A DNA stretch of 64,000 bases from Eledone cirrhosa (Eukaryota). Positions 1 to 64,000 of the stretch are shown one piece after another; within the stretch, counting starts at the first letter, position 1; each line of letters opens with the position of its first letter. A program made the position numbers and the translations under genes. Under the pieces are notes generated by a model. It saw only the letters and a list, made by a program, of their open reading frames with translations. It had not been told where the DNA came from and did not search any database. Location: positions 189,224,001-189,288,000 of the forward strand of contig OZ024741.1 in the NCBI GenBank assembly GCA_964016885.1, written 5' to 3'.

Positions 1-146
1 TTGAAAATTTATTTGACCGATGGTTCCGCCGGACCTTCATCTATAAGTGTAGCAATTTCACCGAAATTTGAACGTACGGTTTAAGAGGAGATGTGTGCCG
101 AAGGTTTTAGTAGACAGACAGACAACCTCAGTTTTATATATATAGA
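1..146 (-). mobile_element. 5' end of a non-autonomous Helitron-like element (runs off the window start)
   Basis: Minus strand starts A|TCTATATATATAAAA followed by a (CTGT)n tract, the same terminal style as the Helitrons at 26490 and 43399. Confidence 0.55.
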
Positions 147-680
147 TGAGACCATTTTGTCAAAGATATAAATGTTGAAAGATATATTTAGCCTGAATTA
201 GTTATTGGTTATAAATCTAATAAAAGATATTAAAAAATGTTATTAAAAAATATTAAAAGTATTAAAAATTCTGGAAAATTTAAAAAAAAATTTCGGAAAA
301 TATTAAAAAAAATATTTTTAAAAATCCCTAAAAAATTTTTTTTAACATTTTTTAAAATTTTAAAATTATTAAAAAAATATTTTATAAGAGATAAGGAGAT
401 TTTTTTAAAAATAAGTAATTTTTTTAAAAATATATGAAATATTTTAGAAGTAAAATATAAAAATAAAAATGAAAAATTTAAGAAGTAAAAAATAAAAAAT
501 AAAAATAAAGAATTAAAAAACCTTAAATAATATTAAAATTAAAGTTAAAATTAAAAGTTAAAATTTAAACATTTAGGATCATATATGTATATAATTTAAG
601 AAAATTTAAAAAGTGAAATTATAACAAGTTGAATTATAGCAAACAATATATGGAAATAAGTAGAAATATTATAAGTGTAA

Positions 681-1080
681 TTATAATTTATATATAGTTC
701 TAAATGTTGAATTTAGGCGATGTTTACAAGAACAAAATAAATTCATACGTATATTAATAGAGTTCTTACATTTAAGTATGAAGAAAATTTCCTCAACACA
801 CAACTTGCAAAATCTAGATAAAGCTGTGTTGCGGTAGGCAGGTGCTTTTGAAATTATTTCCCAAGTTAAAGAATAGTCCATATTTTAGGATTTTAAGTTC
901 CATATCAGGTTTGATAGAGAAGTTGAAGATGTTTTACCAATATTATTAAACGAGCATTTGTGATTATTAAAACGAGTTTTAAAGTCTGTAGAAGTTGAAC
1001 CTACATAGTTAAATATATTATCACTGGTTTTCACTGTGCATTTATAGACCACATCCTTATCTAAGCACTTATTTTTTTTA
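681..1080 (-). pseudogene. Penelope-like element GIY-YIG endonuclease remnant
   Basis: KCLDKDVVYKCTV...YVGSTSTDFKTRFNNHKCSF...SLSNLIWNLK, then WEII...CKLCVEE...INIRMNLFCSCKH. This matches the PLE endonuclease C-terminal pattern; it is broken by a stop. Confidence 0.75.
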
Positions 1081-1089
1081 AATAAGTGC

Positions 1090-4000
1090 TTAGGGGCGTG
1101 CGTAGGGGCGATAAAAGGAGCCATAACCAAATGCTCGTCTCACACAAAGCCGGCCAGTCTACCGCGGCTGGTGGTTTTACCCTTCCAAGCGGTCGAAACC
1201 AACATAATAGAAAGAAGAACTTGATTCTTGGTGCATGGAATGTGTGCACCCTCATGGATAGGGAAACCTCCTTGAGGCCAGAGAGAAGAACTGCCCTCAT
1301 AGCGAGGGAATTAGCTCACTACCGGATCAACATAGCCGCCCTCAGCGAGACCAGACTCGCTGAAGAAGGATCAGCAGAACTGAAAGGAGGCTACACCTTC
1401 TTCTGGAAGGGCAATGCAAAGGACGAGGACAGACTCCATGGGGTAGGCCTGGCTACCAGACCTCCCAACACCTGTGAGTGAGCTGCTGATGAAGCTCCTT
1501 GACCCATCTCGGCATGTCACAGTCATCAGCGTGCACGCCCTCAGACTCACCAGCAGCGATGAAGCAAAGGACGCTTTCTACGGGGAACTCAACACACTTG
1601 TGAAGGGTGTCCCCCAAGCGACAAACTCATCCTACTGGGGGACTTCAATGCAAGAGTCGAGTCTGACAGCAGCAACTGGAGAGGCATACTGGGACCTCAC
1701 GGCACAGGGAAGCTGAACTCTAACGGCATTATACTGTTGAGTTTCTGTGCCGAGAACGACCTCACCATCTCCAGTACACTGTTCCGCCAGGCAGACAAGT
1801 TCAAGACGACATGGATGCACCCCAGATCCAAACTGTGGCATCTGATTGACTTTGTCATATGCCGTAGGAGGGACATCTATGACGTCAGAATCACCAGGGC
1901 GATGCGTGGTGTAGAGTGTTGGACTGACCATTGCCTTGTCAGGACCATCCTGTCATTGCACATCACCCCGACACATCGCAAGACTCCAAAAGTCTGTAGG
2001 CCAGCTTTCGACGTCGCATGACTCAAGCAGCCAGAGCATCGTGATGCGTTCGTGGAAGACCTGGACCGCTGGCTGACTGCCCATGGACCACTGACCGGAC
2101 ACCCAACTCAACAGTGGGACCAGTTCAGGTCGCTGGTGACAGAGTCAGCTAAGGCAACCAACGGGCCGAGGAGGAGAGTCCACCAGGACTGGTTTGATGA
2201 AAACGATGAGCGCATCAGACAACTCCTGGACGAGAAGAGAAGGGCTTTCATTGAGTGCCAGAATGACAGCTCCTCCACCTCGAAGCGTGACCACTTCAAG
2301 CACCTCCAGAGGCAGACCCAAGCAGCACTATGCAGAATGCAGGATGAGTGGTGGGAGAAGAAGGCCGAAGAAGTCGAGAAATACGCTGACACAAAGAACT
2401 CCCAGATGTTCTTCAGCGCCATCAGGGACATCTACGGACCCCCCCAAGCCTATCAGCACACCGCTGCTGTCTGCTGACGGCTCGACCCTGCTGAAGGAGA
2501 AGAGCAGCATCAACTCGAGGTGGAGAGAGCACTTAAGCAACCTGCTCAACAGGCCCTCCACTGTCGACCCTGCCGCCCTCGACCAGGTCCCACAGAAACC
2601 CATAGTCGGCTACCTCGACCCCCCCCCCCCACGTTGGATGAAGTCACGAAAGCAATCAACCAGACCAGCTCAGGAAAGGCCCCTGGGAAGACGGGATTCC
2701 TGCTGAGATCTTCAAGTTGGCCGGTCCAGCTGCCCTGAGGAACTTCCAGACCCTCCTCACCAGCATATGGGAGGAAGAAGAGGTGTCCAAAGACTTCAGG
2801 GATGCCACAGTTGTCTCGCTTTTTAAGAACAAAGGCAGCAAAACTGACTGTGGCAACTATCGGGGCATCTCTCTCCTGTCCATCGCTGGGAAGGTCCTGG
2901 CTTGGGTCATGCTCAACCGCCTCATTGCCAACATCTCGGAGGACAACCTGCCTGAGGCCCAGTGTAGGTTCCGCCCAAACCGCAGCACAATCGACATGAT
3001 CTTCTCTGTACGCCAGGTGCAGGAGAAGTGTGTCAAGCAGAACATGGACCTCTTTGCCGTCTTCATAGACTTGACAAAGGCCTTCGACACTGTTAGCAAG
3101 GAGGCCCTCTGGTCGATCCTATTGAAGTTTGGATGCCCAACAAAGTTCGTGAACCTGATACGGCAATTCCATGACGACACGGCCGGGCAGGTACGCTTGG
3201 GCGGAGAGGCATCAGAGTGGTTCGGAATCACCAACGGCATCAAGCAAGGATGTGTGCTGGCTCCCGTCCTCTTCAACCTGTTTTTCACCTGCGTGCTCAA
3301 TCATGCTGTCAGGGACCTCGAGCACGGGGTGTATCTGCGATGCAGACTGGATGGCTCCCTGTTTGACCTGCGGCGCCTGACAGCCAAGACAAGGACCGTG
3401 CAAAGGATCGTCCTGGAGGCACTTTTTGCTGATGACTGTGCCCTCATGGACCACAGGGAGTCTGACCTCCAAGTCATCGTCAACAAGTTTGCGGAGGCCT
3501 CCTGCGTCTTCGGTCTCACAATTAGCCTTAGCAAGACTGAGGTCTTGTTTCAGCCTGCAGCTGCCTCCGTCATCCACCCTCCTTCCATCTCCATCGGTGG
3601 CACACAGCTAAAGACGGTGGACAACTTCAAGTACATCGGCAGTGTCATCAGCAACAATGGAAGCCTCGACAAGGAGATAAACGCCAGGATCTCCAAGGCC
3701 AGTCAAGCCCTTGGCCACCTGAGGACACGTGTCCTGAACCAGCACAACATCAGGCAGTCCACCAAGCTCAAGGTGTACAGGGCTGTTGTTCTCACCAGCC
3801 TCCTCTATGGATGTGAGACATTGACCCTGTACAGAAGGCACCTGAAGCAGCTGGAACGATTCCACATGCGCAGCCTGCGGTCAATCATGAACATCAAATG
3901 GCAGGACTAGGTCTTCAACCTCGAAGTTCTTGACATGGCTGAGACAACCAGTGTCGAAGCTATGAATCTGAAGAGCCAGCTTCGATGGGTGGGACATGTC

Positions 4001-4405
4001 ATCCGGATGGACGATCACAGGCTTCCGAAGCAACTGATGTATGGGGAACTCTGTTCGGGGAAACGAAAGCGGGGCAGGCCTCTCAAGAGGTTCAAAGACT
4101 GCGTGAACTCCAGTATCAACAACACTGGAATCACCCCCAAAACAACTCAAGTCCCATGCTCAGGACAGGACTGAGTGGCGAGCCCTTACCAGACGCGCCA
4201 AGGACTCTTTTGAAGAGAAGAGACGGGCAGAGGTCACTGAGGCCTGTGAAAGGAGGAGAAAGGCAGCGACTCCGGTCTCTTCCCCTGCCCCCACTATCCC
4301 CGGACCTGCAAGTCAAGGATTGGCCTCCACAGCCACCTTCGTGCCCACAGCAGCCGGGAACAACAATGGAGAAGATGTCATCATCGTTTTTGATGCACAA
4401 CCAAG
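1090..4405 (+). mobile_element. Degraded near-full-length GC-rich RTE-clade LINE (APE, RT, C-terminal C2H2-like finger)
   Basis: APE motifs GAWNVCTL, ALSETR, TWMHPRSKLWHLIDF, WTDH; RT motifs NYRGISLL, DLTKAFD, KQGCVLAP, LFADD, FKYIGS; CPHYPRTC..HSHLRAH at ~4285-4348. Several frameshifts and stops. Confidence 0.93.
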
Positions 4406-4556
4406 ATATGTATGTGTATATATATATATGTACGTAGATGGATAGATACATACATACATACACACACAAACACACGCATATATCTAATTAGAAACGAATT
4501 GTAGCTAGGCTCAATATATATGTGAAATAAATGATTGGAAATAATTATATACTTAT

Positions 4557-4810
4557 AACTCAAAATACATAAACACACATGTACACACACACACACTGGT
4601 ATACATATTTGGTTATGTGTGTTTATGTGTTTTTCCGTAAGACAAATGTACGCATATATTCTTAATAAGTATATAATTATAAGTATATAATTATATAGTT
4701 ATTAAGAATATATGCGTACATTTGTCTTACAGAAAAACACATAAACACACATAACAAAATATATATACCAGTGTGTGTGTGTGTACATGTGTGTTTATGT
4801 ATTTTGAGTT
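4557..4810. repeat. ~250-bp imperfect palindrome
   Basis: AACTCAAAATACATAAACACAC... mirrored by ...GTGTGTTTATGTATTTTGAGTT; centre ~4685. Confidence 0.85.
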
Positions 4811-5178
4811 GTAGATATTTATCTATTCCTATAGATATACATCTTGAAATGTATTTGAATGTGTAATATATTCATGCTTTTATATGAGCGTGTGTTTCTG
4901 TCTGTATGGCTGTGTGCATTAGCAGATTTAATCATGTCTAATATTCACTACGACTCTTATAAACTGTACATATACATACATGTATCAATTAAATGAACAT
5001 ATACAAATACTAATACATTCTAATGTATACAGACACACACACAGACACACATGATAAAATAGGAAAAGTGTATTAACACTGTGGATGTTATCTTGCATTA
5101 GAAGATAGATGAGACCAAGAAAAGAAAAAATAGGTAATAATTAGATAAAAGGCATGTATATATATACACACACTCATA

Positions 5179-5280
5179 CAGGGTACCCCACCAAAAATGT
5201 ATTCACATTTCAGCAGCATTCTAATAAATATTGCCTGTAAAGGTAATCAAAATGTGTATACATTTTTGGGGAACACCCTG
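5179..5280. mobile_element. Tc1/mariner-type MITE
   Basis: TA|CAGGGTACCCCACCAAAAATGTATTCACATTT ... AAATGTGTATACATTTTTGGGGAACACCCTG imperfect TIRs. Confidence 0.6.
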
Positions 5281-5295
5281 TGTATATATATATAT

Positions 5296-5782
5296 ATAAA
5301 TTCCGACCTCACATACTTACACCTCTCCAAGACAATGTCACTGGACCGAGATCTTTGGCGCTACACAGTAATACAGAAGACCTGCCTTGCCTAAGTACAA
5401 AGCAAAACCTACAGTCAGTAGGCACCTCTAACAAAAATACACCCCCGTCCCACCACCCCCACCTCATCCACACCACCCCTTTCGATGTAAAGTTATGTTG
5501 GTATCCAGTCCGAAATAAATGAGGTCGTGTAGGTGTCACGACAAAAAAAAACACACAGTCCACGCTGTAATGTGGCCATGTAGATAACATGGTAAAAACC
5601 TCCCAGTCCACACTGTAAACGTGGTTGGTGTTAGGAAGGGCATCCAGCCGTAGAAAACCCGCCAGACAGTCCTATGCGAGCAAGACAACCACTCTTGCCT
5701 CACGTGGGACAATTCCCGTCCAAATCCATGCAAGCGTGGAAGATGGACGTTAAACTATGATGATGATGATGATGATGATGAT
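5296..5782 (+). mobile_element. RTE family A 3' fragment
   Basis: INSDLTYLHLSKTMSLDRDLWR plus 3'UTR matching 57540-58030; (GAT)n tail. Confidence 0.85.
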
Positions 5783-5792
5783 ATATATATAT

Positions 5793-6231
5793 ATATGATG
5801 CCTGTGTGAGATGCGCGATGCTACATGGTAGTGAGACATGGGCAGCAACTGCAGAGGATATGCGACGGCTGGAGAGAAATGAAGCAAGCATGCTCCGTTG
5901 GATGTGCAATGTCAATGTGCATGAACGACCAACCATAGACAAGTTGAGAAAGAAACTGGGTAGAAGAGGGATAAGTTGTGGTATGCAGGAGAGAAGACTG
6001 AGATGGTATGGGCATGTGATGCGCATGGAGGATGACCGCTGGGTAAAGAAGTGCCAAGAAATCCCAGTAGAAGGAAGACACAGGAGAGGTAGACAACAAA
6101 AAACATGAGCTGAAACTCACGGAGGAGATAACGAAAAAGCGTGACAAGTGGAGAGATGCTGTGCTGAATGGGACCCATCCCACCCTTGCAAGCAGGGAAA
6201 AGCGGATGTAAAATGATGATGATGATGATGA
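5793..6231 (+). mobile_element. RTE family B 3' fragment
   Basis: AMLHGSETWA...RLRWYGHVMR; short tail ACCCTTGCAAGCAGGGAAAAGCGGATGTAAAA(TGA)n. Confidence 0.85.
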
Positions 6232-6304
6232 TATATGTATTACGTGTTCCAGCTGATAAGCTGAGGCCATGCTGGGGTACCATCATATATATATATAAAT
6301 TAAA

Positions 6305-6600
6305 TAGAATCGGAGTCAGTGTTGCAGCACACCTAGAAACTTTATTGGCATATTACAATTGTTTCAATATGGAGCAGCTCAGGGTACAATCATAATGACC
6401 GGTTCCCAACTCTTCTTTGACAGCTCCTCAAATATGTGAGTTTATATGTGCAAAGACATGAGCAAACATATAAACTCGCATAGCTGTGGAGATGTTGAAG
6501 AAGAGTCGGCCCCGGTTATTATAATTGTATCCTGGGCTGATCCATATTGTAATATGCCAATAAGAGTTTTACATATACTGCAACACTGATTTTGATTCTA
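6305..6600. repeat. Diverged inverted repeat containing degenerate hammerhead halves
   Basis: Arms CAGTGTTGCAG...TTATTGGCATATTACAAT / ATTGTAATATGCCAATAA...CTGCAACACTG. Minus strand 6436-6349 reads CATAT-TTGAGGA...GAAA-CAATTG-TA-ATATG. Confidence 0.7.
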
Positions 6601-6747
6601 CTTACTCTATTTACACACTGCACTCTACAGCCGTCTTAAGTCTGAAATACAACCCAACCTTAAATGAACCTCATAACAGCATTGAGTACTTTGAACAGCA
6701 CACTCTCTGTAACTCTAGTTACATACCTAACTGACACACACACACTA

Positions 6748-7878
6748 TATCATCACCATCATCATCATCTTCGTTTAACATCCATTTTCCACGCTAGCAT
6801 GGGTTAGACGGGAGTTGTCCCACTTGAGGCAAGGCTGGTCGAGTGACCGTGTCTCGCTCATATAGGACTATCTGGCAGGTTTTCTACGGCTGGATGCCCT
6901 TCCTAACACCAACCACATTTACAGTGTGGAACTGGGAACTTTTTACCGTGTTACCTACACGGCCACATTACAGCGTGGACTGTGTGTGTTTTTAGTCGTG
7001 ACACCTACACGATCTCGATCTCATTTTTTTGTGCTGTTGATGGGAGTGGAAGGATGGGGTAGGGGTAGTGGATTGGGGTGTATATTTGGTTAAGAGGTGC
7101 CTACTGACTGTAGGTTTCGCTTTGTACATAGGCAAGGCGGGTCTTCTGTATTGCTGCGTGGCGCCAAAGATCTTGGTCCAGAGACATTGTCTTAGAGAGA
7201 TGCAAGTGTGTAAGGTCGGAATTTATCAGATCGTCCCAGGTTTTTCTGGGTCTACCTACTCCGTAACTACCATCAATTTTGATCACCCTGCACTTTTTTA
7301 TGCAGCTGTCGTCTTTCATGCACATCACGTGACCATACCAACGTAGTCTTTTCTCAAGTAAACAGCATCTGATCCCTCTTATTCCTAATTTCTCACTTAG
7401 TTCATTTATGCTTTGCCGGTTACGTATATTACTATTACACATGCAACGGAGCATGCATGCTTCGTTCCTTTCCAGTCTACGCAGGTCCTCTGCACGTAAT
7501 GCCCATGTCTCACGGCCATGTAGCATTGCTGCTCGTATACAGGCATCATACAATCTGCCTTTCATTTTTAGAGAGAAACCTTTTGTGGCCAACAGCGGTA
7601 TAAGCTCTCTGAACTTTTTCCATCACGTTCTGACTCTGGCTACTGTACTTTCAGAACACCCTCCACCACTGCTGATTTCGTCACCCAGGTAACGGAAAGT
7701 GTCTACTATTTCTATAGAACCATCTGGGCAATAGAAGGAGCTAGTATCCTTTGGACACTTGCTACTTATTGCACCTGAGCATTGGCCACATATGAAGTCT
7801 ACGTTCTTAGATAGTTTACCTGTGATCCCACTACATCTTTTATGTACCCATACTTTGCATTTGGGACATAAAATGGAA
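6748..7878 (-). mobile_element. RTE family A 5'-truncated copy
   Basis: ORF 7101-7592 is homologous to the C-terminus of 54465-57635; 3'UTR and (GAT)n tail present. Confidence 0.9.
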
Positions 7879-7885
7879 TATATAT

Positions 7886-7952
<67 letters not shown>

Positions 7953-7964
7953 TAGAGAGAATTA

Positions 7965-8041
<77 letters not shown>

Positions 8042-8191
8042 CTGTCCTATTAATATTATAAGAACCCTTTCCAACTAAAGCTTCAAAGCTTCAGATTATT
8101 CAGGCACATTAATGAACCCATACAAGAATGGAAAAGTCTATAAGAAATGATGAAAATGAGATATATACATATTTACAAATCCATACACACA

Positions 8192-8222
<31 letters not shown>

Positions 8223-8230
<8 letters not shown>

Positions 8231-9077
8231 GACGTAAAATAAGAAAATATTTTTTTAAAAAAATTAAAAAAAAAATTTTTTTCTTACTTAAATTTTCACT
8301 CCAACTAATTAGTTTCTGCAATGGGAGTGAAAATTTAAGTAAGAAAAAAATTTTTTTTAAATTTTTTTAAAAAAATATTTTCTTATTTTACGTCCTTTAT
8401 ATTATTGTTCTGCATTCTCCTGCATTGAACCACCTAGGTACTATGACATAACCTGTGTATTTGCTGGCATGGGCGTGCATCTGTGCGCTTATGTTAGTTG
8501 ATATATTAAATTATCTATATTTATCTCCAAATCACTGATTTGTCGAGCAAACTTGTCAAAAGCACTTCTAAAAAAATTTTTTTTGGGGTGTTAGTAGGCG
8601 TCAGTCATCTTACCATCCCATTCCTTCTAACTAGCCTCTGTGTCACGTGATTGATTCTTTAGAATCGGCCATTTGACTTGAAGCAGTGAGAATTTCGGTA
8701 CATAGAATCCAGTCCTCGCAAGCTGTTCGATCTACCGAATTATTATTATTTTTATATGAGCCGCCAGTGTCCGCGCATTGCCTGGAGACTTAACTGAGAA
8801 TAGACTTCCTGATGACGCAGTGAATTCTCGACAGTTGGATTACATAACTGTCTTTATCCCATTGCAGAAACTAATTAGTTGGAGTGAAAATTTAAGTAAG
8901 AAAAAAATTTTTTTTAAATTTTTTTAAAAAAATATTTTCTTATTTTACGTCCTTTATATTATTGTTCTGCATTCTCCTGCATTGAACCACCTAGGTACTA
9001 TGACATAACCTGTGTATTTGCTGGCATGGGCGTGCATCTGTGCGCTTATGTTAGTTGATATATTAAATTATCTATAT
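8223..9077 (+). mobile_element. Non-coding hammerhead-bearing element (retrozyme / non-autonomous Penelope-like): 557-nt unit, 197-nt direct repeat, inverted 5' piece
   Basis: 8324-8520 repeats at 8881-9077 (offset 557); 8223-8326 is the inverse of ~8857-8959; (TA)n on both flanks. Confidence 0.8.
8804..8885 (+). ncRNA. Type I hammerhead ribozyme
   Basis: ACTTC-CTGATGA-[stem II GCAGTG/CATTGC with inner GACAGTT/AACTGTC]-GAAA-CTAATTAG-TT^GGAGT; stem III ACTAATTAGT is palindromic. Confidence 0.75.
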
Positions 9078-9278
9078 ATATATATATATATATTTATACA
9101 CACATACACACATATTTATATATATATAGAGATTTTGAGTTTATGTTGGTTGTATACCAACACCTCAGTATGCAGGCTGGAGCACTCGACGAAGTGCACA
9201 GGTTGGTTTGGTTACTCCGGAGTAGTGTAAAATAAAGTTAAATAAAAGTCAAATGATTAAAATTTAGCTTCGTTTATT

Positions 9279-9333
9279 ACTGCTATATATATTTCAGTGA
9301 CAGCCATCTTTGGCTGTGACCTCTTCAGGCAGT
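9279..9333 (-). ncRNA. Type I hammerhead ribozyme
   Basis: ACTGC-CTGAAGA-GGTCACAGCCA-AAGA-TGGCTGTCACT-GAAA-TATATA-TA^GCAGT. Confidence 0.8.
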
Positions 9334-9681
9334 TTGAATTAGTATGGTATAGACAAATACATATGTTGTTTAGGTGTATAATATTGTCAATACTCTGATA
9401 TGCCCAGTTCCTTGTTGGGTTGTTAATTCACTGAGGAACTGGAGTCATATATATATATATATATATTTATGTAATAGACAACACAATATAATTATTCTGT
9501 TAACCAAGGTTTTGTGAAGTTAGACGATTCTAACAGAAATCTTTATTATATTGTGTTGTTTATTACATAATTTATAGCTCTGTACTATACATAGAGCACA
9601 CTTCTTTCATTTACCTTTTCTACGGAAATACTGAACATATATTTATATGTGTGTGTGTGTGTGTATTTATAAATATATATA

Positions 9682-10902
9682 TCTTCATCATCATTTTACG
9701 TCCGCTTTTCCGAGCGTGGGACGAGCCCTCTTCATCACAGCATCACTCCATATCACGGTCCTTTGTCGTCTCCTCTCTGAGCTTCAGCGATCTGAGGTCA
9801 GCTCTCATCACCTCTGCCGATGTCTCACTACCATGCAGCATTGCGTATCTCACACAGGCATCATACAACTGACCTTTCGTTCATAGGAAGAAACCCTTCG
9901 TTGTCAACAGAGGAAGTAGCTCCCTAAACTTTTTCCGTCCAGCCCTTATTCTAGTTACTATGGCCTTGGAGCATCCTCCTCCTTTGCTAATTTAATCACC
10001 TGGATATCGGAAGCTGTCAACCACCTCTATAGATCCTACCTACACTTGAAAAATGTGTCTATTACTGACACATCTACTATCAGTTTTTCTTGAACATCTA
10101 CTACATACAAAGTTTTCCTTTCCTGTTAGTTTGCCTGCTATCTCACTACACCTCTTGTGTACCCAAGATTTGCATTGTGTACATTTTATAGAGTTTATGC
10201 CAACTCCTTTTCTACATATTGAGCATGGCAATTTCCCTGATGGAATCAGAGCTTTGTCCTCTTTCCTACTTATCAATACTTTAGTCTTTACTAGGTTCAC
10301 TCTCTGTCCCTCCGATTCCAACTGCTGTTTCCACAGCTGGAATTTATTCTCTAACTCCTCTACTTATTCTACTATAAGTACCAGATCGTTAACATAGAGA
10401 AGTTCCCATGACAGCCAGTCTTAAACTTCTCAGTTATGACTTGGAGAACTATAATGAACACAAGTGGGCTGAGGTCCGAACCCTGATGAACTCCTACTTG
10501 TATCTGGAATTCTTCACGAAACTCCATTCTTACACTCACTTTACTGACAGCACCTCTGTACATAGCTTGCACTGTCCTCACAAGCCATTCCTCAACACCT
10601 AGTTTCCTTAGGGACCACCAGATGCCAGATCTGGGTACTCTATCAAAGGCCTTCTCTAGGTCAACAAAAGATAAATATAGTGACGTATTCTTCTCTTAGA
10701 ACCTCTCTTGTAGTTGTCTCACTAAGAAGAGGGCATCTGTTGTACTTTTCCTGGTCACAAAATCAAACTGCATCTCATCTAATTTTACTTTTTCTCTAAT
10801 TAGTTGTGTTAGCACTCCTGTCACTTTCATAATCTGATCCATCAGTTTATGCCCCTATAATTGCTCCTCTCCAGAGCATCCCCTTCTCTTTTGTAACAAT
10901 TG
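9682..10902 (-). mobile_element. Degraded RTE family B fragment
   Basis: RT and PHD-like pieces: GVHQGSDLSPL, CSICRKGVGINSIKCTQCKSWVHKRC. Confidence 0.85.
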
Positions 10903-11254
10903 TGTTTATATGTGTGTGTATATATATATACATGTGGTGACATGGATAAAAAGCATCCGGTTCATACTGTAAAGTGGTTAGCATGAGGAAGGGTCTCCAG
11001 CCATAGAAACCAAGCCAAATTACAGATCCCTATGAGCAAGACATAATGTGACAATCCATCTGACCCATGCAAGCATGGAAAAATAGACATTAAATGATGA
11101 TAATAATGATTATGATGCTGAGATATATATATATATATATATATATTCATCAACAGCCGATCAACTTTCGTCAAACTGGACCGAGGAAACAGTGTTTCCA
11201 TTGGTCTTTCTAATTGCTAATACTATCTGTCGGTCGCAACTCCAGGTAGAAGGA

Positions 11255-11369
11255 ACAACATGAAATAAAGTGCCTTGCTCAAGGACATAACACATCACCC
11301 GGTCCGGGAATCGAACTCACAACCTCATCATTGCGAATCCAATTCTCTAACCACTCAGCCAGATGCCTT

Positions 11370-11372
<3 letters not shown>
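11255..11372 (-). mobile_element. tRNA-derived SINE head (family S1)
   Basis: Minus strand GGCTGAGTGG (A box) and GAGTTCGATTCC (B box), then CCTTGAGCAAGGCACTTTATTTCA. Confidence 0.7.
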
Positions 11373-11412
<40 letters not shown>

Positions 11413-11414
<2 letters not shown>

Positions 11415-11598
11415 TCTACTTTTGGCACAAGGCCAGCAATTAACCAGTACATTACTGGTAATTTATTTTATCGACCCCGTAACAATGAAAGGCAAAGTTA
11501 ACCTTGGCGGGATTTGAACTCAGACAATAAAGGGCCATAACTCTTTGCTGCAAAGCATGGCGTCCGACCCTCTACCGTTACTGCCAATCCACCCCCCT
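11413..11598 (-). mobile_element. Nin-domain-like SINE (family S2)
   Basis: Reverse complement of the 47274-47463 sequence, including the GCCTTTCAT...GGGGTCGATAAAATA core. Confidence 0.75.
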
Positions 11599-11645
11599 AT
11601 ATCAATAATAATAATAAATGGAAAATATCTTTATAAAACCATATT

Positions 11646-11706
11646 TATTTTATTATACGTATTTCAAGGGTACTAATATTTAAGTACGCTTTCGTCAGAT
11701 AAAATA
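11646..11706 (-). ncRNA. Type I hammerhead ribozyme
   Basis: TATTTTAT-CTGACGA-AAGCGTACT..AGTACCCTT-GAAA-TACGTA-TA^ATAAAATA; 8-bp stem I and palindromic stem III. Confidence 0.8.
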
Positions 11707-12518
11707 TAATAATTGGTGTAAAGATAGTGACATATCTTCATGTGAACTTCATGTTATAAGTTCAGTGAGGATAGTGAATATAATTTTTCAAAACTCAGGG
11801 AAAATATGCTAATTAGGATAACGTTAAAACTGAAAAGATCCATTAAGTTTAGACGCTAGATAGATTTTAAATATTTATCTGAATTTTTTTAAAGGGTTTG
11901 CTATTAAATTTGAAAAAAATATTGTAGAGTTATTTTAGAATGATTTATAGAAATATGTATATATACACCCAAACATATTTACATGGGTATAGAAAGAATG
12001 ATATAATTATATTTATTTATTTATTTAATAATATATTTTAAGAATATGGAAGTGTTTATAATATTTAGGTGAGAATTATAATGTATTGTATTAAATAGAG
12101 AACTATTAATTTATTAAAGTAATTACAACAATATAATATGTGAAAGATACCCTGTATTTAGATATGCGAGTGGATATATTTTTCGCATATATTTTAATAT
12201 TATGATGAATAGCATGTATCATCATCATCATCATCATCTTCGTTTAACGTCCATTTTCCACGCTAGCGTGGGTTAAAGAGTCATTGTTTATTTCAGTATA
12301 ACATTATCTCTCTCACACAATGTTTCAATCAACTGACTTCTAAATCAATGCTTTTGTATTAGAATTATCAATAAATAATACACAGTATGTTTTATTGAAT
12401 TCAGTAAATTAATGGTTTAGTTTGGGAGTAACTGAAACAATATCGATTTAGGGTTTACTTCTCACAATAGTATTGTTTGTCTTTTATATTAGCCCATGTT
12501 TGTTTTTCATATTTATCC

Positions 12519-12561
<43 letters not shown>

Positions 12562-12666
12562 CCCCTCTCTCTCCCCCCCCCTCTCTCTCTCTCTCTCAAA
12601 AGTACAATAGATGATGACGTTCAATGACGATATATACTAGTTTCATGCTTTATATAATAGGAAGAG

Positions 12667-12701
12667 TCTTAATCTTTCGGATGCTAATCCTTCATCAGAA
12701 A
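12667..12701 (-). ncRNA. Minimal, probably degenerate hammerhead motif
   Basis: TTT-CTGATGA-A-GGAT-TAGC-ATCC-GAAA-GATTA-AGA; stems I and III are weak. Confidence 0.45.
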
Positions 12702-12796
12702 ATAGAATGAGAAATAGAAAAATAGAGGAGAATGAGTAGGGGCAGAAACGAAAACAAATTTTTTGAGAAAAAGTAGGTCTGTTCATTTCACTATCT

Positions 12797-12839
<43 letters not shown>

Positions 12840-13017
12840 CGGCGATGAATTAGTTTAGCGAGGTTTTTTATATGAAATCGTGTGTTGAAACAGATATTGT
12901 TATACTTGGTTATATCGCAGATATAAAAGACAGCGAGAAGCGAAAACCAACCAAACAGTGAGTGTGTTCTGTTATTAATTCTGGCAATATTACGCAAATA
13001 TGACCCTCCCCAAGTAT

Positions 13018-13060
<43 letters not shown>

Positions 13061-13599
13061 TATATAGCCAGATGGCTGGAACAGGTAAAAGATATATATA
13101 TATGTGTATATATAAGAATATGTTGTCATGGTTGCATGTGGTTCAAGGCAGTGTTAGGTAAGCAGGAAAATGTGAAGTGAAACAAATACCATGGTAACAT
13201 AAAATAAACTGAAATAAACTGAAAAAACAATAAAATATGTAAGAAAAAACTCTTTTTAAAACCATATACATCTTATGTCCTATAGTATGCTGTAAGATGG
13301 GTTTGGCATAGCCAACTGGCCTGTCCCTACTCATGGCAGTGCCATCCAATACTAGGCCACAAAACTATGGCTACACTGTGAAATGGGTTAGGCTCCTCTT
13401 ATCGGTGCCATCCAGTACTGGGTTCCAACTGGCCTCTTCACATGGACCACCCGTCTAACCCATGCAAACATGGAAAAACTGATGCTAAATGGAAATGATA
13501 AAGATGATGAAATGATAATGTTCATATAGGTAGGGAATCTGGGAAGACAAAGGTGTGTGTCAGTAGAATGGGAGTGGAAAGGGAGAACTATCCGACAAG

Positions 13600-14230
13600 G
13601 TAGCTCATCTAACTTAATTCTCTCTCTAATTAGTAACTTTCATGATCTGGTCTATCAACTTCATTCCTCTGTAGTTACCTCCCTCTAGTGTGCCTCTGCC
13701 TATGTAGCAGTTTACAATGATACAGTTGCGCCATATGACACCCTCTTCTACTTGATTAATTACAGTATCTGATTAGCTTGTAACCTCCCATGCCAGATGA
13801 TTCTAGTATCTCAGTAACTATACTGAATGAGCCAGTTGCTTTCCCTATCTTCATATCTTTAACTGATTTGACTATCATACCGCTGGCAACTATTATGGTT
13901 GGTACCTCAGTTATCACTACATAGGATTGCCTCACAGTGTCCTATTTATTTTGATCATTCAATAATCTCTTGTGATAGGACTTCAATGTTTCTTTCTTTT
14001 CAGCATCAGACAGAGCAAGTGCACCACTATCATTTCAAATACACTTTTTTCCCAACAACATCTCAATTTTCTCTAACACAATGCCTTGTAATCTGGAACA
14101 TTTCACACCTCTGGTCTCTAAGTAAACCTGATTTGAAGCTTCTTTTCAAGCTATTTAGTATTAATTTCTGTTTCCCCCTTCCCCAGGCCTGTCTTTTTGC
14201 TTTTATGGCTTCATCTACCCTGTTATTCAA
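13600..14230 (-). mobile_element. Old RTE fragment (region preceding RT and RT N-terminus)
   Basis: NNRVDEAIKAKRQAW and RDQRCEMFQITRHCVREN resemble the intact ORF. Confidence 0.65.
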
Positions 14231-14318
14231 CGTATGTATGTCTGTGTGTGTGTGTTGCATCCTGCTTTATTCTTGGAAAATTTCTATATCATCATCATCA
14301 ATACATATAAAATGATGA

Positions 14319-14360
<42 letters not shown>

Positions 14361-14490
14361 GAAAAGTGGGTAAAGTTCTATACAAATTGAAGGTTATAGA
14401 AAAAAGTAAGAATGTAAACAGCACGGAAGTGTAAAAAAGGAGAAAACATTTTTTTGAAAAGAAAGATGTTTTTATAAAATATATAAAATA

Positions 14491-15525
14491 CTAGCGGATA
14501 TTAAATAGCAATTGTGTATACCATTTATGTCAATACTTCAGTGCTGCTTCGAAAACTATACTTTTACAAAATCATTGGCTTTTTCCAAAAGGGGGTTCCT
14601 GCCCCCAGGGGTCCCCTACCCAATATGTGCCAATTCTGAGAGTTCATATTCATCTGTAGGACAAAGGTAGCCCATGTGTCAAGTTTTGTGAAAATCGGTT
14701 GCGAACTCCAGAAGTTATGACGTTTTGTTGCATTGCACTGCAGTGCTTCAGTCGACTCCAAGGAAGTGGTTAAAGTGGTTATCTGCCGGGGGGCCCTATA
14801 ATCAATATCTGGAAAAATGACAGTGCCCATGACCATCCGGAGTACATAAGTAACCTATGTCTTAAGTTTGGTGAAAATACTGTAGAAATGCATAAGGTTT
14901 ATACATACGCGCGTGCGTTCGTGTGTGTGTGGGGTGGGGGGGGTATGTATTTGTGTGTGCGTATGTATGTGTATGTCCATATGTATGTACTGGCCTAAAT
15001 CTTCACTATTTACTTTTACTATTTTAATAACCTCTGACATTTTCGTTTTCAATTTTATTTACATCATTCTTAAACTCCGGGGCTGGAAATCATTCTGTTA
15101 TGTTAAATAGAATATTAGTCTAACGACTCCATTTATACCATAAACTTGGTCTTGTCTTTACATAAAATTGTTCTTCACGCTCCACATAACGACGTATTAT
15201 CCTCGCTTTTTTTCCTGTTCATTGCCAGGGAACGTCTTCACGAACCAAAATATCGTCTTCCTGTTTTTGTTCGGTTGCAACGTTTCTCGAAATATTTACT
15301 TCTGCGTTCACAGATTACTCTTAGTTCAATTTGAATGGGAAATTCCTGTTTCATTGATTTTCTCCGTAACCATGGAAGATTGTAGCTTGAACGTCGACCC
15401 AACGCCTCCTCGGGTCATTCTGCATAACTGTGTAAATTTTCGCTGCATTCCACCAAGCCGTTTCGACGTTTATCCGACTACACCTACATATACAACGTCC
15501 GACCACTTCCAATTTATATAGTAGA
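14491..15525 (-). mobile_element. Non-autonomous Helitron-like element
   Basis: Minus-strand 5' TCTACTATATAAATT and 3' CTAG in an A|T context; no clear 3' hairpin. Confidence 0.5.
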
Positions 15526-16974
15526 TTTGTTTATATATGAATGACAAAAAGAAAGTACAAAACTATACATGAATTGTTTCTACTAAACCTTCAATTTAAG
15601 ACACAACCTACATATTTGATAGGACTCCAGCTCACTTCTTCTTCTTCTTCTTCTTTTGCTCCCCCTGGAACATTGGGCTGCGAGCCACCCCCACACAACG
15701 CCATGTTCTGAGTCTGCTTTTCAACTCCACCGTGATGCATGGTGCGTCATAGTTTATCTAACCATTTTTTTAGGTCTTACTACGGCTGATTTCTTCCAGA
15801 GAGAAAGAAAGAGATGGAGAAAGGCAGAGAAGATTCATCCCCGGAGGAATAATAAAAAATGTTTACACTGCACATTTCAATTTTTCAAAGCTAAAGCTGC
15901 CGATCCAAAATCAGTAATTCAACTCCCTGAAAACTTTCAAATATATGCTGTTCTAGTATGAATACTATGCTAAGGGGCAGCTGTCCACAAAGTAAGATTT
16001 ACTTGCATGTCCCTGCTCATATAAACACATAAATACATGCATACATACATTACAGTTGATATTTTTTTTTTATTAAAGCGTTTTCATATTATATATATAT
16101 ATATATATATATAGTGATGAAACATAAGTCAATTGCATGAACACATAATCCTTTATTTACTGCTTTATTTGTATGAAATTGTAAATAAGACAAAAGTATT
16201 AGAACAGGGGGAAATAACTCACCGAACGCGATAGTTTTGGGGCCACAGGGACCACATTTTTCAAGTTAGAGATTTGAAACCTCATCTATTTGCTTCCTTG
16301 GCACTTTTTACATAGGTGTGTAAATTTTCATGTCAATCCGACCAAGTCTACTACCATTTAACCGTGCACACCTGAATTTCAACCACCGCCCATTTCACAA
16401 ATATATATTAGATTATCGGTTTCGATGTAATTTCTCTTATCAAATATTAAAGTTAAATTAAAATTTAAAAGTAAAAAATTAAGGGTTGAAGAAGGTCTGT
16501 TCATATTTCGTGTTTTGAGAATATATATATAGAAATATATATATATATATACCATTCAACATGCAATTTTACATGCACATTCCAATGTATCTATACATTC
16601 ACACATTCTTCCCTCATTGCATATATTCATATACATACTGACATAAATTTACACACACAGCACACAAAGAACTAGTGGCAACCAGTATACTATGAGTGGG
16701 AAGGAGGAGATTTTTATAGAGCATTCTTACATAATGTTTAAATGATAAACAGAACTGTCACATGACACAGTGTTTGTTATTAAATGAATCTTTTATAGTC
16801 TAGTTCATGACATATTCACACCTTCAGTTCTCACCCATCCTACACATCCTCTTTTTAGCTTATGTCTGCTTCTTCTGTCTGCTTCTTCTCTCCTCTCTCT
16901 CTCTCTCTCACTCTCTCTCATCCATATACACCCATACACACTCTCTTTCTATCTCACTCACGAAATATAGATCC

Positions 16975-17632
16975 TACCAACATTTGAAAAATGCAGGTAG
17001 GATCTATAGAAGTGGTTGATAGCTTCCAGTACCTAGGTAATCAGATTAGCAAGGGAGGGGGCACTCCGAGGCCATAGTTTCTAGAATAAGGATGGGTTGG
17101 AAGCAGTTTAGGGAGCTGCTTCCTCTGTTGACAAAGACGGGTTTCTCCCTGCGAATGAAAGGCCGATTATATGATGCCTGTGTGAGATGCGCGATGCTGC
17201 ATGGTAGTGAGACATGGGCAGCAACTGGGGAGGATATGTGACGGCTGGAGAGAAATGAAGCAAGCATGATCCATTTGATGTACAATATAAATGTGCGTGA
17301 ACGACCAAGCATAGATGAGTTGAAAAAGAAACTGGGTATAAGAGGGATAAGTTGTGGTGTGCGGGAGAGAAGACTGTGGTGGTATGGACATGTGATGTGC
17401 ATGGAGGATGACCGCTGGGTAAAGAAGTGCCAAGAAATCCCAGTAGAAGGAAAACGCAGTAGAGGTAGACCACGTAAAACATGGGTAGAGGTGGTGAGAG
17501 CAGACCTCAGATAGCTGAACTCATGGAGGAGATGACGAAGGACCATGAAAAGTGGAGAGATGCTGTGCTGAATAGGACCCGTCTCACCCTTGCAACCAGG
17601 GAAAAGCAGATGTAAAATGATGATGATGATGA
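16975..17632 (+). mobile_element. RTE family B 3' fragment
   Basis: C-terminal RTE peptide (RLWWYGHVM..GRPRKTW) plus family B tail. Confidence 0.85.
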
Positions 17633-17640
17633 TATATATA

Positions 17641-17828
17641 ATTGTTTCTACTTTAGGCACAAGGCCAGCAATTACCCAGTGCATTACTGGTACTTTATTT
17701 TATCAACCCCGTAAGGATGAAAGGCAAAGTTAACCTTGGCAGGATTTGAACTCAGATCATAAAGGGACGTAACTATGCTGGAAAGCATGGCGTCCGACCC
17801 TCTACCGATACTGCCAATGCACCGCCCT
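17641..17828 (-). mobile_element. SINE family S2
   Basis: Reverse complement of the 47274-47463 sequence. Confidence 0.8.
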
Positions 17829-18017
17829 TATGATATATATAATAAAAAGGACGAGGTGTTAGACCTTCATTACATTTATTGAGGTGTGACGCACGTTTTA
17901 TGATTGATCAGTTCAAGGCTCAATCTGTATTGATTGTGCCCGACTCTGGAATCAAAAGCTCATCAGATTTCCGTTATCATAATGACATAATCTAAACTAT
18001 ATATATATATATAACTG

Positions 18018-18300
18018 TGAATGTATGTTGCCTAGTGGTTAGAGTATTAGGAATACAATCATGAGGTTTTGCAATCAATTCTGGATCTGGCACTACATTG
18101 TATCCTTCAGCAAGATACTTTATTTCACATTGCTCCAGTAAACTCAGCTGGGAAAAATGAGTTGTGACATCTCTTGTGCCATGCTGTATTGGCCTTTGTC
18201 TGTCTCTTGGAGAATATCTGTGGAGAGAGGAGACTAGCATGCATGAGCCACTGGTGGTCTTCCACAAAAACACTTAGCTCAAGCTTGGGCCTCGGAGGGA
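18018..18300 (+). mobile_element. Old tRNA-derived SINE
   Basis: GCCTAGTGGTTAGAG head and ACTTTATTTCACATTGCTCCAGT core. The 3' part recurs inverted at 48470-48660. Confidence 0.55.
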
Positions 18301-18857
18301 GAGAGAAAGCATGTGTGTGTGTAGAGAGAGAGATAGGGGGGGGGGACAGAGGGAAGCAGGAGAGGTAGATATAAGCTAAGAAGAGGATGTGTAGAAGAGT
18401 AAGAACTGAAGGTGTGAATATGTTGTGACCAAAGAGGATCTTTACCCATTTTTATAAAACATAATTGTTAAACTCCCTATCATAAAATCAAATAAAATGA
18501 CTCCAGTCCAGCACTAGCTACAAACTCAAACAAATATCATCCAAACACCTCAATATGACCTAAGCTACCATATACATATGGCACTGGGTATCTATGTATA
18601 AATTTGAGCAACTTCTGTCCATCTGTCCATCACACAATGTATGGGTGTGTTTGTATGAATGTATGTGTGTAAAAGGATGGAAGGGGGTAGTGAAAAATCT
18701 ATAGCAAAACAGTGGCTGGTGTTTCATTTGCTATGCTGTGTGTGAGTGTATGTGTGTGTTTGTGTACTCTCCAATGCATAACAATAACCAAACCTATACT
18801 AAATACTGGTACACAAGCTCTGAATATCATCAAGCTACTACTACTATTACTTTGACA

Positions 18858-19310
18858 CTAAACTCTGCCAGTTGCAGAATGTGCATCAACATGAGATATT
18901 TTTCTCCACAAAGTTTGATCACCAACAGCAGAGTTTAAACAGCAAAGATGAAGTCCAGTCCATAGGTTGATATTATCAAGCCATCGTTTTGGCTGTCGGT
19001 CTCTGCTTCTCTTACCAGCCAACCTTCCTTCCAGGCATAACCTACTTACACCACGAGTTGATATTTTTATATGACTGTATAGTTTGAGTACTCTTGACTT
19101 GACAATTGATGTAATTGGTCTAAGTCTGGTAATGTTGAGCAGCTCACTGATACAGATACGGTCGCTAAACCGCTTGCCAGTCATAAGTCGCATGATGTGG
19201 TTCTGGAATATAGAGAGCTTCTGAAGTGACCTTGTCGTTCAATTAACACAGTCAAGACCATATAACACAACTGGTAGGATGTAAGTATCAAAGATCTTAG
19301 CCTGTTTTGA
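18858..19310 (-). mobile_element. Distinct RTE-like LINE 3' fragment
   Basis: SRVLKLYSHI...LEGRLAGKRSRDRQPKRWLDNI...WR C-terminal motif. Confidence 0.65.
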
Positions 19311-19633
19311 TATATCTGTAGTGACCACTACCACATTACATAATCAGTATTGCACTTACACAGTCTCAGAACAGTCATCAATTAACAAACTCAAACTATA
19401 TATCACAAATTAATAAGAATCAAAAGCAAACTATATATTATGTCCACTCAACCCTTTTAGGATAAAAGACAACTAACCTAGCAACAATCATTTTCACTGA
19501 AATAAACTATTTGCTTAATGATTAAAACTAGAACCAACTCAATCAAAACCTTGTAATTATTTATTAACCAAATGCAGACCACTCTGGAAATCAACATACA
19601 TACACACACACATATATATATTGTGTGTGTATG

Positions 19634-19664
<31 letters not shown>

Positions 19665-19679
19665 ATGTGTATATATATG

Positions 19680-19751
<72 letters not shown>

Positions 19752-19783
19752 TAAGAATCAAAGAACTGTTCAAAACATTATTG

Positions 19784-19830
19784 TGCTTACAGCTGTTTCC
19801 TCCAAACCGAGGTTTGGATTCTTCGGAGCA
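19784..19830 (-). ncRNA. Type I hammerhead ribozyme variant (core CCGAAGA)
   Basis: TGCT-CCGAAGA-A-TCCAAAC-CTCG-GTTTGGA-G-GAAA-CAGCTG-TA^AGCA. Confidence 0.65.
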
Positions 19831-20192
19831 ATTTATTAATGCATGGACAGTTATATGACCTCCTTTTCAGCCGAGAGACATACCAAATACATATTCAAAC
19901 ATTGATACATATTCAAACATTGTGGGTCAACATTCATTACAGAATTTAGAGTGGCAGTACACACATTGAGCTACTTAACTTACTGGTAATAAGGTAGTAA
20001 TACATTACTGCCTACCACTATTTAGGGTGTGTGTAAAATACTTACAACTGCTTAAGGTTTTGTGTTTACATAACCATAAATAGTATAACTAATACTATAT
20101 ATATATATATATATATATATCACAGTCTGAGTGTGTGTGTCTCCATTTCTCTTTATATATATGTATATATATATATATATATATGTCCCTCA

Positions 20193-20373
20193 CTGGCAGT
20201 ATCGGTAGAGGGTCGGACGCCATGCTTTGACGCATAGAGTTACAGCTCTTGCCATTCTGAGTTCAAATCCCGCTGAGGTTAACTTTGCCTTTCATCCTTA
20301 CAGGGTCGATAAAATAAAGTACCAGTAATACACTGGGTAATTTGCTGGCCTTGTGCTAAAAGTAGAAACAATT
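20193..20373 (+). mobile_element. SINE family S2
   Basis: TGGCAGTATCGGTAGAG...GAGTTCAAATCCC...GGGTCGATAAAATAAAGTACC. Confidence 0.8.
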
Positions 20374-21723
20374 ATTCAAGGTAGTGAATTGGTAGAATAC
20401 AAAACAATATATACCTTGTGATATTTACTAACAGCTCTTTACATTCTGTTTTCAAATCCCACTGAAGTCAACATTGTCTTCCATCTTTTCAACATCAGTA
20501 AAATAGATACTTTTATCCAATGTATCCTTTGATATTTGTCTTTCTTTCAAACAATATAGTGTGATTTATGAGATTTGGTTGCTCTTTCAACCAGCTCAAG
20601 CAACCACAAAGATACATTACTGTGGTGCCTTTGGATTATTTCCTTTTTTTAGTGTTTAGTGAAGGAGGAAAGTACAGTGCCTGTGACTCTTTTCAGGGCC
20701 TCTGAGACTGGTGAAGAGGAAGGAGATATCTTCAAACTAGACACCTAGCCGGAATACTTGCAATAGAGTAGACTCTGTTAAAGAACCCAAGGGCCAGAAG
20801 GTGGTGTTAAACTGCAACAGTTTCTTGGATTTTAACTCAGAACAAAACAACCTGTTCTATCAATTCTACTAATCCACTACCCTAGACTGGTATTATGTTT
20901 TGTCAACCCCTGAAAAGATGAAAAACAATGTTGATCACAGCAGAATTCAGCTGGAACAAAAATACCACAAAGCATTTTGTCTTATACTCTAATGATCCTG
21001 CCATTCTTCTTCACTTCTTGTTTGTTAATTGTCTACTTAGCATTTCTTCCTTCCTGGGGCAGGAAGTTAGTCTTTATAGCATTCTTTGAGGTGAAATGTA
21101 TTAGGGAAGTCTTTTCTAATACTCTATACAAAAATGGCATTTCAGTTGAGAGGTGTCAAGCACCTCTTCTGACTAACACAATAAAAATGTTTGCAGGTTC
21201 AAAAGAAAAGCTGTAACAATTAATTCCCTAATTTTTTCAAAATTCAATTAAAAGTTTTTCTTTTTAAACTTAATTAACCAAACTAAAATAATTAACTAGC
21301 AAGCAGAGAAAGTGAACATTAAATGATGGTGATCATCATTATAATCATGATGTGCTAGTTGTGTTGTGGTATTTTGTACAAAAGGGGGAGTGCAAGTGAG
21401 ATGGGAAAGAGCTTGGTGCGTGATGTGAATTGATTGCAAATGCAGAGGGATGATGTTGAGGCATATATTGACAGGGGAAATGTGAAGGATATGAAAAGTA
21501 GAGGAAAATTGGCAGAAGAATCCCCTTCCCATTTAACTCCTTCTAGCTGAGAAAACATGACAGTGATCATAATGGTTATGATAATGATGAAGACAATGAA
21601 AAATGTAATTACAATCATGATGATGATCATCATTAGGATGATTATGATGGCTCTGATAATAATATTGTTAATATCTCCCCCAAAAGCTTTTTCAGATTTA
21701 TCATATATCTACATTTTCATTAA

Positions 21724-21989
21724 TCTCTTCAGTGCCGCAGACGAAATAACTCACCCTAACATGTTTGAAATCTTTTCCAACAGTTCATAACTTCAAAGTT
21801 ATGAAATCGTTTCTAACAGTTCATAACTTCAAAGCTAGATGGGGTTACTAGTTTATTGATGTGATGTTTGTCAATCATTCAGATATGTGTTGTTAATAAA
21901 TGTTTGTTTTAAAAAATAGTCATTTTACTGAAAAAAAAAACCTGACACAGCAACTGTAGCTGTGAAAAATATACACGGCAGTCAACAGG
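21724..21989. mobile_element. piggyBac-like MITE (degenerate)
   Basis: TTAA on both flanks; imperfect TIRs TCTCTTCAGTGCCG / CGGCAGTCAACAGG. Confidence 0.45.
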
Positions 21990-22254
21990 TTAAGGCAGCA
22001 GAGAGATAGTTTTAGAGCACTAAACACCAGCCCTTTGTCAGTGTTCCATCAACATGATGACTTGCACAAAAGAAGAAGGGTAGGCTTGTCTAGGAAAAAA
22101 TATATTACATGCTAGGGCGTTGCTGCATGTTTAATATGCACCTACACCAATCCTTGGGCATTGATTGATTTGTTGAAATAGAGTAATTGTTAAGTCATCA
22201 CATATATATCATCATTTTACATATACTCCTTATGTACGCACACACACACACATA

Positions 22255-22652
22255 TATATGCGGTAGCTGGAGAGAAATGAAGCAAGCATACTCCGATAGA
22301 TGTCCAATGTCAATGTGCATGAATGACCAAGCATAGACAAGTTGAGAAACTGTGTATAAGAGGGATAAACTGTAGTGTGCAGGAGAGAAGACTGCATTGG
22401 TATGGACATGTGATGCGCATGGAGGATGACCGCTGGATAAAGAAGTGCCAAGAAATCCCAGTGGAAGGAAGATGCAGTAGAGGAAGACCACGAAAATCAT
22501 GAGGTGGTGAGAGCTGACCTCAGATCGCTGAACCTCACAGAGATGACGATGAAGGAATGTGACAAATCGAGAGATGCTGTGCTGAAAAGGACCCGTCCCC
22601 ACCCTTGCAAGCAAGGAAAAGCGGATGTAAAATGATGTTGATGATGATGATG
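22255..22652 (+). mobile_element. RTE family B 3' fragment
   Basis: Homologous to 5860-6231; (GAT)n tail. Confidence 0.8.
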
Positions 22653-23702
22653 TGTGTGTCTGTGAATGTATGGAGACGGCACATGAGTGAGTTGACTGGC
22701 TATCTTCCCCATGCTTTTTCCATTCTGTTCACAGAACGAAACAAGCATGGGGAGGATGGCAGTGTGGAGGCTGAGAGGTATATATCATTCAATTCCCCCC
22801 TCTGTCAATATATCCCTTCTTTCCTTCTAATTAGTTCTTCCTTGTTTGCAGCCTCTCCTCAAATCATTGATTTCCCCCCTCCACCTTATCTAAACCATCC
22901 CCACATCACTGTTTGCATAATTGCGAGTTAGTTTGAGTTCTGTCTGACCCCCGCCCTGCCACTCTCTGATGATCATTCACCCACCCCATACAATCTAACA
23001 TTTGCCTTCATTCTCTCTCTCTCTCTCTCTACCCCCCCCCCCAGCTGGCAACATCTAGCTGCTAGTATTATCCCTCCCACCATACTACTTTTACCATGCT
23101 CCCATCTTAACCTCCTTCCATTACTCCCATTCTCTACCTGGCTGAAGACACAGTGATCACCCAAGTGTTGGTGCCACAATATGATGCACTCAGTACATTC
23201 ATTAAATTGGTCATGCTGTTGCCATGATAAAATGTACCCAGTCCACCCATGACATGTTTGTATCACAATGTAATGGTTTCTGATTTAGGCATAAGGTCAA
23301 CAATCTTTTTTGGAGGGGAAAATTGATTAAATCTCCCCAGTGCATTACTGGTGCTTTATATATATCGACCTCGTAAGGATGAAATGCAAAGCTAAGCTCG
23401 GTGGCATGTGAACACAGAACATAAAAGGTCATGAACTCTATGCTGCACCCATGACATGCTATAAAGTGGTTGGAATTTAGAAAGGCATGCAATCATAGAA
23501 AACATGCTAAAATGAAAAGCATGCACAGGATGTTGTCATGTGACTTGTCTAGTCTCAGAACATGACAACCTATCCAAATCGTGCCAGCATAGAAAACAGA
23601 TGTAAAATGGTAATGATGAGGCTAATATGTGTGTGCTGTGTGTGATGTATGCATGTGTGTATGTGTAAAACAAATATGTAGTTACCATTATTCCATTCAA
23701 TT

Positions 23703-24029
23703 CCATTTTACGTCCGCTTTTTCCCTGCTTGCAAGGGTGGGACGGGAACTGATTCTGGCTTGATTTCTACAGCTGGATGCCCTTCCTAACACCAACCTCA
23801 TTTACAGTGAGTGCTGGGTGCTTTTTTGCCGTGGCACCACCACGACCACTTTGCAGTGGAATGATATGGACCCCAGTCCCTATCATCACATTTCTACAGC
23901 TGAGTAAACTGGAGCAATGTGAAATAAAGTGTTTTGCTCAAGGAAATAACACATCACCCGGTCTGAGAATTGAACTCACAACCTTTCGATTGCAAGGCCA
24001 ATGCACTAACCACTAAGCCATGTGCCTCC
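23703..24029 (-). mobile_element. SINE family S1 with RTE-derived tail and 16-bp TSD
   Basis: tRNA A/B boxes and an RTE-B-like tail; TSD ATTATTCCATT(C/T)AATT at 23687-23702 and 24030-24045. Confidence 0.85.
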
Positions 24030-24619
24030 ATTATTCCATTTAATTCAACCTATTCTATCATATAGGTGGCAAATGGGCATAATTGTTAGAATGCTTTATG
24101 GTATTCATTCTAGCTCTCTGCTCTCTAAATTCAAATCCCGCCGAGGTCAACTTTGCCTTTCATCCTTTCAAGGTCGATAAAAAAGTACCAGTCTAGTACT
24201 GGGGTCAATTCTTCCTCTACATCTCTTTCTCATTTCCTCTCTCTCTCACTTTCTGGCTTTCTCTGGAAGAAATCTGCTGTATTCAGGCCTGGAGAGGGAT
24301 GGGGTCTGCCAGGCTTAAAATGCCCAAGAAACACTGTACATCAATACGGCACCCCTACGACTCTATGAGTTACGGGACCATACCATACCATTCTATCCCT
24401 TCCCTTATTGCTGCTCTATTACTCCCTACTGCACAGATTCTCCCATTATACTCCTCTGTAACCTCCATCTCTCCAATGCATTGTGTCTCTTCCACCATGC
24501 TATCACACCTCCGTTAATTATGCCATATTCTCTCTTCTATTGGTCACATGCTTTAAATGAGCAAAGATGTTGAGTGAAGAGTACTCCTACTCATGCAAGA
24601 TTCAAAGCAAATTCACCAG

Positions 24620-24810
24620 TTAGCACCATGAATAAATGCAACCAGTACACCCTGTAAAGTGTTAATCTTGGTACTATGATAAAATGCACCTAGTATACTC
24701 TGTAAAGTATTAGTGCTGGTACCATGATAAAATGTACCCAGTACACTCTGTAAAGGGGTAGTACTTGTGTCATGATAAATTGCACCCAATATATTTTGTT
24801 AAGTGGTTGC
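24620..24810 (+). repeat. About four diverged ~50-bp tandem repeats
   Basis: Units resembling GTACCATGATAAAATGCACCCAGTACACTCTGTAAAG. Confidence 0.65.
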
Positions 24811-25363
24811 TGTTAGGGAGAGTATCTAGCCATAGAAACCATTCCAAAATTTGAACATATTGCAAGCCATGAACCATGAGGATCTGTCCAACTGATGTCA
24901 ACATAGAAAAACACACATAAAATGATGATCATCCACTTTGTTTTCTTATCACTTTCTCTTGCTTCCGCTTCCCTGTGTTTTTTTCTTTTTCTCTCTCTCA
25001 TTTTCTCTCCTTTTGTTGCTGTCTGGTTTTTTATTGATGTTATTCTTGTTGATGTTGGCATGTGGTATCTGTGCCTGTGTCTTCTCCCCTTCCTCTCACA
25101 TGTAAGGTCCGCAAAACATTGCCCATAGCTTCACATTGAAAGTAGCTTCCCAGAGTTGGTCTATACAGATCTTACTAGGGTGGCTTACTAGAAGATGAGT
25201 CTGTTTCTTGCCACATGCGGAGTCTGGGTTTCACGGTGCAAATAACAAGGCATGGGCAGACACTGAGACAGTGCTTCACACAGAACAACAATGAGGAAGT
25301 AACCTGCTGCCTAAGGTCCTGCTCTATTAGAGATATTACCACCAAAATAGACTCCCAATATGC

Positions 25364-25470
25364 TTGAGAGACCACATGATATGTATACTAAACTGTGCAT
25401 GCGGGAATAACTACATTGGTTTCACGAAGCACCTACTACACCACAAAGTGCAACAACACTTCCCCAGTGC
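25364..25470 (+). pseudogene. Second Penelope-like GIY-YIG remnant
   Basis: MICILNCACGNNYIGFTKHLLHHKVQQHFP fits the C-x-CG-xx-YIG-x-T...QH-x-P pattern. Confidence 0.55.
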
Positions 25471-25576
25471 AACACCCTCAAGCACAACATGCTATCTCAC
25501 TCTCTATCTCTTCCTCTCTCTCTTTTTCTCTCTATCTCTCTCTCTCTCCTCATATATATATGTATATATATCATTT

Positions 25577-25917
25577 CATCATCATCATCATTTCATTTTT
25601 ACGTCCGCTTTTTCCTGCTTGCAAGGGTGGGACGGGAACTGATTCTAGCTTGATTTCTACAGCTGGATGCCCTTCCTAACACCAACCTCATTTACAGTGA
25701 GTGCTGGGTGCTTTTTTGCCATGGCACCTCCACAATCACTTTACAGTGGAATGATAGGGACCCCAGTCCCTATCATCTCATTTCTACAGCTTAGTAAACT
25801 GGAGCAATGTGAAATAAAGTGTCTTGCTCAAGGAAACAACACATCACCTGGTCTGAGAATTGAACTCACAACCTTTCGATTGCAAGGCCAAGGCTCTAAC
25901 CACTAAGCCATGTGCCT
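25577..25917 (-). mobile_element. SINE family S1
   Basis: Highly similar to 23703-24029. Confidence 0.85.
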
Positions 25918-26283
25918 ATATATATAGGAAAATAGTCAGGACCCCGACAGCTGAGCTCTGGCCGTTTCGACAGCTAGATCCGAACTGTTCGGAACTCAGC
26001 CATTGTGGCCTTGACTCTTTTCCTATTACCCACTCTACTACCCTAAGTATCGAGTATTCTGGTGCATTATGGTCCATCTGGTATCTTACCACACCCTCTT
26101 TGTTATATATATATATTCAATTAGAGAAAGTTGATTGATTGAAAAGCAGCTGACTTTTACATAACATGTCAAGCACTCAATAGTTTATGTTTATCCAGAG
26201 TTTTATTACAATAATAAATAAGTAAGACGGATACGTTATAAAACAAATAGGGATGGACTAATGTATCTGTCTTACTTGTTTTA

Positions 26284-26470
26284 CGGTGGATTGGCAGTAT
26301 CGGTAGAGGGTTGGGCGCCATGCTTTGCAGCAAAGAGTTACAGCCCTTTATGATCTGATTTCAAATCCCACCGAGGTTAACTTTGCCTTTCATCCATACG
26401 GGGTCGATAAAATAAAGTACCAGTGATACACTGGATAATTGCTGGCCTTTTACCAAAAGTAGAAACAATT
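26284..26470 (+). mobile_element. SINE family S2
   Basis: Matches 47274-47463. Confidence 0.8.
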
Positions 26471-26489
26471 ATGTATATATATATATTTA

Positions 26490-29400
26490 TCTCTATATAT
26501 ATAAAATGCTAGATGTCTGTCTGTGTGTGTGTATGATTTTTATGCATTTCCACATTTCTCTACCGATTTTGATGAATTTTTTCCAATGTGCTCCAAATTT
26601 ACCAGGGCAGGTCAACGCGTAATTATTTTTGCCAAAAATTTCTTGCTTCTATGAAAAAAAAATCGATAAAACTAAATACATGCTGTAACCCTCTCTCTTA
26701 CACGCTTCATTCCTCTCATTACCCTCAATCTCCTCTGCAACTCTCTTTAAAAGGTTACTGCCTCCGTCTACTACCCTATCACCATTACAATTTAGAACAA
26801 CGACAAAACTTCTTTTGAAGGAACGCGACACAAACTTTGATAACCCTCTCTCTTACACACTTCATTCCTCTCACTACCCTCAATCTCCTCTGTAACTCTC
26901 TTTAAAAGGTTACTGCCTCCGTCTCCATTACAGTTTAGAACAATGACAAAACTTCTCTCTCTCTATAATAGATCATTCACCCTCTTCGTTTGTCATACAT
27001 CAAATATCAAAATTTAAAAAGCTGATAACACTAAATACATACTGCTCTCTCAACGTTACATTTTACATCAAATAACAAATATTCAAAAGCAACAAATGAA
27101 TTTATAAAACAACAAACGTAACAATAGCGACGCTTAAGCATTCATTTACTTGAATCTCAACAAAGACATTATATTTTATTGTTGTCCTTTTTGTAATTTT
27201 CTTTCTTTGTTTTTCTCAATATGAGACAAAAAATTAATGAGAAAACTTTTTTCACAAACGTCCGATTTCGATGATTTATTTTCCAGTGTGCTCCAAAATA
27301 ACGCCCCTGTTTACGCTCTTTTGTGCTATAACTCAGACAGGCTTGGCTTACAGGTTTGACCTATTATTTGACGTGCATTCTTCATAGATCTTACTTAGTA
27401 CTCACTTTCCACTTACTCACCGTTCAATTGAAAGTTTTGGCTACTCCCCCTTTCATGCTCCATTACCTGCATAAATATTTACGTGTTCGGTCCTGCTACA
27501 ACATAATAAAAGTTCATTTGAAAATTTTCGCTACCAAACACATTCTTTGAATCTACGGTCATGCCACCCCAAAAAAGACCACGACTTAGTCGCGAAACTA
27601 AAGCTGCTTCTGCTGCCAAACGAAGAAGAGCTACAGAGTTGTCCGTAGAAAAATTGACTGGGTTGTCACAAAATGCAACTCGAAATGCAATTACCCGGGC
27701 AACCAAGACAGACAAAAAGAGGAGCATCCGCCTTTCCGGAAATGCATTTGTAACTGCAGTTGCACGTGCAGCGCAAACTGATGAACAACATTCTCGACGA
27801 CGAAGCAAAAATGCTGCCTCCACCGCTGCGGCACGTGATAGTAAGGACGAAGAACACCGTTGCAGACGACGACGAAGAGATGCCGCCTCAACTGCTGCGT
27901 CACGTGCTGCCGAGGACGAAGGGCAGCGTTCCAGATGTGAACGTACGGACGCCGCTTCAACAGCTTCCGTTCACACATCAGAGAGTGCGCAAATTCAATT
28001 ACAAAGGCTAAACGAGGCACACAGAGGATCAGTTGCACTCAGTGGTCTCATAAGGCTTTCCACTATGACCCAACAGTAAACTATGCACTGATGCCAGAAG
28101 TTCAGATTGGATCCATGTCTGTCATTTGCCAATATTGTCAGGCAAAAAAATGGCCTGTGGAGACTTCAGGGATGTGCTGCTCTGACGGCAAAGTGAAACT
28201 GTCTCCTCTACAGGAACCACCGCAGCCTTTGAAGTCTCTACTGACCGGTGCCACAGCGGAGTCGGAACATTTCCTTCAATGTTCCAGGAGATATAACGCT
28301 GCCTTCCAAATGACCCCTTTCTGAGCTAACATCATACGCGAGGACGGCTTCATGCCTACCTTTAAAGTTCAAGGACAAATTTACCACAGAATCGGTTTGC
28401 TACTGCCCACGACAGACGGACAGCCCCCATTCCTACAGCTATACTTTGTCACTGACTATTTGGACCAAGTGGAACGACACGCTTCAATTTCGCCTGGCAC
28501 AGACATGAAAATTCTGTTGCAACTCCAGAGAATGCTGCACGAAAACAACTACATTCGCAGTTTTAAATGCGCATTGGAAGCTGCTCCGTTACCAAATTTT
28601 GCTGTTATAATCGAGACATCAGGGAATGCAACCGGCCGATGGGTGGAGTACCTCTACTGCTGTATGGCGATTTTCAACAAACTGTTCCAAAAGCCACCAG
28701 GGCCGACACTGTGGGGGCTTGCATTAAGTCATCTCCCCTGTGACAGGAAGTGACAATCCTGACTCTCACAACAAACATGAGAGCCCAACTGCTCAGCGAC
28801 CACTCAGCAGCCGACTTCTCAAAGGACCCCTTAACAGTTGGTGACGGCACTGCACCTTCAGATGCAGTTGGAGAAATGGCAGTCTTGCAAGTAGGCACCG
28901 TTGTCGACACTGTTGACGACCTCACAGCCTCTGTCTTTCCCAATATGGCGACCAACTACAAAAACACGAGTTGGCTCTGTGATAGAGCCATATTGGCTCC
29001 CAAAAATGTCTCCGTTGCAAAAATCAATGAGGACCTTCTGCAACGCATTCCTAGAAACCTCCATACCTACAAATCTGTGGACAAAGTGGTGGACAAAGAT
29101 GAGGTGGACGATTTTCCAACAGAATTCCTCAATTCCTTGGACCTCTCTAGACTGCCACCTCATGAACTGCGCGTCAAAGTTGGGACTCCAGTCATGCTGT
29201 TGAGGAACCTGGAACCACCACGTCTCTGCAACGGAACACGGTTAGTGGTAAGAAACCTCCTGCCGCATGTAATTGAAGCCACAACTCTCATGGGCTGCGG
29301 CGCTGGAGAAAACGTCTTCATACCCAGAATACCATTAACTCCATCAGGTACGGAATGCCCCTGTACTCTGCACTGACTTCAATTCCCCGTTAAACTTTGC

Positions 29401-29766
29401 TTCGCGATGTCAATCAACAAGTCCCAAGGCCAAACGCTATCAACAGCAGGCCTGCATTTAGCCCAGCCGTGCTTCTCACACGGCCAATTATACGTCGCAT
29501 ACTCAAGAGTGGGATGCAAGCAGAACTTATTCATACTTGCGCCCAAAGGCAGAACAAAAATGTGGTCTACAGAGAGGTGTTGTGACTCCTCTATTCAGCA
29601 CCACTGCAGTCTTGCCAGTCTGACATATGGTGAGTAGATGCTATTGTTGTATATTTTCAAACTTACCCGTATTTACTTTCAATGCCTCAATATTCATAAT
29701 TGAGTGGAATCATTAAAAGTACTTTAAAGCAATTAAACTTCGAGCAACGCCGGGCACTTCTGCTAG
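26490..29766 (+). mobile_element. Internally deleted Helitron with both termini
   Basis: A|TC 5' end; 3' CGAGCAACGCCGGGCAC..CTAG|T; RepHel remnants inside; ~150-bp internal duplication at 26686-26955. Confidence 0.9.
27561..29600 (+). pseudogene. Disrupted RepHel: N-terminal repeats, zinc finger, N-domain, C-terminal half of PIF1-like helicase
   Basis: CQYCQAKKW..MCC, YNAAFQM, FKVQGQIYHRIG, FLQLYF, then [53 protein letters not shown]. Confidence 0.9.
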
Positions 29767-29828
29767 TATATATATATATATAAATATATATATATATACA
29801 TATATACAGTATATATATGTATATATAT

Positions 29829-32189
29829 ATCATCATCATCATCATCATCAACGTTTAACGTCCGTGTTCCACGCTTGCATGGGTTTGGACGGGGGTAGTC
29901 CCACTTGAGGCAAGAGTGATTGTCTTGCTCGCATAGGACTGTCTGGCAGGTTTTCTACAGTTGGATGCCCTTCCTAACACCAACCACATTTACAGTGTGG
30001 GTCTGGGAGGTTTTTACCGTGTTGCCTACACGGCCACATTACAGCGTGGACTGTGTGTTTTTTTGTCGTGACACCTACACGATCTCATTTGTTTCGGCCT
30101 CGATGGCGCGGCACCAACATAACTTTACATAGAACGGGGTGGTGTGGATCGGGTGGGGGTGGGGGTGGTGGGACGGGGTGTATTTTGTTAGAGATGCCTA
30201 CTGGCTGGAGTAGGTTTTACTATATATTTAGGTAAGGCGGGTCTTCTCTGTTACTGAGTACCGCCAAAGGTCTCGGTCCAGTGACATTGTCTTGGAGAGG
30301 TGTAAGTGTGTGATGTCGGAGTTTATCAGCTCGTCCCAGGTTTTTCTAGGTCTGCCTATTCCGTGACTACCGTCTATCTTTATTGCCCTGCACTTTGTTA
30401 TACAGCTATCGACTTTCATGCGCATCACGTGTCCATACCAACGTAGCCTTCTCTCGAGTAAACAACAACATCTGATCCCTCTTATCTCTAATTTATTCCT
30501 TAGTTCGTTTATGCTTTGCCGTTCACGTATATTACTGTTACACATCCAGCGGAGCATGCAAGCTTCGTTCCTCTCTAGTCTGCGTATATCCTCTGCACAC
30601 AATGCCCAGGTCTCACTGCCATGCAGCATTGCTGTTCGTATGCAGGCATCGTACAACCTGCCTTTCATTTTTAGTGAGAACCCTTTAGCAGCTAATAGTG
30701 GTATAAGCTCTCTGAACTTTTTCCAACCAGTTCTGACTCTAGCTACAGTACTTTCAGAGCACCCTCCCCCACTGCTGATTTTATCGCCCAGGTAACGGAA
30801 GCTGTCCACTATTTCTATAGAACCCTCTGCGCAATTGAAAGAGCTAGTAGTTTGTGGGCACTTGCTGCTACTTATTGCACCAGAGCACCGGCCACATGTA
30901 AAATCTATGTTCTTAGTTAGCTTACCTGTGATCCCACTACATCTTTTATGCACCCATACTTTGCATTTAGGACATAAAATGGAGTTTCTACCTACGCCTT
31001 TCCTACACACCGAGCACGACCATTTCCCAGAAGGGACCGCCGCCTTGTTTTCTTTCCTACAAACTAGTACTTTGGTCTTAGCCAGGTTAATTTTAAGTCC
31101 TTTTGACTCTAGGCCGTGCTTCCATGTTTGGAATTTCTTCTCTAGCTCGGCCATTGATTCCGCTATGAGTGTCAGGTCGTCTGCGTATAGGAGTTCCCAT
31201 GGGCAGCCTGTCTTGAACTCCTCTGTTATAGCCTGAAGGGCAATAATAAATAGTAGTGGACTGAGAACAGAGCCCTGATGGACGCCGACTTTTACGCTAA
31301 ACTCTTCACTATATTCGTTGTTAATTCTAACCTTGCTGACTGTTTCTTTATACATGGCTTGTATAGCCCTCACAAGCCATTCGTCAACGCCTAGTTTTCT
31401 AAGAGCCCACCAGATAATGGAGCGGGGGACTCTGTCGAAGGCTTTCTCCAAGTCGACAAAAGCTAAGTAGAGGGGTTTACCTTTAGCTAGGTACTTCTCC
31501 TGTAGTTGTCGTATTATGAAAAGAGCGTCTGTGGTACTTTTGCCTGACACAAACCCGAACTGCATTTCATCTAGGTCAATTCTCTCTCTGATTAGTTGCG
31601 CTATTACTCTTTCCGTGACCTTCATGACCTGGTCGATTAATTTAATGCCTCTATAGTTACTCCTATCTAGGGCGTCTCCTTTACCCTTATAACAGTTAAC
31701 GATGATGCTGCTATGCCAGTCCTTCGGAACAACCCCGTTCTGTACGACTTGGTTAACTATGCGGGTGACCATGGTGTGTCCCACCGTGCCAGATGCCTTC
31801 AGCATCTCAGCAACTATTTCCGAAGGCCCAGCCGCCTTACCAGTCTTCATATCCTTGATTGCCTTACTTATTATACTCCCCTCGACTAACACTGCTGGTC
31901 CCTCTATTGGGTCGATATGGGGGAGACTGCCTTTCTCCCAATTATTCTCCTCATTTAGAAGCCTTTCATAGTGACACTTCCAAGCTACCTTCTTATCAGC
32001 GTCGGTGATGGCAAGTGTGCCATCGTCGTTTAGTACACACTTCTCCCCGACAATATCACGGTTTTCCTTGACGCATTGCCTAGCAATCCTGAACACCTCA
32101 CGTTTTTGGTCATCGCGTTGTAGAACATGCTTGAACTTTCTTTCCTCAGCTTCCCTTCTTGCTAAGTACACTTGTCTCCTAGCTTCCCT
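29829..32189 (-). mobile_element. Young 5'-truncated RTE family A copy (open 647-aa RT frame at 30228-32171)
   Basis: Near-identical to 55677-58033, with about five amino-acid differences seen; YADD intact. Confidence 0.95.
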
Positions 32190-32324
32190 ATATACATTTA
32201 GGTTTGTTGGTTCACCACTGGATAGAACTGGCGGCCGACCTGATTAGAAACTGCTAAATGTGTGGCCGCCTTCTTATCGCTGCCTTTTCAGCCCCATGGA
32301 TTATATTCCTTTGTTAAATTTCGA

Positions 32325-32382
32325 ATACCTGATGATGTCACCGGATTCATACTGAACCCAGTCAGTGAAATGTTCATAGTAT
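32325..32382 (+). ncRNA. Type I hammerhead ribozyme (eroded stem II)
   Basis: ATAC-CTGATGA-...TTCA-TAC-TGAA...-GAAA-TGTTCA-TA^GTAT, followed by AATAAA. Confidence 0.6.
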
Positions 32383-32586
32383 AATAAACCTCTAAGGAAT
32401 TACACCAGTCCAGCCTCCTGTTATTTTATAATATATATATATATATATATTGAAGAGGTAAAATCCCACTCCAATGTAGCCACTCTGTATCTCATCAGGT
32501 ATCGAGTACCACCCTGATTTATGGTCTTGCTACTCTCTACACAACAGACATTCCACGTGTATGTGTGTGTATATATATATATATGT

Positions 32587-32937
32587 GGAGGCACATGGCT
32601 TAGTGGTTAGAGCATTGGCCTTGCAAACTAAAGGTTGTGAGTTCAATTCTCAGACCGGGTGATGTGTTGTTTCCTTGAGCAAGACACTTTATTTCACATT
32701 GCTCCAGTTTACTCAGCTGTAGCAATGAGATGATAGGGACTGGGGTCCATATCATTCCACTGCAAAGTAGACGTGTAGGTGCCACGGCTAAAAAGCACCC
32801 AGCACTCACTGTAAATGAGGTTGGTGTTAGGAAGGGCATCCAGCTGTAGAAATCAAGCCAGAATCAGTTCCCGTCCCACCCTTGCAAGCAGGGAAAAAGC
32901 AGACGTAAAATGGAATGATGATGATGATGATGATGAT
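32587..32937 (+). mobile_element. SINE family S1, full length
   Basis: TGGCTTAGTGG A box, GAGTTCAATTC B box, central core, RTE-like tail and (GAT)n. Confidence 0.85.
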
Positions 32938-32947
32938 ATATATATAT

Positions 32948-33011
<64 letters not shown>

Positions 33012-33331
33012 TAGGTATATACACACACACACACACACACATACATGCATATATATATATATATACACACACACATGTGTGAAATATACATACAGATACA
33101 CACTCATACACGTACACTTGTTGTTCATGTGATGTGTTTACAGTGTTCTGTGATCCATCATTGCCGATGTAGAGCAGATGTTTACGAAATACAAAACACT
33201 GTCATGGTGGGTGACAATGTGGAGGGGGGGGGTCACTATTGAGACACTGAAATAGCAGCAAGTCACTATTGTTATGACATTATACTTCATAAAAGTGTCA
33301 TTATCATCATTTTTATCATAATCACCATCAC

Positions 33332-33364
<33 letters not shown>

Positions 33365-33398
33365 CAGAAGCAGTATCATTATCATCATCCTCAATGTC

Positions 33399-36300
33399 AT
33401 CACCACTGCCACCACCACCACTGTCACCACCACCACTGCCACCACCACCACTGTCACCACCACCACTGCCACCACCACCACTGTCACCATCACCACTGTC
33501 ACCACCACCACTGTCACCACCACCACTGTCACCACCACCACTGTCACCATCACCACTGTCACCACCACCACTGTCACCACCACCACTGTCACCATCACCA
33601 TTGTCACCACCACCACTGTCACCACCACCACTGTCACCACCACCACTGTCACCACCACCACTGTCACCACCACCACTGTCACCATCACCACTGTCACCAC
33701 CACCACTGTCACCACCACCACTGTCACCATCACCATTGTCACCACCACCACTGTCACCACCACCACTGTCACCATCACCACTGTCACCACCACCACTGCC
33801 ACCATCACCACTGTCACCACCACCACTGTCACCACCACCACTGCCACCACCACCACTGTCACCATCACCACTGTCACCACCACCACTGTCACCACCACCA
33901 CTGTCACCACCACCACTGTCACCACCACCACTGTCACCATCACCACTGTCACCACCACCACTGTCACCATCACCACTGTCACCACCACCACTGTCACCAC
34001 CACCACTGTCACCACCACCACTGTCACCATCACCACTGCCACCATCACCACTGTCACCACCACCACTGTCACCACCACCACTGTCACCACCACCACTGTC
34101 ACCATCACCACTGTCACCACCACCACTGTCACCACCACCACTGTCACCATCACCACTGTCACCACCACCACTGTCACCACCACCACTGTCACCATCACCA
34201 CTGTCACCACCACCACCATCACCACCACCACTGTCACCACCACCACTGTCACCACCACCACTGTCACCATCACCACTGTCACCACCACCACTGTCACCAC
34301 CACCACTGTCACCATCACCACTGTCACCACCACCACCATCACCACCACCACTGTCACCACCACCACTGTCACCACCACCACTGTCACCATCACCACTGTC
34401 ACCACCACCACTGTCACCACCACCACTGTCACCATCACCACTGTCACCACCACCACTGTCACCACCACCACTGTCACCACCACCACTGTCACCACCACCA
34501 CTGTCACCACCACCACTGTCACCACCACCACTGTCACCACCACCACTGTCACCACCACCACTGTCACCATCACCACTGCCACCATCACCACTGTCACCAC
34601 CACCACTGTCACCACCACCACTGTCACCACCACCACTGTCACCATCACCACTGTCACCATCACCACCGTCACCACCACCACTGTCACCACCACCACTGTC
34701 ACCATCACCACTGTCACCATCACCACTGTCACCATCACCACTGTCACCACCACCACTGTCACCACCACCACTGTCACCACCACCACTGTCACCACCACCA
34801 CTGTCACCACCACCACTGTCACCACCACTACTGTCACCACCACTACTGTCACCACCACCACTGTCACCACCACCACTGTCACCATCACCACTGTCACCAC
34901 CACCACTGTCACCACCACCACTGTCACCACCACCACTGTCACCACCACCACTGTCACCACCACCACTGTCACCACCACCACTGTCACCACCACCACTGTC
35001 ACCATCACCACTGCCACCATCACCACTGTCACCACCACCACTGTCACCACCATCACTGTCACCACCACCACTGTCACCATCACCACTGTCACCATCACCA
35101 CCGTCACCACCACCACTGTCACCACCACCACTGTCACCATCACCACTGTCACCATCACCACTGTCACCATCACCACTGTCACCACCACCACTGTCACCAC
35201 CACCACTGTCACCACCACCACTGTCACCACCACCACTGTCACCACCACCACTGTCACCACCACTACTGTCACCACCACTACTGTCACCACCACCACTGTC
35301 ACCACCACCACTGTCACCACCACTACTGTCACCACCACCACTGTCACCACCACCACTGTCACCACCACCACTGTCACCATCACCACTGTCACCACCACCA
35401 CTGTCACCACCACCACTGTCACCACCACCACTGTCACCACCACCACTGTCACCATCACCACTGTCACCATCACCACTGTCACCACCACCACTGTCACCAC
35501 CACCACTGTCACCACCACCACTGTCACCACCACCACTGTCACCATCACCACTGTCACCACCACCACTGTCACCACCACCACTGTCACCATCACCACTGTC
35601 ACCATCACCACTGTCACCACCACCACTGTCACCACCACCACTGTCACCACCACCACTGTCACCACCACCACTGTCACCACCACCACTGTCACCATCACCA
35701 CTGTCACCACCACCACCACTGTCACCATCACCACTGTCACCACCACCACTGTCACCACCACCACTGTCACCATCACCACTGTCACCACCACCACCACTGT
35801 CACCATCACCACTGTCACCACCACCACTGTCACCATCACCACTGTCACCATCACCACCATCACCACTGTCACCATCACCACTGTCACCACCACCACTGTC
35901 ACCACCACCACTGTCACCACCACCACTGTCACCACCACCACTGTCACCACCACCACTGTCACCACCACCACTGTCACCACCACCACTGTCACCACCACCA
36001 CTGTCACCACCACCACTGTCACCACCACCACTGCCACCACCACCACTGTCACCACCACCACTGTCACCACCACCACTGTCACCACCACCACTGTCACCAT
36101 CACCACTGTCACCACCACCACTGTCACCACCACCACCACTGCCACAATCACCACTGTCACCACCACCACTGTCACCACCACCACTGTCACCACCACCACT
36201 GCCACCACCACCACTGTCACCACCACCACTGTCACCACCACCACTGTCACCACCACCACTGTCACCACCACCACTGTCACCACCACCACTGTCACCACCG

Positions 36301-39300
36301 CCACTGTCACCACCACCACTGTCACCATCACCACTGTCACCACCACCACTGTCACCACCACCACTGTCACCACCACCACTGTCACCACCACCACTGTCAC
36401 CACCACCACTGTCACCACCACCACTGTCACCACCACCACTGTCACCACCACCACTGCCACCACCACCACTGTCACCATCACCACTGTCACCACCACCACT
36501 GTCACCACCACCACTGTCACCACCACCACTGTCACCACCACCACTGTCACCATCACCACTGTCACCACCACCACTGTCACCATCACCACTGTCACCACCA
36601 CCACTGTCACCACCACCACTGTCACCACCACCACTGTCACCATCACCACTGCCACCATCACCACTGTCACCACCACCACTGTCACCACCACCACTGTCAC
36701 CACCACCACTGTCACCATCACCACTGTCACCACCACCACTGTCACCACCACCACTGTCACCATCACCACTGTCACCACCACCACTGTCACCACCACCACT
36801 GTCACCATCACCACTGTCACCACCACCACCATCACCACCACCACTGTCACCACCACCACTGTCACCACCACCACTGTCACCATCACCACTGTCACCACCA
36901 CCACTGTCACCACCACCACTGTCACCATCACCACTGTCACCACCACCACCATCACCACCACCACTGTCACCACCACCACTGTCACCACCACCACTGTCAC
37001 CATCACCACTGTCACCACCACCACTGTCACCACCACCACTGTCACCATCACCACTGTCACCACCACCACTGTCACCACCACCACTGTCACCACCACCACT
37101 GTCACCACCACCACTGTCACCACCACCACTGTCACCACCACCACTGTCACCACCACCACTGTCACCACCACCACTGTCACCATCACCACTGCCACCATCA
37201 CCACTGTCACCACCACCACTGTCACCACCACCACTGTCACCACCACCACTGTCACCATCACCACTGTCACCATCACCACCGTCACCACCACCACTGTCAC
37301 CACCACCACTGTCACCATCACCACTGTCACCATCACCACTGTCACCATCACCACTGTCACCACCACCACTGTCACCACCACCACTGTCACCACCACCACT
37401 GTCACCACCACCACTGTCACCACCACCACTGTCACCACCACTACTGTCACCACCACTACTGTCACCACCACCACTGTCACCACCACCACTGTCACCACCA
37501 CTACTGTCACCACCACCACTGTCACCACCACCACTGTCACCACCACCACTGTCACCATCACCACTGTCACCACCACCACTGTCACCACCACCACTGTCAC
37601 CACCACCACTGTCACCACCACCACTGTCACCATCACCACTGTCACCATCACCACTGTCACCACCACCACTGTCACCACCACCACTGTCACCACCACCACT
37701 GTCACCACCACCACTGTCACCATCACCACTGTCACCACCACCACTGTCACCACCACCACTGTCACCATCACCACTGTCACCATCACCACTGTCACCACCA
37801 CCACTGTCACCACCACCACTGTCACCACCACCACTGTCACCACCACCACTGTCACCACCACCACTGTCACCATCACCACTGTCACCACCACCACCACTGT
37901 CACCATCACCACTGTCACCACCACCACTGTCACCACCACCACTGTCACCATCACCACTGTCACCACCACCACCACTGTCACCATCACCACTGTCACCACC
38001 ACCACTGTCACCATCACCACTGTCACCATCACCACCATCACCACTGTCACCATCACCACTGTCACCATCACCACTGTCACCACCACCACTGTCACCACCA
38101 CCACTGTCACCACCACCACTGTCACCACCACCACTGTCACCACCACCACTGTCACCACCACCACTGTCACCACCACCACTGTCACCACCACCACTGTCAC
38201 CACCACCACTGCCACCACCACCACTGTCACCACCACCACTGTCACCACCACCACTGTCACCACCACCACTGTCACCATCACCACTGTCACCACCACCACT
38301 GTCACCACCACCACCACTGCCACAATCACCACTGTCACCACCACCACTGTCACCACCACCACTGTCACCACCACCACTGCCACCACCACCACTGTCACCA
38401 CCACCACTGTCACCACCACCACTGTCACCACCACCAATGTCACCACCACCACTGTCACCACCACCACTGTCACCACCACCACTGTCACCACCACCACTGT
38501 CACCACCACCACTGTCACCACCACCACTGTCACCACCACCACTGTCACCACCACCACTGTCACCACCACTGTCACCACCACCACTGTCACCACCACCACT
38601 GTCACCACCACCACTGCCACCACCACCACTGTCACCATCACCACTGTCACCACCACCACTGTCACCACCACCACTGTCACCATCACCACTGTCACCACCA
38701 CCACCATCACCACCACCACTGTCACCACCACCACTGTCACCACCACCACTGTCACCATCACCACTGTCACCACCACCACTGTCACCACCACCACTGTCAC
38801 CATCACCACTGTCACCACCACCACCATCACCACCACCACTGTCACCACCACCACTGTCACCACCACCACTGTCACCATCACCACTGTCACCACCACCACT
38901 GTCACCACCACCACTGTCACCATCACCACTGTCACCACCACCACTGTCACCACCACCACTGTCACCACCACCACTGTCACCACCACCACTGTCACCACCA
39001 CCACTGTCACCACCACCACTGTCACCACCACCACTGTCACCACCACCACTGTCACCATCACCACTGCCACCATCACCACTGTCACCACCACCACTGTCAC
39101 CACCACCACTGTCACCACCACCACTGTCACCATCACCACTGTCACCATCACCACCGTCACCACCACCACTGTCACCACCACCACTGTCACCATCACCACT
39201 GTCACCATCACCACTGTCACCATCACCACTGTCACCACCACCACTGTCACCACCACCACTGTCACCACCACCACTGTCACCACCACCACTGTCACCACCA

Positions 39301-40712
39301 CCACTGTCACCACCACTACTGTCACCACCACTACTGTCACCACCACCACTGTCACCACCACCACTGTCACCACCACTACTGTCACCACCACCACTGTCAC
39401 CACCACCACTGTCACCACCACCACTGTCACCATCACCACTGTCACCACCACCACTGTCACCACCACCACTGTCACCACCACCACTGTCACCACCACCACT
39501 GTCACCATCACCACTGTCACCATCACCACTGTCACCACCACCACTGTCACCACCACCACTGTCACCACCACCACTGTCACCACCACCACTGTCACCATCA
39601 CCACTGTCACCACCACCACTGTCACCACCACCACTGTCACCATCACCACTGTCACCATCACCACTGTCACCGCCACCACTGTCACCACCACCACTGTCAC
39701 CACCACCACTGTCACCACCACCACTGTCACCACCACCACTGTCACCATCACCACTGTCACCACCACCACCACTGTCACCATCACCACTGTCACCACCACC
39801 ACTGTCACCACCACCACTGTCACCATCACCACTGTCACCACCACCACCACTGTCACCATCACCACTATCACCACCACCACTGTCACCATCACCACTGTCA
39901 CCATCACCACCATCACCACTGTCACCATCACCACTGTCACCATCACCACTGTCACCACCACCACTGTCACCACCACCACTGTCACCACCACCACTGTCAC
40001 CACCACCACTGTCACCACCACCACTGTCACCACCACCACTGTCACCACCACCACTGTCACCACCACCACTGTCACCACCACCACTGCCACCACCACCACT
40101 GTCACCACCACCACTGTCACCACCACCACTGTCACCACCACCACTGTCACCATCACCACTGTCACCACCACCACTGTCACCACCACCACCACTGCCACAA
40201 TCACCACTGTCACCACCACCACTGTCACCACCACCACTGTCACCACCACCACTGCCACCACCACCACTGTCACCACCACCACTGTCACCACCACCACTGT
40301 CACCACCACCACTGTCACCACCACCACTGTCACCACCACCACTGTCACCACCACCACTGTCACCACCACCACTGTCACCACCACCACTGTCACCACCACC
40401 ACTGTCACCACCACTGTCACCACCACCACTGTCACCACCACCACTGTCACCACCACCACTGCCACCACCACCACTGTCACCATCACCACTGTCACCACCA
40501 CCACTGTCACCACCACCACTGTCACCACCACCACTGTCACCATCACCACTGTCACCACCACCACTGTCACCATCACCACTGTCACCACCACCACTGTCAC
40601 CACCACCACTGCCACCACCACCACTGTCACCACCACCACCACTGTCACCACCACCACTGTCACCACCACCACTGCCACCACCACCACTGTCACCATCACC
40701 ACTGTCACCACC
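33399..40712. repeat. 7.3-kb minisatellite, 15-bp unit CCACCACCACTGTCA (~490 units) with higher-order repeats
   Basis: Read directly. Rare variants recur at spacings of 2178 and 1875 bp. Confidence 0.97.
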
Positions 40713-40999
40713 ATAGCTAGCGTCACTATAATCACCAGCCATTAATCACTGCTTGTTATTGCCATATTCATTATGTCCATATTTTCTTTCGTCAGTAACC
40801 TTCCTCTCTTCTCTACATCCCTCCTCTCCATCATCATCATCTGTGTCATCCTAATTGTTTTCATTATCAATATCATTAATGTTAATCATATAACAACATT
40901 TGGCTTATACCTAATTTCATACACACACACACATATATACATGTATGTATGTATATATATGAAAGTCCCTGGTTTAAAACATTAGTAGAGTATATATAC

Positions 41000-42250
41000 A
41001 TCATCATCATCATCATCATCATCATTTCACGTCCGTTTTTCCCTGCTTGCAAGGGTGGGACGGGTCTTATTCAGCACATCATCTCTCCACTCGTCACTGT
41101 CGTTCGTCATCTCCACCGTGAGCTTCAATGATCTGAGGTCTGTTCTCACCACCTCCGCCCATGTTTTTCGTGTTCTACCTCTACCACGTCTTCCTTCAAC
41201 TGGCATTTCCTGGCACTTCTTCACCCATCGGTCAACCTCCATGCGCATCACATGTCCATACCACCTCAGTCTCCTCTCCCGTACACTACATTCTATCCCT
41301 CTCAGACACAGTTTCTCTCTCAACACATTTATGCTGGGTCGTTCACGTACATTTACACTGCACATCCAACGGAGCATGCTTGCCTCATTTCTCTCCAGCC
41401 GTCGCATATCCTCTGCAGTTGTTGCCCATGTCTCACTACCATGCAGCATCGCGCTCCTCACACAGGCATCATACAACCGGCCTTTCGTACGCAGGGAGAA
41501 ACCCTTCTTCGTCAACAGAGGGAGCAGCTCCCTAAACTTCTTCCAACCCGTCCTTATTCTAGATACTATGGCCTCGGAACCCCCTCCTCCCATGCTAATC
41601 TGATCTCCTAGGTACCGGAAGCTATCCACCACTTCTATAGCGCCTTCCTGCATTTGAAAAATGTGTCTATCAATGCGACTTCTACTGTCTAATTTCCCTG
41701 TACATCTACTGCATACATATTTCTCCCTACCTGTTAGTTTGCCTGCTATCCCGCTACATCTCTTGTGTACCCAGGATCTGCATTGTGTGCATTTTATAGA
41801 ATTTATGCCAGTTCTTTTTCTGCATATCGAACATGGCCATTTCCCTGACGGAATCAGGGTTTTGTCCTCTTTTCTACTCATCAACACTTTTGTCTTAGCT
41901 AAATTCACTCTCAGTCCTCTTGCTTCCAGCTGCTGTTTCCATAGCCAGAATTTATTCTCTAGCTCCTCTACTGATTCTGCTATAAGAACCAAAACGTCAG
42001 CATAGAGAAGTTCCCATGGACAGCCAGTCTTAAACTCCTCTGTTATGGCTTGGAGGACTATAATGAACAAGAGTGGGCTGAGGACCGAACCCTGATGTAC
42101 TCCTACTTGTATCTGTAATTCCTCACTAAAGTCCATTCCTACCCTGACTTTACTGAGAGTACCTCTGTACAAAGTTTGCACTGTCCTCACAAGCCATTCC
42201 TCAACACCTAGCTTCCTTAGGGACCACCAGATGACAGATCGGGGTACCCT

Positions 42251-42253
<3 letters not shown>
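41000..42253 (-). mobile_element. RTE family B 5'-truncated copy (387-aa open frame, YADV)
   Basis: GVHQGSVLSP, LLYADV, PHD-like insert, FRYLG, GRTRKTW; family B tail. Confidence 0.92.
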
Positions 42254-42299
<46 letters not shown>

Positions 42300-42363
42300 G
42301 TGGAACACTGGAAGGTAATATCCGTAGCGGTAGAGCACTCAGTCCATGGGACGAGTTAGGTAG

Positions 42364-42509
42364 AAGTGGTTACACAACAGTTAGTTCACCATACCGGATT
42401 TTCACCTTAGCGGATTTTCAGCTTGGGATGTGTATGGTTATAGGAACAGCTGTTCCTATAACCATACACATCCCGAGCTGAAGATCCCGAGCTGAAGGTG
42501 TAACCACTT
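42364..42509. repeat. Nested palindromic segment
   Basis: AAGTGGTTACAC / GTGTAACCACTT outer arms; 66-bp loop-less palindrome at 42417-42482 with one mismatch. Confidence 0.8.
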
Positions 42510-42518
42510 ATATATATA

Positions 42519-43399
42519 CTAGCCTAATTACCCGCACCTTGCTGCGTTTCACACATTTTCTTTTTTGTAAGAAAATGATGATTGTTTTTAAATCAGTGAT
42601 ATAATTTATGGAGAAAAGATCTGCATTTCAATATTTCTCAATGTAAAATGTAATGCATGACAAATTGGAAAACATTATTTTTTAACATAATGAATACATG
42701 AAAATATATTTCATACTTTGTCCTAATGAAGAACTTCAGGATAAACAACATTTCTTGTCTTTCTTTGATTGGCTAAAATGTAGAGATTCTTTGAAGTTCC
42801 AGTCCTTGAAACAGCCACATAAAACATGTCATGACTGAAACATAGGTTTGTCAGATCTATACCAATAGTTTTGAAAGTTTGATCTTGACTCTTATTGATG
42901 CTCATGACAAAGCTTGGCCTCACTGGGAATTGCAGCCTCTTAAATGTAAAAGGCAACTCGCTATCACTTGGTATAAGTGGAATCCTTGGAATGAGAAGAG
43001 CTTGACCTTTGTAAGCCCCGAATATAATGGTTGCTTCAATCATTTCTCATGCAATCTTGTTACAAAATTTTCACTATAAGGGTTTAACCCCCATTTGGGT
43101 ATCTTAATATTATTGAAATTTGCTGAAATTTTGTGAATAGGCATTATATCTTGTCATTTACCTATGGTTTAAATTTCATATAAATCGAAGGGAAAAAAAG
43201 TTTCAGCAGGGGTTTGTGCCCCTGGGGAACCCCCTGGAAACCCTTTGATTAAAATGAAATATATTTATTCAAGTACCCTGGGCAATGTAGTTTCAGAATA
43301 TATATGGTTATGGGGTTCTACCTCCAAAACCATAGGAGGAGTTCGTGAACAAACAAACAAAAAACAAACAGACAGGAACTACAACTTTATATATATAGA
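42519..43399 (-). mobile_element. ~880-bp mini-Helitron retaining the PIF1 C-terminus (42723-43043)
   Basis: 5' TCTATATATATAAAG; 3' CGCAGCAAGGTGCGGG hairpin and CTAG; IPRIPLIPSD..FKRLQFPV..INKSQ..YVAVSR..NVVYPEVL. Confidence 0.88.
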
Positions 43400-43416
43400 T
43401 ATATAGGAAAAGAGTC

Positions 43417-43742
43417 AGGAGTGAAGAATAACCCTGATCAGCTATACAGTAGGGTTTATTCCAAGTATTAACTAAATGTTTCATTAGCCCAGTGTATCTA
43501 AAAACCGCTATCCGCAGTATGCTGTGGCACTCGGTTGTAATTACAATTGACACCCGACCAAATTCTCAAAATACTGATTCGGAATCAGTATTTTGAGAAT
43601 TTGGTCGGGTGTCAACTGTAATTCAAACCGAGTGCCACAGCATACTGCGGATAACGGTTTTTAGACACACTGGGCATGAAACATTTGTTAATACTTGGAA
43701 TAAACCCTACTGTATAGCTGATCAGGGTTATTCTTCACTCCT
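43417..43742. repeat. ~325-bp loop-less palindrome
   Basis: AGGAGTGAAGAATAACCCTGATCAG... / ...CTGATCAGGGTTATTCTTCACTCCT; centre GATTC|GGAATC at ~43580. Confidence 0.9.
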
Positions 43743-43756
43743 TTATTAAATATATA

Positions 43757-45538
43757 TCATAATCTATAAAGCTCAGTGTGTGGTCAAGCTCCTTCGTTAT
43801 AGAAATCTACGATATAGAATTTCTCCAATTGAAATTTACCATTCAGCACTCGAAATAGTTTCGATTGCACCTTGACGCAGATAAGTTTTCAATTTCACCC
43901 ACAATTGCGCAAAAAAATAGATAAAACTCAATATTTTACGATTTTTCTGTCATTTAAACTGCTAAACTCTTTCCACTACCATTCAAAATCTATACAACTT
44001 CATACTTTCTGCTACTTTCTCTTTCCAAGCTTGATGGTGATACTGTCCGTTTTACTCTATAATATCATCTGCTTACCTCCTCTATCTACAACCCACACAT
44101 TTTGCTACTTTCTCTTTTATACTTCAAACTTACTGATTTATTTCCAAACGCATACAAACACACACTCACTTCAATTAAACAACGTGCGGGATTTATAACC
44201 ACAAACATTTTCCATTTGCAACATGTACGTAAAAAAATTCCTTTCTTAAAAATGTCAGTTCATTTTATTTGTTTCAATTTACGTTTCTATACACTTCAAA
44301 CAAATATTTTCACATGTACGTAAACAACTTCCTTTCTTACAAATCTCACTTCATTTTCTTTCTTTTAACTCACTTCATTTTCTTTCTTTTAACTCACGTT
44401 TCAATACACTTTACACACTCTGTCGCTATACTTACCTAAACAATTTCTTTCAACTCCAAATATTTGTTTCTTTTCCTTCCACGGTCAAAATTTTTCCACA
44501 TTTCATTCACATTACAATTTCTATCTTTAAGTAACTTTCACCCTTTATCATCATAATCTATAAAGCTCAGTGTGTGGTCAAGCTCCTTCGTTATAGAAAT
44601 CTACGATATAGAATTTCTTCAATTGAAATTTACAATTCAGTATTCGAAATAGTTTCGATTGCGTCTTGACGCAGATCATTTTTTCAATTTCACCCGCAAT
44701 TACGCAAAAAATAGATAAAACTCAATATTTTACGATTTTTCTCTGTCATTTAAACTGCTAAACTCTTTCCACTATCATTCAAAATCTATACAACTTCATA
44801 CTTTCTGCTACTTTCTCTTTCCAAGCTTGATGGTGATACTGTCCGTTCACACCACTCCCTACTGTCTTAAATTTAGAAAACACATATCCTCTATGAGGTT
44901 ACTAAACCTGCTAGAAACAGCAGCTAACTCTCCCCCATATCACACCACTCCCTACTGTCTTAAATTTAGAAAACATATCTTCTATGAGGTCACTAAACCT
45001 GCTAGAAACAGCAGCTAACTCTCCCCCATACCACACCCCTTCCTACTGTCTTAAATTTAGAAAACATATCTTCTATGAGGTCACTAAACCTGCTAGAAAC
45101 AGCAGCTAACTCTCCCCCATATCACACCACTCCCTACTGTCTTAAATTTAGAAAACACATATCCTCTATGAGGTCACTAAACCTGCTAGAAACAACAGCT
45201 AACTCTCCCTCATATCACAACCCTCCCTACTGTCTTAAATTTAGAAAACACACAGACAACCATGCAGAACAACTCCATCGCAGCTCTGTTATTCGGCTGG
45301 CATCGTCTACGCGCGTGTTGCGCAAGTACTGTGAAACAATAAATTTCAACACTTTTTTGCACAGAGATAATATCCATAGGCGAAACTACAATTGTCACTG
45401 CTGGCGCAGCTCATGCTTCCAGGTCTGCAATTCATTCACCCAGTGCCTGGCAGACAAAAAAGTGCTGCCATAAAATGGGTGGTGCAACCTAACTTTGGTA
45501 ACTTAATGACCCCGAGCAATGCCGGGCTTTAATGCTAG
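43757..45538 (+). mobile_element. Non-autonomous Helitron with duplicated 5' end and internal ~92-bp tandem array
   Basis: A|TCATAATCTATAAAGC at 43757, repeated at 44551 (~295-bp duplication); array at 44848-45250; 3' CCCGAGCAATGCCGGGC..CTAG|T. Confidence 0.8.
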
Positions 45539-45550
45539 TATATATATATA

Positions 45551-46423
45551 TGGAAAAAGTTCAGAGAGCTTATACCACTATTGGCCGCTAAAGATTTCTC
45601 TCTAAAAATAAAAGGCAGGCTGTATGATGCCTGCATACGAATAGCAATGTTACATGGCAGTGAGACATGGGCCCCTTGTGTGCAGAGGATCTACGCAGAC
45701 TGGAGAGGAACGAAGCTTGCATGCTCCATTGGATGTGTAATAGTAATATACGCGAACGGCAAAGCATAAATGAACTAAATGAGAAATTAGGAATAAGAGG
45801 GATCAGATGCTGTTTACTTGAGAGAAGACTACGTTGGTATGGTCACGTGTTGCGCATGAAAGATGACAGCAGTATAAAAAAGTGCAGTGCGATCAAAATA
45901 GACGGTAGCTACGGAGTAGGCAGACCCAGAAAAACCTGGGACGACTTGATAAAATCCGACCTCACACACTTACACCTCTCCCAGACAATGTGACTGGACC
46001 GAGAACTTTGGCGCTACGCAGTAATACAGAAGACCCGCCTTGCCTAAGTACAAAGTGAAACCTACAGTCAGTAGGCACCTCTTAACCAAAATACCACTAC
46101 TCCTACCCCCACCGCCATCTACACCACCTCTTTCGATGTAAAGTTATGTTGGTACCACAACCACCAGTCCTAAATAAATGAGGTCGTGTAGGTGTCACGA
46201 CAAAAAAACACAGTTCACACTGTAATGTGGCCGTGTAGCTAACACGGTAAACATCTCCCAGTCCACACTGTAAACGTGGTTGGTGTTAGGAAGGGCATCA
46301 AGCCGTAGAAAACCTGCGAGACAGTCCTGAGCAAGACAACCAATCTTGCCTCAAGTGGGACAATTCCCGTCCAGACTCATGCTAGCGTGGAAGATGGATG
46401 TTAAACGATGATGATGATGATGA
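45551..46423 (+). mobile_element. RTE family A 3' fragment
   Basis: C-terminal peptide, 3'UTR and (GAT)n tail. Confidence 0.88.
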
Positions 46424-46509
46424 TATATATGTGTGTTTAATGGTAGCTATGATTCTTCCATAGGCGGTATGCCAGTTGAGCACTCTATGTTCTTACAGAG
46501 CAGAGTGTG

Positions 46510-46691
46510 ATATAATATAAAACGAAAAATCAGTGATGCATCTGGACTCAATTTATTGTGTGTTATCTGCAGTTCTAGAATCAGACAGGTCCATACAATG
46601 ATCGTGTTTCGAGCTGTCTGCCGGCGAAACAATTGTAACACACAATAAATTGAGTCCAGATGCAGCACTGATTTTTCGTTATATATTATAT
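46510..46691. repeat. Inverted repeat enclosing the 3' half of a hammerhead
   Basis: ~55-bp arms; GAAA-CAATTG-TA^ACAC at 46626-46641. Confidence 0.7.
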
Positions 46692-46840
46692 ATATAATAT
46701 ATATATATTTTTCTAATTGTCCTTAACACTATGACTTATTAAAATAATATAAACAACTCACTATCCAGATGGCTTCCAAAAATAATGGTTGCATTTTAAA
46801 AGGGTACGTCAAAGTTTATTTGTAAGACTGTTATATATTG

Positions 46841-46905
46841 TATTTTGTCTGATGAAGGCATACCATAATTTAATTTGGTATCCCTGAAATATGTATAATG
46901 AAATA
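46841..46905 (+). ncRNA. Type I hammerhead ribozyme (same family as 11646-11706)
   Basis: TATTTTGT-CTGATGA-AGGCATACCA..TGGTATCCCT-GAAA-TATGTA-TA^ATGAAATA; shared downstream AATATGGTTTTATAAA. Confidence 0.78.
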
Positions 46906-46944
46906 AATATGGTTTTATAAATATAGTTTCCATTTATTAATATC

Positions 46945-47014
<70 letters not shown>

Positions 47015-47145
47015 GATATTTGTTCAATTAACACTTAGAATTTAATATTCTATCATACTATTTCATTATAATACCATATTATATATATTTTAAAGGATTG
47101 TAAATAAAATGAGTAAATCAGACAAAGTTGGAATTCCTCTTATTA

Positions 47146-47178
<33 letters not shown>

Positions 47179-47273
47179 CATTTGTAGGTGTTTATTTGTT
47201 TCTGTATGCGTATGTATATCAGAACACATCCATCAGATGACATCACACATCTCATTATTATAAATATATATAA

Positions 47274-47463
47274 GGGCGGTGGATTGGCAGTATCGGTAGA
47301 GAGTCGGACACCATGCTTTGAAGCATAGAGTTACGTCCCTTTATGATCTGAGTTCAAATCCCGCCGAGGTTAACTTTGCCTTTCATCCTTACGGGGTCGA
47401 TAAAATAAAGTACCAGTAATGTACTGGGTAATTGCTGGCCTTGTGCCTAAAATAGAAACAATT
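47274..47463 (+). mobile_element. SINE family S2 (Nin-domain-like), full length
   Basis: tRNA-like head (TGGCAGTATCGG, GAGTTCAAATCC) plus GCCTTTCATCCTTACGGGGTCGATAAAATAAAGTACC. Confidence 0.82.
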
Positions 47464-47599
47464 ATTATAAATATATATATATATATAGTATATATATTTT
47501 AAATGATTGCGTGTTCAGTTGTACGATCATCTGAACTACCTACTGTGTAAGCTGCTGAGTATTCCACAGCCATGAAACCCACTGCAGTGAATCCCATTC

Positions 47600-48430
47600 C
47601 CAGCATTACAATGACCAACACTACTATGTCACTCACAAGTAGGCCTTCACCCTCAAGAAATTTTGTGAAAAATATGTTTTTGCATTCAACATCAGCAAAG
47701 CATTCGATTATATCTTGGATGTGGATCACCTGGCAAAACTGGCCGTCTATGAGTTTCATCCATCTTTTGCAACTTGGAGCAGTCAAATTATACCATCACT
47801 GCATAGTAAAATGTGATGACACGTGGCTTTGTGCTTAGAGAGTTGAATTTGCAATCGTGAGGTTGCGAGTTCTATTCTCAAACCGGGTGATGCGTTATGC
47901 CCTTAAGCAAAACACTTTATTTCATGTTGCTCTTTCTGCCAGGACATGCGACTGGTAGATAGTATCAGCAATGGAAAGACCAAGAATACAATGTTTCTTT
48001 GGTCCCATTTGACAAGGTCCACCCTACTCAGCAAGCAAATGAGGTCTGGGATTTTGTCGATCGACCAGAGTGAGAGCATAGTAAAATAGAATTCTCTGTA
48101 ATACATACTCTGCTGTCCTAAAATTGGCTTCCTAACCATAATCTTCCTCCTACATATCAATGATGCTTCTCCTGTAACCTCTAGTAATGTTGTCTCTTTT
48201 GTAAAGTATACCACCCTTCATTGCTCCATAATTTTCTGCACTATAGTGTCATCTATAGCCATCTTAGGTGACCTGCCAGTCGACATAGACATCTGACCTA
48301 TACATCTCATGCCAAACTAGTTTCTTTCAAACAGAACAAAGACAACCACTACACATATTTACAAAAAATATTATTGCACTCCATCGCCATTAAACTTGAA
48401 CAGCACACAATTAGTACCCTGAAGGCCACT
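47600..48430 (+). pseudogene. Ancient CR1/L2-like RT remnant interrupted by a SINE head (~47818-47930)
   Basis: Plus-frame AFNISKAFDYILDVDHLAKLAVY..W and IFLLHIND..SNVVSFVKYTTLH resemble DxSKAFD and FLLxIND..FADD. Confidence 0.5.
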
Positions 48431-51400
48431 ACAACTGCTAAATCTTATCAATAATTAGGATCTTTCCTAATAAGGCTAAAGACCCCCTTTGGTCACGAAT
48501 GCAATGGAATTTGTACCTAGAAAGTTCCAGCACAAGTCCGAGCAAGATTCGTTTGTGGAAGACCAGCAGCAATCGCCCATGCATGCCAGTTTCCCCTCTC
48601 CATGCCACCAATGTTATCCAAAGGAAAGGCAAAGGCTGATACAGCTTGGCATCAGTGACATCGCATACAACATAACAAAGACTACATCATAAAGACTGAC
48701 ATTCTGCTATAAAACCATTAAATACTTTTGCTCCTAATAAACTAATACCTGTGACACCGTTACTTCTGCACTCACAAACACACTGATTCACATTCTTTCA
48801 TACACACACACACATGCATTCTCCATCCCCCTCTCTCTCTTTACTGCATCCAAAAGAAACACCACCCAACTAATTGACACAAAGTTACTAACCAACGTAC
48901 TCCTGTCTCTGACACACACAAAACCTATTGTCTCTTCTCTACCTTTTATTTTGCCTTAGTATGTGAGGCAAAATGTCTGTGCTTTTGAGAGTTGGTTGGT
49001 ATCATGCCACTTCTACTCGTACTTTACCAATGCTAACTGGATTGTCTCTCCTTTTGTCACCAATATTATGTTCAACCTTCTTGTTGGCAGAATTATTAGA
49101 CCATTGGATGAAATGTTTTGCTTTATTTGTTCTGGTTCTTTATGTTCTAAGTTCAGATTCTACCAAGGTTAGCTTTGTTGTTCATCCTTCTAAATTGATA
49201 AAATTGAGAACTGAATTGTAACCGTTCCCTCCAGTTGTCACAAGATTTGGAAATTGGGGCATCCAGAGATATGCTTTGATTTCCTATTCTTGTGTTTTTC
49301 ATCATCATTTTATTTTATGTCTACTTTGCCTGTACTGGCATGAACTGGCTGATACTTTTTGCGGCAGTATTCCTCATATACCTGGATGCCCTCCTTGATG
49401 CTAACCCTTTACACACACACACACATATATATATATTAAGTATGGTACTTTCTCCTCTGATCTTCACCTGTCAAACTGCAAAGCTGCAGGACATATTGAT
49501 TATGAATAACAAACAAATGGCACTGTATGTTTTTAAGCATTGTCAATATGAAGATATACATAAAGAGAAACACACATGCACACATATACATGTATATATT
49601 CTGCAGTCTGTTTCGCGATTTCCATCTACCAAATTTCACTCACACTACATTAGTGAAACAAAAATAGAAAAGACACTTGTCCAAGGTGCCACATACTGGA
49701 ATGAAACCTAAAACCACATAGTTGTAGACTAAACTTCTTAACTACACAGCTATGTTTGCATCTATATAATGGTGAATATTTCAAATGTGCATTTTAATTA
49801 CACTCTTGTGTGTGAATCATAAACTGTGACAACTCCTAAATTGCTCGGCCAGAGTATATTAAATAACACACCGTATGTTTTCCTAATCTGTGTACTTAAG
49901 CATATTGCAGTTATTTCTGATGTTGAAAACATTGTAATCAATCAAATCCACCTTTTTATTACATAAGTATGTGGTCAATGCTCTTCTATAATGAGATACA
50001 AATGACCTGACATTGTTTTCAAACCTACCTTTTTATTATATAAATACGTTGAAACTCAAAATATGTTCTAGCAATGACAGAACCTCTACAAGATTGATTG
50101 ATCTGTTGGAAACAGAAATCCACGTCATTATCATTCATATTATTATCATCATCATTTCCATGTCAGCTTTTACCATGGAGGCATTAACTGGATGAATCAG
50201 TTTCAACACAACTTTTTATCATTTGTTGCAATCCTTTGTTTGTCATCTCTTTTGTGGGGATTCATCATTCTTTAGAATGGGTGGTATTAGTAAACATATT
50301 TGTATTACAATTGTACGAAGAATAAGAATAGCAGTGTGTGTTTATATTGGTTTACTTCATAGAAGTGAATAATGAGACATACATATATTTTACCATTCAT
50401 AGTGAGGAGGCTGGAGTCTCCTTAGGCTGTTGGTGAGTTGATTTGCTCTGAATTCTGGCGTGTTGTTAAAGAGACTGCTGCGAAGCGTCAAAGAGAGGGA
50501 GTTGATCTTTCAGCCTCTTACTTATAGTGGCCAAGAGGACGTAACTTCTTTTACCTCCTGTAGGTGACACCAGGGGTCACTACCATCACAAAGGGATGCA
50601 ACTCTTATTTTAGTTCTGATGTCCCCTGCAAGGGGGTGGGGGCGCTACAATTCTGAGACCTTATCACTTCTTCCCACATTTTCTTCAGCTTTTCTCATAT
50701 GTAAGCCCCTTCTATTTACATTGTTGGACATATTTTCATTCAACTGTCATCTTTCATACCCATCTTACGTCCATATCAGTGGAATGTATGTGGCTTAGCG
50801 GTTCAACTGTTATGGATTATAATCATAAGGTTGACAGTTCGATTCACAGTGGTGCATTATCTCCTTGAGAAAGACATTTCATTTCACATCACTCCAGTCA
50901 ACTCAGCTGGAAAAAATTATTCATATCTGTAATTCAAAGGGGCCGCCTTGTCACACACTGTGTCACACTGGATCCCCCTAAGAACTAGATTAAGGGTGCA
51001 CCTGTCTATGGAATGCTCAGCCACTCACACATTAATTTCATAAACAAACTATTTTATTGATTAAATCAACTGGAATAGTCTTCTTTAAATCCAACGGAGA
51101 TTGAACACATCCATATCACTGCAGACTTCTTTCATGCACACTAAGGCACCTTTAGTGCTCAGTTTTTTTTATATTTTGGGGGTAACCCTGTGCTCTATTG
51201 CTCATCCATCAGAACATACTTCATTTCTTCCTAGCCCTTTGCATATCCTCCACATTTAGCACCCATATCTTACTCCCTTGCTGTATTGCTGTTCATCCTG
51301 TATGAGCAAGACAAGGTCAGCCGACCAGACACTGCCCACAACAGGACAACCCGTCTAACCCATGCTAGCGTGGAAGAACGGACATAAAACGGTGATGATG

Positions 51401-51479
51401 ATGATGACACAAGCATTATGCAATTTGCCCTTAAATCAAAGAAAGAAATCTCTTTCTAGCTAGCAAAAGTAACAGTTCC

Positions 51480-51529
<50 letters not shown>

Positions 51530-51532
<3 letters not shown>

Positions 51533-52290
51533 GAAAGGAGTAGGCAGAAACTCTAAACGATGTACACAATGTAAATTTTTGCATACATATGAGGTGTTGT
51601 TGGGTAACAGGTAGATTAACAAGAAAGGATATCTTCATATGTTGTAGATGCACAGGGGTAATCAATGGGAAGTGCATCAGTAATAAAAACGTTTTTCAAT
51701 CACATGAAGGATCCATAGAAGAGGTTGATAACTTCTGCTATCTAGGTAACCTAATTAACATTGGAGGAGGGTGCTCCAAGAGCATAATAGTTAGAATAAG
51801 GATAGTATGGTAGAAGTTTAGAGAGTTACTACCACTGTTGACAACAAAGGGGTTCTCCCTACCAGTAAAATTATGATTCCTGTGCACAAAGTGCAATAGT
51901 GCATGGTTGTGAAACATGGCCAATGACTGCAGAGACATGGGATGGGTAGACTGGAGAGAAATGAAGCAACCATGTTTTGATGGATGTGCAATACAAATGT
52001 AAGACAGCTGCAGAGCTTGGAGGAACTGAGACAAACTCTGGGTTTAAGAGGAATCAGACATGGGGTGCAAGAGAGAAGACTGCATTTCTGCTAGGAAACT
52101 CCAGTGAAGGGAAGTCACTGTAAAGGTAGACCTTGGAAGATCTGGTTGGAGGTGGTGAGAGCTAATGTCAAATCGATGAGACTCACAAAGGAGATGATGA
52201 AGGAACATGACAAGTGGAGAGATGCTGGGCTAAAAAGAACCCATCTTACCCATGCAAGTGTGGAAAAATAAACGTAAAAATGACAAGGAT
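51530..52290 (+). mobile_element. Old RTE family B fragment
   Basis: GRLTRKDIFICCRC..IEEVDNFCYLG. Confidence 0.75.
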
Positions 52291-52356
52291 GATAATATAT
52301 ATATTTAAATCATCATTATCAGCACTGTTTAACATCTTTTTCCATGTTACATAGGT

Positions 52357-52410
<54 letters not shown>

Positions 52411-52439
52411 TATATATATGCATTGTGTGTATTGTGTGT

Positions 52440-53118
52440 AGAAGACTTGGGTAGATGAGAAAGAAACGAAGCTTGCATGCTCCGATGGATGTGTAATAGT
52501 AATATATGTGAATGGCATAAACAAATTGAGAGAGAGACTAAGCATAAGAGGAATCAAATGTTGTGTGCAGGAGAGGAGGTTGTGTTGGTATGGACATGTG
52601 ATGTGTATGAAGGATGACAGCTGCATAAAAAGGTGCAGAGCACTAAAAGTCGATGGAAGCCTTGGAGTGGAGAGACCCAAGAAGACCTGGGATGAGGTGA
52701 TAAAAGCTGACCTTGCCCAATTGCACCTCTCAAAGGCGGTGACACAAGACCGAGACCTCTGGCATTACCCAGTAATACAGAAGACCCGACTTCCCATGAG
52801 TACAAGCCAAAGCTGAAGCATATAGACAGTATGCCCCCACCCCCTCCCACTGCAAAGTGGCCATGTAGACGTCACGACAAAAAGCATCCAGTCCACACTG
52901 TAAAGTGGTCATGTAGGCACCATGGTAAAAAAGCACATTGTACTCACTGTAAATGAGGTTGGTGTTAGGAAGGGCATCCGGCTGTAGAAATCAAGCCAGA
53001 ATCAGTTCTGTATTAGCAAGACATGATCACCTGACCTGGCATTGCCCACAACAGGACTACCCACTAACCCATGCTAGTGTGGAAGAAAGCGGACATAAAA
53101 CGGTGATGATGATGATGA
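52440..53118 (+). mobile_element. RTE family A-like 3' fragment
   Basis: RLCWYGHVMCMKDD..RPKKTWDEVI plus 3'UTR and (GAT)n. Confidence 0.82.
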
Positions 53119-53347
53119 TATATATATATAAAATAATATTATCTCTGGTCAAGATGAAGTGAGAGTGTATTTGATTGAATACTTATAAAAATGAGAAAAC
53201 TCATGGCTAGGACAACCATTAAAATAGCTAAATGCTGTCAAAGACAACGATGGGCAAAAATGCTTCAGAAGACAGAGACCATTGGTCAACAGAAAGACTG
53301 TTTTAACAGCTGTTCTAGCGTTGAGTTTTCTTATTTTTATTTGTACT

Positions 53348-53380
<33 letters not shown>

Positions 53381-53381
<1 letters not shown>

Positions 53382-53881
53382 TATTTCGTATCAAGTCCAA
53401 ATAGCCAATCTATCGCTAAAACAAACTACATTTTCTGTTTCTATTAATTGTTAAATACGAAAGTTTTTGGGCGTATTTAACAGAACAAATTTTGTATTTT
53501 TGTTAATCGCTTGTTAAATGCAAGGACCCCATTCAATCATTACCTTCTTGCTAACGTATTTTCAAACCTCAATCCCTAATTCTAGCGTATCTTCAAAACA
53601 AAAAACAAAATCCTTTCCTTCTTCCTTCTTCGAAGGCATGGGGCGGTCAAACGCCTAAATGCAAGGACCCCATTCAATCATTACCTTCTTGCTAGCTATT
53701 TTCAAACCTTAATTCCTAACGTATTTTCAAACCTCAATCCCTAATTCTAGCGTATCTTCAAAACAAAAAAAACAAAATCCTTTCCTTCTTCCTTCTTCGA
53801 AGGCACGGGGCGGTCAAACGCCTAACACTCACAGCCATCATGTGCCCCCCCCCCCCTCGCTCTCTCTCACTCTCTCTCTCA

Positions 53882-53938
<57 letters not shown>

Positions 53939-54236
53939 AGGAATTCACTTCGCCAAATTTCATTGCTTGCTGTCCACCCACGATATTCATCTAAACGTAA
54001 TGTACAGATTTCATTTCTCTCCCTCCACAAATCTTAATTCTAGCGTATTTTCAAAACAATCCATATTTCGTATCAAGTCCAAATAGCCAATCTATCGCTA
54101 AAACAAACTAAATTTTCTGTTTCTATTAATTGTTAAATACGAAAGTTTTTGGGCGTATTTAACAGAACAAATTTTGTATTTTTGTTAATCGCTTGTTAAA
54201 TGCAAGGACCCCATTCAATCATTACCTTCTTGCTAG
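53381..54236 (+). repeat. Modular direct repeats upstream of the intact RTE ORF
   Basis: 53381-53555 recurs at 54063-54236; 53518-53657 recurs at ~53657-53826. Confidence 0.75.
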
Positions 54237-54261
54237 CTACCCAACACCCCTCCCTCCCACA

Positions 54262-54355
54262 CCCACGCACCACCATTGCTATTACGTGGACCAATCATAA
54301 AACAGAGCCCCCACGCATCACCAGTATTATTACGCGGACCAATCAGAAACCAGAG
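54262..54355 (+). promoter_or_regulatory. Two 48-bp repeats each containing CCAAT (candidate internal LINE promoter)
   Basis: CCCACGCA.CACCA.T..TATTACG.GGACCAATCA.AAA.CAGAG twice, ~110 bp upstream of the ATG. Confidence 0.35.
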
Positions 54356-54464
54356 GCCTATACTATCGCTTGCCTGGTTGCCTTTCGATATATGATGGAT
54401 GGATGGACTGCGGAATCCTGGAGAGTGGAGGTGAGAGAGAGAAAAATCTGGACGCTCAGCGACA

Positions 54465-57400
54465 ATGCCAAAGATAAAGACAAATTCACCTCTTGGACGA
54501 GAATGCGAGCACTCCTCATTGTTTCGACCGCGGACGGCTAACATAACCCCATCGCCCCCCGCCCCTCACCGCCCCCAACCCCCAAACGCAATCCAAAACT
54601 TCAGAGTTGGTACCATAAATGTAGGCACCCTAAAGGGTCGCGCTAACGAGGTTGTAGAAATGCTTGAACGTAAGGAGGTCGATGTTTGTTGTATTCAAGA
54701 GACCAGGTGGAGGGGTGGGTCTGCTAGGTTCATTGAGGGTAAAAAACGATGTTATAAGCTTTTCTGGGTGGGAAACGACGATGGGCTGGGTGGAGTAGGA
54801 ATCATGGTAGCAGAAAAGTGGGCAGATAAGATAATAGACGTAAATAGAGTGAACGACAGAATAATTAAAATACGACTTGTCCTCAATAGAACTACGGTGA
54901 CAGTAATATCTGCGTACGCACCCCAATCCGGACTGCCCGGCACTATAAAAGACAGATTCTATGAGACACTGATGCTAACTACCTCCCAAATATCCGACAG
55001 TGACTATATAATTATCGCAGGCGACCTAAATGGTCACGTTGGACAACATTGTGACGGCTACGACGAAATCCATGGAGGCTATGGGTTTGGTACTAGAAAT
55101 GAGGAAGGCTCCAGAATCCTGGAATTCTGTGATGCAAATAACCTAACTATCTGTAACACTAACTTCAAAAAACGTGACAATCACCTGATCACCTATAGAT
55201 CCGGGGAACACACAAGCCAGGTAGATTATATCCTTACCAGAAGACGTGACAGAGTGTCTGTTGTTAACACTAAATCCCTCCCCCATGAAGAATGCACCTC
55301 CCAACATAGACTGATAATTAGCGACCTCATAGTCAGGACGAGACGTACTCGACAACAGAAGAGGACTATCCTCAGGAGGAAAATATGGAAGCTAAAGGAC
55401 CCCACAGCCAGGAATAAATTTCAAAGCATATTACTTGATGCTTTCGACAGTAAGGAAGAACATTTAGAGTCGGACAATATAGAGGGAGAGTGGGAATTTC
55501 TGAAAGCAAACCTGCTGTTGGCGACAGACGAAGTCTGTGGCTGGAGCAGGCCTGTAGGCAGGAGGAGAGTAACATGGTGGTGGAACAGTAAGGTGGAGGG
55601 GTCAATTAAGGCCAAAAAGCAGGCTTGGAAAGTATGGCGGGATGGGGGAAGTAGAGAGGACTATCAAGTGGCCAGGAGGGAAGCTAGGAGACAAGTGTAC
55701 TTAGCAAGAAGGGAAGCTGAGGAAAGAAAGTTCAAGCATGTTCTACAACGCGATGACCAAAAACGTGAGGTGTTCAGGATTGCTAGGCAATGCGTCAAGG
55801 AAAACCGTGATATTGTCGGGGAGAAGTGTGTACTAAACGACGATGGCACACTTGCCATCACCGACGCTGATAAGAAGGTAGCTTGGAAGTGTCACTATGA
55901 AAGGCTACTAAATGAGGAGAATAATTGGGAGAAAGGCAGTCTCCCCCATATCGACCCAATAGAGGGACCAGCAGTGTTAGTCGAGGGGAGTATAATAAGT
56001 AAGGCAATCAAGGATATGAAGACGGGTAAGGCGGCTGGGCCTTCGGAAATAGTTGCTGAGATGCTGAAGGCATCTGGCACGGTGGGACACACCATGGTCA
56101 CCCGCATAGTTAACCAAGTCGTACAGAATGGGGTTGTTCCGAAGGACTGGCATAGCAGCATCATCGTTAACTGTTATAAGGGTAAAGGAGACGCCCTAGA
56201 TAGGAGTAACTATAGAGGCATTAAATTAATCGACCAGGTCATGAAGGTCACGGAAAAAGTAATAGCGCAACTAATCAGAGAGAGAATTGACCTAGATGAA
56301 ATGCAGTTCGGGTTTGTGTCAGGCAAAAGTACCACAGACGCTCTTTTCATAGTACGACAACTACAGGAGAAGTACCTAGCTAAAGGTAAACCCCTCTACT
56401 TAGCTTTTGTCGACTTGGAGAAAGCCTTCGACAGAGTCCCCCGCTCCATTATCTGGTGGGCTCTTAGAAAACTAGGCGTTGACGAATGGCTTGTGAGGGC
56501 TATACAAGCCATGTATAAAGAAACAGTCAGCAAGGTTAGAATTAACAACGAATATAGTGAAGAGTTTAGCGTAAAAGTTGGCGTCCATCAGGGCTCTGTT
56601 CTCAGCCCACTACTATTTATTATTGCCCTTCAGGCTATAACAGAGGAGTTCAAGACAGGTTGCCCATGGGAACTCCTATACGCAGACGACCTGACACTCA
56701 TAGCGGAATCAATGGCCGAGCTAGAGAAGAAATTCCAAACATGGAAGCACGGCCTAGAGTCAAAAGGACTTAAAATTAACCTGGCTAAGACCAAAGTACT
56801 AGTTTGTAGGAAAGAAAACAAGGCGGCGGTCCCTTCTGGGAAATGGTCGTGCTCGGTGTGTAGGAAAGGCGTAGGTAGAAACTCCATTTTATGTCCTAAA
56901 TGCAAAGTATGGGTGCATAAAAGATGTAGTGGGATCACAGGTAAGCTAACTAAGAACATAGATTTTACATGTGGCCGGTGCTCTGGTGCAATAAGTAGCA
57001 GCAAGTGCCCACAAACTACTAGCTCTTTCAATTGCGCAGAGGGTTCTATAGAAATAGTGGACAGCTTCCGTTACCTGGGCGATAAAGTCAGCAGTGGGGG
57101 AGGGTGCTCTGAAAGTACTGTAGCTAGAGTCAGAACTGGTTGGAAAAAGTTCAGAGAGCTTATACCACTATTAGCTGCTAAAGGGTTCTCACTAAAAATG
57201 AAAGGCAGGTTGTACGATGCCTGCATACGAACAGCAATGCTGCATGGCAGTGAGACCTGGGCATTGTGTGCAGAGGATATACGCAGACTAGAGAGGAACG
57301 AAGCTTGCATGCTCCGCTGGATGTGTAACAGTAATATACGTGAACGGCAAAGCATAAACGAACTAAGGAAAAAATTAGAGATAAGAGGGATCAGATGTTG

Positions 57401-57635
57401 TTTACTCGAGAGAAGGCTACGTTGGTATGGACACGTGATGCGCATGAAAGTCGATAGCTGTATAACAAAGTGCAGGGCAATAAAGATAGACGGTAGTCAT
57501 GGAATAGGCAGACCTAGAAAAACCTGGGACGAGCTGATAAACTCCGACATCACACACTTACACCTCTCCAAGACAATGTCACTGGACCGAGACCTTTGGC
57601 GGTACTCAGTAACAGAGAAGACCCGCCTTACCTAA
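54465..57635 (+). CDS. RTE-type LINE protein, 1056 aa: AP endonuclease, reverse transcriptase, embedded PHD-like finger
   Basis: GTINVGTL, IQETRW, SAYAPQ, AGDLNGH, QVDYIL, SQH; NYRGIKL, DLEKAFD, HQGSVLSP, YADD (56679-56690), FRYLG; uninterrupted frame. Confidence 0.96.
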   Translation: MPKIKTNSPLGRECEHSSLFRPRTANITPSPPAPHRPQPPNAIQNFRVGTINVGTLKGRANEVVEMLERKEVDVCCIQETRWRGGSARFIEGKKRCYKLFWVGNDDGLGGVGIMVAEKWADKIIDVNRVNDRIIKIRLVLNRTTVTVISAYAPQSGLPGTIKDRFYETLMLTTSQISDSDYIIIAGDLNGHVGQHCDGYDEIHGGYGFGTRNEEGSRILEFCDANNLTICNTNFKKRDNHLITYRSGEHTSQVDYILTRRRDRVSVVNTKSLPHEECTSQHRLIISDLIVRTRRTRQQKRTILRRKIWKLKDPTARNKFQSILLDAFDSKEEHLESDNIEGEWEFLKANLLLATDEVCGWSRPVGRRRVTWWWNSKVEGSIKAKKQAWKVWRDGGSREDYQVARREARRQVYLARREAEERKFKHVLQRDDQKREVFRIARQCVKENRDIVGEKCVLNDDGTLAITDADKKVAWKCHYERLLNEENNWEKGSLPHIDPIEGPAVLVEGSIISKAIKDMKTGKAAGPSEIVAEMLKASGTVGHTMVTRIVNQVVQNGVVPKDWHSSIIVNCYKGKGDALDRSNYRGIKLIDQVMKVTEKVIAQLIRERIDLDEMQFGFVSGKSTTDALFIVRQLQEKYLAKGKPLYLAFVDLEKAFDRVPRSIIWWALRKLGVDEWLVRAIQAMYKETVSKVRINNEYSEEFSVKVGVHQGSVLSPLLFIIALQAITEEFKTGCPWELLYADDLTLIAESMAELEKKFQTWKHGLESKGLKINLAKTKVLVCRKENKAAVPSGKWSCSVCRKGVGRNSILCPKCKVWVHKRCSGITGKLTKNIDFTCGRCSGAISSSKCPQTTSSFNCAEGSIEIVDSFRYLGDKVSSGGGCSESTVARVRTGWKKFRELIPLLAAKGFSLKMKGRLYDACIRTAMLHGSETWALCAEDIRRLERNEACMLRWMCNSNIRERQSINELRKKLEIRGIRCCLLERRLRWYGHVMRMKVDSCITKCRAIKIDGSHGIGRPRKTWDELINSDITHLHLSKTMSLDRDLWRYSVTEKTRLT

Positions 57636-58243
57636 ATATATAGTAAAACCTACTCCAGCCAGTAGGCATCTCTAACAAAATACACCCCGTCCCACCACCC
57701 CCGCCCCCACCCCATCCACACCACCCCGTTCTATGTAAAGTTATGTTGGTGCCGCGCCATCGAGGCCGAAACAAATGAGATCGTGTAGGTGTCACGACAA
57801 AAAAACACACAGTCCACGCTGTAATGTGGCCGTGTAGGCAACACGGTAAAAACCTCCCAGACCCACACTGTAAATGTGGTTGGTGTTAGGAAGGGCATCC
57901 AACTGTAGAAAACCTGCCAGACAGTCCTATGCGAGCAAGACAATCACTCTTGCCTCAAGTGGGACTACCCCCGTCCAAACCCATGCAAGCGTGGAACACG
58001 GACGTTAAACGTTGATGATGATGATGATGATGATATATATACCATTTATGTTGTTACATTGTTTACCAAAAGGAGGAACTAGTGATTCCAGTTAGTAAAC
58101 GATGATGCAATAAATTAAAGCACTCAACATTATGCACATCATAGATGTGGTAGCCAGTGGTTGATGCTGGAACAGAGTGAAATATTCATTAAAAACAACA
58201 ACAGAAGGCCTGACTGGAAACTTTATCATTTTAATTCTGCGAT

Positions 58244-58319
58244 AACACTATACATATTTCAATGGACCAGCTTCACCATCAGAATATGATGGAGGACCCA
58301 GGTGCTTTCATCAGGTGTT
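58244..58319 (-). ncRNA. Type I hammerhead ribozyme
   Basis: AACAC-CTGATGA-AAG...ATT-GAAA-TATGTA-TA^GTGTT. Confidence 0.7.
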
Positions 58320-58411
58320 AATTGTAGAATTACTTATATAAGAGAACAGGATTTTGCTGAATACAAACAAATTTTCTAATCCTATTCTCTTGTATAATTA
58401 ATTCTACAAAT

Positions 58412-58487
58412 AACACCTGATGAAATCACCTGGGTCTTGCATCAGACTCGGATGATGAAGCTGGGCCATTGAAATATGTATAGTGTT
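58412..58487 (+). ncRNA. Type I hammerhead ribozyme
   Basis: AACAC-CTGATGA-AAT...ATT-GAAA-TATGTA-TA^GTGTT. Confidence 0.72.
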
Positions 58488-58541
58488 TTCACAGAATTAA
58501 AATGATAAAGTTTCCAGTCCAGCCTTCTGTTGTTTTTAATG

Positions 58542-58603
<62 letters not shown>

Positions 58604-59139
58604 GGTTGGATAATCAAGATGAAAAGGTTATGATGTTATTTATCCTTACATTTTCTTCACCTGAACGTTTGTACTTCTTACACTGACACACAAACATACA
58701 GACACATACACACATTAGTTATATAAGCCAACTTGCTAGAAATAGCAGTCAAATGTCTATGAAACCAGACCTTACTTTCCTTAAACAGTAAGGACACATT
58801 GGATAATGCAATCCTACATATGTCTGAATTGAAGACTGAATACTCATGGCTTGGACAGCATTTGATTGTAGATCTATTCAGCAACAACTAGACACTGTCT
58901 ATCTTTGATTATTCATGATTGCCAACATTGAACATATGATAAACAAAAACTTCCAATCTGACAGGTTACCATAGCTACTATGACTGACTGAAATGTTCCT
59001 TAATGTCTACCTTGATAAATTCACAAGAATCTTAACAACGAGCAATTTATAAAACTTTCGTTTGCAGTAATTTTTAAAATCAATTTTTTCATTCCATCTC
59101 TTCTTCAAAATAATTACCATTTCCGACATTCACTGACTT

Positions 59140-59455
59140 CATACAATCTTTCTCTCTTGCTCCTCTCCTTTCTCTCTCTCTCACCGTTTCCTCTTTTCTC
59201 TCTTGTTCTTCTTTCTCCCCTTCTCTCTTTTCTCTTTCACTCTTCTTTCCCTTTTCCTTTTTTTCTCTCTTATTCTCTTTTCTCTCTCACTCTCCTCTCC
59301 CACACTTCTGTCTCTCTCATTCTCCTTTCTTTTTGCTCTACATTCTCTCTCACCTCTCTTGCTCTCCCTTCTCTCCTCTCTCCCTTCTCTCTTGTTTTCC
59401 TTTCTCTCTTCCTCTTCTATCTCTCTTTCCTTTCTTTTTTTCTTCCTTTTCCTTT
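59140..59455. repeat. Polypyrimidine/polypurine low-complexity tract
   Basis: Almost only C and T on the plus strand. Confidence 0.85.
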
Positions 59456-59597
59456 GTAGTTTTATATGTATATATATTTTTATTTTTATGTCTCTACCAC
59501 TAAGATCTTTGTCCACAATGAGAAAACATAACATAATTGTATTACTGGTTGGCACATATGTGTGATGGATGTGTGGGTGTGTATGTGTGTTTTTGTG

Positions 59598-59635
<38 letters not shown>

Positions 59636-60332
59636 CATACATGTGTCTATGTACATAAGTGAATATATATATGATGTATGTATGTACTTTTGTATATGCT
59701 TTAGATTGTATGTGTGTTTTCATGTGTATATATAATATGTATGCATATGTATGTTTGTATGCAATGTTTGTTTGTATGTATATATATATATTTGTATGTA
59801 TATGTATATTTGTATTCAATGTATGTTTGTATGTGTACATGCATGAATATTTGTATATTTGTGTGTGTGTGCTTAAATTTTATAGATATTTGCAATAACC
59901 TAATTGCAAATTTCAATATTTCACAGAACAACACAAACATGAGGTTCAAATATCTGTTTATATCTAGTTGTATCACTATCATTCTATTGGGGTTAAAGTA
60001 GGCTTTCATTTCCTTCTCATACATTCATTCACTGAATCCTGCTTAGGTTTAACTATGTGTTATGTTAGTGTCCTTTACATGAGGAGATTTATCTGCCTTC
60101 GTTTTATCTGAAGGTGTATAGTTTATTCCACCTGGTCTCAGTTTACCTAGCTTGTCAGCTAAAGTTACCTGTGTGATAAACTCGTATCTTATCCAAGGGA
60201 AGATTACTACAGTGCATCATAACTCTCCAGAAAATAGCTACCATATCATTAACATCATGTATGTACCTATGTATGTGATGTATATATTGGATTAGCAGAA
60301 ATTGTTAGAGCATCAGACAAAATACTATATGG

Positions 60333-60534
60333 CAGGCATGTCAAACTGAGGGTCCCCCGAGAGTCACATGGGTCCCATACGTGTTGTCTGAGGGCCACAC
60401 AAGACAACTAATTGCACACATCACAACACATTTTTTTAAATCTTATATTACGAAGATAAAACATGCTCATGCTGTAAAAACCTTTGTGCAGGCCACAGGT
60501 ATGCTTGAAAAGACCCGCATGTTTGACATGCCTG
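60333..60534. mobile_element. hAT-type MITE nested in an old S2-like SINE
   Basis: TIRs CAGGCATGTCAAAC / GTTTGACATGCCTG; 8-bp TSD CTATATGG / CTATAAGG. Confidence 0.85.
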
Positions 60535-60729
60535 CTATAAGGTATTTGTTATGGTTCTTTATGTTCTGAGACCAAAACCTGCCAAGGTGAACTTTGCTTT
60601 CCATCCTTCCAAAATCAATAAAATAAAATAGCAATTAAGTACAGTGGTCAATATAATTGGCTTTCCCCTTCCCCCAAATCGCTGATCTTGTGCCAATGTT
60701 AGAAAGGATTTTTTTTTTTTGTCAGGAAG

Positions 60730-61130
60730 GGCAAGCAGTTTTTATGTGTCCAGTGGCCATGGCAAAAGAGGGTGTATGATGGACAATTTTAAAAGGGTTG
60801 AAAACCAGCTCTTTCCTCTACAGCAAACCTCTGATTAACTTTTTCTGGTTTCACTTGAAGAGAAAAATCAGGGTAGAGAGGGAATTGCTGCTTTCCAAGC
60901 AGTTTGTTGTAAGGTGGGGGAGAGAGGCGAGCATGACCCCAGTTAATGGACCTGTTCTGAGTGTGTGTTTGTAGATTGGAGGAGGACAACTGGGACAGGG
61001 CACTTGCCCTAGTGATCAGGGCACCCATGGTTTTATGGGTTTTTTTCTCAGTCCTCGAACATCTCCTCCCTATTGAAGAATTCCTATTGTTTAATTTTTT
61101 TATTGTTACCTTTCTTTTTACTAGTGTTAA
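60730..61130 (+). mobile_element. Possible L1/Tx1-like 3' remnant
   Basis: AKEGV*WTILKGLK..INFFWFHLKRKIRVERE..FVVRW resembles an ORF2 C-terminus. Confidence 0.4.
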
Positions 61131-61250
61131 ATCTATTTACATGCAAAACGCACACACCAACACACATACACACTGTTTTCATCCTATGCTGTCCTAATGT
61201 TTTCCTAATGTTAATCCTTGTGGTGAATAAAGAAATCATTATTATTATTA

Positions 61251-61441
61251 AGGGCAGTGGATTAGTAGTATCGGTAGAGCGTTGGACACCATGCTTTATG
61301 GCATAGAGTTATGGCTCTTTACATTCTGAGTTCAAATACCACCGAGGTTAGTTTTGCCTTCCATCCTTACAAAATTGATAAAATAAAGCACCAGCAATGC
61401 ACTGGGATCGATTTAATCAACTTTCCCCTTCCCTTAAAATT
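61251..61441 (+). mobile_element. SINE family S2
   Basis: Diverged match to 47274-47463. Confidence 0.75.
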
Positions 61442-63136
61442 GTTATTATTTAATGTTAAAATTATTATTATTTAATGCAAGGCACAGATCCTTGGCCTGT
61501 CTGGGAGATCAATGACTCTGCTTCAATACTGACTTGGTCTATGTAAACCATCAAGCCCTTGCTGGCAGGGAAAGCAGATGTTAAAACGACAATGATGATT
61601 AATGGATGCCACTTAAGCAGCTGTAATGAAATTGGATTTTTACCAGGTTTTAGTGGATAAAATCTTTTTCCTTATGGATAGCAGTGGGATTAATAACATA
61701 GGGACATCTATCCCAATATCTAAGTCAGTCTTTCAGACAACATTTCTTGTTGATGTCTGGTGTACAATAAAAACAATTTAAACTGTTTAGTCAAGGAACA
61801 TCAAGAGACATAAACAGAAGAGGTAGTAGCATGAAAGACATTGGAATCAAAACAAATCACAGAGACACTTAATAAATATACTGAAATGTATTTACAAAAA
61901 CACAAACATTGTTTCAAAAAAGACAATCAGAAAATAAATATCAAAACAAACACTTGAAGGCATAGATAATCACAGCCATAATCATATGACTGAAAATAAT
62001 AATTTTCATGATATAAATAAGATCAATAACAACAACAACAGACATACATTTTGACACTAATACACAAACGTTGTTTGTCAGCATAGCATGCTTGTTGAAT
62101 GTTTAGTCATGGCAAAAACACAGTCCAAAACAGACCAGTTGCTACATTGTGTCCAAAAGTATTGTATCTCCTTATTTGAAGAATATATTCAGAATCAGGC
62201 AAAGAGAAACTGATTTACCCATGCCACATAAAGGCAAGGGGGACTTTCAATGTCTTCAAAATATGAATTGAAGGAAGCACTATCTGACAACTAAGCTAAG
62301 ACTGTAAGTTTAGAAATGGGTAAAGTCAATGTGACCATTTACCTCACTTTCAAGAGCAAGGAGAAATTGAAGAGACAAGCAGAAATAGCATACAAAACCC
62401 CTGATACCTGGATTGTACCCCCTCCATAGAATATGGGCAGTGTAAAAGTAACATCCAGAAGCATAGCAAATTACTTTAACCTCTGTGTCATATTTGCTCT
62501 TGTTAAATAATTTGGGTGTGTAATAAGTGCCAAAGTAATGAGGTATGAAGCTCAGTATCGTCTTGCAAATTTACATGACTCCTCAGCACCATAAATCCAT
62601 TCTAGAACTTTGTCCCATTTTGAGTGCAGAGACAGAACTGATAAGATTGACACTGCAGATCGGAAAGCCCTGTTGTTACACTTGTGGCAGCAAAAGCCAT
62701 TCAAGGTCTTTCTACTCTGAGGGGCTGAAAACATGGCAAAATATTAAGCAAATTCCAGGGGCTATTGTTACTGTAACACCATCAGTCACATAACCTGTTC
62801 GATTTCTAAAAATGACAGGAAAATCTGCTTCCTCCTTGGTTTCTGAAGCAGACAATGCTATTGCACCTCTTTCCAATCCTGAAATAGCAAAGGAAGCTAC
62901 ATCATGTTAATTCTCAGAAGTGAAAGATGCCAACGTTTTTCCTCTAAAGGGTACCATCCCATTCATTGGTGATGATAAAGATGAAATGGAAGTTGAGGAA
63001 GGCCAGCAGACTGTTGTAACAGGAGTAGAGAAAAAATAAAATTAAAATAAAAAACACATCTGTCAGAAATCTTCAAAAGAAAAGGTGGGAAAGTGCAACG
63101 CACATTTGTCAGAGTCAATAACATTGGACTTGTTAA

Positions 63137-63344
63137 CTCTTTAGCAATTACATTACTCTATATTTACTATTATATTTTCACGGTGAAGGATTTACCGCCC
63201 ATAATATTGGATCTATGAGATTTTGATATTATTTATTTTGAGAACGATACCTTAATATCCGTATGAGCGGCCGGTTACAGCTAGTTTCAGCAGGAAGAGG
63301 TGAGAGAATTCTGGCCAGATACAGCCGGTTTAAATGCTAAAGGG
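63137..63344. mobile_element. piggyBac-like MITE
   Basis: TTAA|CTCTTTAGCAATTA ... TAAATGCTAAAGGG|TTAA. Confidence 0.75.
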
Positions 63345-63824
63345 TTAATGAAAGGTATGAATTACAGAAAAAAATCCCCACACAATATGTGAATGGACAC
63401 AGAAATATGGGATTGCTGTTACGAGCTCCCAGATTATAGTTTTACTTCAAATGACAAAAGAAGTATATGAAAAAGCATTTTTGTCCATAAGATGTGGGTG
63501 CTCTTATTGCTGAACCTACTGTAAAAATGTTTTCAGTGAATTTTAGTGATCCCTAAAAGTATATAATGTATGGTGGGGGAGCAGATATGTGGGGTGTTTT
63601 GAGTTGACTTACCTAGCGGGTTCTCATGTGTGTGGGTGCATAACCTGAGAATGTTTTTCATGTTTTATATCATGAGTTAATTATTGAGTACTTTATAATG
63701 TGTTTATACTTATTTCGTGTTTTATCAAATCTATTTGTCATTTGTAAATGGTCCTTGTCTCTATTCTCATTTTAATTAACTTTGTCCTTCAGAACATGTA
63801 CTGTAATCCCTATCATTTCCTTCA

Positions 63825-63904
63825 TCATTTCCTTTTACATCCACTTTTCCCTGCTTGCAAGGGTGGGACAGGAACTGATTCTGGCTTGATTTCTACAGCT
63901 GGAT
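63825..63904 (-). mobile_element. SINE family S1 3' fragment
   Basis: Matches 23703-23778. Confidence 0.7.
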
Positions 63905-64000
63905 CCCTACGTTTATAATATTTGCTATGCAACTGGCAACAGAACGGGAGAATTCCCAGCTCTGTGAGCCGAGGAGCGGTGGCGCTGCTGAAAAAGGATC

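Follow-up and report, generated by a model that had tools for sequence, protein, structure and literature searches.

Non-LTR retrozymes have been described as non-coding hammerhead repeats in tandem which occur as circular transcripts and probably owe their mobility to Penelope-like elements (PMC7229834; 10.64898/2026.07.22.740005). In the parts covered of the animal literature (Cervera and de la Pena, 2020, PMC7229834; PMC7761336; Li, Clavereau and Pollet, 2026, 10.64898/2026.07.22.740005), they share with the repeat described here one type I hammerhead per tandem unit, the absence of coding capacity, a GC content below 50%, copies ranging from monomers to multimers, co-occurrence with Penelope-like elements and a proposed rolling-circle mobilisation. 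Our unit of 557 nt exceeds the 150-450 nt given in one of these sources (PMC7229834) and falls within the 51-972 nt given in another (10.64898/2026.07.22.740005). In Xenopus, 24 of 57 retrozyme families matched a transposable element, mostly Penelope-like elements, the kinship not being universal (10.64898/2026.07.22.740005). The same parts of these papers contain no mapping of insertion ends, no two-site rule and no within-array haplotypes. The present unit differs in that no parent terminal repeat (pLTR) was found for it, and both its cleavage and its circles are putative.

Two groups of coding elements provide the other points of comparison. The EN+ Penelope-like elements Neptune, Nematis and Naiad (Craig et al., 2021, PMC8557442, in the parts covered) resemble our repeat in their partial tandems, inverted 5'-truncated arm, (TA)n bias and one-end tail, the tail often being present at one end only, as well as in the existence of non-autonomous multi-copy head-to-tail derivatives (Chlamys). 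In contrast, our unit lacks an RT or GIY-YIG frame, its tail is three times longer and its one-end rule is counted as strict. The Poseidon element PAc of the green anole (Frangieh et al., 2024, PMC11167929, likewise in part) has two internal RT start sites downstream of the hammerhead, which bracket the Penelope tail, and is also alike in its AT-rich targets, in the cutting and extension of both strands and in a predicted dimer. PAc is coding, with a tail of 30-40 nt and starts that are not homologous to the target, whereas our repeat has no coding capacity, its two sites lie 118 nt from each other and both carry a TATAT that matches (TA)n. Insertion by PAc hammerhead mutants was unaffected, and unprocessed RNA was the main substrate (PMC11167929).

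The locus lies in a window of 64,000 nt from Eledone cirrhosa (assembly GCA_964016885.1, contig OZ024741.1, positions 189,224,001 to 189,288,000), that is, the whole stretch of DNA analysed. On balance, we read it as one insertion of a young non-coding hammerhead repeat, likely made by a borrowed Penelope-like RT/endonuclease at both cut ends from a probably circular RNA. Its features are as follows, unit positions being numbered from the predicted cleavage site:

8191..8227, no strand: left (TA)n target tract, adjoining the A end of the inverted arm
8223..8326, minus strand: inverted arm, unit positions 534-557 then 1-79, terminating at fixed site A
8324..8326, no strand: GGA microhomology joining the 5' ends of both arms
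8324..8880, plus strand: full 557-nt non-coding unit
8398..8402, plus strand: site A, TATAT, unit 75-79, internal in this copy; second copy at 8955-8959
8456..8505, plus strand: long hairpin shortly upstream of site B, conserved in sister families with compensatory changes
8516..8520, plus strand: site B, TATAT, unit 193-197, internal in the first round
8804..8885, plus strand: type I hammerhead motif, core 8809-8815 and 8867-8870, predicted cut after 8880
8881..9077, plus strand: next round of the unit, 197 nt, terminating at fixed site B (9073-9077)
9078..9095, no strand: right (TA)n target tract

Positions 8324-8520 recur without a mismatch at 8881-9077, a spacing of 557 nt; the match spans exactly 197 nt and does not extend backwards. 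The inverted arm (8223-8326) is the reverse complement of 8857-8959 at 98% identity, and the GGA at 8324-8326 is common to both arms. The longest stop-free stretch in a dimer of the 557-nt unit (GC 35.9%) spans 55 codons, and no RT plus GIY-YIG endonuclease frame is present among the frames of that dimer. The arrangement which the earlier note had described, namely one 557-nt unit followed by 197 nt of the next, an inverted hammerhead-half copy joined by GGA, no meaningful open reading frame and (TA)n on both flanks, is therefore borne out down to its coordinates. The element works like a Penelope-like element, yet is not classed as an autonomous one; that it is a non-autonomous, Penelope-mobilised retrozyme we hold to be very probable. 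In all, it is a non-LTR retrozyme of a known kind with a Penelope-style mode of insertion, its cleavage being predicted and its circles putative.

Other features of the window include 71%-identical fragments of another repeat on either side of the microsatellite region (7500-7721 and 9815-10036) and a 7.3-kb array of 487 copies of a 15-bp unit (33401-40713, 94% matches), in which both strands have frames free of stops for about 2,450-2,535 codons. Two LINE-type frames are also found, one of 1066 aa with endonuclease, RT and PHD finger (54435-57632, plus strand) and one of 671 aa with RT and PHD finger (30231-32243, minus strand).

The hammerhead motif and its family

The predicted hammerhead consists of stem I (8804-8808 with 8881-8885), a core (CUGAUGA at 8809-8815 and GAAA at 8867-8870), a 6-bp stem II (8817-8822 with 8860-8865) with a C-A mismatch closure and an inner hairpin, and a stem III made by the palindrome ACUAAUUAGU at 8870-8879, with the cut predicted after U8880. 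An A>G change at 8820, giving a G-U pair in stem II, occurs in the window copy alone among the arms of the top set. The C-A closure of stem II may make the ribozyme less active, as may the U at the cleavage position. An Rfam search, as proposed in the earlier note, returned no hammerhead match at E<=1 (7500-9800) or E<=10 (8780-8890). The minimum-energy fold of the monomer does not contain the active core (z -1.9); in the dimer fold, two hammerhead copies pair through the stem III palindrome. Dimeric animal hammerheads that pair in like manner have been described (PMC7229834; PMC7761336, both in part), among them the dimeric Penelope-like hammerheads of Lunse et al. (2017), as given in PMC7761336. 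Eight of nine predicted Xenopus retrozymes gave no in vitro cleavage, according to the part covered of 10.64898/2026.07.22.740005.

Covariation was examined in 12 hammerheads picked from 82 distinct strings to span the families. Paired cells amounted to 94.4%, compared with 35-48% in slid controls; stem II pair 18-65 takes four pair types and pair 21-62 is altered on both sides. The invariance of the core in this alignment is by construction, the rows having been chosen by core, and is not counted as evidence. Two stem I double changes were rejected as covariation since they were produced by an insertion on both strands in one family. As the rows represent few lineages, covariation lends support to the predicted fold rather than a probability. 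The hammerhead assignment follows from the core letters, the covariation in sister families and the dimer fold, and the type I motif originally placed at 8804-8885, with its cut predicted after 8880, stands by its core and its covarying stem II. Eight sequences retain the hairpin upstream of site B, and 3 of its 20 pairs show double changes. The window and the flanks of many loci contain at least eight other families of minimal hammerhead motifs, many of which have a palindromic stem III; two of these families match within the window.

The source genome (3.0 Gb) was searched with the unit, and 40 scored places among 556 candidates gave 235 matches, the full-length ones listed being 95-100% identical and nearly all 98-100%. 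The unit family is thus young, multi-copy and non-coding, and the view that the insertion is recent and one of many agrees with these near-identical copies. An end-blind set, made up of 39 fetched places and the window locus, was picked by unit similarity and mapped on a multimer of the unit. The longest arm measures 11.08 units (L042), and L047 consists of 9.17 and 4.81 units back to back. Exact end junctions number 295 for A and 538 for B in the genome (reversed-pattern controls, 0), which suggests, when scaled from the pairing on contig C1, a lower bound of about 650 insertions with exact ends; hammerhead motif matches number 319 in 94 loci.

The target is (TA)n on both sides, at least 8 TA bases coming next in 159 of 169 arms, and target-site duplications are not readable inside such tracts. 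In single-arm insertions, TATATATA lies at most 30 nt from the 5' end in 33 of 46 cases, compared with 88 of 2,132 background windows. At L049, L116, L120, L135 and L155, young copies were observed within the (TA)n tail of an older relative or next to it, so insertions create targets for later insertions. Sister families of 525 and 529 nt have 1,782 and 1,855 first-look candidates, and relatives align to the unit at 70-78%. The sister families and further relatives at L192-L241, L116:1-547 and L060:5798-6448 have the hammerhead palindrome and both end sites in common with it. Several sister or relative families appear to have been recently active.

Two fixed 3' ends and the pairing of arms

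In the end-blind set of 40 loci, 61 arms have at least 97% identity and at least 100 nt, and every one of them terminates at A (33) or B (28); this count excludes older copies and an internal piece of 73 nt in L061. In the hammerhead sense, arms end at unit 79-83 (A) or 196-201 (B, true end 197), after TATAT and before (TA)n. Every inverted insertion of this set pairs A with B (21/21). The same holds for the 33 inverted pairs in the first 60 of 103 C1 loci, alongside which 20 single B and 9 single A arms were found; these loci were chosen by their ends, a selection that in part ensures termination at A or B but does not bear on the pairing. Exact junctions over the whole of C1 give 30 A/B inverted pairs, no A/A, no B/B and one direct B/B neighbour. 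The sister families end at 61/179 (525 nt) and 62/177 (529 nt), with sites 118 and 115 nt apart. Their inverted junctions are A+B in 29 of 36 cases and have one arm at neither site in 7, with no B+B, the queries having been anchored on B in such a way that A+A is not visible. The one-A-one-B rule is strict in the young family; this diagnostic feature, a pair of fixed 3' ends with one per arm, is absent from the earlier note. With alternative 3' ends, an inverted 5'-truncated arm and a microsatellite target, the family carries the insertion signature of Penelope-like elements, and the partial-tandem and inverted insertion of Penelope type that the earlier note had proposed is supported by the A/B ends in (TA)n and the A+B pairs. 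A literature search limited to titles and abstract openings found no count of such a pairing rule or of array haplotypes for a retrozyme, although one may be in print.

How the two arms arise can be judged from their extents. A single cDNA could fold back and be resolved by the endonuclease at the second site, and the Penelope-like tail has been ascribed to endonuclease resolution (PMC8557442, in part). Five of 33 junctions are near-perfect palindromes and 49 of 60 pairs are compatible with nesting, as befits such a route, but in 11 of the 60 neither arm fits inside the other, so folding back is not the general route; moreover, A and B both occur as ends of single-arm insertions. As a general rule fold-back is contradicted, and we give it hardly any probability as the source of the inverted insertions, though it may hold for the palindromic subset. 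Because of the 11 non-nestable pairs, two independent cDNAs, primed at A and at B, are the likely origin of the arms. Overlaps at the arm junctions are mostly 0-8 nt.

Two cDNAs that start from both target ends and are joined head to head by microhomology are also produced in LINE-1 twin priming, where one primer uses the poly(A) tail, the other site is variable and there is hardly any overlap between the arms. In our family, by contrast, both sites are fixed and the arms cover the same sequence for several rounds. A LINE-1-style collision model, in which the 5' end of one arm would lie at the start site of the other, was rejected since the 5' positions do not fit.

5' ends, array haplotypes and the RNA template

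The earlier note had proposed that copies begin at the cleavage site, and in part this stands. As a family rule it fails: tabulated against the predicted site, the 5' ends of arms from the first 60 C1 loci are scattered round the unit, 78 of 95 lying elsewhere. Only 5 arms start exactly at the site (the window copy, L091, both arms of L094 and L107; a sixth match, L068, was left out as lying outside the element), as against 345 read-throughs, and four other positions in the unit reach this score in the same exact-start test, one of them exceeding it. What remains is a weak enrichment, with 17 of 95 5' ends at -3 to +20 compared with 4.7 expected from exposure (about 3.6-fold, P 9e-6), A/T runs blurring BLAST ends near the cleavage site in the young family. 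In the sister families, 6 ends lie near the site versus 3.0 expected (P 0.08) and 7 versus 1.8 (P 0.003); exact starts come to one doubtful case in 51 and one in 39, the latter turning out to be a read-through that carries one additional base. Run-off from a cut RNA may account for a minority of cDNAs, and the start of the window copy at the cleavage site is an exception rather than a family signature. The further proposal of reverse transcription more than once around fared better, the predicted cleavage junction being crossed repeatedly in the 345 read-throughs.

Both arms stop at the same unit position in L094, L102, L103, L114 and L127, which have near-perfect palindromic junctions. These 5 of 33 pairs compare with about 0.4 expected, and the L094 pair stops at the cleavage site. 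The arms of L102 measure 534 and 93 nt, which places their stops in different rounds.

Variants within arrays were compared in 87 loci, at sites covered by at least three units and outside masked homopolymer tracts. Of these variants, 45 were fixed in all units of a locus, 4 were mosaic and 64 were singletons, whereas 200 shuffles across loci left 0.7 fixed on average and 4 at most. In two-arm loci the variant was common to both arms in 30 cases and confined to one arm in 13 of 43. With one haplotype per insertion, the arrays resemble copies made from a single unit in one step rather than products of stepwise duplication. Many of the fixed variants are lineages common to several loci, which uniform multimer transcripts would transmit too. 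Variants fixed at just one of the 87 loci nevertheless fill whole arrays, namely 150A in 6 of 6 units of L038 and 387T in 5 of 5 units of L062, and a monomer-to-multimer step is needed to account for them. Misassembly of near-identical arrays could inflate either class of variant.

Unequal crossing-over or slippage might have turned short insertions into satellite arrays at a later time, with gene conversion making the units uniform, as was proposed for retrozyme arrays (10.64898/2026.07.22.740005, in part), and arrays L042, L047 and L053 do carry a few periodic homopolymer variants. Later expansion predicts nested shared variants, however, and 4 mosaic variants were seen against 64 singletons; inverted arms also carry one haplotype over many units, as in L047, where 59T is present in 15 of 15 units of the locus. 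We consider this history very unlikely.

A stronger competitor retains the same element and two-site priming and takes as template an uncleaved linear multimer, or jumps between linear monomers, with circles minor and cutting rare. Its support comes from the surplus of 5' ends just downstream of the cleavage site, the arm pairs that stop at the same position (those of L094 at the cleavage site itself) and two loci with internal variation: in L031, 218C marks the third unit from the 3' end in both arms, and in L047, 457A is mosaic, one arm carrying it in units 3 and 5 and the other in unit 4. L031, L047 and the five same-stop pairs argue for linear or multimeric templates some of the time. A linear copy cannot exceed its source array, though, and yet the private variants of L038 and L062 fill theirs; furthermore, among minority variants, 1 of 29 (that of L031) is present in register in both arms. 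As the general explanation a linear template seems to us unlikely, and a monomeric circle is rather probable as the usual one.

Coding Penelope-like elements and the proposed mechanism

The same genome harbours a very young coding Penelope-like family (L142-L153, e.g. L144:3709-7495; L153 is a tandem with a spacing of 4843), for which a flank fragment gave 106 scored matches at 97-100%, 56 of them with the same score. Its 777-aa open frame has an RT match and, on visual inspection, a GIY-YIG-like motif preceded by CxxxxCxxC, which is the Neptune/Nematis arrangement (PMC8557442, in part). Its terminal repeat contains a U3/A8-variant hammerhead with a palindromic stem III of its own, and the element ends in microsatellite at +110/113 or +152 after that hammerhead, about 40 nt apart, with one of each end in 7 of 7 inverted insertions (12 loci). 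An apparent 5' cluster of this family at L144:2808 was discarded as an artefact of the query's own truncation. The young coding family is a candidate helper for the 557-nt element.

The unit might belong to a coding Penelope-like element as its terminal repeat (pLTR), of which truncated copies persist. Its parts come in the same order as in the terminal repeat of the coding family, the hammerhead being followed by two ends into (TA)n, and the genome holds many Penelope-like families (31,463 and 10,596 first-look candidates), few of which were compared with the unit. BLAST of the unit against that terminal repeat (12 loci) found no similarity, the layout alone being alike, and BLAST against 30 GIY-YIG loci and 12 RT loci found no coding partner; the single match near a GIY-YIG gene (L179) was rejected as a sister copy in (TA)n. 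A pattern for the same palindrome with a shorter stem II gave 49 matches, of which the 20 fetched were all family members with no coding parent, and these, like L179, were cut off by (TA)n or the locus edge. At over 100 loci the unit has no other continuation than itself, and the layout is not LTR-internal-LTR. The possibility, raised in the earlier note, that the unit is simply the terminal repeat of a coding element thus found no such element among the coding loci compared, and we judge it highly improbable.

In the mechanism that we propose, read-through array transcripts would self-cleave as hammerhead dimers via the palindromic stem III, and the cleaved monomers would be ligated to circles. 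A dimeric enzyme would cut (TA)n, one subunit priming at A and the other at B, aided by 4-5 nt of TATAT homology. Each cDNA would extend around the template over 0.05 to 11 units, after which microhomology would join its end to that of the other cDNA. In the window copy, the second pass of the B-primed cDNA would have ended at the cleavage site, owing to a cut template or a chance stop. More tentatively, the arrays could be a record of rolling-circle reverse transcription in which a dimeric enzyme of Penelope type, its subunits obliged to use two different sites, copied one monomeric ribozyme circle. Each insertion would then be a clone of one RNA, and the 118-nt spacing with its hairpin would form a compact cis-signal for multi-round (TA)n integration.

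In the literature covered, rolling-circle copying of retrozyme circles by Penelope-like enzymes has been proposed and not demonstrated, and the origin of inverted and tandem Penelope-like insertions is stated as open. The present family offers countable footprints of these processes, namely a strict A+B rule in common with a coding element and clonal arrays, and the young, intact candidate enzyme in the same genome makes the model testable in a published in vitro assay.
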